Virus record (IMG/VR): IMGVR_UViG_3300048090_000069
Span: 25,652 to 89,651 of that record
Source: a virus
Lineage: Duplodnaviria; Heunggongvirae; Uroviricota; Caudoviricetes
Length of the DNA stretch: 64,000 nt
Direction: 5' to 3' (one strand)
Under the pieces are notes generated by a model that worked only from the letters and a program-made list of their open reading frames with translations, had not been told where the DNA came from and did not search any database. Positions within the stretch are counted from its first letter, which is position 1; the number at the start of each line of letters is the position of its first letter. The translations under genes were made by a program, and so were the position numbers. Below are positions 1 to 64,000 of this stretch, piece by piece.

Positions 1-254
1 GTATGGGGCTAATCCCTATCTCTTGGCAAGAACAACGTGCATGGCGTTTAGAAAATAAATTGTCTCTTACTTTATGGGAAATTGAAACACTTAGAAAAAT
101 GTCTGAAGCTTATTGTTCTGAATATCATAAAGCAACAGACCCCTCACGGAAACGTCCATTCTCCCTGTATAACGAGGATGAAATTGACGAAGAAGCTGAG
201 AAACGAAAAGCACTAGCTTTAATGAATATGTTACGATCCTTTAGAAAGAAATAA
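1..254 (+). CDS. partial upstream tail gene (3' end), possibly tail assembly chaperone-type ORF preceding the tape measure gene
   Basis: ORF open to the window edge and ending 4 nt before the tape measure gene. The call rests on position only. Confidence 0.3.
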   Translation, partial: MGLIPISWQEQRAWRLENKLSLTLWEIETLRKMSEAYCSEYHKATDPSRKRPFSLYNEDEIDEEAEKRKALALMNMLRSFRKK

Positions 255-257
255 AGT

Positions 258-3200
258 ATGGATATTGCATCTCTTAACGTAAAAGTGAAGTCAGAAGGAA
301 TTCAACAGACAACAAATCAATTGAATTCTCTTGGCACTGCTGCTGCGAACACAGAAAAAAAAGTACAAAACCTTGTCGATGCTGTTGACAAGATGGTTAA
401 ACAATTCGCTGCGGGAGCATCTTCCACTAAAGCAATGACAGATGCCCTCTCCGTTGTGAATCGTTCTACACAAGCATCTGACGCAGCACTGAAATCCTTG
501 ACAACCTCTGTTACGAACCTTCAACGTGAAATCACTTCGCTGAATGGTAGATTACAACAAGGTTCGGGTGCTGTCAACCAGTCTACCGTAACTATTGTGC
601 ATAACACTGCTGCAATGAATGACGCACATGCTGCTGCCAGAGGCTTATCTGGCTCTCTAGGAGCTTTGTGGTTAACTTATGGTAATGTAATCCCCCTTGC
701 CGCTGGTGCGGCTATTGGCGCTTCTCTGAAGGCTATAGTGACGGTTGGTGTAGATGTACAAAGCACTTTGGAGAATATCCGTGTCCGTACTGAATCTACT
801 ATTGAAGAAGTAGCTCTGTTAGGAAAGACCATTTCTGATCTAGGTCAAGGTATTTATGGCCCTCAAGAAGTTGCTAAAGCACTAGAGACATTGACATTAG
901 CCGGTTTATCTGCTAAACAAGCTGTCACAGCTATTGGTGCAGCTTTGAATCTAGCAACATCTGGCGGTACTACTATTGAGAAATCTGCGGAAGCTCTCGT
1001 CACTATCGGGACTGCGGTAGGTGCTACATCAGCAGAATATGACTATCTTGCCGATGCTATTCAGAAGACAGCTAATATCTCTTTGGCATCTGTTGATAGT
1101 ATTGCGGAGACAGTTAAAAGAGCTTCCGTAGTTAATAAATTATATGGCGCTTCATTTGAAGACATCTTAACACAATCTGCTGCATTAGCACAGTTAGGTA
1201 TTAAAAACACGGCTGCTGGTACTGCTATTACTAACTTTTATGCTAATGCTCGTGCAGAAACAGAGAAAGCAAAGAAGGCAGTAGATGCTTTAGGTTTTTC
1301 CTTCCAAGATACAAACGGTAAAGTTAAGGAAATTGTTCCTGCGATTGAAGGTTATGCCAAGGCGTTGAATAAATTTGATTTAAACTCCCAGAAGGAGTTA
1401 ATCACGGCGCAGTTTGGTGAACGTTCTCTTAGAGATATCCAAGCATTAATCTCTTTGTACAATACGGCGGCAGAAAGCCAAGAACGTTTAGCTGATGGTA
1501 CATTGAAGTACAAGAATCGTCTTGAGGAAATTCAGGCACAAGTGCAAGATTCAGCCGGGGCTGCTGTTATTGCGGCATCTCAACAGGCACTATCCACAGA
1601 GAACTTATTCAAAGCAACTGCCAACTCTCTAAAAACTTCTTTAGGTGATGCTTTCAAAGTTATTGAGCCGGATGTACAACGTGTTTCTCGTATATTAAGG
1701 GATGGATTTGCATCTCAAGAATTTAAAACGGCTGTTGAAAATGTGGCACGAGGGTTTGTCTCTGTTGCAAAAGCGATTGCAGAAAACATTGGCCCGTTGA
1801 CAATGTTAGTTGAGTTGTTTTTAACTTACAAAGCCATTGTCGCTGGTGGTGCGTTATTCACAACCATGATTCCTGCAATTGAAGCGGTTGGTATGGCCGT
1901 ACTTACATTAGGTGGCGCTACTCAAACTGCTGCTGTTGGCATGAGTGCTATGGGGGTTGCAACAGCCACTACTACTACAAGTATGTTGGCTCTGACAAGA
2001 GTTATCCCCGGAATTGGGGCAGCATTAGCTGCTGCAACTGCTGTTTTCGCATTATACTCGTTGCACGCCAAAGACGCTACCGATAATACTACAAAATTAG
2101 CAGAATCGAAACGTCAAGCTGCTGTTGACTACAACACAGACTTTTTAAAATCTTTGTCTGAGGAAGCTACTCGTATTGAACTAGTGAATGAGCAAATCAG
2201 TAAAGGTATTACTTTAACAGATGCTCAAACTGAGGCTAACAAGAGACTTGCACTTGAAAAGCAAAAAGATATCAACAACTCTTCTGTTGATGCGGCCCAG
2301 AAAGCCTTAAATGATGCACAAAGAGATGTCTCAAGACTAAGCTCCAGTTCCGGTACAGGTAGGGAGGGAGAAGACCTGAAGAACGCGGTAGCACTTGAGA
2401 AAGCTCTTAAACAAGTCACAATAGCACAGAAGCTTTTAAACGCTGCTAAAACAGATGCGGCAGAAGCAGATAGAAAAGCTCTAGAAGACATGGAAAGAAT
2501 TCGGAAAGGTTCGGCCTTTCAGCAGTCCATGATTCGTGCTCAAACTCTTGGCGCGGAGTTGGAAGCAAGGGAGCGTGCTGGTAGTCAAACATTCAATCCT
2601 GAAGCTGATAAAGCAGCACAGAAGCAATTAACTTTCCTTGAAGAAGAACAACGACAGCTAAAACTGTTAGCCGCTGGTTATCAAGCTCGTGGGGATGCTT
2701 TAATTAAGTCTTATCTAGCTGGTGAGAAGATTGCTGCTGATACACAACAAGCTCGTATCAAAGTTAATCAGGAAGAAGGTAAGTATGCTTCTGATAAAAT
2801 TGCAGCACAAGAACTTATCCTTGCAAAGAATGCTGATGAGAAGAAGGATTATGAAGAACGTGCAAAAATCTTTACAGAGCTTGGTTTTAAAACACAAGGT
2901 ATCATTGCAGGAGAAAAAGCAGCACAAGAAGCTTTTGCAAAAGGTGATACAGACCGCAAGGGCAACTTAGAGCGTCAAGCAAACAAAGCTGCGGACTTTA
3001 TCAAGCTAACTGTAGAGCAACGTGATGCTTTCGTAGAACAAGCTGCGGCTGCTGAACTCATAAACAAAGCTATCGAATACAGAATTAAGCTTGAGTCTGA
3101 AACTAAGTCTGCGGGTGGCCGTGCTGATGCTCTGATGGCTCAAGCTGAAGCAATGTCTGAATATGGTAGTAAAGCAAAATTCACAGCACTTGATTTAGCC

Positions 3201-6200
3201 AAAGGAAAAGTTGCACAAGAAGAATTTACAGATGCAATTACTAAAGGTGCTCAAGCTGCATATATTGCTAGTGCTGCATACGAAACTGCTGCAAAGGCTT
3301 TGGTCAATATCACTAAGATTGGTCAACAGTCTGCGGAAGATGAAGAAAAAGCACAGGCAGATAGCTTGCTGATTTTCGCTGATACTGAGAAAAAGAAAGT
3401 AGAAATTAAAGCAAATTCTGCTAAGAGGATTATTGCCTCCAATTTAGCACAGGCTGAGTCTGCTGCTGGTACAGGGGACGAGAAGGCTATTGATGCTTAT
3501 GAGAAAGCAAAGATATCTTCTGTCAATGCTATTGCACAGATTGACAGGACAACCATTCTCAAAACTCACAACATCGAGTTAGAAGACTGGAAGAAAACAG
3601 CTAATCAAATTGTTGATGCAACTATCGAAGGTTTTGAACGTTCCCGCGATCAAGGATTAAGCATTTGGAAATCCTTAACTAACTCTATCAAAGACATGTT
3701 TAAAAAGACAATCTTTGATTATATTAAAAAAGAGTTTGCAAAACCTATCCTTCTTAATCTTGTTGCAAGTACAGCCGGTACGCTTGGTTTCTCAAGCTTG
3801 TCTGAAACGGCTGGTAAGATGGCTGGAAGTTCTTCTGGTTCAAGTGCAATTAGTTTGGCATCTGCTGCTAACAATATTTACAAAGCTATTAGCGGTGGTT
3901 TTGATGGGCTAGCCTCTTCAATTTCTAATGTAGCTCAGAGTGGACTAAACCTTCTTGGCCCTAACTCTGGCTTCTACACAGGAGAGGCAACTTCTGGTAT
4001 TGCAAATACTTCTCTTGCTAATGGTATTGGTACTGCTGGTAGTGCTGTAGCAGGGATTGCCGGTGGAATTTATGGTGGGCGTGCAATCTCTGGTGGTTAT
4101 TCTGCATTAGGTAGCTCTGGGAATAGTGCTGTAAACATTAGTACTATTGTTGGTGCTGTTGTTGGTGGGCCACTAGGGGCTTTAATTGGTGGATTGATTG
4201 GTGGTTCTGTTAATCGTTTGTTTGGACACAAAGCTAAAGAGATTCAGTCGCAAGGTATTCGCGGAACTTTAAGTGGTGATGCAGCAACTGGTGAAAACTA
4301 TGCTAATTGGATTCAAAAGGGTGGTTTGTTCAGGAGCGATAAAAAGGGAACAGAGACATCTGCTATTACTTCAGATATTCAAAATACATTAACCAGTAGC
4401 TTTAACCAACTGAAATCTACAGTAGGATATTTTGCTAAAGATGTTGGTGTTGGTACTTCTGCATTAGATGGCTTCACAAAACAATTTGATATTGCATTTG
4501 GAACTGATGCACAAAAGAATCAAGAAGCTGTAACAAAATTCTTCACAGATTTAGGTGATGAGTTTGTTACAAAGCTGATTCCTAACATATCTGACTTTGC
4601 AAGACAGGGTGAAACTGCTTCTCAAACTTTGGAAAGATTGTCCGCAACTTTCAAAATCACAAATCAAATTGTTGAGATTCTGGGTAAAACTGGAGAGCAA
4701 GCATTTGGTAGTGTAGGGCTGGCATCGGATAAAGCTCGTGAACGTCTGATTGATTTAGCTGGTGGTATTGATAAACTTGGCTCTAAAGTTACAGCTTATG
4801 CTTCTGATTTCTTAACGGATGCTGAGAAAATAGCTCCTGTGAAGAAAGCAGTTAATGAAGCATTGACATCTCTCGGATTAGCTGGTGTAACAACTAAAGA
4901 GCAATTCAAAAATATTGTCAACGGACTTGACCTTACTTCTGAAGCTGGTGCAAAACTGTTCAATGATTTACTAGACTTAGCTCCTGCATTTGCACAAGTG
5001 GCTGATGCTGCTGATTCTGCTGCACAGGCTGCTAAAGACGCTGCTGAAGCTGCTGAAGAGGCACAAAAAGCTGCTTTTGAAGCTGCCATGAAAGCTGTAG
5101 ATGCCTCTTTCAATAGACTGAAAAAATCTGTCGATGCACAGAAGTCTGTGGAGAATGACAGATACAATCAAGAAGTGGCATTTATTAAGGCGGTAGGAGA
5201 GGCACGTAAAAATGCTGCTCAAACTGAATTAGATACTGCTAAACAAACTGTCAGTACGTTGTCAGGTATTTTAAGTAGCTTGCAGAATGCTTTGGTTAGC
5301 ACAAAAGTTGAATCTGTGGCGCTAGATAAAGCTCGCCGTGTTTCTGCTCAAACTTATTTAGCATCTATTCGTGGAACAGACTTATCTAAAGCCTCTGGAT
5401 TAAATGATGCCCTTGGAAATGTTTCTGGGGACTCTAAACAGTTCTTCGCAACATTTGAAGAGTATGCTTTGGATCAAGCTAAGACAGCCAATTTAATTTC
5501 TGGCTTAGTTAATGAAACCACTATTAGCAAGAGTTTTGCAGAATTGACAGTTGAACGTTTGAATGATACAATTACAGCAATTCAAAATTCTACAGATGCT
5601 CAATTATCTGCTGCTGAAAGTCATCACAATGACGAAATAGCCAAGTTGGATAAGGTTATTGATGCGGCTCAATTACAAATTGATGCATTAAATGGAATTC
5701 AAACTGCTGTTCTTTCTGTTACATCTGCTATTGCTAATTTCAATGCTGCTGTTAATGCTGCGGTAGGTGCGGGAGGTAGTGTAGGTGGTAATCCTAGCCC
5801 TACTTATAGTGGAACAGGTAGTAGTGGTAGTATTCCTAGCAATGGCGGTGGTGGTCTTGGTAGTATGTACGTCAACCCTATTGGCTCTGGTACAGGTGGT
5901 TCTGAGTCTAATCCGTTCTTCTGGGAAAACACTGTCTGGGACTTCATGCGCAATGGAGCATACGTAGATGGTAGCCATGCATCCGGTTTAGGTTATGTTC
6001 CGTTCGACGGTTATATTGCAGAGCTTCACAAAGGCGAGCGAGTTATGACCGCTGCCGACAATGCAAACCTCTCTCGCCAAGCAGATAGTGCAAGTAGTGG
6101 TTCTTCTCAAGATATTAACTCTCTGAAAGCTTCCATTGAAGACTTGAAGCAAGCAATTGTTTCTGGAGATATTGCAGTAGTTGGATATCTGAGAGAGATG

Positions 6201-6257
6201 TTACAGATTGATCGTCGTTGGGATCAAGACGGATTACCTGCCACACGAGAAGTGTAA
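258..6257 (+). CDS. tail tape measure protein (1999 aa)
   Basis: Very long Ala/Gln/Lys-rich coiled-coil protein with central hydrophobic TM-like segments and a Gly-rich C-terminal region. These are typical TMP features. It is followed by a terminator hairpin. Confidence 0.8.
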   Translation: MDIASLNVKVKSEGIQQTTNQLNSLGTAAANTEKKVQNLVDAVDKMVKQFAAGASSTKAMTDALSVVNRSTQASDAALKSLTTSVTNLQREITSLNGRLQQGSGAVNQSTVTIVHNTAAMNDAHAAARGLSGSLGALWLTYGNVIPLAAGAAIGASLKAIVTVGVDVQSTLENIRVRTESTIEEVALLGKTISDLGQGIYGPQEVAKALETLTLAGLSAKQAVTAIGAALNLATSGGTTIEKSAEALVTIGTAVGATSAEYDYLADAIQKTANISLASVDSIAETVKRASVVNKLYGASFEDILTQSAALAQLGIKNTAAGTAITNFYANARAETEKAKKAVDALGFSFQDTNGKVKEIVPAIEGYAKALNKFDLNSQKELITAQFGERSLRDIQALISLYNTAAESQERLADGTLKYKNRLEEIQAQVQDSAGAAVIAASQQALSTENLFKATANSLKTSLGDAFKVIEPDVQRVSRILRDGFASQEFKTAVENVARGFVSVAKAIAENIGPLTMLVELFLTYKAIVAGGALFTTMIPAIEAVGMAVLTLGGATQTAAVGMSAMGVATATTTTSMLALTRVIPGIGAALAAATAVFALYSLHAKDATDNTTKLAESKRQAAVDYNTDFLKSLSEEATRIELVNEQISKGITLTDAQTEANKRLALEKQKDINNSSVDAAQKALNDAQRDVSRLSSSSGTGREGEDLKNAVALEKALKQVTIAQKLLNAAKTDAAEADRKALEDMERIRKGSAFQQSMIRAQTLGAELEARERAGSQTFNPEADKAAQKQLTFLEEEQRQLKLLAAGYQARGDALIKSYLAGEKIAADTQQARIKVNQEEGKYASDKIAAQELILAKNADEKKDYEERAKIFTELGFKTQGIIAGEKAAQEAFAKGDTDRKGNLERQANKAADFIKLTVEQRDAFVEQAAAAELINKAIEYRIKLESETKSAGGRADALMAQAEAMSEYGSKAKFTALDLAKGKVAQEEFTDAITKGAQAAYIASAAYETAAKALVNITKIGQQSAEDEEKAQADSLLIFADTEKKKVEIKANSAKRIIASNLAQAESAAGTGDEKAIDAYEKAKISSVNAIAQIDRTTILKTHNIELEDWKKTANQIVDATIEGFERSRDQGLSIWKSLTNSIKDMFKKTIFDYIKKEFAKPILLNLVASTAGTLGFSSLSETAGKMAGSSSGSSAISLASAANNIYKAISGGFDGLASSISNVAQSGLNLLGPNSGFYTGEATSGIANTSLANGIGTAGSAVAGIAGGIYGGRAISGGYSALGSSGNSAVNISTIVGAVVGGPLGALIGGLIGGSVNRLFGHKAKEIQSQGIRGTLSGDAATGENYANWIQKGGLFRSDKKGTETSAITSDIQNTLTSSFNQLKSTVGYFAKDVGVGTSALDGFTKQFDIAFGTDAQKNQEAVTKFFTDLGDEFVTKLIPNISDFARQGETASQTLERLSATFKITNQIVEILGKTGEQAFGSVGLASDKARERLIDLAGGIDKLGSKVTAYASDFLTDAEKIAPVKKAVNEALTSLGLAGVTTKEQFKNIVNGLDLTSEAGAKLFNDLLDLAPAFAQVADAADSAAQAAKDAAEAAEEAQKAAFEAAMKAVDASFNRLKKSVDAQKSVENDRYNQEVAFIKAVGEARKNAAQTELDTAKQTVSTLSGILSSLQNALVSTKVESVALDKARRVSAQTYLASIRGTDLSKASGLNDALGNVSGDSKQFFATFEEYALDQAKTANLISGLVNETTISKSFAELTVERLNDTITAIQNSTDAQLSAAESHHNDEIAKLDKVIDAAQLQIDALNGIQTAVLSVTSAIANFNAAVNAAVGAGGSVGGNPSPTYSGTGSSGSIPSNGGGGLGSMYVNPIGSGTGGSESNPFFWENTVWDFMRNGAYVDGSHASGLGYVPFDGYIAELHKGERVMTAADNANLSRQADSASSGSSQDINSLKASIEDLKQAIVSGDIAVVGYLREMLQIDRRWDQDGLPATREV

Positions 6258-6264
6258 TGGAATG

Positions 6265-6287
6265 GGGGCTTTTGCCCCCTTCTTTCA
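6265..6287 (+). terminator. intrinsic terminator/attenuator after tape measure gene
   Basis: GGGGGC-TTTT-GCCCCC hairpin followed by a TTCTTTC tract. Confidence 0.6.
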
Positions 6288-6326
6288 AGGAGATATAAAA
6301 TTAAAATAGTAAGTCCTCAAACTGTT

Positions 6327-7460
6327 GTGGACAGTGCATTAGTCTCAAGTAACGTGAGTGCTACCAGTGCAACAGCGTGGAGTGCTAGCACAGTATATGT
6401 TCTTGGGGATATTGTACAGTATGACGCAACAAATAGCCATCGTACATTCCAATCTAAACTTGGAGTGACAAGTACAGTAACCATAACTATTGCCTCCCCG
6501 GCTGTTGTAACAATGACAGGACATGGACAAGTGGCAAACACACCTTGGCAAGCATCCACTACGGGTGCTCTGCCTACAGGTATTGTAGCAGGAACAGTAT
6601 ACTACATTCTTGCTCCTACAGCAAATACTTTCAACCTTTCTGCAACTCCTGGTGGTGCAGCGATCAATACAACTGGCACTCAATCTGGCACGCATACAGC
6701 TAAAGCTTCTTTGAATTATAACAAAAATCCTTCTACAGATGACGGGACAAATTGGATTAATACAGGAAGTACAAATCGTTGGAAGATGTTCGATCAAAGC
6801 GTTCAAAGTCAGACAACAAACTCTAATACAATTGATGCTGTAGTTACTTTTTCGTCTATTGTAGATACTGTTGCATTTCTTAATTTAAGTGCTCAATCGG
6901 TTAGAGTAAAGGTAACACATCCTGTAGATGGGATATTGTATGACCAAACACAAACACTAACATCCAGTTCTGGTATTACTGATTGGTACACTTATTTCTT
7001 TACCCCAATCAGACGGAAGACAGATATTGTATTTTATGATTTACCTAAATATTCCAATGTCCAAATTGAAGTGATTGTAAGTAATACAGGAGGTACAGCA
7101 GGTTGCGGCGGTTGTATATTTGGGCAAACTACCGACATTTCTAGTGAAGGGTTGGGCGTAGAGCATGGCGCTAAACTAGGTATTCAAGATTATTCGATTA
7201 AGAGCACTGATGACTTTGGTAATTTTAACATTGTCCAGAGAGCTTTTAACAGAAGAACAGATTTTAATATTTTCATCAATAACACAGATTTAGACTATGT
7301 TTACAATTTGTTGTCTGAAAGAAGGGCTATACCAACATTATATATTGGAAGTTCTAGATTCGGTTCAACACTTGTTTACGGATTCTATAAAGATTTTAGT
7401 ATTGATATTTCTTATTACGATTGTTCTGTAGTTTCAATTACATTAGAAGGACTCACATAA
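6327..7460 (+). CDS. tail/baseplate structural protein (Thr/Ser-rich), GTG start
   Basis: 377-aa ORF immediately downstream of the TMP. It is T/S/N-rich like distal tail proteins. No specific motif was recognised. Confidence 0.4.
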   Translation: MDSALVSSNVSATSATAWSASTVYVLGDIVQYDATNSHRTFQSKLGVTSTVTITIASPAVVTMTGHGQVANTPWQASTTGALPTGIVAGTVYYILAPTANTFNLSATPGGAAINTTGTQSGTHTAKASLNYNKNPSTDDGTNWINTGSTNRWKMFDQSVQSQTTNSNTIDAVVTFSSIVDTVAFLNLSAQSVRVKVTHPVDGILYDQTQTLTSSSGITDWYTYFFTPIRRKTDIVFYDLPKYSNVQIEVIVSNTGGTAGCGGCIFGQTTDISSEGLGVEHGAKLGIQDYSIKSTDDFGNFNIVQRAFNRRTDFNIFINNTDLDYVYNLLSERRAIPTLYIGSSRFGSTLVYGFYKDFSIDISYYDCSVVSITLEGLT

Positions 7461-7461
7461 T

Positions 7462-7896
7462 ATGGTTGCACAAGTAACTCCGCTACCAACTCCTCCAAAT
7501 AGGAGTATGGATAGCTCAACATTCACTTCTACAGCGGACAGTTTTCTAGGCGCGCTTCCTACATTTGGTACAGAAATTAACACAGTAGCATCTGAAGTGA
7601 GTGCTAATGCCGTGTCTGCTGATGTAGATGCGAACACAGCTACGGCACAGGCATTAATCGCGGCCAATGCTGCTGAAGCTGCTTTGTCCAGTGCAGGAGT
7701 GACCCTTTGGGTAAGCGGGAACACCTACGCGCAGGGTGTGACAGTGATTAGTCCTGCCAACTCTCTTGCATTTAGAAAGAAAACACCATCAAGCAGTTCT
7801 ACTACAGACCCATCCAATGATCCTGTGAATTGGCTCCCCATCGGGGGATCACCAGTTGGCACTCTTTACGCAAATAATAATTTCGGAGGTTTTTAA
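7462..7896 (+). CDS. tail fiber-like protein (N-terminal fiber-type domain)
   Basis: The N-terminus (PLPTPPNRSMDSSTF...FLGALPTFGTEINTVA...) resembles conserved tail-fiber N-termini, and the protein is Ala-rich. It is translationally coupled to the upstream gene. Confidence 0.45.
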   Translation: MVAQVTPLPTPPNRSMDSSTFTSTADSFLGALPTFGTEINTVASEVSANAVSADVDANTATAQALIAANAAEAALSSAGVTLWVSGNTYAQGVTVISPANSLAFRKKTPSSSSTTDPSNDPVNWLPIGGSPVGTLYANNNFGGF

Positions 7897-7899
7897 ACT

Positions 7900-8301
7900 A
7901 TGGCAGCAAATATTCAACCAATCTTTCCCGCATCCCCTGTGATCGGTATTGCTACCCTTACTTCGGCTACAGCAATTACTTCTCGTGCCAATATTACAGG
8001 TACAACAGGTTTGGTGCAGCTTACTCCTACATCAACAAACGGTAAACGAGTAGACAGCATTACAGTTAAATCTAAAGCCACATCTGTAGCCAGTATTACC
8101 AGTATTTGGATTTATAACGGCACTACTTCTTTCCTCTATGACGAGATTGACGTAACAGCAGTGACAGCAAGCACCACAGTAGATTCATTCTCTGTGAGAA
8201 AAACTTACAGTGATTTAATACTCCCCCCTACTTATCAACTTTACATCTCTCAGACAGTTCAAACAGATGTAAATGTGTATGCTAATGGTGGAGATTACTA
8301 A
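7900..8301 (+). CDS. tail protein
   Basis: 133-aa Thr/Ser-rich ORF packed within the tail gene block. Confidence 0.35.
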   Translation: MAANIQPIFPASPVIGIATLTSATAITSRANITGTTGLVQLTPTSTNGKRVDSITVKSKATSVASITSIWIYNGTTSFLYDEIDVTAVTASTTVDSFSVRKTYSDLILPPTYQLYISQTVQTDVNVYANGGDY

Positions 8302-8303
8302 TC

Positions 8304-9158
8304 ATGACTTTTCCAAACAGTTTTGCACTTCCCCCTCAAGCTAAGTCTCAAATTTTTACAACATCTGGTAAATTTTATCCTAAGCCAGATGCAAGTTTCT
8401 ACGTCATTGATTTGGTTGGGGGTGGTGGTAGTGGGGGTAGTAGTGGAACGTCAAATGGAGGGGGAGGTGGTGCTAGAAATATTAGGATAATTCCAGCAAA
8501 CTTTGTGACTGGAGTTGTTAGTGTGACTGTCGCTGCGGGTGGTGCAGCAGTGACGGCGGGGGCCAATGGCAACGTTGGTGGAACAACGTCATTCGGGTCT
8601 TTGATGTCTGCTTATGGTGGTGGTGGGGGTGTTAACTCAGGAACTCCCGGTGGTGGTGGCGGGACGTTAGGGCCGGGAAGTAATTCTAGTGTTGGTGGTG
8701 CTCCTTCTAACACCAGTAGTTCCTCAACAAATGGTGGTGCGGCTGCGTCGTCTGCGTCGGGCGCAAGTGGCGGAACGGCGGAATACGGTGGTGGTGCTGG
8801 TGGGCAAGCCGGTTCCGGTGGTGCCGGTGGTGCTGGTGGTGGTTCTTTCTACGGGGCAGGGGGTGGAGGCGGCATGGGTTCCAGCAATGTTGGTGGTGCT
8901 GGTGGTGCTCACGGACTTTGGGGTACTGGCGGGGGTGGTACTGGAGGCCCGAATAGTGGTACTGGTAATGGCTCTCCGGGACAGTCAGTACCCGCTAATT
9001 CTAACCTCTGTGGCAGTGGTGGTGGTGGTGGTTCTAGTAGCGGTTCTATAGGTAATGGTGGTGATGGAGGATTTCCCGGTGGCGGTGGTGGTGCTGGTCT
9101 TACTGGTGCTCTCTCTGGTGCCGGTGGTAATGGCGTTGCCCGTATTTATTGGTGGTAA
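8304..9158 (+). CDS. glycine-rich tail fiber/collagen-like structural protein
   Basis: 284 aa dominated by GGxGG repeats. The ATGA overlap with the upstream gene indicates coupling. Confidence 0.5.
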   Translation: MTFPNSFALPPQAKSQIFTTSGKFYPKPDASFYVIDLVGGGGSGGSSGTSNGGGGGARNIRIIPANFVTGVVSVTVAAGGAAVTAGANGNVGGTTSFGSLMSAYGGGGGVNSGTPGGGGGTLGPGSNSSVGGAPSNTSSSSTNGGAAASSASGASGGTAEYGGGAGGQAGSGGAGGAGGGSFYGAGGGGGMGSSNVGGAGGAHGLWGTGGGGTGGPNSGTGNGSPGQSVPANSNLCGSGGGGGSSSGSIGNGGDGGFPGGGGGAGLTGALSGAGGNGVARIYWW

Positions 9159-9192
9159 ATATTCACTAAAATTTGGATAAAAGGAAAACAAT

Positions 9193-9585
9193 ATGCGTGC
9201 AGCACAACTAGAAAATAACGTAGTAATTAACTATGCACTTGTAGGAGGTTTTGACGGAGTTGAATTCGTAGACCCTCTAGATTCCGTTCTCGGATCAACG
9301 TGGGACGGAACAAGCTTCACACCTCCTGCCCCTGTTCCTCCTGTCGTTCCAGCCTTAGTGACAATGAGACAGGCACGTCTAGCACTATTTGCAAATGGGA
9401 AACTGGATGCTGTAGGGCCAGCAATTAACTCACTACCTAGTCCTACGAAAGAACAAGCACAAATAGAGTGGGATTATTCCTCCTCTGTAGAGCGTAATCG
9501 CCCTCTTGTGCAAGCCCTAGGGCCATTGTTAGGATTGACAGAGGAAGACCTTGACAACCTATTTATACAGGCTGCTACATTATGA
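9193..9585 (+). CDS. tail fiber assembly/chaperone-like protein
   Basis: Small protein after the fiber genes with a Pro-rich linker and a conserved-looking C-terminal segment. Resemblance to Tfa-type proteins is weak. Confidence 0.3.
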   Translation: MRAAQLENNVVINYALVGGFDGVEFVDPLDSVLGSTWDGTSFTPPAPVPPVVPALVTMRQARLALFANGKLDAVGPAINSLPSPTKEQAQIEWDYSSSVERNRPLVQALGPLLGLTEEDLDNLFIQAATL

Positions 9586-10085
9586 AATACGCAGAATACA
9601 GAAAGAATGTTAAAAGTGGTGACATAATTGCGCTCTCTCATTATGAATGGGCTTCTTGGAGAGACTTACAGATTCAAGCCGTAAGGCTTTTCACCGAGAG
9701 TGAGTACAGCCACGTTGGACTTATTTGGAAAGTTAGTGGTAGATTATTTGTAATAGAGGCTGTCACACCTTTCATTCGCATTGTACCTCTGTCTCAATAT
9801 GCTAAAGATGGGTTCTATCACGTCCCGATGAAGAAACCAATGTCTTCTCAGGAATTAGAATATGCATTGTCAGAAGTAGGTGTAGGAGGATATTCTAAAC
9901 TAGAAGCAATCAAAGGCTTTCTCAAAACACTAAGGATTGGTGCTAACCACGAATGGCAATGTAGTGAATTCGTCATAGCCTGTAGAAACATCTCTGGAGT
10001 ATTTTTAGGAGATACAGCTACACCTAGCGCTGTGATACAAGCTGCACTCTCTCAAGGAAACACTTTGAATTACGTGAAGGATTAA
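9582..10085 (+). CDS. NlpC/P60-superfamily (LRAT-like permuted) cysteine peptidase
   Basis: An SHVGLIW (His) motif upstream of QCSEFV (Cys) matches the LRAT/NlpC-P60 permuted His...Cys arrangement. Likely a virion- or lysis-associated peptidoglycan peptidase. Confidence 0.4.
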   Translation: MKYAEYRKNVKSGDIIALSHYEWASWRDLQIQAVRLFTESEYSHVGLIWKVSGRLFVIEAVTPFIRIVPLSQYAKDGFYHVPMKKPMSSQELEYALSEVGVGGYSKLEAIKGFLKTLRIGANHEWQCSEFVIACRNISGVFLGDTATPSAVIQAALSQGNTLNYVKD

Positions 10086-10086
10086 T

Positions 10087-10365
10087 ATGGAAGCTAGTGT
10101 TTTATTGTGGATTGCACAAGCTGTTTTAGGCGCGTTTGCAGCAGTGTTGTGGTTCCTCTTTCAAGATGTAAAATCAAAAGCAGAGAAGGCAACTAATGAC
10201 CTCGCAGAATTCAAAACAATAGTAGCTCAAGTGTACGTTAGCCACACAGCTTTAAAAGACACACTTGGGGATATTAAAGAAATGTTCCGAGATTACGAAA
10301 CAAAGATGGATCAACGTCTTAATCGTATTGAGGATAAGCTAGATGAAGTTAGAAGTAAACAGTAA
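10087..10365 (+). CDS. spanin-like (Rz-type) membrane protein
   Basis: N-terminal TM helix followed by a charged coiled coil. It sits directly upstream of the endolysin. Confidence 0.4.
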   Translation: MEASVLLWIAQAVLGAFAAVLWFLFQDVKSKAEKATNDLAEFKTIVAQVYVSHTALKDTLGDIKEMFRDYETKMDQRLNRIEDKLDEVRSKQ

Positions 10366-10376
10366 AGGAACAAATA

Positions 10377-10790
10377 ATGATTAACAGTAGAAACGTCAAC
10401 GACCTAACAGGTGACATGCAACATCGCTGCCAGAAGTTTATTGCCATGTGCAAGGATGCTGGAATTGATGTTATTGTGACATCCACATATCGTGACCTTG
10501 AATCACAAAATGCCTTGTACGCACAAGGTAGAACAACTCCGGGCAGGATTGTCACCAATGCAAAAGCTGGATATTCTGCGCACAACTTCCGTAGAGCGTT
10601 TGACATCTGCATCGTGGTAAATGGCAAGGCTGTGTGGGATGACCTTGACCTTTATAAGCAATGTGGAGAAATTGGAGAGAAGTGTGGATTAGATTGGGCC
10701 GGTTCTTGGAAATCCTTTAAAGAGTATGTACATTTCCAAGAAAAAGACCTTGACATGGGTGCTTTGCGGAAAGAATACGGAGTGAAATAA
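10377..10790 (+). CDS. endolysin, peptidase M15 (VanY/L-alanyl-D-glutamate peptidase type)
   Basis: Motifs STYRDLESQNALYAQGRT and DLDWAGSW...H are characteristic of M15 zinc peptidases used as phage endolysins. Confidence 0.8.
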   Translation: MINSRNVNDLTGDMQHRCQKFIAMCKDAGIDVIVTSTYRDLESQNALYAQGRTTPGRIVTNAKAGYSAHNFRRAFDICIVVNGKAVWDDLDLYKQCGEIGEKCGLDWAGSWKSFKEYVHFQEKDLDMGALRKEYGVK

Positions 10791-11278
10791 TGTTCGCCAA
10801 ACTTAAGTTGTTCTTTCAACTCTTTCAATTCGGGAAAGAAGTTGGAAACAAACTATTCTGGAAGCAAGCACAATCAACAGTCTTACCTGCTGTTGTGGGT
10901 GGTATTGTGGTTGTACTTAATCTTCTCAAATCCTTCGGTATCGAGGTTGGGCTTGATGAAACTACTATTTATTATATTGCTGGTAGCCTTTACATGCTCA
11001 TCAACTCTTGCCTCACCTTCATTACGTCGAAACATGCCGGTATTGGAGGAATGCAACCGGGAGCCGTGGGAGAAGCCCAACAGGCTATGCCAAGCAATCC
11101 TACGCCAGCAGGAGGCGTTGAAGCAAGTACGACAGTGCAATCTGAGCATCAAGCCACAAGTACCAGTCGATTTGACGACGAGACTGTTAGGCGAGCTAGA
11201 GAATGGGCTGAACGACAAGGGATCGATGGGAAACCTGTTCCAGAGGGGCAGAATAATCCTTTCAACACAATGGGCTGA
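10790..11278 (+). CDS. holin-like membrane protein
   Basis: Two predicted TM helices with a hydrophilic C-terminus. ATGA overlap with the endolysin. Last gene of the plus-strand module. Confidence 0.45.
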   Translation: MFAKLKLFFQLFQFGKEVGNKLFWKQAQSTVLPAVVGGIVVVLNLLKSFGIEVGLDETTIYYIAGSLYMLINSCLTFITSKHAGIGGMQPGAVGEAQQAMPSNPTPAGGVEASTTVQSEHQATSTSRFDDETVRRAREWAERQGIDGKPVPEGQNNPFNTMG

Positions 11279-11321
11279 AGAAGCCTTCCGTGACGGAAAG
11301 ATTATTTTAACATACTCTTGC

Positions 11322-11359
11322 AGAAATTAAAAGGAGGAAGCTCCCTTGCGGAAACCTCC
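11322..11359 (-). terminator. terminator at convergence of late (+) and replication (-) modules
   Basis: GGAGG...CCTCC hairpin. On the minus strand it is followed by TTTTAATTT. Confidence 0.45.
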
Positions 11360-11440
11360 CCCATGTGCTACTTTGATACTTCAAGTATAATGTGTGTTGT
11401 ACTTTTTAGGCTTACTACAGAAATGTGGTAAGCTTTCTTT

Positions 11441-11713
11441 TTATGCAGCTTGCTTCAAAGCCTTGACAAACTTGCCAGTGGAGTTTAGGAAAGATACTAC
11501 AGCGTCAACAGTGGCAGAGATGTTATTATACAAGGTATCGTAAGATACGGCAGGTTCAGAAGCGTTATAAATCGTTTTAATCAGGGACAAAGCCAGTTCC
11601 TTTTTATAGGAGCCGTTGCCGCCCTCTTTGTTCATTTCTTCAACAGAAACCAGAACATCGGTGATGACAGGCAGCAGAGTAATGAGAGTTTTTGCGACGG
11701 TGAAGATAGACAC
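11441..11713 (-). CDS. hypothetical protein
   Basis: ORF with plausible spacing. Last gene of the minus-strand module. Confidence 0.4.
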   Translation of the reverse strand: MSIFTVAKTLITLLPVITDVLVSVEEMNKEGGNGSYKKELALSLIKTIYNASEPAVSYDTLYNNISATVDAVVSFLNSTGKFVKALKQAA

Positions 11714-11735
11714 GATTTTATTCCTTCTTAGTTAG

Positions 11736-12119
11736 TTACGCATTTTGATCAATTAGTTTTTCAAACGCTTGGAAGCGTTCAGCCTTCTTGACAGTCTTCT
11801 CTACAGCTTCTTGCTTTGCACGAGCGAAGAAGTATTCTTTTAACTCTTGGGCTTTGAATCCAGAGGCTCTTGAAGCTGATTTGATAGCCTGCTTCAGTTC
11901 CACACTGACTTCTTTCATCTCACTTACAAGTTGGTTGTAATCATCGTTGTCAGCAAGAATTTCGTCAAGTTTTTTCTGCAAGCATTTGACGTTTTCCTGC
12001 AACGTTGTCACATTTTCATCGGAGTCTTTACAATCTTTGATAAGTTCTTTCTTCTTTTGCAGCGCACGCACCAGCGGCATCACTTCACGGCTATATTCAA
12101 TCAGATTAGTTTCGTTCAT
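11736..12119 (-). CDS. hypothetical coiled-coil protein
   Basis: 127-aa charged, coiled-coil-like ORF. Confidence 0.45.
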   Translation of the reverse strand: MNETNLIEYSREVMPLVRALQKKKELIKDCKDSDENVTTLQENVKCLQKKLDEILADNDDYNQLVSEMKEVSVELKQAIKSASRASGFKAQELKEYFFARAKQEAVEKTVKKAERFQAFEKLIDQNA

Positions 12120-12283
12120 TTGCTCTCCATATAATTTACCAGAATATCTACAACACGTACAGCATCTACCTCAGGAATCAGATTAGAGAAATCTTCTTCG
12201 TAATCCTGCGGATTGTCGAGAAATTCTTGATAGTATTTCGTCATTGCTTCTACTAGTTGTTCTTTGTTATACATAACTTCTCC

Positions 12284-12469
12284 TCAGTTAAAAATTACAC
12301 GAGACTCATATTTACCTTGTTCATTATTACCAGATGCCCAAACCTTGCCACGGCTGACATAGGCAACAAGGTCAAATTCTGCTGAAATGAAACGTGCTGC
12401 TTTTTCTTTATCGTGGCTCACACGAAAGATGTTGATAGCTCGTTGTGCTGCTTGTTCAAATTGATTCAT
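12284..12469 (-). CDS. hypothetical protein
   Basis: 61-aa ORF in an operon context. Confidence 0.35.
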   Translation of the reverse strand: MNQFEQAAQRAINIFRVSHDKEKAARFISAEFDLVAYVSRGKVWASGNNEQGKYESRVIFN

Positions 12470-12539
12470 ACATTCTCTCCTGTTTGTTTGTTGACAGACT
12501 CCATTGTAGAGATGTTCATGTTACCTGTCAAGCTTTTTC

Positions 12540-13127
12540 TCAATCTTCGATGAAACGATGTTTCAAAGTAGTTCGGTTCTTCTTTTTACGCCGTTCACGT
12601 TGATAAGGTTCTTGTTCATGATATTCATGTGCAAGTTTTCTTGTTCCGTTTCGTTTGTATTGGTTGCCGCGAATATTGTCTAGGACAACTTTCATCGCTG
12701 TTAGTTCGTCTTCAATACGTTCAATCTCTGACTGATCTTGAAACAATTCTCCCACCTCTTCATCTTCCAATGATTGTTCACTTCCATAACCGTTTTGAAT
12801 ATTCATCATCGCTGCAAGCTCCCTTGCTAGAGAGACATCTTTCTTGCCAGCAGCAATCATCCTGTCTTCTGCTGTACACCAAGGGGACAATCTAAATTGT
12901 CTGTCAGTCCTTACTTCCCCAATTATGACAAACCCTACTACAGACTTCTTTGTTAGTGTTCTGTGATAGGACACATCGTACTCTAACGGCCTGTCAATGT
13001 CAAGGCCCATTGTCCAAAGAAATTCATTTACAACAGCATCGTTGTCAGGGTTTATCAAGTCAAACAAAGAGAAGTGAGCAAGCTCGGGAATAAGTTTCAA
13101 ATCATGAGTGCTCACTACTTTCATCAA
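12540..13127 (-). CDS. hypothetical protein
   Basis: 195-aa ORF. Its start overlaps the upstream gene stop. Confidence 0.5.
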   Translation of the reverse strand: MMKVVSTHDLKLIPELAHFSLFDLINPDNDAVVNEFLWTMGLDIDRPLEYDVSYHRTLTKKSVVGFVIIGEVRTDRQFRLSPWCTAEDRMIAAGKKDVSLARELAAMMNIQNGYGSEQSLEDEEVGELFQDQSEIERIEDELTAMKVVLDNIRGNQYKRNGTRKLAHEYHEQEPYQRERRKKKNRTTLKHRFIED

Positions 13128-13339
13128 TTCTCCTGTCCGTATTTAGTAAAGTATGCAAAATAACTTATATACTCTTGTTCGTTTTTTACTTGCTTGTGTA
13201 ACTCAAAAATAGGTTCTCCATCTGGAGTTTTAAACACTGTGCGAATCTCTGTCATAAATCCTGTGAGATTGCCTTCATTCTCTTCTACAAGCTTTGCTGC
13301 TAGTTTCTCGTTGATTGGTACTTTAACTTTATTGTCCAT
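13124..13339 (-). CDS. hypothetical protein downstream of nrdB
   Basis: 71-aa ORF. It has no CxxC, so it is not an obvious glutaredoxin. Confidence 0.4.
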   Translation of the reverse strand: MDNKVKVPINEKLAAKLVEENEGNLTGFMTEIRTVFKTPDGEPIFELHKQVKNEQEYISYFAYFTKYGQEN

Positions 13340-13351
13340 ACTACTGTCTCC

Positions 13352-14308
13352 TTAGTAAACCCATTCACCTTGTAGAGAATCTTTACTGTAAGCTGTAATG
13401 GTAGTCTCAAAGAAGTTACCAAGAATACCATCCCCTGTTATTTCCTCAACAAACGGAAGAGGATTTTTCTGAATGCCGAATTGTGCCTTGAAGCCCATTT
13501 GTTGCATACGGTAATCACACACAAGACGAATATAGTCTTTTAAATCTTGTTTGTCAAGCAGTTTTGGTTGATGTACAGAGTAACACAAATCAATGAAATC
13601 ATCTTCCAACTTCACAACCTCCCGTGCTGTTTCATAAATGTTGCGCTTAAGTTCTTCTGTAACAACTGAAGGATTCTCTTCAACAAAAATTTTAAACAGT
13701 TCAGACAAACCTTCTACATGATAAGATTCTTCAATAATGCTCCATTGATTGACACTCACCATCCCCGGAAGTTTATTCACACGAGAGTAGTCAAGCAGCA
13801 TAGCGAAGGATGCAAACAGATTAACACCTTCCATCAGAATTTGTTTGGCTAGGTATTCAGCCTTCCCTTTATTAGAGCGAAGGTCTGTAGCTTCAACCAT
13901 AAAATCATGCTTATCCTTCATCTCTTTATACTGTAAGAATTCAGACATAAATTCTTCACTGTCATACCCGAGAGTGTCATTCAGACGTTTGTATCCAAGC
14001 ATGTGTGTTGTTTCACGACAGGCAAACGACAGCAGCATAATCCTAGCGTCAGCGTTCTTGAATACAGGGAGAAGTTTCTCAACATATCCTGCACAAACAT
14101 CTGTATCAGCTTGTGTGAATAGGCGGAGAATCATCTTTGTGTAAGCCTTCTCTCCTTCTGAAATTGTGCCATCCTTCCACTGCACAACGTCTACAGACAT
14201 ATCAGCTTCTTCAGGATACCAGTGCGCACGTTCATGCTTGGCGTAAATCTCTTGCAGTTTATGATAACGTGGTACGAAGATTTCGGTAGTTTCTGTAATT
14301 TTACTCAT
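13352..14308 (-). CDS. nrdB: ribonucleotide reductase class I beta subunit
   Basis: 318 aa with di-iron/tyrosyl-radical motifs (E...H, RETTHM-like) typical of NrdB/R2. Confidence 0.85.
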   Translation of the reverse strand: MSKITETTEIFVPRYHKLQEIYAKHERAHWYPEEADMSVDVVQWKDGTISEGEKAYTKMILRLFTQADTDVCAGYVEKLLPVFKNADARIMLLSFACRETTHMLGYKRLNDTLGYDSEEFMSEFLQYKEMKDKHDFMVEATDLRSNKGKAEYLAKQILMEGVNLFASFAMLLDYSRVNKLPGMVSVNQWSIIEESYHVEGLSELFKIFVEENPSVVTEELKRNIYETAREVVKLEDDFIDLCYSVHQPKLLDKQDLKDYIRLVCDYRMQQMGFKAQFGIQKNPLPFVEEITGDGILGNFFETTITAYSKDSLQGEWVY

Positions 14309-14311
14309 TGT

Positions 14312-16180
14312 TTATCCTTGACACGAAACACAAACATCTTCACCAGACCAATCAACTAATGCACGACGTTCAATAGCTTTGGCATTATCGGACACGCCCT
14401 CTCGCTCCCCTCTATAATAATACATTGTCGTCACGTTCTCACTCTTCAGGAATTTCAAGTGGACAGAATTAACATATTGCCTACTGCTACCAAATGGGAA
14501 ATACACATTCAAACTTTGACTTTGGAATCCTGCACCAAGAGCACTTGCACGAGCATCAGCTTGTTCGATTACCCAATGCATATCTAATTCCATTGCTGTA
14601 GCAAACACTTTACGTTCATGCTCAGACAGGAAAGTCAAATCAGCAACACTACCATCTTTAGAGAGAATGTAATCCCACGTTGCATCATCATCTTGTCCGT
14701 AGCTCTGTAGCACCCTTTGTAGATGACGATTCTTTACACGGAAGTTACCAGCACGAGTAGACTTCAGGAACACATTACGGAAGTATGGCTCAATGCAAGG
14801 AGAAGTGTCTAGCAGGTCAGCACTGTTTGCATTTGGTGCAATAGCTGTTACACGGCTATTACGAAGTCCTGTACCTTTCATATCTTCTGGCTCACCACGT
14901 TCAATTGCTAGTTCTCTGCTAGAGGCTTCAGCGCGCTTTGCAATCATACCATAAATCTGATGTGTATGTTGAATAGCACTGTTGAATCCACCACCCTCAA
15001 ACGGAATACCTTTACTCTGCAAATAACCATGCCAACCTAGAGTGCCAAGCCCAATAGCACGCTCTCGTTCAGCAGAATATTTAGCTTTCCTGAGATTATC
15101 TGGTGCTGTGTCAATAAAGCTCTGAAGAACATTGTCCAAGAAACGAATCAAATCTTCAACAATCCTCGTATCTTTCCACTCTTCATATTTCTCAATATTC
15201 AAACTAGACAGGCAGCAGACGAAGGTACGTTCTTCATTTGTGGGCAGAGTAATTTCAGAACACAGATTACTACCTTTAATCTCTAATCCTAAATCCTTTT
15301 GGGATTGTGGCATCAGACGATTAGCCAAGTCAATCTTCATCAAATATGGCTCACCTGTCAGAGCACGAGTTTCAAGAATCTCTTCCCACACTTTACGTGC
15401 TGCCAGTGTCTCCCTAATTTCGCCAGTGTGAGGGCATTTCAAATCATACCATGTATCTTTCAAAACAGCTTCAATAAACTTGTCTGTCAGATTTACAGCA
15501 TTGTGAAACTGTTGCCGATTATCACTCCTACGCTTACTGTCACCACCGGGCTTACGGAAACGAATATGCTCAATAATATCTGGATGATCTACACGTTGAT
15601 AAGCAGCGATTGCACCTTTTCGTGTCTTACCTTGACGATAATATCCAATTGCACTGTCCATCACTTTCATATAAGGAATCGGGCCGGGGGCTTTACCCCC
15701 TACAGCACGAATACTCATATGAGCACCTGTACCACCTCCAGCAAGAGACAAATCAGCAAGCTCTTGCATCACTTCCACTTGACCTTTAGTTGTGTCTGGA
15801 ACATCAAAGGCGAAGCAAGAGATAGGTTGACCGTTATATTTCTCTGTAGGGAAGAATGTGTGTAGTTTGTTCCATTCAATACCTTTTGACCAATTCTTCC
15901 ATTCACCTTTTTGCGCATTACTGAGAACAGGACTAGCATACATGAACCATCCATTGTGTACATAATCATAAATACGTTGTGCTAGTTCATAGTCTCCGTA
16001 GCAATAAGCAACAGCAGGTCGTGCCAGTGCTTCAGAGATTGTTTCATCATCACGCTTGTAGAATCCGTCTAACAGTGTTCGGGAAAACTCAGTGATATAA
16101 GCAGGGTCTTCTTTATTAATTTCAATTTCAAGATACTTTTCTTTTGTCATTTCCACCCTTTGTTCATTTGAAGAAAGCAT
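14312..16180 (-). CDS. nrdA: ribonucleotide reductase class I alpha subunit (short form, no ATP-cone)
   Basis: 622 aa with conserved RNR large-subunit segments (GLGTLGWHG, SNLCSEI, NRHL). It sits directly upstream of nrdB. Confidence 0.85.
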   Translation of the reverse strand: MLSSNEQRVEMTKEKYLEIEINKEDPAYITEFSRTLLDGFYKRDDETISEALARPAVAYCYGDYELAQRIYDYVHNGWFMYASPVLSNAQKGEWKNWSKGIEWNKLHTFFPTEKYNGQPISCFAFDVPDTTKGQVEVMQELADLSLAGGGTGAHMSIRAVGGKAPGPIPYMKVMDSAIGYYRQGKTRKGAIAAYQRVDHPDIIEHIRFRKPGGDSKRRSDNRQQFHNAVNLTDKFIEAVLKDTWYDLKCPHTGEIRETLAARKVWEEILETRALTGEPYLMKIDLANRLMPQSQKDLGLEIKGSNLCSEITLPTNEERTFVCCLSSLNIEKYEEWKDTRIVEDLIRFLDNVLQSFIDTAPDNLRKAKYSAERERAIGLGTLGWHGYLQSKGIPFEGGGFNSAIQHTHQIYGMIAKRAEASSRELAIERGEPEDMKGTGLRNSRVTAIAPNANSADLLDTSPCIEPYFRNVFLKSTRAGNFRVKNRHLQRVLQSYGQDDDATWDYILSKDGSVADLTFLSEHERKVFATAMELDMHWVIEQADARASALGAGFQSQSLNVYFPFGSSRQYVNSVHLKFLKSENVTTMYYYRGEREGVSDNAKAIERRALVDWSGEDVCVSCQG

Positions 16181-16335
16181 CCATTATACCATTTCACCCC
16201 TACGTCTGTCAATTTCATTGTAAACTTCTTCGCAAGTCTTTTCACAATCTCTTAACTTCTCTTCCAAAGAAGTAGCTTCCTGTTCCCAATGATTTAGAAT
16301 TACTAAAAGTTCTTCAGTTGTGTACTGCGAAAAGT

Positions 16336-16821
16336 TCATTTAAAGAACTCCCTAGGAGCACAATCATTAATTTCTACAGAAACAAATCCATGAGGCTTCC
16401 TAATCTTCCCGTTCTCATCTCGCCACACAAGAACTTCATGTTCCTTATTGTGTGTTAGTGTCCACTCACTATTCCATTCAACAGGAACGGGGATTGTTGG
16501 ATTGACAGCACTAGGGTATTTAGAAAGATTATTATCAGTGATACGTTTCATCGCTGTGGCTACATCATATCCAGAAGCATCTAGTTTCAGCAGCAATCCA
16601 CTGACAACAACAAACATATCGATTGCACCATCAAGAATACCTACAGGATTCTCTAGGTCATATTCATCTACAGTTTCGAGATATTCTTCCTGAATAAGAT
16701 CAAGCTGAAGTGCAATTGAGTCTTTTGTTACGTTTTCTAGTTGTCCTGCAATATCGTTAAATTTTCGAATTGCTGTGTAAGCTTTGCCTAATTGTTTTTG
16801 ATTCATTCTTTCCCTTTCCAT
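16336..16821 (-). CDS. MazG-like nucleoside triphosphate pyrophosphohydrolase
   Basis: All-alpha protein of the right size carrying an EEYLE acidic motif. Phage MazG-like proteins are common. Confidence 0.5.
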   Translation of the reverse strand: MERERMNQKQLGKAYTAIRKFNDIAGQLENVTKDSIALQLDLIQEEYLETVDEYDLENPVGILDGAIDMFVVVSGLLLKLDASGYDVATAMKRITDNNLSKYPSAVNPTIPVPVEWNSEWTLTHNKEHEVLVWRDENGKIRKPHGFVSVEINDCAPREFFK

Positions 16822-17249
16822 CGTTGTAGGATTCCTGCCAAGTTAGTGTTGACAAGAATTTTATCAGTAAGTTTGCAAGCTGAATTCAGTTCATTCATTT
16901 CAGAATAAATATCTGAATAACTGTGCGCAACCCAATGACTTAGTGGGATGTAGAACATATTACCTTTAGCACCCTCTTTGTCCATTATTTCTTCTGCAAC
17001 ATTGTCATCTACAAGCTCTGGCTTTTTCTTACTAAAGAAACTAGTACGTTCATTATATTTCTTTTTGAACTTTTCTAACGCAGCTTGCCTATCCTGAATA
17101 CGCCACTGTTTAATACGAGCAAGGTATTTATCAGTTTCTTCCTCAACCCATTTACTGTCAAGTTCTACGAAGCCATTGATTTTCATTAGTCTGTAATCTC
17201 CACTTGATCTATCACAGTTCCATTGCCTCCAACACAGGTTTACCATCAA
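16803..17249 (-). CDS. hypothetical protein
   Basis: 148-aa ORF. Confidence 0.45.
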   Translation of the reverse strand: MMVNLCWRQWNCDRSSGDYRLMKINGFVELDSKWVEEETDKYLARIKQWRIQDRQAALEKFKKKYNERTSFFSKKKPELVDDNVAEEIMDKEGAKGNMFYIPLSHWVAHSYSDIYSEMNELNSACKLTDKILVNTNLAGILQRWKGKE

Positions 17250-18084
17250 TAATCAACCCACATCCAATAATCGGACGATGGACTGTGAGTTTATTATACG
17301 CCATAGACAAACTCTTATCATCAATTAAGCACCCCACTTGCATACTCCAATGAAGTTCCAAAGGACTACTCCAATATTGCACATTGAAAGAATTATGGTA
17401 ATGCCCCTGTACACAGTTCATACCCATTGACTGCGACAGCTTCAAACCATTGGCAGATTTACCGTGACAGAAATAAACCTTCTGTCCATTAGGAAGATCA
17501 ACGGTGAGGTCGGAATGCCATCGCCAGCCGTCACCTACGCCCAACACTTCATTATAATCCCGAATGACATGCAGAGGAATACCATGATGCTTTGCTTTCC
17601 TGTAATACAAGTCTCCATGATTACTACTCATGATATCCATTTTTGGAAACACTTCTTCCAGTTCCTTCATGAACTTGCGTGCAGCCTTTAGTTCATCACC
17701 CGGAGAAAGCAGGTCAGGATCATGTGTATGAAAAGAACTGGCATGAAGGTCTTGCTCATCCCCAACAGATACAATACGTGTAGGTTTGTACTTGTCCTTC
17801 AGCATCTTCAAGAAAGGGATCGTGTCGGCATGATGATAAGGTGCGTGGATGTCACTGATGACAAGAATACGTGAGTTGTCGTGTTCTTCTTTATCTTCTT
17901 CCACAACTTCCTGCTTAAAATTATCATACGCTCTCAAGAAATCTAGACAAGTGCTCCGTGCTACACCTAGAGTTTCCGCAATAGCTCTACGAGACATTGT
18001 ACCAGTTTCCAGAAGTGCCACTGCTTGAGATTGCCATTCTTTAAGTTCAACCAATCTGTTTCTCCTTATATTGTTGCACAGCAA
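17212..18084 (-). CDS. calcineurin-like metallophosphoesterase with N-terminal HTH
   Basis: N-terminal HTH-like segment (RRAIAETLGVARSTCLDFLR). This is followed by metallophosphatase motifs SDIHAP, VGDEQD and SNHGD. Confidence 0.7.
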   Translation of the reverse strand: MLCNNIRRNRLVELKEWQSQAVALLETGTMSRRAIAETLGVARSTCLDFLRAYDNFKQEVVEEDKEEHDNSRILVISDIHAPYHHADTIPFLKMLKDKYKPTRIVSVGDEQDLHASSFHTHDPDLLSPGDELKAARKFMKELEEVFPKMDIMSSNHGDLYYRKAKHHGIPLHVIRDYNEVLGVGDGWRWHSDLTVDLPNGQKVYFCHGKSANGLKLSQSMGMNCVQGHYHNSFNVQYWSSPLELHWSMQVGCLIDDKSLSMAYNKLTVHRPIIGCGLIIDGKPVLEAMEL

Positions 18085-18188
18085 TCAGCATGAGCTTGAT
18101 ATGGTTTTCAAGAGCATCTACAGAAGGAAATGTGTTACACTCGCACCCTGCATCTGACATCACTGTGTAGCCGCATTCCTCAAGATAA

Positions 18189-18482
18189 TCAACCTTCATT
18201 CTTCAATTCCTCTTCGTATTTAGCAATCATCCGTTCGTTGTGCTCAATTACTTGTTTGTGATATTGGATGGCTTGCTCTAGTTGAATTTGTTTCTCACTC
18301 TTTGGTGCAATTGGATGTCGCACCACTGTATTAATCCAATTCCTAGGGTTGTTGTCAATTGACCAAGAGTATAGATTGGAATGTTTATATGGCTCCCCTT
18401 GTGGTACTAGTACGTAAGCTCCCCGATATTCATAAACATCCCACCATCCTACATCTTTAACTCTAAATACAGGTTGCATCAT
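18189..18482 (-). CDS. hypothetical protein
   Basis: 97-aa ORF. Confidence 0.4.
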   Translation of the reverse strand: MMQPVFRVKDVGWWDVYEYRGAYVLVPQGEPYKHSNLYSWSIDNNPRNWINTVVRHPIAPKSEKQIQLEQAIQYHKQVIEHNERMIAKYEEELKNEG

Positions 18483-19012
18483 TTCTCCTTTAGAAATATC
18501 TCTCTCAATGCTTGTTTACGTTTCTCATCATTGCTTGCATTATTATACCCGTTTTCTTGTAGTAAAGCAAGAGTTTTCTTCTTGTCTTTCATTGTGTCAT
18601 TCACTTTAATCTGCAAGATAGCTTCCTCTCTGGAAATGTTCTTGGAAGATTGTAGAGTGTGAATCCTATGATCCCACTCACAGAGAACACGTAAGTTGTC
18701 AACTTCACAATAAAGACGTTCAGCAAAAGGGCCGATGTCCTCTACAGAGAGAATACTTCCAGCTTCTTCAGGGTAATGGTCAACAACCACTTCTTTCAAA
18801 GTAAATTGCTGCTTACATATTGCACATTGATATTGCCATTTCTGACGCTTGTTGGGGCCGCTGTAAGGCGTTCGTGCAAGCTGTAGGGCAGTGTTACGAG
18901 GTTCCCAACGGAGGCTTTTAGAGCGCAAGACTGAACGAATCCATGCAAGGTATTGAGATTCTGTTAATGTGCCATTGCAACGTGTAAGAGGAGCTTTATC
19001 CTTCTTACTCAT
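18479..19012 (-). CDS. HNH endonuclease
   Basis: CxxC...H...N...CxxDH arrangement (CAICKQQF...DHYP...LCEWDHRIH) is typical of HNH nucleases. Confidence 0.65.
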   Translation of the reverse strand: MSKKDKAPLTRCNGTLTESQYLAWIRSVLRSKSLRWEPRNTALQLARTPYSGPNKRQKWQYQCAICKQQFTLKEVVVDHYPEEAGSILSVEDIGPFAERLYCEVDNLRVLCEWDHRIHTLQSSKNISREEAILQIKVNDTMKDKKKTLALLQENGYNNASNDEKRKQALREIFLKEK

Positions 19013-19239
19013 TAATTACCTTTGTTGTGTCGGTCAGCATACCCTTGACGATAAGACTCTTTCATAGCAATACAAACAGCAGCCACAGCCCAAGAGTGAG
19101 GAATGAAATCTTGAATAGTCTCCCCTTGTGGAATATAATCGTGCTGCTCATCATCCTCTTCAGCACAGGAGCGGAGCACTGCCACGGCTGTTTCAATCAT
19201 GTGTTCTGGGAAAGACTCTCTCAGTGTTTTGTAGCTCAT
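19012..19239 (-). CDS. hypothetical protein
   Basis: 75-aa ORF. Confidence 0.4.
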   Translation of the reverse strand: MSYKTLRESFPEHMIETAVAVLRSCAEEDDEQHDYIPQGETIQDFIPHSWAVAAVCIAMKESYRQGYADRHNKGN

Positions 19240-20243
19240 TGTTTCACTCCATATTTATCAAGTTCTTCATCTAGATTAAATTTATAATCCTCACTAGTCA
19301 TCATCCGAGACATCACACAATTCTCATTCAGGACATATCTCCAATCAATCTCAAACGTATCTCCACGCCAGCCTGTAAACATCTTCGGCTCTGGGTAGAG
19401 CTTCTTATATCCTTTGATAACGGCTTCCCAAGCTTCTTTCTCGTTCTTACAATCAGCTAGGAGTTTGTAGGCTGATTTTTCGCCCCATTTGTTTTCAGGG
19501 CAGGCTGAATTGGCCCAATACTCGTCACTGTCATCTCCGTACAACACTTGGAACAACCACCAAATATATCCGTTCCCTTTGACAGCGTTCTTGTCATTGA
19601 TATATAATTTACCAAAGCCACTGATGTGTTGTGGCTCATTCATCTCACCATGAATATAATAATTGATATTGCAGCCGAAGAAATCTTTCTCAACACCAAC
19701 TAAAACTTTGGAGGGGTCTTCTGTACAATCTATCACACAGCGGTCATCGCACTCAATACCGCGAATGATTTTGGCACCGTGATAAGTAATCAGATATTTT
19801 TCAACTTCTTCCAAGTGGATCGGTTTAAGGGATTTTGACCTGGAACTTTTGTATTGAACTATTGTAGAGGCGTCTACTCGAAAGCTGTCCCCTTTACCAA
19901 TGTAGACTTGGTAGTCTTTTGCATCTAAATGTTCTACAATATTGTTAATATGATTTTTTACTGAAGATAGGACAAATTCTACAGGCTCTGCTTCTTGTTT
20001 GTCTACAAACTCAAACTCAGAAACGTCAAAAGGGTGTTTACCGCTCTGCATTCTAGATAAATTAGTTTCTGCCAGCCAACCACCTTCTTTTTTCTTCCAA
20101 TGCCCGTAGAAAGCAGTTCGGTTATCAAAGTTTTTAATTTTACCTGTCGGCGTGTGTATAACATTTACAGATCGTTTTTCTCCAGCAGAAGATATCATAT
20201 ATTTAATGTAATCTCCATCAATTACTAAGCTAGCGTTCTCCAA
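19236..20243 (-). CDS. 5'-3' exonuclease, T7 gp6-like
   Basis: Segmental similarity to T7 gene 6 exonuclease. Matching stretches are LVIDGDYIKYM (T7 ILVMDGDWLVFQ), ECDDRCVID (T7 EGDDVMGV), EKDFFGC (T7 DKDFKTIP) and a similar C-terminal region. Confidence 0.65.
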   Translation of the reverse strand: MENASLVIDGDYIKYMISSAGEKRSVNVIHTPTGKIKNFDNRTAFYGHWKKKEGGWLAETNLSRMQSGKHPFDVSEFEFVDKQEAEPVEFVLSSVKNHINNIVEHLDAKDYQVYIGKGDSFRVDASTIVQYKSSRSKSLKPIHLEEVEKYLITYHGAKIIRGIECDDRCVIDCTEDPSKVLVGVEKDFFGCNINYYIHGEMNEPQHISGFGKLYINDKNAVKGNGYIWWLFQVLYGDDSDEYWANSACPENKWGEKSAYKLLADCKNEKEAWEAVIKGYKKLYPEPKMFTGWRGDTFEIDWRYVLNENCVMSRMMTSEDYKFNLDEELDKYGVKQ

Positions 20244-20323
20244 TTTTTATCTCCCTACTTAAAACTTCAAGCTTGCCAAATGTTTGACCTATTAATTCTG
20301 AATTGTTTGGTTTCTTCATAATC

Positions 20324-20354
20324 AAAAAACCCCTGCCCATTTCTGAACAGGGGC
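20324..20354 (-). terminator. intrinsic terminator after SSB gene
   Basis: On the minus strand, a CCCCTG...CAGGGG hairpin followed by a T6 tract. Confidence 0.6.
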
Positions 20355-20368
20355 TGTGTTAAATTACA

Positions 20369-29460: not shown

Positions 29461-30478
29461 AGTAATATTTCACCATCCTTTCCACTAACACAGGATTGAG
29501 CGTTACAATATCTTTCTTAAGACGTTCCTCAGTTTTCTCCTGCTTGACGTAAGACATAAATGCACCAAGCTCTTTACCTTGTAAGCCTGTCCAGCCTGCT
29601 ACAAGCTCACCATTATAACGCCTTTTGAACTCCTGATGATAAGCTAAGTCTGCTTGAGCCTGTTCGTATTGTTCTTTGAATGTTGGAATCTTTTCAAACA
29701 AATAAGGCAACCAACCAGATTTATCAGTACCACCGCGATATTTTTGTGCATTTTGTGTGTTTGTCTCTTCATAGTGTTCAATCCACTCCAAGAAACTTGT
29801 GTACGTCTTCCTCTTGGCATCCCTTGTTCTAGCAGCATGATTACGATTCTCCAGAGCATAAATACTTTTGTTGAAGAACGAACTTGAAACGACAAACTTG
29901 AAAATATCTTCCAGTGCATCGAAGCCTTGTTGATAGCGGCTAAAGTCGTAGCCAAGCACAGGAAGAATCTGCTCCCAATCTTTCAACAGAGTGATTTCAC
30001 GGAACACTTGTGTCTTGTCTGCATAGAATTTGTATGTCAGGCCGTCATGCCCTAACTTGAGTCCCATGGAGTGAGCTACACGACCAATGAGGTTGCCCAA
30101 GTCATTGTAGGCAAAATACTGCTGAGAACTCACATAATCCGCTGGCCTAGTTAAAATTAGATCAATTTGAAATTGTTTGTATTCAAAAGAAACAACGTTA
30201 CCGTTTTTGACAACTTCCTTTGTGTTGAACAATCGGATTAGTTTGTCCTCAATGTTGCAAGGGTCATATTTATCAGTGCAAGCCAGAACATCCATGTCAC
30301 CAAATGACTCTTTCAAGGTATATGCTTTGATAGTGGATACAGAATCAAAAGGAAAATTGTTTGAGATGATATCAAGCACTTCCTGCTCAAGCTGATGGTA
30401 TTCTTCTGCCTGATATCGTCGTGTTGTGCAATTCTTGAGTGCTGCGCCTCCCATTACTATCCCCCAATATCTCTGCAC
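29429..30478 (-). CDS. putative Pol-beta-superfamily nucleotidyltransferase-like protein
   Basis: Possible hG[GS]...DhDh element (ESFGDMDVL) with a downstream acidic strand (QIDLIL). No ligase KxDG motif. Function unassigned. Confidence 0.3.
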   Translation of the reverse strand: MQRYWGIVMGGAALKNCTTRRYQAEEYHQLEQEVLDIISNNFPFDSVSTIKAYTLKESFGDMDVLACTDKYDPCNIEDKLIRLFNTKEVVKNGNVVSFEYKQFQIDLILTRPADYVSSQQYFAYNDLGNLIGRVAHSMGLKLGHDGLTYKFYADKTQVFREITLLKDWEQILPVLGYDFSRYQQGFDALEDIFKFVVSSSFFNKSIYALENRNHAARTRDAKRKTYTSFLEWIEHYEETNTQNAQKYRGGTDKSGWLPYLFEKIPTFKEQYEQAQADLAYHQEFKRRYNGELVAGWTGLQGKELGAFMSYVKQEKTEERLKKDIVTLNPVLVERMVKYYFEKWKETTGI

Positions 30479-30628
30479 ATCTCTTGTTCAAACACAAAGC
30501 ACAATTCCCTGTACATCTGCTCACTCACAGGGTTAGCACTTAGACACATAGTTTCATGAATCCTCAAATAATCCTCATATCGGAAGTTCCTCGCCCAAGC
30601 TTCCGCTTCTGGAGTGCTCCAAATTGAT

Positions 30629-31030
30629 TTAATCATTAATTATAACCCTTCCACTCGACAGTGTAATTTCTTTCTCTTCGTTTGGCAAATACTCTTTCCA
30701 TGTCTTGCTCCATCTGCCACGGAAGCTTAACACCCATGTTTTCTCCGCTACACCAAACACTTTGTGCATACGCTCACGAGTGGTGTAGACAGGCTTCAAA
30801 GAAGGTTTAAAAGTTGTTACATCATAATTCATATCATCTTTGACTACTTCTACCAAACCACCACTCAACACCCATGACACAGCATTAAACGCATGATTGT
30901 GAAAAGCTTCTCTGCTCCCCTTATCAAATCGCAGCAACACAATAGAGAACAGAGATTTAGCCTCAAAGAGCCAATATCCTGTGACGTTAGACTCAGAGCC
31001 ACCGTCTTTACTCTTGAAGAATATTTTCAT
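30629..31030 (-). CDS. hypothetical protein (possible cupin-like)
   Basis: 133 aa with an HNHAF..G motif. Weak call. Confidence 0.4.
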   Translation of the reverse strand: MKIFFKSKDGGSESNVTGYWLFEAKSLFSIVLLRFDKGSREAFHNHAFNAVSWVLSGGLVEVVKDDMNYDVTTFKPSLKPVYTTRERMHKVFGVAEKTWVLSFRGRWSKTWKEYLPNEEKEITLSSGRVIIND

Positions 31031-31421
31031 CGTTCAACTCCCGAATATCTTCCTCAGTAATGGTGTATTCTTTGATATCTTTCACACTGTAGAATGTAGG
31101 TTTGCAATATTTTTCAAACCAACTCTTGAGAAAATCATCCAACTCATTACGTTCTTCTTTAGAAACATCTGGGAAATCTTCTGCCCATTCCCCCGCAAAG
31201 TCCCAAGCACGCTCACCGAGCATTTCAATGATGTCTCCTGAATCAACAAGCTTTGTTACGTCAAGAGCTACAGCAGTGCCATAATACAGCGTATCACCTA
31301 CTTGTGCAGGAATATATTCACCATTAATGTATGAAAATTGTGCTTCCAGAGCCTCATACATTGTATCGTGATTGTAAGATTCTCCGTCTGTTGACCAGAC
31401 AATATCACCATCTCTACTCAT
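31008..31421 (-). CDS. hypothetical acidic protein
   Basis: 137-aa ORF. Confidence 0.45.
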   Translation of the reverse strand: MSRDGDIVWSTDGESYNHDTMYEALEAQFSYINGEYIPAQVGDTLYYGTAVALDVTKLVDSGDIIEMLGERAWDFAGEWAEDFPDVSKEERNELDDFLKSWFEKYCKPTFYSVKDIKEYTITEEDIRELNDENILQE

Positions 31422-31678
31422 CAGAAACTCACATCGGAATTTTGCAATTCCTTCAGAATAATCTTCAGAGCTTTCTGATTACGCACGGCTGTCCGCAGAG
31501 CTTCCCGTTCTTTTTCTTTCAGATTGTGATAGATATACTCCGCTTCCAGAGCACCACATTCATCTGCTTCCTTTTTAATTCGTTTAAATTCTGCCACAAT
31601 TTCATGTCGAACACTGATGACCTGTCGGCCTTGGTCAATCATCGATTGTACAGCACTAATAATTTGTTGTTTGTTCAT
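31421..31678 (-). CDS. hypothetical protein
   Basis: 85-aa ORF, coupled to its neighbour. Confidence 0.4.
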   Translation of the reverse strand: MNKQQIISAVQSMIDQGRQVISVRHEIVAEFKRIKKEADECGALEAEYIYHNLKEKEREALRTAVRNQKALKIILKELQNSDVSF

Positions 31679-31879
31679 TTAATCTCCCATTTCCAAATAG
31701 TTTCTCTTCAACACCATAATAATTTCAATGTGAAATATCTCTTGCATTATTCCACCGTAAAACTTATCCAATTCCAAACACTCTTCCTCGCCTAAATACA
31801 CTTTGCTCGGCCATGTTCTGTAAGGCTTTTCTAAATATTGCACAAGAGATGTTTCAATTTTATCTCTAATTGTTACCAC
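31679..31879 (-). CDS. hypothetical protein
   Basis: 66-aa ORF. Confidence 0.35.
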   Translation of the reverse strand: MVTIRDKIETSLVQYLEKPYRTWPSKVYLGEEECLELDKFYGGIMQEIFHIEIIMVLKRNYLEMGD

Positions 31880-32071
31880 TTAAATATCCCTCACCTTGTC
31901 CTGCAACACAATTTGAATACACATCAAATCATCTTGTTTCTCTTTCGGCACATTGGGCTTAAACTCCTCTACAGCAGCCATACACTCTTTCTTTGTTGTG
32001 AATTGATCGAGGAAGGCTACAACAGGATAAGGGTTTGTTTGAAGAAATGCCACAAGAATATATGCATACAT
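31880..32071 (-). CDS. hypothetical protein
   Basis: 63-aa ORF. Confidence 0.35.
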   Translation of the reverse strand: MYAYILVAFLQTNPYPVVAFLDQFTTKKECMAAVEEFKPNVPKEKQDDLMCIQIVLQDKVRDI

Positions 32072-32080
32072 TTTACACTC

Positions 32081-32368
32081 CTAAGGAAAATAACCCAAGA
32101 TGACAGCAACACAAAGGGCAACAGTGGCGAGAATCCCCACAGAGTATTTTACAGCTTTCACATTGTCTCCTTCAGAACAGTCAAAGATGTCAGCAATAAA
32201 TGCCACTCCAGCCAATATGATGAACATACAACAAATAACACTAAAGCCTGTCATAGCAGCAAACTCCCTATAGAAAGTAAGATTATAACACAGAAGGTTG
32301 AAAAGTACAAGGTGGAAGGCTCTCGCCAACCCTCTAGACGGGACAGATGGTAGGTGCCAAGGCCACAT
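32081..32368 (-). CDS. small membrane protein (likely shorter, starting at internal Met); a 59-aa lipobox-containing ORF (approx 32264..32443, other frame) overlaps
   Basis: Hydrophobic C-terminal half. The alternative frame encodes MTLRETRMYALIFLLCLILVACG..., a lipoprotein-like signal. Confidence 0.3.
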   Translation of the reverse strand: MWPWHLPSVPSRGLARAFHLVLFNLLCYNLTFYREFAAMTGFSVICCMFIILAGVAFIADIFDCSEGDNVKAVKYSVGILATVALCVAVILGYFP

Positions 32369-32451
32369 GCCACTAGGATGAGACAGAGTAGGAAGATTAG
32401 TGCGTACATTCTTGTTTCTCTCAATGTCATAAGGGGCTTCGGCCCCTGTTG

Positions 32452-33255
32452 TTATTTCGTGTTGACAATGCCCCGGAAGTCGGATGGAATCACAATCGTA
32501 TTCACCTTACCATTACGAACACCTTCAGCAATCATCAGTTGTGCCTGAGCCTGCATATACGAAATAGATTGACCTGCATTGTTTGCCAGAGAAGCCATAC
32601 GTTCAGACTCTTTCTTAGCAGTTTGCACTTCCACTTCCTTTGCTGCCAGTTCGCTCTTAGCCTTAATCAGATTGTTAGCTGCATCAATGATAGCAGGATT
32701 TGCCTTAATACTACGAGCTTGCACTTGAGTTACGAGAACAGCGTTATCCAACTTTTCCTCTGCCAGAGTTTGTTTCACTTGTGCAAGAATCTCATGTTCA
32801 ATGTCTGCACGATGGTCATTCATTGTCAGAGCGTCATACTGACGTGCCACTTTGTAAACAGCATTCTTAACAGTGTTTTGCAGGTAAGTGTGCATAAGAT
32901 GGATTTCACCTTGATCATCAAGAGCGTGGAAGCTGCGATTCTTGTTAATGTACAAATCACTTACAGAGCTTGGGTTAATGCTGTAGACAACAGATACATC
33001 GAAGTCGCCCATTGTAGAATTATCCTTTGCCAGAGGCGTAAGGTCAGACACATCTACAGAGATTTCCTTGATAGGAACTTCCAGCACAGAACCTACGAGA
33101 GTTTGATTGAACGAACCAGCCACCAATTCTGTACTGTCAATGGTGTTGTTAAAATTCTTACGCAGACCAACCTTACCTTGATCAACAACTTTGAAACAAC
33201 CCGACAGAGAGCTTGCCATAATAATAGCAGCTACAACAGACATAAACTTTTTCAT
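32452..33255 (-). CDS. SPFH/band-7 (prohibitin/HflC-like) domain lipoprotein
   Basis: Signal peptide with lipobox (SLSGC). The body is an SPFH-like domain followed by a long Ala/Gln-rich coiled-coil tail. Confidence 0.6.
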   Translation of the reverse strand: MKKFMSVVAAIIMASSLSGCFKVVDQGKVGLRKNFNNTIDSTELVAGSFNQTLVGSVLEVPIKEISVDVSDLTPLAKDNSTMGDFDVSVVYSINPSSVSDLYINKNRSFHALDDQGEIHLMHTYLQNTVKNAVYKVARQYDALTMNDHRADIEHEILAQVKQTLAEEKLDNAVLVTQVQARSIKANPAIIDAANNLIKAKSELAAKEVEVQTAKKESERMASLANNAGQSISYMQAQAQLMIAEGVRNGKVNTIVIPSDFRGIVNTK

Positions 33256-33280
33256 AAATATTCCTCCTAGAATAAATTAA

Positions 33281-33499
33281 TTAACCAAAAATACTAATAG
33301 CAATGACCGTAATACCACAGCCAGTGATAAGACCTGTGACAGCACTAGTGAAAATATTATTAGGCTGCTTTACCAAAGGGCCAAAATATACGCCAATTCC
33401 AACCATCAAAACACCTAACAGGCACAGTAACATTTTTACTTCTCCTAGAAAACAATCACAAGGGCTGTGATGACCATAATAGATATGATACCACAACAA
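33281..33499 (-). CDS. small membrane protein (2 TM)
   Basis: 72 aa, hydrophobic. Confidence 0.45.
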   Translation of the reverse strand: MLWYHIYYGHHSPCDCFLGEVKMLLCLLGVLMVGIGVYFGPLVKQPNNIFTSAVTGLITGCGITVIAISIFG

Positions 33500-33627
33500 A
33501 CAATCTTAAGCAACAGAGAAATTGTACCTCCTGCTTCTTTGTACAAACGAACACCGGAAGGGATGCCCATGATGATAAGCAACAAGAGTAAGAATGTCAA
33601 GATGATTTTGATGATCATAAACGGCCT

Positions 33628-34281
33628 TTAGGACGTAACCTTAAACACACTGTTGATTTGTTCAGCAATCAGCGTAGCGAGGATAACGTGTTCCTTCTGA
33701 GTCACACCTTCTTCCATGCGTACTTCCAGATAATGAATCCAAGAGCGAATTGTACCATTCACGTATAGACGACTCATAGTAAGTCCTTCAGGAAGAATTA
33801 CACGAGCAACCTCTTTAGCAACACCTCGATTCAGAGCACGAGTGTACGTGTCTTTGACAATATGCAGAAGCATTGCTTGTTCACTCTTCCACCAATCAGC
33901 AAGCAATTCATCATCAGCTTCTAGGCTGTTCTGGCGGTTCTTGTTGTCCTGCATACGAAGCTCACGAAGACAGAAAGCTTGTTCAAGTTGTGTCACATCA
34001 GCATAACGCTGAGAGAACTCTTGGAATCTGAAGCTAGTGTGTCGCAGAAGTTGGCGAGCAATATCTCGTGGGGATTCCACTTCCACAACAACATTAGCCA
34101 TCTCAAACGGACTCCAATGTTTGTGCTTCATCAGATAGGCAGTAAGCTTTTCTGCTGTATCCATATTCATCTGATTAGAGGGATTACTCACACGCGCACA
34201 ATATGCAATCAGGTCGTGCATATCCTCTAGGCCCTCTACAACAGGCTTCGTCACAGCAATTAGTTTTGCACTAAACGTCAT
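33628..34281 (-). CDS. thyX: flavin-dependent thymidylate synthase
   Basis: The ThyX signature RHTSFRFQEFSQRY matches the RHR...SQRY motif. Confidence 0.75.
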   Translation of the reverse strand: MTFSAKLIAVTKPVVEGLEDMHDLIAYCARVSNPSNQMNMDTAEKLTAYLMKHKHWSPFEMANVVVEVESPRDIARQLLRHTSFRFQEFSQRYADVTQLEQAFCLRELRMQDNKNRQNSLEADDELLADWWKSEQAMLLHIVKDTYTRALNRGVAKEVARVILPEGLTMSRLYVNGTIRSWIHYLEVRMEEGVTQKEHVILATLIAEQINSVFKVTS

Positions 34282-34580
34282 TAATAATCCTCTCCAAATT
34301 TACTTTGTGTGGCTTCACAACCTTCTCCATATCCAGCTTCATAACCCTCTTCCCGGCCTTCACGGAATCCGTTGTAATGACCGTCATCAAAGCCATTGTC
34401 ATAACCCTCTTCACGAGCACTACTGATGTCTGCTGCAATATCACTCTGCCCATCATCATAACCTGCCTCATAGCCGATATTCCAAGCAGGATTGTTCTTG
34501 CCTTCTAACCACTCTTCAAAATCTCTCTCTGTCATCTCAGACAGCTTCTGTCGCAATGCTTGTGTCTCTGTTAGATTCAT
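34281..34580 (-). CDS. hypothetical acidic G/Y/E-repeat protein
   Basis: 99 aa with (E/D)GY(D/E) repeats. Confidence 0.4.
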   Translation of the reverse strand: MNLTETQALRQKLSEMTERDFEEWLEGKNNPAWNIGYEAGYDDGQSDIAADISSAREEGYDNGFDDGHYNGFREGREEGYEAGYGEGCEATQSKFGEDY

Positions 34581-34619
34581 TAATATACCTTTCGTAATTT
34601 ATGGAGAAAGGAGTGACCG

Positions 34620-34940
34620 CTAGGGCACTATCTCCGTTTCGATTTCTTCGTAAGTTTCTTTGTACAGCACTCGAAATTCTTTGTCAGGATAAAATTCTTT
34701 ATAGTATGATTGCATACCCTTGTCACAACAAGCACCAATACCCTCAATGAATTGTGTTTCACCATTCATTAGTTGATAAGCTGCCACCTTGAACAATCCA
34801 TCAATCTTCTCTTCCAGAGTGTCACCATCAAGCTCCCAGAAGCCGGATTCAAAGCTGTCTACGAATTCTTGGTTGAGAATGCTGTCATCAATTTCAATGT
34901 CATATTCTACAGTTTTTACTACTTCTACAGATCGTTTCAT
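34620..34940 (-). CDS. hypothetical protein
   Basis: 106-aa ORF. Confidence 0.45.
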   Translation of the reverse strand: MKRSVEVVKTVEYDIEIDDSILNQEFVDSFESGFWELDGDTLEEKIDGLFKVAAYQLMNGETQFIEGIGACCDKGMQSYYKEFYPDKEFRVLYKETYEEIETEIVP

Positions 34941-35241
34941 TCTTCCTCCTCACCATAAAAATCAAATCCCTCTGCCACTTCCTGTTCATAAGCAGCAACA
35001 AGGAATGGGAAAATGTTCTGTTTAGCTTCTTCAGGAGACTCTGCATAGACACATACAGTGACATCTACGTCATACATTTTCTCACTCATCCTCAAGCTCC
35101 TCTACATTCCAGTGATGAGGGTCTTCTGCCAAATAGTGATGTTTAAGAAAATCTACAATAACATCTGCTGCAACGTAGGCTTCGTCAAAGTTATCTACTT
35201 CTACTATTGTAGATATACTAATAGCATATTTCGTCATTGTA

Positions 35242-35610
35242 TCACCAATCGTATTCAAAAGAATAAAGATTACGTTTTAGAATATCCTCTTTGAATGCTG
35301 TTACATCCACTGCGGAGAAATCAAAGTCGTAATCTTCTTGATTTTCCAGAACACATAAAATATCCCCAACATCCACTGTTTGATGACGTTCAGCCCACAC
35401 AGGCCCACCATATCCAATAAAGTCATCATCTGGAAGCCCTGCAAAACGTTCAATCCAACGAGAGTGATTGCGAAGGTCTTTAGGTGCCTTCATAAACACT
35501 TCCCAACGTTCATCCAAGCTGATAGTAGTGTCAGCAATGTATTGTTCAAATTCTTTCTTGATTTCTTCGATTTGAACACGAAGAGTGTCTACACGTTCTT
35601 TGAAATTCAT
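35242..35610 (-). CDS. hypothetical protein
   Basis: 122-aa ORF. Confidence 0.45.
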   Translation of the reverse strand: MNFKERVDTLRVQIEEIKKEFEQYIADTTISLDERWEVFMKAPKDLRNHSRWIERFAGLPDDDFIGYGGPVWAERHQTVDVGDILCVLENQEDYDFDFSAVDVTAFKEDILKRNLYSFEYDW

Positions 35611-35785
35611 TGTTCCTCCTAGTTATATTCCTGCACCACTGCTGGCATTTCATCAACAAGAGCATCAAACAATTCTTTGTTGTCTGTTTGAATTGCTACA
35701 AGATTGCAGATATTTTCTTTTAACACCTCTGCATCAGCAGGGGATTCTGCTTCCACAATCCATCTTACATCAATTGAATATTGCA

Positions 35786-36088
35786 TTAGTTCCTCACACT
35801 CTGAATAGCACTCTCGGAAGCATCTTCAACAATCTCATCTCGCCATTGTTTTAGCAGAGCCAGTAATTGACTCTCCAGAGTAGGTGTAGGATTATTCTCA
35901 GGCTCTTTAACTTTCACCAGATGAAGCTTCTCAGCAACGTCTTTGTGCAGAAGTTTGTTCAGAACATTTGTCTGATAGTAACTACCCTTGCCACTTGGGC
36001 GAGAAGTGATAGAGATTTCAAAGTAATCTTCTTCATTCGTGCCAGATTTACCGCTCACATCACATACGTAGGTTTTAATTAGTGCCAT
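35786..36088 (-). CDS. hypothetical protein
   Basis: 100-aa ORF with ATGA-type coupling to its neighbour. Confidence 0.45.
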   Translation of the reverse strand: MALIKTYVCDVSGKSGTNEEDYFEISITSRPSGKGSYYQTNVLNKLLHKDVAEKLHLVKVKEPENNPTPTLESQLLALLKQWRDEIVEDASESAIQSVRN

Positions 36089-37002
36089 TATGCTGCTTCC
36101 TTTTGTTTAGTTTGTTGAACAATACCATTTTTGATTGCTTCATCTACTTTGTCCATATAACCTTTACCTTCTTTCTCATACAGTTCCATCACAGCATAAG
36201 CGTTCTCCCATGCAAACTCCCGGAAATATCCACCGCAGATTGATGAACTCACTTTTCCCAGAGCAAACTTAAAGCTCCAATCAGGATCAGGACGAGGATT
36301 GAAACATAGCTGCGAGCGTTCAGCGGCCAAAGTTAGGCATTCTTCTAGCACACCATACAACTGAACCTCACGAGAACACTGTTTGAATTTGGACATGTCT
36401 GACCAAACTTCACCTCCAGCATAAGACAGATAAGCAGGTTGATCCATAAACTTCACTGCTTGGTGAATATCGTCATGTTCCCACTCGTAATTAATACCAT
36501 CACCAGCAAAGAATTCACCCTTCTTCACATTCAGTTTTGGCGTTTTATGTATGTAGGTATCTTTCTCACGATCAGCAAGAAACTCTTTGTGCTCCTCACG
36601 AATCTTTGCACCAGCTTTACGCAAAGCAAAGATATCATCCATTGTTTTAAAATGGTGTGGCGAATCTTTTAGATATCTATGAGACATCTTCAGCAGCAAC
36701 AGGACATCCAAAGAAGGAACAATCATCCCCTGTCCCACCCTGCCATTGTCAGATTGACCCTCAACAAACTTAATCAGCTTTTCTGCACGAGAGCCTTCCC
36801 ACGCTATTTCGGCTTCATGGATAACACCCTCACTGTCACGCATGAAGATTGTCTTACCTTCATTGATTGGATAGAACACTTTGATATTATTCCTCTTACG
36901 ATAGGCTTCAATTTCATCGTAAGTGCCTACAAGGTCTACATCAAGTGGCTCTCGCCAATCAGGGAGCCAATATTGAATAGCACGAGAGCCAATGAGTAGC
37001 AT
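36088..37002 (-). CDS. minimal Pol-beta-type nucleotidyltransferase (MNT-like) domain protein
   Basis: N-terminus MLLIGSRAIQYWLPDWREPLDVDLVG fits hG[GS]-x(9-14)-DhDh. A 300-aa C-terminal region is unassigned. Confidence 0.45.
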   Translation of the reverse strand: MLLIGSRAIQYWLPDWREPLDVDLVGTYDEIEAYRKRNNIKVFYPINEGKTIFMRDSEGVIHEAEIAWEGSRAEKLIKFVEGQSDNGRVGQGMIVPSLDVLLLLKMSHRYLKDSPHHFKTMDDIFALRKAGAKIREEHKEFLADREKDTYIHKTPKLNVKKGEFFAGDGINYEWEHDDIHQAVKFMDQPAYLSYAGGEVWSDMSKFKQCSREVQLYGVLEECLTLAAERSQLCFNPRPDPDWSFKFALGKVSSSICGGYFREFAWENAYAVMELYEKEGKGYMDKVDEAIKNGIVQQTKQKEAA

Positions 37003-37015
37003 TATTTTCCTTTAA

Positions 37016-37279
37016 TTAACAATCGTAAGAAGAACTGTTCCAATCGGGATGCATAGAGTCAATTGAAGCAATTTCACTCTCAAACACACCGTAAGAGCCA
37101 CCAATCTTAACTTCAGCACCAGACAGTTTAACAACCTCTTTAATCTCTTTCAGAATCATTTTGATTGCTGCCACCTTTTCAGCTACAAGTTTAGTGCCAA
37201 CTTGTTTCGTCATAGGCACTTGACCAGAAGCTTTCAGCAGTTCTTCGTATTTTTCACGAGAAATAGTTACAGTAGTCAT
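37016..37279 (-). CDS. hypothetical protein
   Basis: 87-aa ORF. Confidence 0.4.
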   Translation of the reverse strand: MTTVTISREKYEELLKASGQVPMTKQVGTKLVAEKVAAIKMILKEIKEVVKLSGAEVKIGGSYGVFESEIASIDSMHPDWNSSSYDC

Positions 37280-37296
37280 TTGTTTATTCCTTTATT

Positions 37297-37479
37297 TTAG
37301 CAAGAAGAATAGTTCCAGTCAATCCAGTCACCCGTCACATCTTCATACAGGTTCTGCATCGCACTGTCAAAATCAAAGTAGACGTTGTTACTATCTGCCA
37401 GTTCTTTAGCAGAATTCAGCAGGTTCTTTGCATCTTCAATTTGTTGTGCAATTAGAGCCAGAATTTCTTGTTGAGTCAT
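37297..37479 (-). CDS. hypothetical protein
   Basis: 60-aa ORF. Confidence 0.3.
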   Translation of the reverse strand: MTQQEILALIAQQIEDAKNLLNSAKELADSNNVYFDFDSAMQNLYEDVTGDWIDWNYSSC

Positions 37480-37506
37480 TTTAGTTTCCTTTAAAATAGT
37501 TTTATA

Positions 37507-37983
37507 TCAGCAACGGCTAGAGTGCCAGTTACGCGATTCAGATTCCATACTATCAATGATACTAAATAGTGCATCTACAGCTTTATTGTCAGGCAGACCT
37601 TCGTAACGCTGTTCCAGTTGGCAATAATAACCATCATTACTCCACTCTTCAGAGAATGGTAGATAATAAGAGACACCAGAAATATCACTAATCAGTTTTG
37701 CTTGTGCCAGATTCTTCTCTGCTACAGCAGCCAGTGCTGTAACTTTTTCAGAAACATCTTCTACACCCTCTGCCTCTTCATCACGTTCATCATCTACTTC
37801 AACCAATTCAAGAATTTCTTTAACAGCACTCTCACCAGCTTCAATAAATTGTGCAATGTATTTATTTGCATCTTTACGAACTTCTTTTTGAATCTGCTTC
37901 AGTTCTTCTAGGGTGCGACCCGCAATGATAATATTTTCCATGTTATCTCCTTTAATTAACAGCTTTGGCTCGACGCAAACCAT
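37507..37983 (-). CDS. hypothetical acidic protein
   Basis: 158-aa ORF. Confidence 0.45.
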   Translation of the reverse strand: MVCVEPKLLIKGDNMENIIIAGRTLEELKQIQKEVRKDANKYIAQFIEAGESAVKEILELVEVDDERDEEAEGVEDVSEKVTALAAVAEKNLAQAKLISDISGVSYYLPFSEEWSNDGYYCQLEQRYEGLPDNKAVDALFSIIDSMESESRNWHSSRC

Positions 37984-38141
37984 TCGCCCTCTGTACCATC
38001 ATAAGTTCCGCCCATACCATACGTAGGTGTAATGTGGAAACTCAGATTGTGTTCCATTGCAAAACATTCTGCTTTGCTCAGTGCTGCTTCAAATTCACTT
38101 ACCAATACTGCCAGTTGTGCGTTCAGTTCTTTCTTGCTCAT
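37956..38141 (-). CDS. hypothetical protein
   Basis: 61-aa ORF. Confidence 0.3.
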   Translation of the reverse strand: MSKKELNAQLAVLVSEFEAALSKAECFAMEHNLSFHITPTYGMGGTYDGTEGEWFASSQSC

Positions 38142-38142
38142 T

Positions 38143-38508
38143 TTACAGTTCCTTATAATGTTTACGAATCACTTTTGCAATTTGTTTGAAAGTCCATTCT
38201 GCATCATCGTTCAAATCAATCAGACTGTCGGCAGTAGGAACTTCTTTAATCAAACCACGAGGGAATTTACCTGAGACAGAATCCATACCTACCCAATCTC
38301 TCACTTCAAATGGAAGTTTAGTTTCTTCTCCCAGATATTCATACATACTCGTTTGTTCAGCAGCGATTTCAGGATGCTCTTGTGCATGAATGTTGCACAG
38401 GACACCAAGGCAGCAGAAGCCAACAGTATTACGAAGTTCACCCCTTGTTTGTTGATATTCACCACTCTCTAAAGCTTTTGCCCATTTACGAGCAATAGAA
38501 CGTTTCAT
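38143..38508 (-). CDS. hypothetical protein
   Basis: 121-aa ORF. Confidence 0.45.
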   Translation of the reverse strand: MKRSIARKWAKALESGEYQQTRGELRNTVGFCCLGVLCNIHAQEHPEIAAEQTSMYEYLGEETKLPFEVRDWVGMDSVSGKFPRGLIKEVPTADSLIDLNDDAEWTFKQIAKVIRKHYKEL

Positions 38509-38924
38509 GTTTCCTCCATGTAAAATTTATGTAAACCAATTGTGCGACGATGTTTAAACTTCTTATTCCACTCAGGATGTTTGTCCAACCTATGAAAATG
38601 AGAACATCCTCTACAGACAGGAGACATTCTAAACAACTCTTCCCATCCTGTCAAGCTCTTTGTTTCAATAATCTTCTGCCATGTGAAGCCAGAGAATTGC
38701 TTAGGCTGTAGAGCCACAACAGGGCAACTCTTGTTTGTACGTTTCATCCTCTCTAGAACTACGTCCATCACTGCACGCTTCCCTGCTAAGGACTCCCCTG
38801 AAGCCTCATGCTCTACGACAGCTTTCAAACAAACAGTGTCAGAGACAGCGAAGCTCCTAGAGGGATTGTCTACGTTGATACAAACAAAGAGTAGAAGAAG
38901 GCTCCAGAGCCATTTCAAGGCCAC
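38505..38924 (-). CDS. secreted SleB-like cell-wall hydrolase (Hydrolase_2 family)
   Basis: N-terminal signal peptide. The body carries EASGESLAGKRAVMDVVLERM...PKQFSGF, matching the SleB/CwlJ-type hydrolase motif. Confidence 0.5.
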   Translation of the reverse strand: MALKWLWSLLLLFVCINVDNPSRSFAVSDTVCLKAVVEHEASGESLAGKRAVMDVVLERMKRTNKSCPVVALQPKQFSGFTWQKIIETKSLTGWEELFRMSPVCRGCSHFHRLDKHPEWNKKFKHRRTIGLHKFYMEET

Positions 38925-40540
38925 AGGCGCTTACGAATCTTTTCTAGAGAGTCTTCTACAACCAGCTTACCATCTTCAAACACTGTTCGCAGTAATCCTT
39001 GTTTCTCTTCTTCAGGAGTTTGCTCATCGTACAGGACAAACCTCCCATCTTCATATTCTACACGGAGCAAACCTTTAGCAGATTTCTTCATGCCATCACC
39101 CGTTTTAGGGTCTTTGAAAATGTTACGTGGCTCTCCATTGACAATGCCGTAAGTGGCTTTCATAGCAAAGCCGTAGCTGTCACGAGTGACATGCTGATAG
39201 GTGTAGGAGCCAATGCCAAATACAATGTTAGAAGAGGCAAAGCCTTTAGCTTCCAGACGCTTCAGAATTTGCTGAGCACGTTCCAGAGTGATGCTGTCTC
39301 CGTAAATCAGACCAACACGAGGATTCAACATTTTGTGTCCTGTCTCGGACAGAGTACCACCAAAGATGTCCCAAAGGCATTCTACAGAGCCTTTTACTTC
39401 GTGCTCTGACACTTCCCGGCCTAGTTCAATGTCCATCAGACAATTACAAGAATCCCCACAGAAACTGTAATCAAATTCGTAATACTTGCCGTCTTTGACC
39501 GCTACATCAGTGGAATAGATATTGTCCTCGCAAACATCGTCAATATCTGTCACACGAAGTCCAGCAACAATTTTTACAGGATCACCACTATCAGGACGGA
39601 ACACCACCTTAGCATTACCCAGAGCATCAGGCTTACGTGCAAGGATGATGTCTTTCAGTTGTGCAGCAGTGTTTGTAATGACATTCCAGTAGTCCCAAGT
39701 GTCCGAAACAATACTAACAATACCGGACGGATATAGGTCAGTGATGAGACGCTTAATTGTAGCGTATTCACCTTCATCTGCCCCGCCCATGCACATTACA
39801 GAATGCTCCGTAGCTGGAACAGACCCACCAACAAACGTTTCACTGCCCTTGTAGTACTTTTCCAGATATTCAATGGCAGAAATAGTGTCAGTGCCAAGGA
39901 AAGACAGTAAGTGACCCGGAGCACTTTGAGCACCATCGAAGCTCCCAGACAAACCACGAAGCGAGAAATCATGACCTTGCCACAGAATAAACTCCTTAGG
40001 CGCACCTGTCTTTTCTGCATAATCCGTCAGCAGCTTACGATATTGGTAAGCAGTGGTTGCAGTGGTCGTAGGCTTCCACAGGTTGTTGCTGTACGCATCT
40101 TCCAGATAACCAACCAGCCAGCCAAAGCCGATCACCGTATTAGTGACAGTGAGTACAGGTACTTTAATATCTACCAAACTACCTTCAGGCAAAGCTTTGA
40201 TGCGCAGCGGCAGATAGCCCAAATCATGCAGGGCCGCAATGTGCGAGACATCAACAGCATCAGGGCCAAGGCACTTATCCATCATGGCTTTGTATTCACC
40301 TACAGCTTGTTCCTTTGGAACATTGAAGAATTGTTCATTGAACAAATCAATCAGGAAGTATTTGATAAAGCCTTGCAGGCCAAAGAATACAATCTTCTCG
40401 TCAAACGTATCTTTCAGCTTTGGTGCAAGCCGAGAGGAACGGGCAGTGAAATTAGAATAGACGTATTCCGTACCTTCTGGATACATCTTAACGTGTCCCG
40501 TCTTGTACATATCAGCAGCAAACAGCGGATTCAGTTTCAT
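38915..40540 (-). CDS. nadV: nicotinamide phosphoribosyltransferase family protein (Nampt/NadV homolog; could be the Namat-type nicotinamide ADP-ribose transferase)
   Basis: 541 aa with clear Nampt-family similarity along its length (MKLNPLFAADMYKTGH..., GTDT, C-terminal region). It is adjacent to a Prs-like gene. Confidence 0.85.
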   Translation of the reverse strand: MKLNPLFAADMYKTGHVKMYPEGTEYVYSNFTARSSRLAPKLKDTFDEKIVFFGLQGFIKYFLIDLFNEQFFNVPKEQAVGEYKAMMDKCLGPDAVDVSHIAALHDLGYLPLRIKALPEGSLVDIKVPVLTVTNTVIGFGWLVGYLEDAYSNNLWKPTTTATTAYQYRKLLTDYAEKTGAPKEFILWQGHDFSLRGLSGSFDGAQSAPGHLLSFLGTDTISAIEYLEKYYKGSETFVGGSVPATEHSVMCMGGADEGEYATIKRLITDLYPSGIVSIVSDTWDYWNVITNTAAQLKDIILARKPDALGNAKVVFRPDSGDPVKIVAGLRVTDIDDVCEDNIYSTDVAVKDGKYYEFDYSFCGDSCNCLMDIELGREVSEHEVKGSVECLWDIFGGTLSETGHKMLNPRVGLIYGDSITLERAQQILKRLEAKGFASSNIVFGIGSYTYQHVTRDSYGFAMKATYGIVNGEPRNIFKDPKTGDGMKKSAKGLLRVEYEDGRFVLYDEQTPEEEKQGLLRTVFEDGKLVVEDSLEKIRKRLWP

Positions 40541-40543
40541 TGT

Positions 40544-41368
40544 TTAAATTTCCTTAATTTTATTGTGAGAGCCAAACATATTGTTTACAACATAGATATT
40601 GTCATACACATCAGCAACAATGTCAACACCTTTAGTAAAAATACCATGTGTCACCATGATGTTGATAGTGCCGTGATAGTGCATCTGAAGCTCGTCAGCC
40701 AGCGGAATGAACGTGCCGCCACCATCTAGAATATCATCTACGACAAGAACATTTTTGTCTTCAAATTGCCCAATATCATTGTACACAACAGTGCCAGTGA
40801 TTTTCCCCGTCTTGACATCTCGTGTCTTGTCAGCCCTCATCACTTCCACTTCGGGAATATACGTAGAGACAAACTGAGCATACTTCTGAATCTTCTTCAA
40901 TGCCCCAGCATCAGGACTTACAATCACAGTGGCCTTGCAATCTTGCATAGCTTTCAACACTTTTTGTTCCACAGAGCAAATATGAATGTTGTACAACAGA
41001 GCACCTAAAACATCACTGTGAGGGTCTGTGACAAACACCCTATCAAAATTCATGCTGTTAATGAAATTACAAATAACTTTCAAACTATGACTCTCTCCAG
41101 CATTACAAACCCTATCTTGGCGAGCATATGGGAAATAATCAATCGTCAGATTTACAGGAATCTTCGGATAGTTTCTCCGCACAGCATCATTCAGCAGAGC
41201 AAGTTCAATCAAATCCTCATTACCTTGCCACTTCAATGTAATATGTGCTTGAGGGTGTTGTGAATTATATCCCAAAGCCATATCAGTTAGCTTAATACCG
41301 GTTTCTCCTGCTGGAAAATTCCATCTATTAATTGTTACAGGATGGCGGTCTACATATAAACTAAGCAT
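40544..41368 (-). CDS. prs: ribose-phosphate pyrophosphokinase family protein (Prs homolog; could be Adps-type ADPR pyrophosphokinase)
   Basis: YARQDR motif and PRPP-binding loop VVDDILDGGGT are present. At 274 aa it is shorter than canonical Prs. Confidence 0.85.
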   Translation of the reverse strand: MLSLYVDRHPVTINRWNFPAGETGIKLTDMALGYNSQHPQAHITLKWQGNEDLIELALLNDAVRRNYPKIPVNLTIDYFPYARQDRVCNAGESHSLKVICNFINSMNFDRVFVTDPHSDVLGALLYNIHICSVEQKVLKAMQDCKATVIVSPDAGALKKIQKYAQFVSTYIPEVEVMRADKTRDVKTGKITGTVVYNDIGQFEDKNVLVVDDILDGGGTFIPLADELQMHYHGTINIMVTHGIFTKGVDIVADVYDNIYVVNNMFGSHNKIKEI

Positions 41369-41582
41369 TATTTTCTTCCTTTTTATCTACACATTTCCAA
41401 ATATTCACTTGTTCTCTCTCATGTTTTTTCTGAAGCTTCTCTCTTTCTTTCCTCCATTGTTCAATGGCGTATGAAATATCCTCTTCAGCTTCTTCTTTAG
41501 TGTAATGGCGATGTTCTTTCATGCTGTTACGTGCGTCAATAGATTCTTCGTCGTACATTTTTTGTTCTCCCACATTTCGCAC
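41361..41582 (-). CDS. hypothetical protein
   Basis: 73-aa charged ORF. Confidence 0.4.
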   Translation of the reverse strand: MRNVGEQKMYDEESIDARNSMKEHRHYTKEEAEEDISYAIEQWRKEREKLQKKHEREQVNIWKCVDKKEENNA

Positions 41583-41782
41583 ATGCCGTGCTCACGATCA
41601 CTTACCGTGATGCTATCCATATCAGGGATAAAACAACCCCAACCAATAATATTCATGATAGAACCTTTGAACAACTCGATTCTGTTCCAAGGATGTTGAT
41701 TCAGAGGTTTCTGCCATGTACAGTTACAACAGCAAGAGCCTTGCCAACTTCCGGGTTGTGTGCATTCATTTTCCATTTGCAC
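41519..41782 (-). CDS. hypothetical Cys/Trp-rich protein
   Basis: 87-aa ORF. The start is uncertain. Confidence 0.3.
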   Translation of the reverse strand: MQMENECTQPGSWQGSCCCNCTWQKPLNQHPWNRIELFKGSIMNIIGWGCFIPDMDSITVSDREHGMCEMWENKKCTTKNLLTHVTA

Positions 41783-41952
41783 TCTCCATCAATTTCAAAG
41801 CATCCTCAATAAGTCCAATCGTAAAAACAGCACTTGGGATTTCAGCATGAAGAAGTTTTGTAAGCCAAAGAATTTCCTTCTTAGCTGCGCGCAAGGAATA
41901 CAAAACAGTTTCTTCCTCTGTCATCCCTGAGCCGAATATAGCAACACATTGT

Positions 41953-42291
41953 TCATTGTCCATAGGGAAAATCTCCGTTCATCTGTTCTTCTGCTAACGT
42001 TTTAATAATGTCATCATTCTTCTCAAACAACATTAGAACTTTGTTTGTCGCCCAATTTCTTAGTGTTACAGGGAGGTGGCTCATCTTAAGCATCCATGGT
42101 TGTGCAAACCACCATTGATCATTCTTCCCTAATTTTACTACAAAATAGCCTTCATGCCCAAACGATCCACTCCAATGCAAACTCTTGACAATTACCACTT
42201 CACAATCACGCAGTTCATCGATAATTTTAACATCATTAATCACCCTGCAAACCGTCCCTTGCACAAACCCATTCTCTCCATATCGCGCCAT
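41953..42291 (-). CDS. hypothetical protein
   Basis: 112-aa ORF. Confidence 0.45.
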   Translation of the reverse strand: MARYGENGFVQGTVCRVINDVKIIDELRDCEVVIVKSLHWSGSFGHEGYFVVKLGKNDQWWFAQPWMLKMSHLPVTLRNWATNKVLMLFEKNDDIIKTLAEEQMNGDFPYGQ

Positions 42292-42397
42292 CTTCCCTCC
42301 TCTTTAGACTTCATACAAAGAACATTGTACAACACATTTCTACAAAGCACAAGCACAAAAAGAAAAAGGCTCCCGAAGGAGCCTAAAAGCATGCTTT

Positions 42398-43930
42398 TTA
42401 TGTTATTTGTAGAAGTGTTGTTGGCAAACCTACAATCAAACTGACAAGTTCTGCGTCTAACCCTGAGAGGGCAGCGCTCTTGTATACAGCATCATGCACT
42501 GTAGAAGTGTATTGCTTACTCCTAGAACCTAGTGTATGATTTTGGCTGTTCAGAGACAAGCCAGAGTAAACGTTAAACTGCTCCTTAGTCCATGCTACAG
42601 GGCCAGTGGTTGCATTTTTGACTTTGTACCCTGTACCAGAGAACATATTGTTCATACAGATAACGTTGTTCAAAAGTGCTGCTGTAGAGGTAGTTTGGAT
42701 AGCTGCATCTGTTATACCGATGAATACATTGTTGAAAACCTTGTTGTCACAAGCGCCTGCTGTATCTCCTAAGAAGAATCCTGTTTTCATTGTGACAAAC
42801 TGATTGCCGTATATGTAATTGTTTGTGCATTTGCCAAGAATCATGACACCACAACCACTATTGAATACACCAGCCTTACCTACAATATTGCTAATTTTGT
42901 TTCTACGTACAATTGTGTTCTTTGTTCCAATATCTAATAGAATTCCGTTAGCATCAATTGTACTTGTGTAAAATGTATCTCCTACATTGTCTTGAATGAT
43001 ATACCTACCGTAGAAGCTATCCACGAAACCTGTCGGCCCTTGTATATTGGAAGCATAATTATCGGAAATGATGTTGTCACCGAATGTTGTATAGCTGTAT
43101 GACAGAGCAAAACCCCAAACACCGATACAACCGCCAAAGATGTCTGTTGGTGATTCAAGTCCATTAAGGAACTTATTCCCTTTGATTTGGCACCCTTGCG
43201 CTTGGTAGGCTTGACCTGTTGTACCGGGGCAGGTAAGTTCGATAGCACATCCCCTATAGTTATTGAAGGTATTATAATTAATCTTAATATCTGCCATATA
43301 CGCGGCAGAATTACTATCAGTTTGTGTGCGGAACTCAATAACAGAACGATTAGCAGCATTCGTGAATGTATTCCCCTCAATGGTACACCGAAGCATGCTA
43401 GAGTTAGCAGCACTTTGAACCCACCATCTCAAAGCTGCATGATTTGTAGAGCCTCCTGCTGTCGTGTTGAAAGTGTTTCCACGAATCTCAATGTCAGAAT
43501 GTGTATCACCAGAAGCAGAGAAGCGGATAGCAGATGTACCACCGGGAGTATCAAAGATGTTGCCAATGTAACGAGAACCCCAAGCAGCACCGTTGTGTGT
43601 AACAGCGGCAAGGGATTGGAAAAACATAATATTTGTACCAGTTCTTCCATTTGTTAGAGTGTTAGTAAGTGTAGGTGAAAATACGATACTACCAACAGAC
43701 GGGGCGTAGTCACCACGAATTGTGCAAGGTGTTGTTACACTTCCTCCGTGTGCTCCTACAGAGATACCTGCTGCATAGGTGTGTACTCCGCAAACATAGA
43801 GGTCATCCCCACCTTTAACGCCAGAGGCTCCCCATACAATCTCACTCCATCCACCCCATGCATTAGCGTAAGAAGTTCCGTTCCTTGTGCCTGAATGACT
43901 TGTATCAGGTCTTACATACCACGTAGCCAT
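42398..43930 (-). CDS. right-handed beta-helix (pectate-lyase fold) protein, tailspike/depolymerase-like
   Basis: About 510 aa. The N-terminus (MATWYVRPDTSHSGTRNGTSYANAWGGW) is typical of pectate-lyase-fold enzymes. Many N-x-F/I-x-G-N repeat rungs follow. A GAGGA RBS lies 8 nt before the second ATG. Confidence 0.6.
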   Translation of the reverse strand: MATWYVRPDTSHSGTRNGTSYANAWGGWSEIVWGASGVKGGDDLYVCGVHTYAAGISVGAHGGSVTTPCTIRGDYAPSVGSIVFSPTLTNTLTNGRTGTNIMFFQSLAAVTHNGAAWGSRYIGNIFDTPGGTSAIRFSASGDTHSDIEIRGNTFNTTAGGSTNHAALRWWVQSAANSSMLRCTIEGNTFTNAANRSVIEFRTQTDSNSAAYMADIKINYNTFNNYRGCAIELTCPGTTGQAYQAQGCQIKGNKFLNGLESPTDIFGGCIGVWGFALSYSYTTFGDNIISDNYASNIQGPTGFVDSFYGRYIIQDNVGDTFYTSTIDANGILLDIGTKNTIVRRNKISNIVGKAGVFNSGCGVMILGKCTNNYIYGNQFVTMKTGFFLGDTAGACDNKVFNNVFIGITDAAIQTTSTAALLNNVICMNNMFSGTGYKVKNATTGPVAWTKEQFNVYSGLSLNSQNHTLGSRSKQYTSTVHDAVYKSAALSGLDAELVSLIVGLPTTLLQIT

Positions 43931-43974
43931 TGTAAAAATCCTCATAAACGTTTATAGAAAGTGCTTGACAAGTG

Positions 43975-44003
43975 ATCAGCTTATCTGTAGAATCATAGCA
44001 TTC
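43975..44003 (+). promoter_or_regulatory. sigma70-type early promoter (TTGACA-17-TAGAAT) in divergent region
   Basis: GTGCTTGACAAGTGATC...TAGAAT with a 17-nt spacer, 40 nt upstream of the first plus-strand early gene. Confidence 0.6.
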
Positions 44004-44042
44004 GCAATACAATCAGTCAAAATTTACAAACAGGAGGATATT

Positions 44043-44435
44043 ATGAAAGTAAAGTGTATTAACAATGGCGATTATGAGAAATACCTCACAGTAGACAAAG
44101 TGTATGATGTAACGCCACGAGACGGCTTTTATTCATTTGTTGGAGATAATGGCACAAAAGATTGCGAAGCTTTTCAATGGCGCTTTGAAACAGTAAAAGA
44201 GGAAGAAACAAAACCACAAAACAAATACAATCGTGAAATTCGTCCGAACGTCTGGTGTGATGTTTACGATGTAATCCGTGCATTTTCTGTAAACGATCCA
44301 TGCTTGCAGCATGCAATTAAGAAGCTACTGGCAGCAGGAGAACGGGGACACAAAGATCGTCTAGAGGATTTGCAAGATATTGTTGACAGTGTGCAACGCG
44401 CTATTGAGATGCACAAAGAGTGGAGTGAGCAATGA
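44043..44435 (+). CDS. hypothetical early protein
   Basis: AGGAGG RBS. First gene of the plus-strand early block. Confidence 0.5.
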   Translation: MKVKCINNGDYEKYLTVDKVYDVTPRDGFYSFVGDNGTKDCEAFQWRFETVKEEETKPQNKYNREIRPNVWCDVYDVIRAFSVNDPCLQHAIKKLLAAGERGHKDRLEDLQDIVDSVQRAIEMHKEWSEQ

Positions 44436-44701
44436 GTTATTTTCTAAATGAATATGGTGATATTCTACCCTTCCATCAGATTCTTAGGGTAGGAGGGATT
44501 GGAAAAGGTGTTAGAATTTACTTTGTAAATGGTTGTGCAGATTTGGACGAAAATGATGCAAGAGAATTTAAAAAGGCATATTTGAAATGGCTTGTAGATT
44601 CTGAATTTCAAAATAACAAAATGTACAAAACTTGTGCAGAAATTTATAAGATTCTTGTAGAGTGCCAATCTTTCGGAAACCCTACTGAACAGACGGAATA
44701 A
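44432..44701 (+). CDS. hypothetical protein
   Basis: 89-aa ORF with ATGA overlap. Confidence 0.45.
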   Translation: MSYFLNEYGDILPFHQILRVGGIGKGVRIYFVNGCADLDENDAREFKKAYLKWLVDSEFQNNKMYKTCAEIYKILVECQSFGNPTEQTE

Positions 44702-45018
44702 CCCCCTTGTCTGTAGGAAATAAAACAGACAAAGCTTGCGCTAGAGTATGTTATACACAGTTTGTTTCTTCAAATAACTATTGTTATTGTTGTTTGGAAA
44801 TATATCTTATGCACTTGCTTTTTGTTTGTTGTTTTGGGGAATGTTGTTCTTGTGAACTGTCGCGGAAATAACATTGATTTATGGAAACTTTTTGTAGACG
44901 CTTGCGCGGGGTGATGTTGCAGACACGTATATTGTGACACAACCTTGTGCTATACGCAAATTAAATATTGAGGATTGCATAACTGAAGTTACGCTGTATC
45001 TAATGAAAGTGAGAAGAA

Positions 45019-45291
45019 ATGACATGTGAAAAATGCGGAAGCTCAGGGCTTCACGCTTGCCCCTCTCAGGGAGACATGCCCTTAGATAGATATGTGAAAA
45101 GTTTACCTCTCCCAAGCTACGAAACACTCAACAGTGAAAGTGTCAATGTCCCACAAGGATTGTCTAAGGAAGAAACTAGAGAATTCATCCTAGCTGTTGC
45201 CAAAAAAGAGACAGACAAAGATAATTGTCCAAAGTGCCACAAGCCGTGGCTATATCATGAATTCGGGGTTCCTGCTCCCTTCTGTCCATAA
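45019..45291 (+). CDS. zinc-ribbon protein
   Basis: CxxC...CPKC arrangement. A terminator follows. Confidence 0.45.
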   Translation: MTCEKCGSSGLHACPSQGDMPLDRYVKSLPLPSYETLNSESVNVPQGLSKEETREFILAVAKKETDKDNCPKCHKPWLYHEFGVPAPFCP

Positions 45292-45304
45292 CGCTCTATA
45301 TAGA

Positions 45305-45330
45305 GGCTCCTTCGGGAGCCTTTTTCTTTT
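45305..45330 (+). terminator. intrinsic terminator
   Basis: GGCTCC-TTCG-GGAGCC hairpin followed by a T-tract. Confidence 0.7.
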
Positions 45331-45406
45331 GCCCTCACTTTGTTTCCTCCTGTCATTGTTTTGCACACATTCTTTCTTGAAAGTCAATACACTTTGCAAA
45401 ATTTTC

Positions 45407-45435
45407 TTGACACATCAATCGTGTGTACTTATAGT
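45407..45435 (+). promoter_or_regulatory. sigma70-type promoter (TTGACA-17-TATAGT)
   Basis: Consensus -35 element with 17-nt spacer, located upstream of the gene at 45511. Confidence 0.5.
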
Positions 45436-45510
45436 GAACACATGCACAACGTATTGATGTGCAAGCCTGTTAAAAAACTCAACTTTGTACAACTGCTAAG
45501 GAGAATTAAA

Positions 45511-46068
45511 ATGAACGCTCAAAACACCATCATGAAAGCTATCCCTTCTGTGATTGCTCGCTTCATTCCTGCCACTGGCAAGCCTAGCGTTTTCTTGGCT
45601 GATGAGATTCCGGGTAACACTGCCCGTATGTTCACGGACGGCGTACTGAAAGAAGTGCCGATTGAGTTTTACAAAGACACTCTGCCACTGAACGAATCGG
45701 ACACTCACATTGCTGTCGAAGAATACAAGAAGTTTGCTGGAGTGGAAATGGTAAATATCCGTCAGCGTATGCCTTACACAAAGCTTAAATCACTCGCCTC
45801 TCGCCTTTCCGTAACCCCTGAAGCCATGCACAAGATTGTTGAAGAGGTTCCGAAGGAACAGAAAGAAGTGCTGAATCACATGGCTGAAAAGGAGGCTTTG
45901 ATTACCCCTCGTCAACGGGCTGCTCGGGAACGCTACGCCCGAGAGAACGCTGTTAGTGTTATGAAGCATATCAAAGAATTGCCTGAGAATGCAAGTCAAG
46001 CTGACAAGGAAAAAGCTGTGGAGGATTTGGGTAAAGCCATGGCTCGGGTTATTGCGGGGTTGCTGTAA
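45511..46068 (+). CDS. hypothetical protein
   Basis: RBS AAGGAGAAT. 185 aa. Confidence 0.5.
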   Translation: MNAQNTIMKAIPSVIARFIPATGKPSVFLADEIPGNTARMFTDGVLKEVPIEFYKDTLPLNESDTHIAVEEYKKFAGVEMVNIRQRMPYTKLKSLASRLSVTPEAMHKIVEEVPKEQKEVLNHMAEKEALITPRQRAARERYARENAVSVMKHIKELPENASQADKEKAVEDLGKAMARVIAGLL

Positions 46069-46084
46069 GGACGTAGTTAGGAAA

Positions 46085-46110
46085 GGCTCTCTTCGGAGGG
46101 CCATTCTTTT
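46085..46110 (+). terminator. intrinsic terminator
   Basis: GGCTCTC-TTCG-GAGGGCC hairpin followed by a T-rich tract. Confidence 0.65.
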
Positions 46111-46111
46111 G

Positions 46112-46141
46112 TTGACACCTTGTTTGTTCATATTGTAGAAT
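46112..46141 (+). promoter_or_regulatory. sigma70-type promoter (TTGACA-18-TG-TAGAAT)
   Basis: Consensus -35 element and an extended -10 element. Confidence 0.5.
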
Positions 46142-46335
46142 GAAGATATTGAACAAACAAGAGGAGAATAGATGTACAGATTAGTGCAACAAATGGAGGA
46201 TGGTTTTGCAACACCTTTAAGCATCGACGGCCTACGAATCGTTTGCTCAGACATCAACCACCCTGATACAATAGAATGGTTACAACAAGTGCAAGAAAAG
46301 AACATTGGAATAACTATCTTTTGGGAGCTAATAAC

Positions 46336-46707
46336 ATGAAATCCATGAAAGCCATTATTGCAATTGCTGCTGTTACATCCCTTTCTGCTTGTGCTGTGCA
46401 AGCCCCCCGCCCCATAGTGGACATGCAAGGCGTGTCTCCAGAGGTATATGCAAGAGATTATCAGGATTGTCAGGCTTATGCAGCACAAGGGGGTGACGAG
46501 GGGCAATCCGCCCTCAACTCTGGCATTGCTGGTGGTATTGCTGGTGCAGCAACAGGGGCAATCTTTGGTAATCGTCACGATGCTGGCAAGTTGGGTTTGT
46601 TCACGATGCTTCTGTCTGCCGGGGAGGGTGCTGCCAAGGCTGCACAACATAAGCGTCAGATTCTCTTTCGTTGCCTTGAAGGGCGGGGATATAGGACTTT
46701 AGGATAA
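46336..46707 (+). CDS. glycine-zipper lipoprotein
   Basis: Signal peptide with lipobox (LSAC) and a GxxxGxxxG glycine-zipper segment (GIAGGIAGAATGAIFG). Confidence 0.5.
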   Translation: MKSMKAIIAIAAVTSLSACAVQAPRPIVDMQGVSPEVYARDYQDCQAYAAQGGDEGQSALNSGIAGGIAGAATGAIFGNRHDAGKLGLFTMLLSAGEGAAKAAQHKRQILFRCLEGRGYRTLG

Positions 46708-46716
46708 GGGTATTCA

Positions 46717-46935
46717 ATGACTTGTATCAGATTTAACGGAGGAATCCTTTGCGTGAGTCCATTTTATCGCCTTCGGCTTGAGGATGGTACGTGTGTGTTC
46801 ATGGATTGGCACCACTACTGCGGCCCTACGTTCTTCCGTGACAAGTGGGAACGTAGGGTGATTGACAATTGGTGGGAAAATGAGCTAATCTGTAAGGCAC
46901 TAAACTGGTTCCAAAACAGGGGAAATAAAGCATGA
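46717..46935 (+). CDS. hypothetical Cys-rich protein
   Basis: 72-aa ORF. Confidence 0.35.
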   Translation: MTCIRFNGGILCVSPFYRLRLEDGTCVFMDWHHYCGPTFFRDKWERRVIDNWWENELICKALNWFQNRGNKA

Positions 46936-47126
46936 GTGCAATTACAACAAGCTTGAAAAAGCAACTCCGTCACACGGAAGACCTCATTAAAAACTTTGAA
47001 CGCATGTGCGATCAATTCCCTAACAGTGCTGAATACAAGCGCACTTTGATGGAATTGCAAGGGGATAGGGTAGCTATTATTGATAAAATGCTTCTGCAAG
47101 CGAAGCAGAATAAGGGGGAAAAGTGA
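46932..47126 (+). CDS. hypothetical protein
   Basis: 64-aa ORF with ATGA overlap. Confidence 0.4.
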   Translation: MSAITTSLKKQLRHTEDLIKNFERMCDQFPNSAEYKRTLMELQGDRVAIIDKMLLQAKQNKGEK

Positions 47127-47350
47127 AATATTATAAAGGTGATTTAGTAGTAAATGAACAGCGTTTTGGTGACGTTTGGACATCACGCATCGATACAATC
47201 TCCGAACATGGTCATGTGTGGAATGGACGTATTCAGATTTATGGAGAGTCACAAGAGGAAGTGGAAAAGCTTCGTGATGAGTTTTTGAACCTTCGTCAAC
47301 AACTGGAAGCAGCTAACAAGCTCATTGCACACAAAGCAAAAACAGAGTAG
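47123..47350 (+). CDS. hypothetical protein
   Basis: 75-aa ORF with overlap to its neighbour. Confidence 0.4.
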   Translation: MKYYKGDLVVNEQRFGDVWTSRIDTISEHGHVWNGRIQIYGESQEEVEKLRDEFLNLRQQLEAANKLIAHKAKTE

Positions 47351-47411
47351 AATTCATCTCACTGTAACAATTTACGAAGTAAAACAATCCCTCTAAAACA
47401 GGAGCTATACA

Positions 47412-49415
47412 ATGTCTGACTTTAAGCCGTTTTCTCAAGCTGTACACAAGCAATTCTCTGAAATGTCTAAACACGAACTGTTCGTTGTGGACGTATCCGG
47501 GGACGACCTCTTTGCTGCCTATCTGGCTGCATTCCCTGAAGGCACCAACCCAATCTACCGTGAGCGCACTGAGCACGATTGCTCTTGCTGCAAAAATTTC
47601 ATTCGTAATATTGGCAATGTTGTTGCTGTTGTGAATGGTAAGATGCAAACCGTATGGGACACAGTGAACGTTGGCAGTGAGTATGATATTGTAGCGAAAG
47701 CACTGTCTATTATTGTAAGTGCTGCGCCTATTAAATCTCTCTTCCGTGCGTCTGAAAAGCAATACGGTGCAGAATCCACTGTAGAACTGAAAGACGGTGT
47801 TACGAAGCGCTGGAACCATTTCCACGGACAGATTGCGAACAAGCATTACACTAAAGAAGTTGGCTCTGTCGTAGGAGAATACAATACGTCTGTGAGCGTC
47901 TTTAAACGTGGTCTGGAAGAACTCACTCCAGAAGCATTTGCTACTGTCATCGACCTGACCAATCAGAACAATCTTTACAAAGGAAATGATTTCCTTGCTG
48001 CTGTCACGGCTTTCTCCAAAGCACAACAGGATTACAACAAACTGAGCGCACAAGAAAAGAATAATTATATTTGGCAGAATGCTGGCAACATGGCCCTGTC
48101 CCGCTTTCGCAACACCGCCATTGGCACCCTTCTGGTTGATCTGTCTGCTGGTGTGGACATTGAAGCCGCTGTAAAATCGTTTGAACAAAAAGTAGCTCCA
48201 ACTAACTACAAACGTCCTAATGCTCTCATCACTCAGAAAATGGTTGATGATGCAATGAAAACTATCGATTCTCTGGGTCTGGAGCCTGCTCTGGAACGGC
48301 GACATGCCACGCTGGAAGATGTTTCTGTCAATGACATCCTCTTCGTGGACAACAATGTTCGTGGTAAGCTGAAGGGCGGCGTGGCTAACGTTCTGGCTGA
48401 TGCTGTTGCACCTGTTGAAGTGAAAGAAAGCAAAGCTCAAGAAATTAATGTAGATGACTTCCTGAAGAACGTTGTTCCCGGTGCTAAGAGTATTGATGTT
48501 CATGTGAAAAATCAGCATCAAGCTAATTTTGTCAGCATCACGGCTCCTGTGCATGAGGAAGTGGAGCCTCTGTTCAAATGGGATAATAATTTTGCTTGGA
48601 GCTATGACGGCAATGTGACAGATAGTATCAAAGAACGTGTGAAGGCTCAGGGCGGTATTACGGATGCAAAATTCCGTGTGTCTCTGGCATGGTATAACAA
48701 AGACGATTTGGATTTGTATATCAAAGAACCTGATGGCTATCAAATCTACTTTGGTAACAAAGGCGTGCGTAGCAAGAACACTGGTATGCTGGATGTGGAC
48801 ATGAATGCTTATGGCCCGCATAGCGATACAGAGCCTGTGGAGAACGTTGTGTGGAGCCGTCCGATGGACGGGCAATACATTGTCACTGTAAACAATTACA
48901 ATCAACGTACTACTGTCAATCCCGGCTTTACGCTTGAAGTGGAGTCGGATGGTATTGTGCATCAGTATAGCACTCCCACCTCTCCGCGCAGTGGAAACAA
49001 CAAACATGCTTTGACTATCACTGTAAAGGGTGGTAAAGTGGTTGACATCAAACCAACTCAAGGTGTTGTTGGTGGTGCATTCAGCCAAGAGAAATGGAAC
49101 ATTGAAACTGAAAAGTTTGTACGTGTCAACACCATGATGCTGTCTCCGAATCACTGGAATGGTAAGGAAATTGGCAGCAAACACGTATTCTTTGCTCTGG
49201 AAGGTTGTAAAAATCCTGTTCCAACGCGGGGCATTTACAATGAATTCCTGAAGGGCGACTTGGAGAAGCATCGTAAAGTATTTGAATTGTTGGGGCAGAA
49301 AACTATGTGCCAGCCTTCTGAGAAACAGATTAGCGGATTGGGTTTTACGTCTGCTCGTGGTGATAGTGTTGTAGTGAAAGTGAATAATCAAAAGTTGTAT
49401 AACGTTAAATTTTAA
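47412..49415 (+). CDS. large early protein of unknown function (667 aa)
   Basis: Protein-like composition, AGGAG RBS. The minus-strand ORF overlapping it is low-complexity. No recognisable catalytic motif. Confidence 0.6.
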   Translation: MSDFKPFSQAVHKQFSEMSKHELFVVDVSGDDLFAAYLAAFPEGTNPIYRERTEHDCSCCKNFIRNIGNVVAVVNGKMQTVWDTVNVGSEYDIVAKALSIIVSAAPIKSLFRASEKQYGAESTVELKDGVTKRWNHFHGQIANKHYTKEVGSVVGEYNTSVSVFKRGLEELTPEAFATVIDLTNQNNLYKGNDFLAAVTAFSKAQQDYNKLSAQEKNNYIWQNAGNMALSRFRNTAIGTLLVDLSAGVDIEAAVKSFEQKVAPTNYKRPNALITQKMVDDAMKTIDSLGLEPALERRHATLEDVSVNDILFVDNNVRGKLKGGVANVLADAVAPVEVKESKAQEINVDDFLKNVVPGAKSIDVHVKNQHQANFVSITAPVHEEVEPLFKWDNNFAWSYDGNVTDSIKERVKAQGGITDAKFRVSLAWYNKDDLDLYIKEPDGYQIYFGNKGVRSKNTGMLDVDMNAYGPHSDTEPVENVVWSRPMDGQYIVTVNNYNQRTTVNPGFTLEVESDGIVHQYSTPTSPRSGNNKHALTITVKGGKVVDIKPTQGVVGGAFSQEKWNIETEKFVRVNTMMLSPNHWNGKEIGSKHVFFALEGCKNPVPTRGIYNEFLKGDLEKHRKVFELLGQKTMCQPSEKQISGLGFTSARGDSVVVKVNNQKLYNVKF

Positions 49416-49428
49416 TTAGGAGAAATAA

Positions 49429-49827
49429 ATGTCTATTTTTGAAACCGCTTCCCGTAAAGCTTTCCGCTTCCCTTCAGTAAAGGGTGAACTGACCACTGAA
49501 CAACTGTGGAATCTGAATCTGCTTGCTAATGGTGGATTTGATCTAAACAATGTTGCAATTGATCTGAACAAATCCCTGAAAGCCATCACTGAAGAGAGCT
49601 TTGTCAGTGTGAAACCAAATCGAGGTAAGACTGATCTGGAAAATAAGTTGGAAATCGTAAAGCATATTATTGCTGTGAAACAAGAAGAACAGGCAGCAGC
49701 ACGAGATAAGGCCGACAAAGCCGCTAAACGTGAAAAGCTGGTGCAAGCTCTGGCGAATAAGGAAGACGAAGCCTTGAACAATCTCACCCCAGATGAGATT
49801 CGTGCAAAACTGGCAGAACTTGATTAA
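49429..49827 (+). CDS. hypothetical protein partnered with the 667-aa gene
   Basis: RBS AGGAGAAATAA. A terminator follows. Confidence 0.5.
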   Translation: MSIFETASRKAFRFPSVKGELTTEQLWNLNLLANGGFDLNNVAIDLNKSLKAITEESFVSVKPNRGKTDLENKLEIVKHIIAVKQEEQAAARDKADKAAKREKLVQALANKEDEALNNLTPDEIRAKLAELD

Positions 49828-49845
49828 TTTCTAGTGTAACATTTA

Positions 49846-49871
49846 GCCCCTCTCACGAGGGGCATTTTTAT
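49846..49871 (+). terminator. intrinsic terminator
   Basis: GCCCCTC-TCAC-GAGGGGC hairpin followed by ATTTTTAT. Confidence 0.7.
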
Positions 49872-49882
49872 ATGGAAAATAA

Positions 49883-50173
49883 ATGTCTGAACTAAAATAC
49901 AAGCGAATCCCAACAACAGTAGAAGTGTGTTTTGCCATTGTGCGAGAGCACACCAAAGGAGAATATCCACAAGACTTATGTGTATATGAAACCTTCACAA
50001 ATATTGTTGAGAATGGCATAAGCACAATTTACACAGTATGGGGATTGCGTGAAGCTGAAGTTGCTTTAGTAGGTGCTCATACCACTTACGAATCAGAAGA
50101 CGACAAAGAGATTGAAAATACCCGTAAGAGTGAATATTGGCTGTGTGCGCCTTATTTAGAGGAAGACGAATGA
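49883..50173 (+). CDS. hypothetical protein
   Basis: 96-aa ORF. Confidence 0.45.
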   Translation: MSELKYKRIPTTVEVCFAIVREHTKGEYPQDLCVYETFTNIVENGISTIYTVWGLREAEVALVGAHTTYESEDDKEIENTRKSEYWLCAPYLEEDE

Positions 50174-50355
50174 TTACAAAAAACCAACGTGAAGAACTTG
50201 AACTGTTGATTGACGATGTAAAATTCAAATACTCTAATTTCAAATACGCTTTTCAATTCCTTACAGAACAATCTGTGAAAGATTCATGGACAGAATTGAA
50301 TGCTTCATATATGTTTCTGAATGAATTTTTGGATTGTATTACGGAGAATAAATGA
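50170..50355 (+). CDS. hypothetical protein
   Basis: 61 aa starting MITKNQREELELL, with ATGA overlap. Confidence 0.4.
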   Translation: MITKNQREELELLIDDVKFKYSNFKYAFQFLTEQSVKDSWTELNASYMFLNEFLDCITENK

Positions 50356-50473
50356 AATACTTTTTAATCATTTTTATAAGCCTCATCACAGGCTCCACTG
50401 TCGTCAACCTTGGCTTTGGAAAAAGAAAATCTACATATGTTGTTGCAGGTAATTTTGTACGGAGGATTCGTTA

Positions 50474-50634
50474 ATGATTTGTTCTAAATGTAATTCCGAA
50501 ATGTATCATTCGGACGGATGGGAAGAATGTTGGGATGGAGAAACAGAAGAGTGTTATTGGTGGGGGCGGTGGGATTGTCTTGAATGCGGGCATTTTATCT
50601 GTTCGTATGACGATGGATATGAGGGAGTGGAATG
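50474..50634 (+). CDS. Zn-ribbon mini-protein
   Basis: 53 aa starting MICSKCNSE...CLECGHFIC. It is below the ORF-track cutoff. Two CxxC pairs. Confidence 0.35.
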
Positions 50635-50889
50635 AAAGGCATATATAGACCAATTGCAGAACATCTTCGCACATTCTGCGCACAAGATCAATTTGTTATT
50701 TATCTAGATTCTTTTCGCTGGAAGCGTTATAAGGAAGACGATCCTTGGTTGAATGATGAAAATCATCAAGACGAAGTGTTAAGCAACCATTATGATAGTA
50801 TGTCTCTTGAACAACTAGCAGAAGATTTCGGATATGAGATTGATTGGAAATTTAATTTACATCATGTAGCCATTGTGAGGATGAAATGA
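50632..50889 (+). CDS. hypothetical protein
   Basis: 85-aa ORF. Confidence 0.4.
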   Translation: MKGIYRPIAEHLRTFCAQDQFVIYLDSFRWKRYKEDDPWLNDENHQDEVLSNHYDSMSLEQLAEDFGYEIDWKFNLHHVAIVRMK

Positions 50890-51032
50890 AATGCCCTGAA
50901 TGTAATTTTCCAATGACACGCTTCAATTCAGAGCATGATTATAATCCTCCCGGTGATTGGGAGTATTTTTATTATTGGCAATGCAACATGTGTTTTGAGA
51001 CAATTGAAGAAGATGATATGGAGGAAGAATGA
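50886..51032 (+). CDS. Zn-ribbon mini-protein
   Basis: 48 aa starting MKCPECNF...CNMCF. Confidence 0.35.
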   Translation: MKCPECNFPMTRFNSEHDYNPPGDWEYFYYWQCNMCFETIEEDDMEEE

Positions 51033-51140
51033 AACTAAAATCAGCAGTAACAACATATGAAATTTCTCTGATTTTAAAATCTGCTCAATATTTGTAAAAC
51101 TACATTTCCAAAATTTTCCCACATGCCCCAGAAAATCATG

Positions 51141-51165
51141 GCCCTCCTAGTGAGGGCTTTTTGCA
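51141..51165 (+). terminator. intrinsic terminator
   Basis: GCCCTC-CTAGT-GAGGGC hairpin followed by TTTTTGCATTT. Confidence 0.7.
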
Positions 51166-51381
51166 TTTCTCTTGCCTGTTTGTATGAAAGTGTGCTTTAA
51201 CAAGATTTGTTGTATTAAAGAAAGCTTACATTTGTGCAACACAAGCTCCCTCTCAAACAGCCTAGAACACTTTCCAACATTTGTCTAGAACTATTTTGAC
51301 AACAAAAAGCTTGTTTCTTTGTTTTGTGCGTGCTAACATGGGTTCATTGAAGAACAGCCGACAGGCTTACAGGAAAACGAA

Positions 51382-51576
51382 ATGAAAAAACATATCATGC
51401 TTATTCGTGAAGTTGTAGACGGATGGGAGTATCGTATTGTGGAAAGCACTGTGCGCCGCCTTGTTAGTGCGGAATGGAAGTACATGAACCACAGCGAAAA
51501 CATTTCTTTAGAAGATATTGCAGAGCATTTTAACAGTTCTACAATTATCAATGTGACGAATCATTTCAGGGAGTAG
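51382..51576 (+). CDS. hypothetical protein
   Basis: 64-aa ORF. Confidence 0.4.
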   Translation: MKKHIMLIREVVDGWEYRIVESTVRRLVSAEWKYMNHSENISLEDIAEHFNSSTIINVTNHFRE

Positions 51577-51658
51577 TCATCATGAGCCAATCAGAACACG
51601 AACAAGCCCGACGAGAGCTTGGATTTCCATTCAATACGAAACGTTAAGGGGAAATAAC

Positions 51659-51847
51659 ATGACCAAAGCATATTTAGCAGGATTTATTGCCGGGACACTT
51701 GGCAGGGGTTGGGAAGATTGCCCTTTTGCTAATCGTCTGACCCATGCTGCTGTAGAATGGCGCAGAGGCTGTGATGATGGTAATCAGACACAATGCGGTG
51801 ATTCTTGGACAGCAGAACAAATATTAAAAGGTACTAGCCATGGCTGA
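51659..51847 (+). CDS. rmf: ribosome modulation factor (RMF)-like protein
   Basis: The 62-aa protein MTKAYLAGFIAGTLGRGWEDCPFANRL...EWRRG aligns with E. coli RMF core RGYQAGIAGRSKEMCPYQ...WLGGW. The AG.hAG and CP(Y/F) motifs are shared. RBS AAGGGGAAATAAC. Confidence 0.45.
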   Translation: MTKAYLAGFIAGTLGRGWEDCPFANRLTHAAVEWRRGCDDGNQTQCGDSWTAEQILKGTSHG

Positions 51848-52094
51848 ACTCATTCAAGGCTACATTGTCAGTAGCTCAAACTCATCGTCCAAACAGCCTA
51901 GCTCCATCACTGTCAAAAACTCTAACGGCACCATCCTAGCTCGTGTTCGTAGCGACGAATGCAAGCTGCTATCGAAAGTGAGGCTGTGGGCAAATCATCC
52001 TCTACGGGCAGAATTGACAGCACAGCTAAAAAGCTGCAACGTGCAAGAGGAAATTATTCAGGAAATTTTGAAGCCTAAGCGGAAGGAAAACTAA
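51840..52094 (+). CDS. hypothetical protein
   Basis: 84-aa ORF. Confidence 0.4.
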   Translation: MAELIQGYIVSSSNSSSKQPSSITVKNSNGTILARVRSDECKLLSKVRLWANHPLRAELTAQLKSCNVQEEIIQEILKPKRKEN

Positions 52095-52264
52095 TATGTA
52101 TTTTGATCTAGAATTCTCTAACGGTGTGTGGATAGCTTATGACTACTATTATGAGGGTCACGAAGACGATTCTGTGATTTGCACTAAAGCAACGCGGCAA
52201 GAGTGTAACACTACAGCGGAAAAGATGGGATATCGTTGGGTTGGAGAATAATTTATAAAAGTGC

Positions 52265-52293
52265 TTGACAGTGATCTTGTAACGTCCTAAGAT
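52265..52293 (+). promoter_or_regulatory. sigma70-type promoter (GTGCTTGACAGTGATC...TAAGAT)
   Basis: It shares the GTGCTTGACA-GTGATC core with the promoter at 43975. The spacer is 17 nt. Confidence 0.55.
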
Positions 52294-52323
52294 GGATACA
52301 TAGACAAACAAACGGAGCTTTAC

Positions 52324-52575
52324 ATGATTCGCATTCGATATACTTTCAATTCTGCCAGTGATGGCGTAAGATGGGGTGACTTTCTTACATCATGCGTCAG
52401 TGTAGAGGGGGCTTTAAAATCTTTTGCTGGGAACAGCCCTAAGTTTATGCTTCAAAATCTGGTTGAAATGCATATTTTTGAAATAAATAACAAACAGCAT
52501 CAATCAAGAGAAACTTTGATTCAAGGTGTTGAGAAACAAATCACTGAATTCATTAAAGAAAATAAGGGGAAATAA
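52324..52575 (+). CDS. hypothetical protein
   Basis: 83-aa ORF. Confidence 0.4.
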   Translation: MIRIRYTFNSASDGVRWGDFLTSCVSVEGALKSFAGNSPKFMLQNLVEMHIFEINNKQHQSRETLIQGVEKQITEFIKENKGK

Positions 52576-52576
52576 A

Positions 52577-52786
52577 ATGAAACTGTATTTTGTCACACGT
52601 AACGCTGCCCGTTCCTCCCTGAAGGCCCACAAGCTTGTCGATGCTGGTGCGGAGGCTCCTAAAGGCCGTCGCTATGCTCGTGAACTGAAGCCTGTTGTTA
52701 AGGCAATTCATGCAAAAGACTTCGTACAAGCTACCACCGTCTGTGGGCAAGTTGATCTGTACGAAACGATGCTGGAGGCTGCATAA
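52577..52786 (+). CDS. hypothetical protein
   Basis: Start chosen at the ATG with RBS AAGGGGAAATAAA. 69 aa. Confidence 0.4.
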   Translation: MKLYFVTRNAARSSLKAHKLVDAGAEAPKGRRYARELKPVVKAIHAKDFVQATTVCGQVDLYETMLEAA

Positions 52787-52980
52787 TGAACAAACGTGAA
52801 GCAGCTATTGTTAGTGCCTACACTGGCTTCTTGCTCGGTAGTTTCTCCGAATTACACAAATATGTTGAAGAAATCATGGGCCGTCCTGTTTGGACTCATG
52901 AAATGGGAAACAAAGACACTTTCGACAAGATCAAAGAGCTTGCGAAGAACGATTTTATCAATATTGTTGTGGAGGATTGA
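52786..52980 (+). CDS. hypothetical protein
   Basis: 64-aa ORF. Confidence 0.4.
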   Translation: MNKREAAIVSAYTGFLLGSFSELHKYVEEIMGRPVWTHEMGNKDTFDKIKELAKNDFINIVVED

Positions 52981-53135
52981 TTATGCACATCATGTCCAAA
53001 CAAGCAATTATAGATGCTGCTAAACGTGCCTTCGCAAGCGAATTCGTTGTAGGTGATGCGGACAGTTTTCCTCAAGAATTCTCGCATTGGCTTGCTGTGC
53101 AGCAGAACAAGGGATTTTATTGGAGCGTGGAGCTA

Positions 53136-53767
53136 TGAGTAACATTCCAGAAAATATGCGTGCATTCTCCTTAGATGCTGCTAAAAGCGGGCATCCTCTG
53201 ACAACACGCGCTGGCCGGGAGGTGAAGTTTATTGCACATGTACCGGATTCTAAGGATGATGATGCAAAAGTGGTGGCAATGCCTAACGGAGAGCGCCCCT
53301 ATTTCTACTATGAAAATGGTAAAATGTGGAATAGTGGTAGAGGGGACGAAAACCTGTTCCTAGCCCCTCTCGGCTATGTGGAAGGTAAGTCAGTATTTGT
53401 TGGTGACAAGCTTCTAAACTCCTTTGGAAATGAATTTGAAGTGAGTTTGCATGTACATTTGAATGCTGTCTATGTATGGGGGGTTTGCTCGTGGCCCTCG
53501 CAGAAGCCTGTTGTTGAAACACAGCTTACAGACGGAGATATCAATTGTGCTTGGAAAACTACTGCATATGGCACAGGTGGCTTGCGAGAGTTCGCTAATA
53601 TTGCTATTGCTCGCGCCATTGCAGACGGAGACGTTATTCCGACAGAGGTTGTAGAAAAAATTGCTTCAGATGCTTTTACAGAGCAATTCTGTGCAGGTGA
53701 TAGTTTTAAAAATGTGTTTAAACGTATGATTCAAGAGTACAAAAACTCTCTGAAAGGAACTAAATAA
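53136..53767 (+). CDS. hypothetical protein
   Basis: 210 aa from the Met with RBS GGAGCGTGGAG. Confidence 0.5.
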
Positions 53768-53900
53768 TGTCTCTCGTGTTTATTGTATATTTGATTAGTA
53801 TTCTCCAAGCACAGGAAATTGGTGGAAAGGTTTTGCAAGTTATCCACCAAAAACTTGATAGCATTATTAATGAGGATGAGCCTCAAAAGGAAACTAAGAA

Positions 53901-54146
53901 ATGAACACACATAAAGCATTCAGCGTAGTTTTCACTATTGTGCAGATTATCATCGCTGTAGTGTTCGCTGCAATCATCGGCATCACTATCTATGACGTGT
54001 CTCAGGGCAATCCTAACAACCTCTCTGTGGGTTTCAATGGTATGATTGAGACACGCTGCGTAGGTGGTTATACGTTCGTTCTTGGGCAGGATGGCAATGT
54101 CAAGCAAGTGATGGACGAATACGGGAAGGGAAAGGCTTGCAAATGA
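53901..54146 (+). CDS. small membrane protein
   Basis: N-terminal TM helix. Confidence 0.4.
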   Translation: MNTHKAFSVVFTIVQIIIAVVFAAIIGITIYDVSQGNPNNLSVGFNGMIETRCVGGYTFVLGQDGNVKQVMDEYGKGKACK

Positions 54147-54328
54147 CACAAGAAGCACAATTCATTGACAAACAATCCTTGATTAAAGCTATTGAGGATG
54201 CTACAGTGGATATTGAATATTGCCATGACTCTAAATATGTACATTTCTCTGGCAACCATGAGAATGTATATAAAGTTATTTCTGTAGTCGATGCACATAA
54301 GCTGCTGGAGGTTTTGAAAAATGTCTAA
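54143..54328 (+). CDS. hypothetical protein
   Basis: 61-aa ORF. Confidence 0.35.
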   Translation: MTQEAQFIDKQSLIKAIEDATVDIEYCHDSKYVHFSGNHENVYKVISVVDAHKLLEVLKNV

Positions 54329-54647
54329 AGAAAAGACAATCAAAGAACACAAAATTGCAGCTTTGCAATGGGCTTACAAACAAATTAAAAATGATTGCAG
54401 TTACTATATTTGTTATGCTCTTAATGACTACTACTTCAAAGTAGATAATTCAAAAAAGTCTCAGAAAGCAGTGTACTATCTTACAAATTATATTTCCAAA
54501 GCTCTTAAGGGTTATACTTTCTTGGATAATTGGTTGGTTGATAAAGAAAATCTTAAATGGGCTAAAGTGTCTAATACAGACAAGATTCGTCGCACTCGCC
54601 TAGCTTGGATTGAGTGGATGCTCGCAGCTTATGGAGCGAAGCCATGA
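54321..54647 (+). CDS. hypothetical protein
   Basis: 108-aa ORF. Confidence 0.45.
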   Translation: MSKEKTIKEHKIAALQWAYKQIKNDCSYYICYALNDYYFKVDNSKKSQKAVYYLTNYISKALKGYTFLDNWLVDKENLKWAKVSNTDKIRRTRLAWIEWMLAAYGAKP

Positions 54648-55018
54648 AAATGTACATTGCTGTGCTGGATGAATTCCCCGATTATATGACCCCTACCCTT
54701 GTGGCTCATGCTGTGTTGGGTGCTCACGAGGAATTCTGTGTTAATATGTACTATCATGCTTGGCACAAAACTTCCTTCAAGAAATGTGTTGTCCGCGTCA
54801 ATCAAAAAGAATGGGACAAGATTATTTCTCTTGACAATGTCTATCTAGCACACGAGAATAACACTCTAGAAGGACGGAAAGCCTGTGCTGTAGTGTGTCC
54901 TAGGGAATATTCGGAAGAATATCCTATTCCTAATGTGCTGAAATTTGCTAAGTTGTGGAAGCCGAAGGATACAGAAACTTTCCTTAATATGAGTGGTGTT
55001 AATAATAGGGGAACGTGA
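54645..55018 (+). CDS. PTH2-like (peptidyl-tRNA hydrolase 2 fold) protein, tentative
   Basis: MKMYIAVLDEF...TPTLVAHAVLGAHEE...KKCVVRVN...LAHENNTLEGRKACAVVCP follows the PTH2 pattern (V.V.R.DL..GK.AAQ..HA.VGA...KKVVLKV...RDAG.TE...GT.TVLAIGP). Confidence 0.35.
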
Positions 55019-55184
55019 TGAAACCAACAATTAGAGTGATTGATAAAGATTTGATTGATATCGAACTCAAATTAGAGGATGATTGTATTTTCGGATTTAC
55101 TCTTGATAGAAAAGAGATTAATTCCCTCATCCTCGATTTGAACAATGCTTTGTGGGAAATGAAGTTGCTGGAGAAGAATAATAA

Positions 55185-55427
55185 ATGAAAATTCCAAAAA
55201 TCTACATCGTCCGTACCAAACTGAAAGACGGAGAAATGTATTATTTGAAATTTATCAATTCCTCTGGCACATTCGCAGAATATTCTAAAAATCTTGATGA
55301 TGCCCTAGAGCATACGAAAGAAGAAATGGAATATGTGAAAAATCATCATCTGCCGGGGTTGGGTAGGTGGATTCTGTTAGAGAGTGAGAAGAAGCGTTTA
55401 GAGGCTCTACAACGTGCCACTGCTTGA
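55185..55427 (+). CDS. hypothetical protein
   Basis: 80-aa ORF. Confidence 0.4.
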   Translation: MKIPKIYIVRTKLKDGEMYYLKFINSSGTFAEYSKNLDDALEHTKEEMEYVKNHHLPGLGRWILLESEKKRLEALQRATA

Positions 55428-55501
55428 AGTATGTAGGGTGATGAGGGTTAGGACTAGAAAAGGCTACAGAGGGCCATATAATCGATTTGGGAGGGTGTTT
55501 G

Positions 55502-55681
55502 ATGAAGGCGGAAGAACTGGCTAGGGTGTTGATGCAGAATCCAGACTACGATGTAAAGATAAATGTGTATGCTTGTAAGAACATTCTTGACTTCCGCAGC
55601 TTATCTATCTGTCCTGATGATGGAATCTACTCTGTAAGTGAGGAAAACGTAGTTTTTATTGATGTGGAATGCTACAAATAA
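55502..55681 (+). CDS. hypothetical protein
   Basis: ORF starting MKAEELARVLMQNPDY. Confidence 0.35.
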   Translation: MKAEELARVLMQNPDYDVKINVYACKNILDFRSLSICPDDGIYSVSEENVVFIDVECYK

Positions 55682-55799
55682 GAAATTTTCTACTACAAGA
55701 TGTACTTTCTGTAGATTATTCTACTACTGTTTCTATCTTCTGTAGCAGATTCTTGCTGTCTTTCTCACTATTTGTAGGATAAATTGCTGAAAATACTAC

Positions 55800-55828
55800 T
55801 TGACATAGTAGGGATGTTCGGGTACAAT
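55800..55828 (+). promoter_or_regulatory. consensus sigma70 promoter (TTGACA-17-TACAAT) heading a ~450-nt non-coding stretch
   Basis: TTGACATAGTAGGGATGTTCGGGTACAAT. No credible ORF until 56278. Confidence 0.6.
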
Positions 55829-56277
55829 GGCGACATCTAAGAAATTGGATGGGGGCGACAGAGTAGGAGAGTGGGTCATTTGGCTCCAGTTTGCATGTTT
55901 CGCAATACTGCTTCTTACTCAATAGCATCTCCTTGTTCCTCATGTTGAGCTTAGCTCTGTGGGGGGTTTGGGGGGCTATTGAGTAGGGAGTGAGTATTTT
56001 CACCAGATTGCATATTATATTATAAGTATTCTATAAGGATACAGACAATTTAAGAAGTTATACACTGAGCATACGAGGCTGATTACTACTAACGTAGAGT
56101 CGGCCTTTTTGCATTTATAAGGAAGAAAGACAAACTAATCCTGATGGAAGTCCTATGTGGTTTGAAGGAGTACGAGTGTACAACCAGAAAGAATACGATG
56201 AAGCAGGATGCCCGTTTTAGGGCTTGACATCCTCCCCCATCCCTCCTACAATACATACATCAACCAAGGAGAACAAT

Positions 56278-56523
56278 ATGAAAGCATACGAACAAAAGAA
56301 AGAAGGCTCCTTTGAGCGTGGCATGGTGTGGATGATTGTAGAAGGTGACAAAGAAGCTGTTAGGGCTATCTGTGGTGTGCTAGACGAATTCTACCAGAAT
56401 GATTCCTGCCCAACGGATGACACGATGTATGGAGGAAAGTATTCCGAAGGCTATATCATCTGGAGGGAAGAGAAGGAATATTTCATGGCTAAGTATAAAG
56501 AAGCTAAGAGGGGTGTAAAATGA
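56278..56523 (+). CDS. hypothetical protein
   Basis: RBS AAGGAGAACAAT. Confidence 0.45.
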   Translation: MKAYEQKKEGSFERGMVWMIVEGDKEAVRAICGVLDEFYQNDSCPTDDTMYGGKYSEGYIIWREEKEYFMAKYKEAKRGVK

Positions 56524-56717
56524 TGCCGACTAATCGAAAGCCACATATCCGTAAGCGTGGTGGCATGTGGTATTGCTCATTGGAATTCAATAGTAGGCTT
56601 GGCTGTGGGAGAACACCACTTGAAGCTTACAAGGATTATAAATATCAGAGTAAGCATGGGGTGGATGGAGTGAGATTGTATGGGGAGCCTCTGGCAAGAT
56701 ATTGGAGAGTTACATGA
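56520..56717 (+). CDS. hypothetical protein
   Basis: 65-aa ORF with ATGA overlap. Confidence 0.4.
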   Translation: MMPTNRKPHIRKRGGMWYCSLEFNSRLGCGRTPLEAYKDYKYQSKHGVDGVRLYGEPLARYWRVT

Positions 56718-57112
56718 AAATCGAAGTCATCTCTGGCACAGCAATGCTCACCCTGTGCCATAAAGAAAAAGAAATTGTAAACATTTCTAAAGAACATAAA
56801 TCCTTGCAATTCACCCACGTTGAGCACAATGGACAACATCTCTTTTTTGAAGGGGATATTGTTATTCCGAGTGCAGAAAACCATGTTGTGATTGTAACGA
56901 AGAATGCTGACTTCACAGAAGGACGCGGGCCTATGAATTTCCACAAAGTATTCTGGTACCTTTCTGATGCAATTGACTACATCATGACTCAGGCAGGTAT
57001 CTATGGCAGCACACAAGGTGCTAGCAATTATGCTGGTGTGTCGATACATGGCAAGCCTTACTGTGTGTCTGGTTTCAATGGCTATGATGTTAAAATTGTT
57101 GAGGTGGAGTGA
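56714..57112 (+). CDS. hypothetical protein
   Basis: ORF starting MKIEVISGT. Confidence 0.45.
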   Translation: MKIEVISGTAMLTLCHKEKEIVNISKEHKSLQFTHVEHNGQHLFFEGDIVIPSAENHVVIVTKNADFTEGRGPMNFHKVFWYLSDAIDYIMTQAGIYGSTQGASNYAGVSIHGKPYCVSGFNGYDVKIVEVE

Positions 57113-57436
57113 ATGAAATTAAAATGGAAAGTGGCAGAAGCCCCTACAGGCCGCTATCAAAGCTTTCAGAAGCGGGGATGGCCTAGTGCTCATTATGTTG
57201 ATAATGGAGACAATGTTGCTGTTGCCATTTATTGCGAGGATGATTATAGACCAGCAGATGTCAAGACGGGCAAGCATAAAGAATTAACAGTGTGTATTGC
57301 TGATTGGTCTGTAGAACATGCTTTCAAATGGCGTACATTGAAACAAAGATTTGCCACGCTGCAAGAGGCTAAAGAATCTGTTACAAAGTTTCTTGAAGCC
57401 AATCCTAAATATTGGCCTGAGAGCAACAATAAATGA
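57113..57436 (+). CDS. hypothetical protein
   Basis: 107-aa ORF. Confidence 0.45.
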   Translation: MKLKWKVAEAPTGRYQSFQKRGWPSAHYVDNGDNVAVAIYCEDDYRPADVKTGKHKELTVCIADWSVEHAFKWRTLKQRFATLQEAKESVTKFLEANPKYWPESNNK

Positions 57437-57609
57437 TTATTCAAAATTCCCTATGTATTGCTGCAAAAGACATTCTCTCTGTCTGTATGGATGGACTTAA
57501 AATGTACATCTATTCTCGTGTCCCTGATGTTTTCTGGTCAATCACTTTCACAGATGAGGAAGAGATGAAAAAGATGTTTAATGAAATTGCTAAGAGGCTG
57601 GAGGATTAA

Positions 57610-57993
57610 ATGAAAATTTCAGAAATTCTTATTGCTGCACGAGCTAAAATTGCAGATGAAGCTGCTTGGACTCAGGGTGAGTTTACGCGAGATGCTAAAG
57701 GCTATGCTGCTTGGAATTATCGTGAAGCTTGTTCCTTTTGTTCTCTCGGTGCTATTCAAGTGGTGGCCCCTCCAAGTGTCATTGCTTGGGATGTTAACAG
57801 CATCGGCCCTAGTGGCCCTATTCAATATTTGGTCGAGGCTATACCACAAGAATTCATAGAGGATATCAGGGTGCGTGACGAGACAGATTTTTTACATGGC
57901 TTCGTTGCACAATACAACGACAAACATACACATAAAGATGTTCTTGCCATGTATGATAGGGCTATTGAGGCGGCTCTGGAGGATGAACAATGA
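57610..57993 (+). CDS. conserved phage protein (ARM/WxG...EAC.FC..GA type family)
   Basis: MKISEILIAARAKIADEAAWTQGEFTRDAKG...EACSFCSLGA resembles a widespread unnamed phage/prophage family. Confidence 0.45.
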   Translation: MKISEILIAARAKIADEAAWTQGEFTRDAKGYAAWNYREACSFCSLGAIQVVAPPSVIAWDVNSIGPSGPIQYLVEAIPQEFIEDIRVRDETDFLHGFVAQYNDKHTHKDVLAMYDRAIEAALEDEQ

Positions 57994-58235
57994 AAACCTT
58001 TGAGGAACGTCTGTGCGAATATGCAGACGGCAATTATGATTGTGCTCTATATAAAGATATTAGAAATCTTGAAGGATATAATAAAATATTTCTTCCGATG
58101 AAGAAGATTGAGGAACAGCTTATTGAGCGTGATAAGAAGCTTGTGGAGGCTTTGAGAAGTATATACACATTGTGTGATGGATTGCCGTCTAAGTGGGCTA
58201 AAGAAGCTCTTGAAAGCATCGGGGAGGATGTATGA
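57990..58235 (+). CDS. hypothetical protein
   Basis: 81-aa ORF. Confidence 0.4.
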   Translation: MKTFEERLCEYADGNYDCALYKDIRNLEGYNKIFLPMKKIEEQLIERDKKLVEALRSIYTLCDGLPSKWAKEALESIGEDV

Positions 58236-58429
58236 GAATTACCATCAGCGATGAGGAATTCAAAGAGAAAGCTATTCAATTGCTTCAGGGGCTTAAAAGG
58301 GATTTGATGTATGCTCGGAGGTTTAGTCCTGATACGCTAGACACATATCGTCGTGCTTGCACATCGGCAGAGTGTGACATTGAAGAATTCTTGAAAGAAG
58401 CTACACGAATTCACTTCGGAGTGGTATAA
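58232..58429 (+). CDS. hypothetical protein
   Basis: 65-aa ORF. Confidence 0.4.
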   Translation: MRITISDEEFKEKAIQLLQGLKRDLMYARRFSPDTLDTYRRACTSAECDIEEFLKEATRIHFGVV

Positions 58430-58431
58430 CA

Positions 58432-58647
58432 ATGAAAACTCTCTTTGTTGTACTAGCAGCAGCATTCGCTCTGTGTGGCTGTAAGCCACATATGAGCTAT
58501 GAGAAAGTGATGGAGGCTGAAATGTATTGTGTGCATAATGGTCTTACACCGCTTCGTGCTACATATGGTAAGATGGTGACAGAAGTTTATTGTATGGATA
58601 AGAATGGGAATGCTTTCACTGTTCCTGTAGAGGAGATTAAAAAATGA
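58432..58647 (+). CDS. small lipoprotein
   Basis: Signal peptide with lipobox (ALCGC). Confidence 0.45.
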   Translation: MKTLFVVLAAAFALCGCKPHMSYEKVMEAEMYCVHNGLTPLRATYGKMVTEVYCMDKNGNAFTVPVEEIKK

Positions 58648-58982
58648 ATGTACGTCATAAGTGGGCTGATGTAATTATTGCTATGGCAGAGGGGAAGCCT
58701 GTGCAACGCCGAGAGGTGAAAACTACTACGTGGTATGATTATAATGCATTTGATCACTATTCCCCGTTGGAAGGTGATGAGACTATTGAATGGCAAATCA
58801 AGCCTAAAGAGCCTGTGAAGAAATACAAAGTGGCTTTTGCCTGCTTTGATGGAGGTCATTCTATAGAAACTATTTCCAACAGCCATTATGAAACTGTTGA
58901 AGAGTTTAAAGAACTTCACCATAGCTATAAAATACAATGGGCTGTCCTGCTGGAGCCTACGATGAAGGAGTTTGAAGAATGA
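58644..58982 (+). CDS. hypothetical protein
   Basis: 112-aa ORF. Confidence 0.45.
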   Translation: MNVRHKWADVIIAMAEGKPVQRREVKTTTWYDYNAFDHYSPLEGDETIEWQIKPKEPVKKYKVAFACFDGGHSIETISNSHYETVEEFKELHHSYKIQWAVLLEPTMKEFEE

Positions 58983-59387
58983 ACCAGACAAGAACTTTCT
59001 GGTTTGTAACAAATGTACTCTGCGCTGTGTGTATGTTGTGCTCTGGGGAATGGGTAGGTATTCTGAATGTATGCGCAGCTACATTGTTGTTTGCTGGTTG
59101 GCTTGATGGGGTGACTTGATGGCAATATACTACACTACCGAACAGAGAGCTTTACAGGACGTTATAGAATGCCCTATAGAGCGTGCTAGACAGGCCGCTA
59201 TTCAACGATTCATTGATTGTAATGGGAATGTACCCTACACTGTGACAAGCAGACGTAGGATGGGGCATGTTGTGTTTGTTGTGAGAGGTGAGTAATAACT
59301 ATGAGAGATGTGAAGCCAATCGCAAGGCGTACTGCTAAAGCTTTAAGGGAAGTATGGGAATTTCTTGATCCGACAGGTAACTAAACA

Positions 59388-59606
59388 ATGAAGACAATAA
59401 TCCACGTCAATCAACATATCATCAAGTCTAACAGGATTAATGGGGAGAATAATCCTACATTGACAGTGAAGACATACAAGAGTAACACGTATGCTCACGA
59501 AGTGGAGATTGATGGCCCATGTAAAATTATTTATAATTCTGAAAAACCATTAAGTTGTGGGGCAAGAGTTTGGATTGAGACAGAGGCAAACGTAATTTGT
59601 AAATGA
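59388..59606 (+). CDS. hypothetical protein
   Basis: 72-aa ORF. A 10-bp inverted repeat (GCAAACGTAA/TTACGTTTGC) follows. Confidence 0.4.
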   Translation: MKTIIHVNQHIIKSNRINGENNPTLTVKTYKSNTYAHEVEIDGPCKIIYNSEKPLSCGARVWIETEANVICK

Positions 59607-60107
59607 AAAACTATTTACGTTTGCAAATGAGAATTGGATTTTTGATTTCAAGAATTTTCCCCATTCCTGCCGAAAAATTCCCTTGCTTCTAAGGGAACCC
59701 CTCCACCCCTCTCCTGCCTAATAATGTGGCATTTCAGGAATGAACTAAAAGGTTTACTCCTGAAAGATTCATCTTTAAAAGATTCATCTTTATAAGATTC
59801 ATATGTGGACAGTTCCATTATGAATGATTCCATTTGAAGCTTTCCGATCCTGTCTCTCTAGCTGTCTATTTGTACAGCCTGTCTAGCTTGTCCTATTCTC
59901 CCCTTATTCCGAAGTGTTGCCTAGGTGTATTGTTAATACCCTGATAAGGTATGGACAATCCCCTTAGCATAGTTTTGTCTGTTTTCTTTATTTGTAAGCT
60001 TCTTTGTTTATTTATTTCTCTATGACATTCTTTGTCATACATAGCTGGCACGCTATTTGCGTTATCAAAATCTATGCCAAGGGGAGAAAGAGTTATCATT
60101 CTGTCAC

Positions 60108-60170
60108 TCATATACAAGAGTAGTCTTTGGTCTTATATAAGAGTAGTGGCAGGTCTTATACAAGACTTAA
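60108..60170. repeat. three direct repeats TATA(C/T)AAGAGTAGT / TCTTATACAAGACT (iteron-like)
   Basis: Visible tandem repeats within the 1.3-kb non-coding region. Confidence 0.5.
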
Positions 60171-60309
60171 CCCATTGATTCGTAATGATTTTATGCTTGC
60201 ATCGCTGTCGCTAATCCTGTGGATAACCATAAAATTTCATGTAAATTTACATGAGACATACAGAGGCATTTACATAAAACGTTCAAAAACACTCATTTTT
60301 CCTCTGAAG

Positions 60310-60368
60310 TTATCCACACAGGCATCCAATAGGAAGCGTTTTAAGGGGGATACAGGCGGTTATCCACA
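60310..60368 (+). promoter_or_regulatory. two perfect DnaA boxes (TTATCCACA) 50 bp apart, same orientation
   Basis: TTATCCACA at 60310-60318 and 60360-60368. This is the exact E. coli-type consensus 9-mer. Confidence 0.55.
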
Positions 60369-60747
60369 GCAGGGTATGGCACGGTATCAACCATACCTAA
60401 AAAATGGCTCTACGGCGTTTTACTGTATAAAAACACAGCGTTAATAAATCAGGCTGGCACGGATATTGCTACGCGTGCGGGCGCGCTGTCTTGTACAGGC
60501 AAGGCGCGAGGGACAAAGAGAGACACAATAAAAATAATTTGAAAATTTCTTGTGTAGGGTATTGCGCATAACAGTATTACAGGTTAATATTCGTCCTGTA
60601 GTAGATGTTTTGTAGTGCGGGGCAGAAGAAACCCCAAGGTTACGAGTAGAAGTAGAGTAGACATGGCGCTAATGTTGTTTGTTACCAGCCCTAAATCCTC
60701 CTTCTACCTAACTGAGCAAAAACCGCTTTGATCCTTTAGTAGCCCTG

Positions 60748-60873
60748 TCGGGATGACAGTACAAACAAGGGGAGCGCCAAACGTCTAAGATGCTAGACGG
60801 AAAAAACACTACTTGGGAAAACGTCTAATGTCGGGATGACATAAGCGCCCACTACACTAGCCATTCGGGATGA
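60748..60873. repeat. repeats TCGGGATGA (x3) and AACGTCTAA (x2)
   Basis: TCGGGATGA at 60748, 60831 and 60865. ACGTCTAA at 60781 and 60821. Confidence 0.45.
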
Positions 60874-60951
60874 ATCGCTAGCAGGGAATAAACCTAGGGA
60901 ACATTTGAACGTGAGTGTTCCCGAATTTATTAACCTGAAGGAGAAACAGAA

Positions 60952-61161
60952 ATGAAACTGTATGACAACAAAACCGGAAAAGAGTTTAAAGCTGGCGATA
61001 AGATTATTTGCTTCCGTGGCGAAGAGTATGTTATCACTTCCTTTCAACCTCCTAAACATTCTGGCTCTACAGGCCGGGTTTATGTAAAACCTGAAGGGGC
61101 AGACGGCGATAGATATTCGCAAGGATATTACCCTAGCGTATTTGACGCTGAATACAAATAA
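60952..61161 (+). CDS. hypothetical protein
   Basis: RBS GAAGGAGAAACAGAA. The upstream element CGAATTTATT...GGAGAAACA is repeated before the next small ORF (61220..61390). Confidence 0.4.
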   Translation: MKLYDNKTGKEFKAGDKIICFRGEEYVITSFQPPKHSGSTGRVYVKPEGADGDRYSQGYYPSVFDAEYK

Positions 61162-61386
61162 CATTTGAGAATTGGAACGTTAGTTCTCTCGAATTTATTT
61201 CACTGAAAGGAGAAACAAAATGAAACGTTTTGAAATTACACAAGGAACCGTCTTTATCGGCTCTTTGGTAGCTGAAAACGAACAAGCTGCAATTGTTCAG
61301 GCTAAAGACGATTTCGCTTACATCATTGAGGCATTGCACTTAGACGGCAATCCTCCTTTGGTTGCTACGGAAAAGGAGAAAACAAA

Positions 61387-61572
61387 ATGAAAACTTATCT
61401 TTTCATTGTAACTAGTAAAGCAACGGGATGCCGTTATGGTTTACCTGTATGGGCATCTTGCTTCGGGGAAGCTTGTAACGCACTCATTAGTGCTTACCCT
61501 AAGTCCCAATATAAATGGGAATTTGAACGCGAGAGTGACGATAGGTTTTTCACTGGCATTTCTTGCGATTAA
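61387..61572 (+). CDS. hypothetical protein
   Basis: RBS AAGGAGAAAACAAA. Confidence 0.35.
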   Translation: MKTYLFIVTSKATGCRYGLPVWASCFGEACNALISAYPKSQYKWEFERESDDRFFTGISCD

Positions 61573-61638
61573 CATTTCAGGCCATAGCGCATTTCAACGT
61601 GCGCTATTACATGCAATGTTTTTAAAGGAGAGTAACAA

Positions 61639-61803
61639 ATGAAAACAAAACTGAATTCACAAAAGAAAACTCAAATTGAGCAAGCGCGTATCATCAAGCG
61701 CACTCTTGGCATTAAATGCGCTGCCCGTTATCTGGCAATTCGCAATTGGTCGCTTGATGCAGCGCTGTATGTTTTGCTTGGCACTACCGAACGTTCTTTC
61801 TAA
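61639..61803 (+). CDS. small basic protein, possible DNA-binding
   Basis: 54 aa starting MKTKLNSQKK...AARYLAIRNW. RBS AAAGGAGAGTAACAA. The ORF-track frame covering 61676..61897 looks spurious. Confidence 0.35.
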   Translation: MKTKLNSQKKTQIEQARIIKRTLGIKCAARYLAIRNWSLDAALYVLLGTTERSF

Positions 61804-61833
61804 TTCATTTCAATCAATTCAAAGGGGAATAAC

Positions 61834-62814
61834 ATGGCTCATCAAATTACTATCCGCGAAAACAATTTTGCTGAAATGGCTTATGTCGGCGATGTAGCAT
61901 GGCATGGCTTAGGGCAACGTCTTGAAGAAAACGCCACTATCGAGCAATGGCAAGTGGCGGCAGGCATGGATTGGAAAATCAATCAATCCCCGGTTCAATT
62001 CACCACAGACGACATGATGCACATTGGCCTGATGGATGATAAGCGCGTGCTGTATCGTTCGGATACTAAGGCAGCTTTGGGCATTGTGTCGAATCGCTAT
62101 CAAGTGGTGCAACCACATGATGTGCTGGAGTTCTTCCGTGACCTTGTAGCGGGGAATGACTTCAAGCTGCATACGGCAGGTACACTCTTTGGCGGCGCTC
62201 GCATGTGGGCATTGGCAAGCATCGGGGAATCAGCTAACATTGTCGGCCGTGATGAAGTGGGAGGATATCTGCTGCTGTCTACATCGGCTGATGGCACTCT
62301 GGCAACAGAAGCACGTTTCACCACTGTGCGAGTGGTTTGCAATAACACTCTGTCAATGGCTCTGAAAGCCAAAGATAACAACATTGTTCGCCTGTCCCAT
62401 AAAACGAAATTCGACGGGCAAGGCATGAAAGATAAACTTGGCATTGCTACGGGGCAATTCGCTCAATTCATCGGTGCAGCAAAGGCATTGAGCAATGTAA
62501 CGATGCAAGATAATAAGGCTAAAGAATTCTTGCAATCGCTGCTGTTCAAACCTGAAATTATCGAAATTGAGGATCAATCAACACAAGTGAAAAACAAAAT
62601 CGCGGATATCCTGTCGCTTTATCAAGGCCGGGGAATGGGCAGCGATATGCCCGGTGTACGTGGTACGGCATGGGGACTTGTGAATGCTGTAACCGAATGG
62701 GAAGATCATCACAATAAGGCCCGTACAGCAGATGCAAAGCTTGATAGTGCATTCTTTGGTAAAGGTGATGAGATTAAGAGTGCGGCAATGTTTAAAGCGC
62801 TGGAATTGGTGTAA
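61834..62814 (+). CDS. DUF932-like phage/plasmid protein
   Basis: 326 aa with N-terminus MAHQITIRENNFAEMAYVGDVAWHGLG. This resembles the DUF932 family found in ICE/plasmid leading regions. Confidence 0.5.
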   Translation: MAHQITIRENNFAEMAYVGDVAWHGLGQRLEENATIEQWQVAAGMDWKINQSPVQFTTDDMMHIGLMDDKRVLYRSDTKAALGIVSNRYQVVQPHDVLEFFRDLVAGNDFKLHTAGTLFGGARMWALASIGESANIVGRDEVGGYLLLSTSADGTLATEARFTTVRVVCNNTLSMALKAKDNNIVRLSHKTKFDGQGMKDKLGIATGQFAQFIGAAKALSNVTMQDNKAKEFLQSLLFKPEIIEIEDQSTQVKNKIADILSLYQGRGMGSDMPGVRGTAWGLVNAVTEWEDHHNKARTADAKLDSAFFGKGDEIKSAAMFKALELV

Positions 62815-62825
62815 GGGGGGCAATC

Positions 62826-63011
62826 GTGATTACATTAACTCACTACGGCATGACATTGGAAGAAGCGGCGTATAAGATGGGCAAGCATGTTTCCTGCCTT
62901 GATAAGAAAGCTCCTCGTCCTTTGTGTGGTAATGGTTCATATCATGCAATGACTACTCGCAATATTAAAGAGGTTAATTGCCCTATCTGCCTTGAGAAAT
63001 TGCGAAAATAA
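62826..63011 (+). CDS. Zn-ribbon protein (GTG start)
   Basis: Carries CGNGSYH...CPIC. Confidence 0.4.
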   Translation: MITLTHYGMTLEEAAYKMGKHVSCLDKKAPRPLCGNGSYHAMTTRNIKEVNCPICLEKLRK

Positions 63012-63070
63012 AGCATTAGCCAATGCCTCTTTAAGTAGGGGCATTAACGAATGTTTTAAAAGGAGGCAAT

Positions 63071-63379
63071 ATGCAATTGATTAATAAGCATGGCTTGCCT
63101 GTAGGTATTAGTTTCCGCAGGCATAAGCAAAACCCGCATAGCTATGTTTTCCGTGTTGCCCTTGCCTGTGGCAAGACAACAGACATAGGAGCCGATGCAA
63201 ACCATTTTGAGGATTGCTATCGCAAGGCTGTAGACAGGCGCATAGATGCCCTTGACACTGATACACCAGACGGGGACAGAAAAGCGCTTTACGGGGCTGT
63301 AGACGCGTTTAAGCGGTATTACGAGATTGAGCTAGAGTGCGTCGAATGCTGGAAATTTAAGGAAAGGAATAAATCATGA
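63071..63379 (+). CDS. hypothetical protein
   Basis: 102-aa ORF. RBS AAGGAGG. Confidence 0.45.
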   Translation: MQLINKHGLPVGISFRRHKQNPHSYVFRVALACGKTTDIGADANHFEDCYRKAVDRRIDALDTDTPDGDRKALYGAVDAFKRYYEIELECVECWKFKERNKS

Positions 63380-63678
63380 ATATCACTGTAAGAACTAACA
63401 ATGTCCCTCGTGACATTATCGACGCATACCAATTGACGCCTAAAGAACGGGAAGAGTTTGACTACCTTAATTGGGATGCAATCGAACAGGGAAACGATAG
63501 TGCATCGTTCTTTCGGTATAAAGGGCAGATTTACCACTTAAGCGAATTTATGCGTTTAGACAGCAATACTGAGCTTAAAGGATGGGACGGTTATTTTAAC
63601 GATACATATTTTTCTGGCGTATTGGTCAAGTATGTAAACGAAGGCGAACAATTGGTTGTAGCTCAATACTTTAGTTAA
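63376..63678 (+). CDS. hypothetical protein
   Basis: 100-aa ORF with ATGA overlap. Confidence 0.45.
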   Translation: MNITVRTNNVPRDIIDAYQLTPKEREEFDYLNWDAIEQGNDSASFFRYKGQIYHLSEFMRLDSNTELKGWDGYFNDTYFSGVLVKYVNEGEQLVVAQYFS

Positions 63679-63687
63679 GGAATAATC

Positions 63688-63906
63688 ATGATGATGAAAA
63701 CAAGTGAAAAGAGAATCATTGCAAACCATTTAGACGCAATAGCCTTAGGACAGTATTTCCTCATGTCCGCCATCGTTGAAGCCGAAAGCATTAAATGGCT
63801 GTCTGTGGACGATAAGGCCGTGTTACGGCGCTATAGGAATGGGAATAATAGCGGAATGGATCATATTCAATTACAGGCTGTGGCAATTAAGATTAGGGGA
63901 AATTAA
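63688..63906 (+). CDS. hypothetical protein
   Basis: 72-aa ORF. Confidence 0.4.
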   Translation: MMMKTSEKRIIANHLDAIALGQYFLMSAIVEAESIKWLSVDDKAVLRRYRNGNNSGMDHIQLQAVAIKIRGN

Positions 63907-63908
63907 CC

Positions 63909-64000
63909 ATGAGCTATCAACGTGTTATTCCGCGTGACTTATTCAACGAAGCTAATTTGTTGAAATGTCTTGGCAAGGTTTATTTAAATCTTGAGAATTT
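63909..64000 (+). CDS. partial ORF running off window end
   Basis: Starts MSYQRVIPRDLF. Confidence 0.3.
   Translation, partial: MSYQRVIPRDLFNEANLLKCLGKVYLNLEN

Follow-up and report, generated by a model that had tools for sequence, protein, structure and literature searches.

Lytic phages are usually thought to begin their programme from simple strong promoters. In lambdoid phages, the early control regions combine operators, an early promoter and a nut site with boxA and boxB. Origins of the iteron-plasmid and P1 type hold DnaA boxes, 22–23-bp iterons and AT-rich and GC-rich segments, and datA and DARS are DnaA-box clusters that modulate DnaA. Pseudomonas phage YuA is mentioned as having sigma-54 promoters (cited in PMC10914365), and it was the only phage with such promoters found in the literature searched; for phage Felix O1 an indirect dependence on rpoN and IHF was ascribed by its authors to glutamine and RpoS. 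SdhR is a HutC-subfamily GntR regulator of Betaproteobacteria with the operator TCTTATGTCTTATATAAGACATAAGA (Suvorova et al., PMC4494728).

Here we describe positions 59607–60951 of a 64-kb stretch of viral DNA (the window, meaning the whole stretch analysed), a gene-free, conserved control region of about 1.3 kb from an uncultured phage. Judged by its motifs, nearly all of it consists of putative docking sites for host proteins, namely DnaA, LexA, a metabolic GntR-type repressor and RNA polymerase with sigma-54 and with sigma-70, followed by a predicted folded leader RNA. The motifs are clustered far above chance and are retained in relatives at about 72% nucleotide identity, and the layout is kept in seven related phage contigs of about 90 kb. 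Unrelated phages share part of this layout, for which there is apparently no earlier description. Inspection of the interval located every motif listed in a preliminary description, including three TCGGGATGA repeats (60748, 60831 and 60865) and two AACGTCTAA repeats (60780 and 60820). The same description had seen no credible open reading frame, and this holds: the longest one (60127–60444, 105 aa, TTG start) has no PHROG match and was rejected as a real gene, its frame being broken in relatives by 1-nt and other non-triplet alignment gaps.

The flanking genes on both sides are small ORFs in the same direction. The inverted repeat at the left border spans the stop codon of the preceding gene (72 aa, ORF end 59606) and is probably where the upstream transcription unit ends. 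A genome end at this region was rejected for the ~90-kb family, in which the loci sit mid-contig. GenBank phages were searched for close and for distant similarity to the window region, L223 and L308 (L numbers denote the viral and metagenome loci compared) with zero matches, and no family matching the region was found in Rfam, GenBank phages or the literature searched. A metagenome pattern scan returned only the already known contig L238 (= L029), the remaining matches being unrelated. A viral scan for a DnaA box followed by a gap and TGGCACG lacked specificity, and most of its matches were attributable to chance. The features are as follows; binding proteins and start sites are predicted from the motifs.

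59586–59624, plus strand: inverted repeat with 15-nt arms, 87% complementary, and a 9-nt loop
59746–59802, no strand assigned: three to four copies of a 15-nt tandem repeat, AAAGATTCATCTTTA, in a 25–27% GC stretch; kept in L001
59862–59877, no strand assigned: LexA-type box 1, CTGTCTATTTGTACAG; identical in L001
59965–60040, plus strand: T-rich, AT-rich tract (23–33% GC) directly upstream of P1
60046–60060, plus strand: predicted sigma-54 promoter P1, TGGCACGCTATTTGC, with -24 GG and -12 GC; predicted start near 60072
60108–60165, no strand assigned: three putative palindromic operators, TCATATACAAGA, TCTTATATAAGA and TCTTATACAAGA, 23-bp phased
60218–60226, minus strand: DnaA box a (TTATCCACA on the minus strand); conserved in L001, L029, L223 and L304
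60237–60254, no strand assigned: perfect 18-nt palindrome, TCATGTAAATTTACATGA, in the 27% GC stretch between DnaA boxes a and b
60310–60318, plus strand: DnaA box b (TTATCCACA); GTTATCCACA invariant in all five aligned relatives
60336–60349, no strand assigned: conserved block GCGTTTTAAGGGGG between DnaA boxes b and c; nearly invariant in the alignment
60360–60368, plus strand: DnaA box c (TTATCCACA), about 95 bp upstream of P2
60423–60438, no strand assigned: LexA-type box 2, CTGTATAAAAACACAG; begins 32 nt upstream of the P2 -24 element
60455–60469, plus strand: predicted sigma-54 promoter P2, TGGCACGGATATTGC; predicted start near 60481
60470–60510, plus strand: GC-rich P2 start region (TACGCGTGCGGGCGCGC...), in which a 5' hairpin can form
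60520–60590, plus strand: AT-rich UP-like tract and predicted sigma-70 promoter P3 (-35 TTGCGC at 60562–60567, 17-nt spacer, -10 TAATAT at 60585–60590); predicted start near 60597
60597–60951, plus strand: predicted structured leader RNA of the downstream operon, 355 nt
60724–60734, plus strand: CGCTTTGATCC, at the position of the canonical boxA (GCTCTTTAACAA) in relatives
60745–60759, plus strand: hairpin 1, ctgtc-GGGAU-gacag
60828–60842, plus strand: hairpin 2, atgtc-GGGAU-gacat
60857–60881, plus strand: hairpin 3, outer stem CUAGC/GCUAG around auuc-GGGAU-gaau
60897–60931, plus strand: terminator-like hairpin (60897–60922), then CGAATTTATT; 5 of 10 pairs covary
60952–61161, plus strand: first operon gene, 69 aa, without assigned function

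The motif TGGCAC-N5-TTGC has two exact matches in the window, P1 and P2, where 0.13 would be expected, and both cores show the exact spacing of -24 GG and -12 GC of a sigma-54-dependent promoter. P1 lies 409 bp upstream of P2. In relatives the sigma-54 elements are kept while the spacers drift: P1 is conserved with a variable spacer in L029/L238, L223, L290 and L304 and lost in L001, L154 and L271, and P2 occurs, again with variable spacers, in L001, L029, L223, L154, L304 and L271 (the last with a TGGCAT variant). In L290 and L256 a sigma-70-type promoter replaces P2. The phage L001, 95% identical, carries an ORF insertion in place of P1 and the operators; both are dispensable there. The tract ahead of P1 is possibly a bend or IHF-type region. 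The GCGCGC-rich block noted earlier is present and is, more specifically, the start region of P2; its TTGCTACGCGTGCG is invariant among relatives, most of which have a U-rich tract after the GC-rich start. An extended motif, TGGCACG-N4-TTGCTACGCG, was found in more than 120 viral contigs. The likeness to YuA is that of a virulent phage using host sigma-54 promoters; the difference is that the promoters here belong to one particular subtype (TTGCTACGCG, then a GC run), to which DnaA boxes upstream and a LexA box are coupled. A search for GAFTGA or Walker-A motifs of an enhancer-binding protein found none in the window or in loci L001–L236. Conserved palindromes and DnaA boxes lie upstream at enhancer distance, and no known activator site was recognised among them; TyrR, NrdR, CRP, Pho-box and PilR sites were rejected for the palindromes owing to misfits of spacing or sequence or to sites that are not conserved.

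LexA-type boxes of the beta- and gammaproteobacterial consensus (CTGT-N8-ACAG) number five in the window against 1.0 expected, and two of them fall within the interval. In L001 the spacer of box 2 is rewritten (CTGTATTTTCATACAG), with the CTGT and ACAG arms retained. The offset between LexA box and sigma-54 motif is 30–37 nt in L223, L029, L300, L308, L318 and L174, which include related and unrelated phages. A sigma-70 promoter overlapping box 2 was rejected, as no conserved -35/-10 pair exists at the site.

The two perfect DnaA boxes of the preliminary description, both TTATCCACA in the same orientation and 50 bp apart, are boxes b and c; a third, inverted box (a) had been missed. These three exact boxes are all that the window holds (0.74 expected window-wide), and a one-mismatch search of the interval gave no further ones. 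Relatives carry four to five additional boxes, some in 11-bp phase, and this upstream cluster is lost in the window phage. Among the matches listed, about 105 distinct, unrelated viral promoters of the P2 subtype were analysed for box distance: 57 DnaA boxes lie upstream and 2 downstream, where about 1.8 would be expected on each side, and the upstream boxes peak at 100–250 nt from the promoter. The 18-nt palindrome between boxes a and b has a third half-site, ATTTACAT, at 60268–60275, its region contains CATGTAAA and GATTTACA, which are invariant in the five-sequence alignment, and unrelated phages show an analogous TTTCACAATGTGAAA palindrome. Similarly, gcgttttagggg, resembling the block GCGTTTTAAGGGGG, occurs in unrelated phages that bear the module. 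The E. coli datA and DARS loci likewise have several high-affinity DnaA boxes grouped in a few hundred bp, at sites apart from a chromosomal origin, but their box spacing and orientation are unlike those seen here and they have no counterpart of the link to sigma-54 promoters.

The direct repeats described as iterons, TATAYAAGAGTAGT at 60111–60124 and 60134–60147, are present, but their core matches the host GntR/HutC operator of the SdhR type. The palindromic core TCTTATAYAAGA stands at 60108, 60131 and 60154, the only matches in the window at up to two mismatches; with the flanking G and C around TCTTATATAAGA, the central copy has no mismatch and the other two have one or two. The flank consensus G...C amounts to 69%. 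The 12–14-bp core (G)TCTTATATAAGA(C) is identical to that of the SdhR operator, and traces of extra outer half-sites occur in the phage. Among the hosts, Bordetella and Paraburkholderia have the operator flanked by mdh and gntR-sdhC, and the regulator gene lies within 600 nt of the operator in 83 of 120 host loci. Unlike the single host site, the phage sites form tandem arrays of 2–6 without a regulator gene; relatives have three to five copies, and neither the window nor the viral and metagenome loci L001–L328 yielded an SdhR homologue encoded by a phage. Such arrays were found in 77 viral contigs, are common to phages without any protein in common, and in many cases have no sigma-54 promoter nearby. 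A terminase pac site was rejected as the role of the repeats, the terminase genes adjoining them in one podovirus clade only and not in the ~90-kb family. As a clue to the host, the operator would point to a proteobacterium with an SdhR-type regulator, an E. coli-type LexA box and sigma-54.

Downstream of P2, the P3 hexamers and their 17-nt spacing are retained in 8 relatives despite differences in the spacer sequence, and the DNA upstream of P3 has 28% GC. The leader folds with a minimum free energy of -101.5 kcal/mol (z = -2.5). The TCGGGATGA repeats form the loops of its three covarying hairpins, which are the only GGGAU hairpins in the window. In the covariation analysis of the leader hairpins, 93.8% of cells are paired and 9 of 19 pairs are changed on both sides, a level reached in 0 of 500 shuffles, and slid controls gave 23–43%. 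In hairpin 3 all cells (100%) are paired, with both-side changes in 4 of 9 pairs. The leader hairpins have the GNRA-type loop of a boxB-like hairpin. A canonical boxA (GCTCTTTAACAA or CGCTCTTA) was not present in the window's leader, where CGCTTTGATCC is possibly a divergent one; relatives L304, L223, L154, L238 and L271 match boxA at 10–12 of 12 positions. No N-like antiterminator was identified, and the neighbouring small proteins have no annotated family. The terminator-like hairpin and CGAATTTATT lie about 20 nt ahead of the ribosome-binding site of the first gene and are repeated at 61171–61199 before the next gene. Lambdoid early regions and rrn leaders resemble this arrangement in having a sigma-70 promoter and then a leader with short hairpins with GNRA-type loops, in the canonical boxA of the five relatives and in the terminator-like hairpins downstream. 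However, there are three hairpins here, not one, no N-like protein was found and the window's possible boxA is divergent; moreover, the operators here match the site of a host regulator and not that of a phage repressor, and sigma-54 promoters are added.

The preliminary description had proposed a replication origin or a regulatory hub. The hub is well supported, since relatives retain each of its components: the two exact sigma-54 cores, the sigma-70 promoter, the pair of LexA-type boxes and the palindromes that resemble operators. An origin appears possible but doubtful to us, and would not conflict with a promoter hub in the same place. DnaA and an iteron-binding host protein would open the AT-rich stretch between the boxes, transcription would activate or prime replication and the primase-helicase would load; by analogy with lambda, T7, T4 or oriC-gidA, the sigma-54 promoters would fire away from the boxes. 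The clustering of three consensus high-affinity DnaA boxes speaks for this, as do the further four to five boxes of the relatives with their partial 11-bp phasing, the constant position of the boxes behind the promoter and the ~60-bp, 27% GC stretch between boxes a and b, although reading of the sequence revealed no 13-mer or DnaA-trio pattern. The U-rich tract after the P2 start of most relatives would yield a short RNA. The 23-bp phasing recalls the ~22-bp direct repeats of iteron plasmids, and as in P1 oriR and RK2 oriV the repeats have consensus DnaA boxes next to them, together with AT-rich and GC-rich DNA. In the unrelated phages L215 and L302, three boxes in inverted orientation even stand on each side of four iterons, a further likeness to these origins. 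Against an origin, the iterons match the operator of a host transcription factor and not an initiator site, no initiator (Rep) gene is linked to them across phage types, and the arrays occur in phages sharing no protein (none, for instance, between the window and the iteron-bearing L215), which sets them apart from P1 oriR and RK2 oriV. The genes most often beside the arrays are of terminase and portal types, in one podovirus clade; in 58 of 78 arrays, at most one DnaA box lies within 500 bp; and the upstream box cluster of the relatives is lost in the window phage. Cumulative GC skew, which the preliminary description had suggested consulting, climbs steadily from 43 to 64 kb without an extremum at 60 kb, but this evidence is weak because phage skew largely follows transcription. 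The phage carries a T7-type polymerase and primase-helicase, and to our knowledge systems with these enzymes do not use DnaA. The transcription-primed origins of T7 and T4 offer a likeness in the T7-type replisome and in promoters followed by GC-rich and then AT-rich DNA, but they have phage or middle-mode promoters and no DnaA boxes.

Titration of DnaA had also been raised in the preliminary description. A decoy for host regulators, in which the clustered sites would sequester DnaA, LexA and the GntR repressor while copies of the phage DNA accumulate, is quite improbable. Host re-initiation would then be blocked, SOS genes turned on and TCA-cycle genes de-repressed. The sites of three host regulators side by side, the arrays of 2–6 operators against one per host locus, and the many arrays without a nearby sigma-54 promoter would suit it, but a pure sponge needs neither a fixed offset between LexA box and promoter nor a one-sided, distance-restricted placement of DnaA boxes, and each genome offers only three sites of a kind. 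We give hardly any credence to a free-standing regulatory RNA, for instance a protein sponge, as the main product of the region. Conserved covarying hairpins with a constant loop, the z-score of -2.5 and the terminator-like hairpin at 60897–60922 agree with such an RNA; on the other side, the U-tract of the terminator is poor, the ribosome-binding site of the first gene follows within about 20 nt, the same hairpin with CGAATTTATT recurs before the next gene, and Rfam, searched at gathering score and at permissive E-values, gave no credible family (best E-value 0.098, far below gathering score). A CsrA/RsmA sponge of GGA type was rejected and is unlikely because the homologous loop in L238 is GUGAU, of GNRA type and without GGA. 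Of the structured ncRNA suggested earlier, what stands is that the last 355 nt form a leader with covarying hairpins, which runs into the first gene.

The reading that we favour, at about even confidence, is a host-state-gated control region for an operon of small early-type genes in an uncultured tailed phage of about 90 kb. P3, with its conserved -35/-10 pair and AT-rich upstream tract, would be fired by host sigma-70 RNA polymerase. The three hairpins of its 355-nt leader, joined by boxA in relatives, would act on the transcript or the polymerase; the leader is most likely a nut- or rrn-like antitermination device or a translation-control device, and it would work upstream of the terminator-like hairpins in front of the first genes. 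P1 and P2 would add conditional transcription in the same direction upstream of P3. LexA bound about 16 nt upstream of the -24 element would keep P2 off, and the enhancer-like region with the three DnaA boxes would serve P2. Transcription from P1 would run straight into the three HutC/GntR (SdhR-type) operators, whose repressor would block P1. By these means the phage may sense DNA damage, replication-initiation potential and the carbon or TCA-cycle state of its host. Several results weigh against this reading: the search for an enhancer-binding protein in the window and in L001–L236 was negative, DnaA is not known as an activator of sigma-54, the window has neither a canonical boxA nor an identified N-like protein, L001 dispenses with P1 and the operators, and a sigma-70-type promoter takes the place of P2 in L290 and L256.

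A bolder proposal, which we hold unlikely, is that of a portable enhancer-like cassette of uncultured phages in which host DnaA, 100–250 bp upstream, drives or licenses special sigma-54 promoters (TTGCTACGCG followed by a GC run), with vetoes by LexA and a HutC-type repressor. We know of no case of DnaA as a sigma-54 activator. If this were true, DnaA would replace or assist the enhancer-binding protein, or would couple promoter firing to origin opening, and phage early transcription or replication priming would directly read replication-initiation potential, DNA damage and carbon state.

Three observations had no precedent in the GenBank phages, Rfam and the literature searched: sigma-54 promoters with DnaA boxes at enhancer distance, a promoter of this class that is putatively gated by LexA, and phage arrays of a host GntR operator. 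A virulent-type phage and many unrelated uncultured phages share a fixed arrangement of putative sites for three host regulators and sigma-54. This arrangement suggests that infection decisions may be wired to the replication status, SOS state and central metabolism of the host.

The interval (window 59607-60951) is flanked on both sides by blocks of small plus-strand genes, in a phage encoding a family-A DNA polymerase, a Toprim/KaiC-type primase-helicase and a 1999-aa tape-measure protein. The nearest GenBank relative was Pseudomonas phage vB_PsaM_M1, with a polymerase identity of only 43%, and the non-coding DNA of the interval had no counterpart among GenBank phages. Elsewhere, the window carries a tRNA-Met gene (21620-21696), both subunits of ribonucleotide reductase (13352-16180) and a NAMPT/NAPRTase-type enzyme (38915-40540). 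The preliminary description found no credible ORF in the interval, and this was borne out: the longest one (105 aa, TTG start) matched no PHROG family and its frame is disrupted in relatives by non-triplet gaps. All the motifs described there are present. The two exact plus-strand DnaA boxes were recovered, but a third, inverted box had been overlooked; these three, all inside 150 bp, are the only exact TTATCCACA boxes in the 64-kb window. The following features were located:

59862-59877: LexA-type box, CTGT-N8-ACAG
60046-60060, plus strand: predicted sigma-54 promoter P1, exact core match
60108-60165: three 23-bp-phased palindromes (iterons)
60218, minus strand: DnaA box a
60310, plus strand: DnaA box b
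60360, plus strand: DnaA box c
60423-60438: LexA-type box, CTGT-N8-ACAG, beginning 32 nt upstream of P2
60455-60469, plus strand: predicted sigma-54 promoter P2, exact core match
60562-60590: predicted sigma-70 promoter P3 (TTGCGC, 17-nt spacer, TAATAT), with an AT-rich tract upstream
60597-60951: predicted 355-nt P3 leader

Exact sigma-54 cores (TGGCAC-N5-TTGC) occur twice in the window and nowhere else in it (0.13 expected), both rightward, and the GCGCGC block noted earlier is the predicted start region of P2. CTGT-N8-ACAG boxes number five in the whole window against 1.0 expected, two more lying at 24393-24408 and 34529-34544. Very AT-rich DNA at 59746-59802 holds 15-nt tandem repeats (AAAGATTCATCTTTA, three to four copies), which are retained in the close relative L001 and unrecognisable in remoter ones.

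Seven related loci were recovered by pattern scans of viral contigs. L001 is ~95% identical to the window, and L029 (on the contig of L238), L223, L154, L304, L271 and L290 lie mid-contig on contigs of ~61-92 kb or fragments. At ~72% identity the related loci share the following order:

1: upstream DnaA-box cluster, lost in the window
2-4: P1, 3-5 iterons, DnaA box a
5-6: AT-rich palindrome, DnaA boxes b and c with a GCGTTTTAAGGGG block between them
7-8: LexA box, P2 with TTGCTACGCGTGCG
9-12: P3, leader, hairpin followed by CGAATTTAT, first gene

The hexamers and spacing of P3 are constant in eight relatives, with varying spacer sequence, and the LexA box of L001 retains CTGT and ACAG around a changed spacer (ATTTTCAT versus ATAAAAAC in the window). 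In L001, 3971-4777 stands in place of window 59955-60215 and contains a 186-aa ORF (4088-4648) equipped with a TTGACA-type promoter of its own, exactly at the position of P1 and the three operators. This ORF matched no Pfam family and resembles an insertion of the mobile or homing kind; since it replaces both elements in a 95%-identical locus, the P1-operator sub-module is dispensable. L290 and L256, a 51-kb phage, have a sigma-70-type promoter where P2 would be and retain the GC-rich start. In L256 (reverse complement, ~7400-8300), a long non-coding stretch lies downstream of a sigma-70 promoter and a GC hairpin; boxA-like copies (ctctttaacaat) in it number at least three, spaced by a few hundred nt.

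The iteron 12-mer TCTTATATAAGA is the centre of the operator (TCTTATGTCTTATATAAGACATAAGA) of SdhR, a HutC-subfamily GntR regulator whose regulon is a published prediction (PMC4494728). With one genome counted per species, the 24-nt operator form was found in at least 120 genomes, those listed belonging almost entirely to Burkholderiales or Rhodocyclales; Vibrio, Alteromonadaceae, Pantoea and some others make up the few exceptions. In Bordetella holmesii and Paraburkholderia sartisoli the site has mdh on one side and, on the other, a GntR/UTRA gene and then sdhC, and a homologue of this regulator is within 600 nt in 83 of the 120 host loci among the matches listed. Neither the window nor any of the viral and metagenome loci L001-L328 encodes such a homologue. 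On the viral side, 77 contigs, ranging from 23% to 61% GC, carry at least two such sites at 23-bp phasing (2-6 copies each), and the window has no protein in common with one iteron-bearing locus, L215. Because of the host-operator identity and the lack of a shared protein or viral regulator homologue, we infer that a host factor would be the most economical binder of the iterons. Many short contigs end at iteron arrays. Podovirus-like contigs of ~36-41 kb (L195/L234; also IMGVR_UViG_3300046168_000002, whose two ends are L275, 53-87, and L324, 6666-6700) have an iteron array or a sigma-54 TACGCG promoter at both ends, so that the element falls within either a terminal repeat or an assembly overlap.

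Unrelated phages show this order of parts as well (iterons, DnaA boxes, palindrome, gcgtt(t)tagg, LexA box, sigma-54 promoter carrying TACGCG plus a GC run), for example L215/L302, L300/L308/L318, L296 and L268. The extended promoter TGGCACG-N4-TTGCTACGCG is present in at least 120 viral contigs, where a rough estimate from 17 fixed bases gives ~5-10 by chance. Across 105 distinct promoters of this type among the matches listed, there are 57 DnaA boxes in the 600 nt upstream, most frequent at 100-250 nt, and only 2 downstream (~1.8 expected per side); 14 of the 105 have at least two upstream boxes. The LexA box, where present, begins 30-37 nt upstream of the -24 element. Such one-sided, distance-restricted placement argues that the DnaA and LexA sites act in cis rather than being just an assortment of decoys, making a titration role improbable. 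Several unrelated phages (L215, L123, L308, L180, L197) have a sigma-54 TACGCG promoter ahead of three consecutive genes, encoding a ~194-215-aa protein (HELxH motif, zinc-ribbon-like C-terminus), a MoxR/CobS-like AAA+ ATPase and a VWA (CobT-like) protein. Loci L210 (8.3 kb), L134 and L122 carry 7-11 sigma-54-type motifs within a few kb, in some cases paired in tandem or divergently; sigma-54 may serve much of the programme in these phages.

Each of the three TCGGGATGA repeats supplies the loop and the 3' side of a hairpin (4-5-bp stem, GGGAU loop) in the predicted P3 leader, to which GGGAU hairpins are confined within the 64-kb window; that the interval encodes a free-standing RNA is even less probable than titration. 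Relatives have 2-4 such hairpins with GGGA, GGGAU or GUGAU loops, every stem being different. In six sequences of the leader 3' module, 93.8% of cells were paired, with both-side changes in 9 of 19 pairs; none of 500 shuffles was as good, and slid controls reached 23-43%. A CsrA sponge was judged unlikely in view of the GUGAU loop. By analogy with rrn leaders and the nut sites of lambda, the pairing of boxA and a GNRA-type-loop hairpin suggests processive antitermination for this leader type. The leaders of five relatives have a canonical boxA (GCTCTTTAACAA, 10-12 of 12 positions), whereas the window, L001 and L290 have CGCTTTGATCC at that position; family annotation of neighbouring small proteins revealed no N-like protein. 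Ahead of both of the operon's first two genes stands a hairpin followed by exact CGAATTTATT, then ~10 nt and a ribosome-binding site (60897-60931; 61166-61199). These are its only exact copies in 64 kb, their stems covary in relatives, and the element may serve as a weak terminator, as a site of processing or in translation. Leader CCTCCTTC (60688-60695) is complementary to the first gene's GAAGGAG ribosome-binding site (60938-60944), ~245 nt downstream, and could act by anti-SD pairing.

A replication origin, as first proposed, is possible but rather unlikely. It would fit the 11-bp phasing of DnaA-box clusters in relatives, the symmetric box-iteron-box layout of L215/L302, the AT-rich stretch, and promoters that point away from the boxes and in relatives meet an immediate stop at a hairpin and U-tract. 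However, the iterons are identical to a host operator, there is no Rep gene, many arrays are without DnaA boxes, and the GC-skew analysis recommended for this proposal, when run, gave no skew change.

Every component is of a known kind, and the combination is absent from Rfam, GenBank phages and the papers searched. Within that same scope there is no precedent for phage arrays of a host GntR operator, for a dedicated subtype of sigma-54 promoter with DnaA boxes at enhancer distance, or for a LexA box at fixed register to a sigma-54 promoter; YuA was the sole precedent found for phage sigma-54 promoters in the literature searched. We give about an even chance to the interval being a host-state-gated control region. 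In such a region, P3 would provide basal early transcription via the regulatory leader, P2 would be a sigma-54 promoter vetoed by LexA with a candidate enhancer region made of DnaA boxes, and transcription from P1 would read into the three GntR-type operators.
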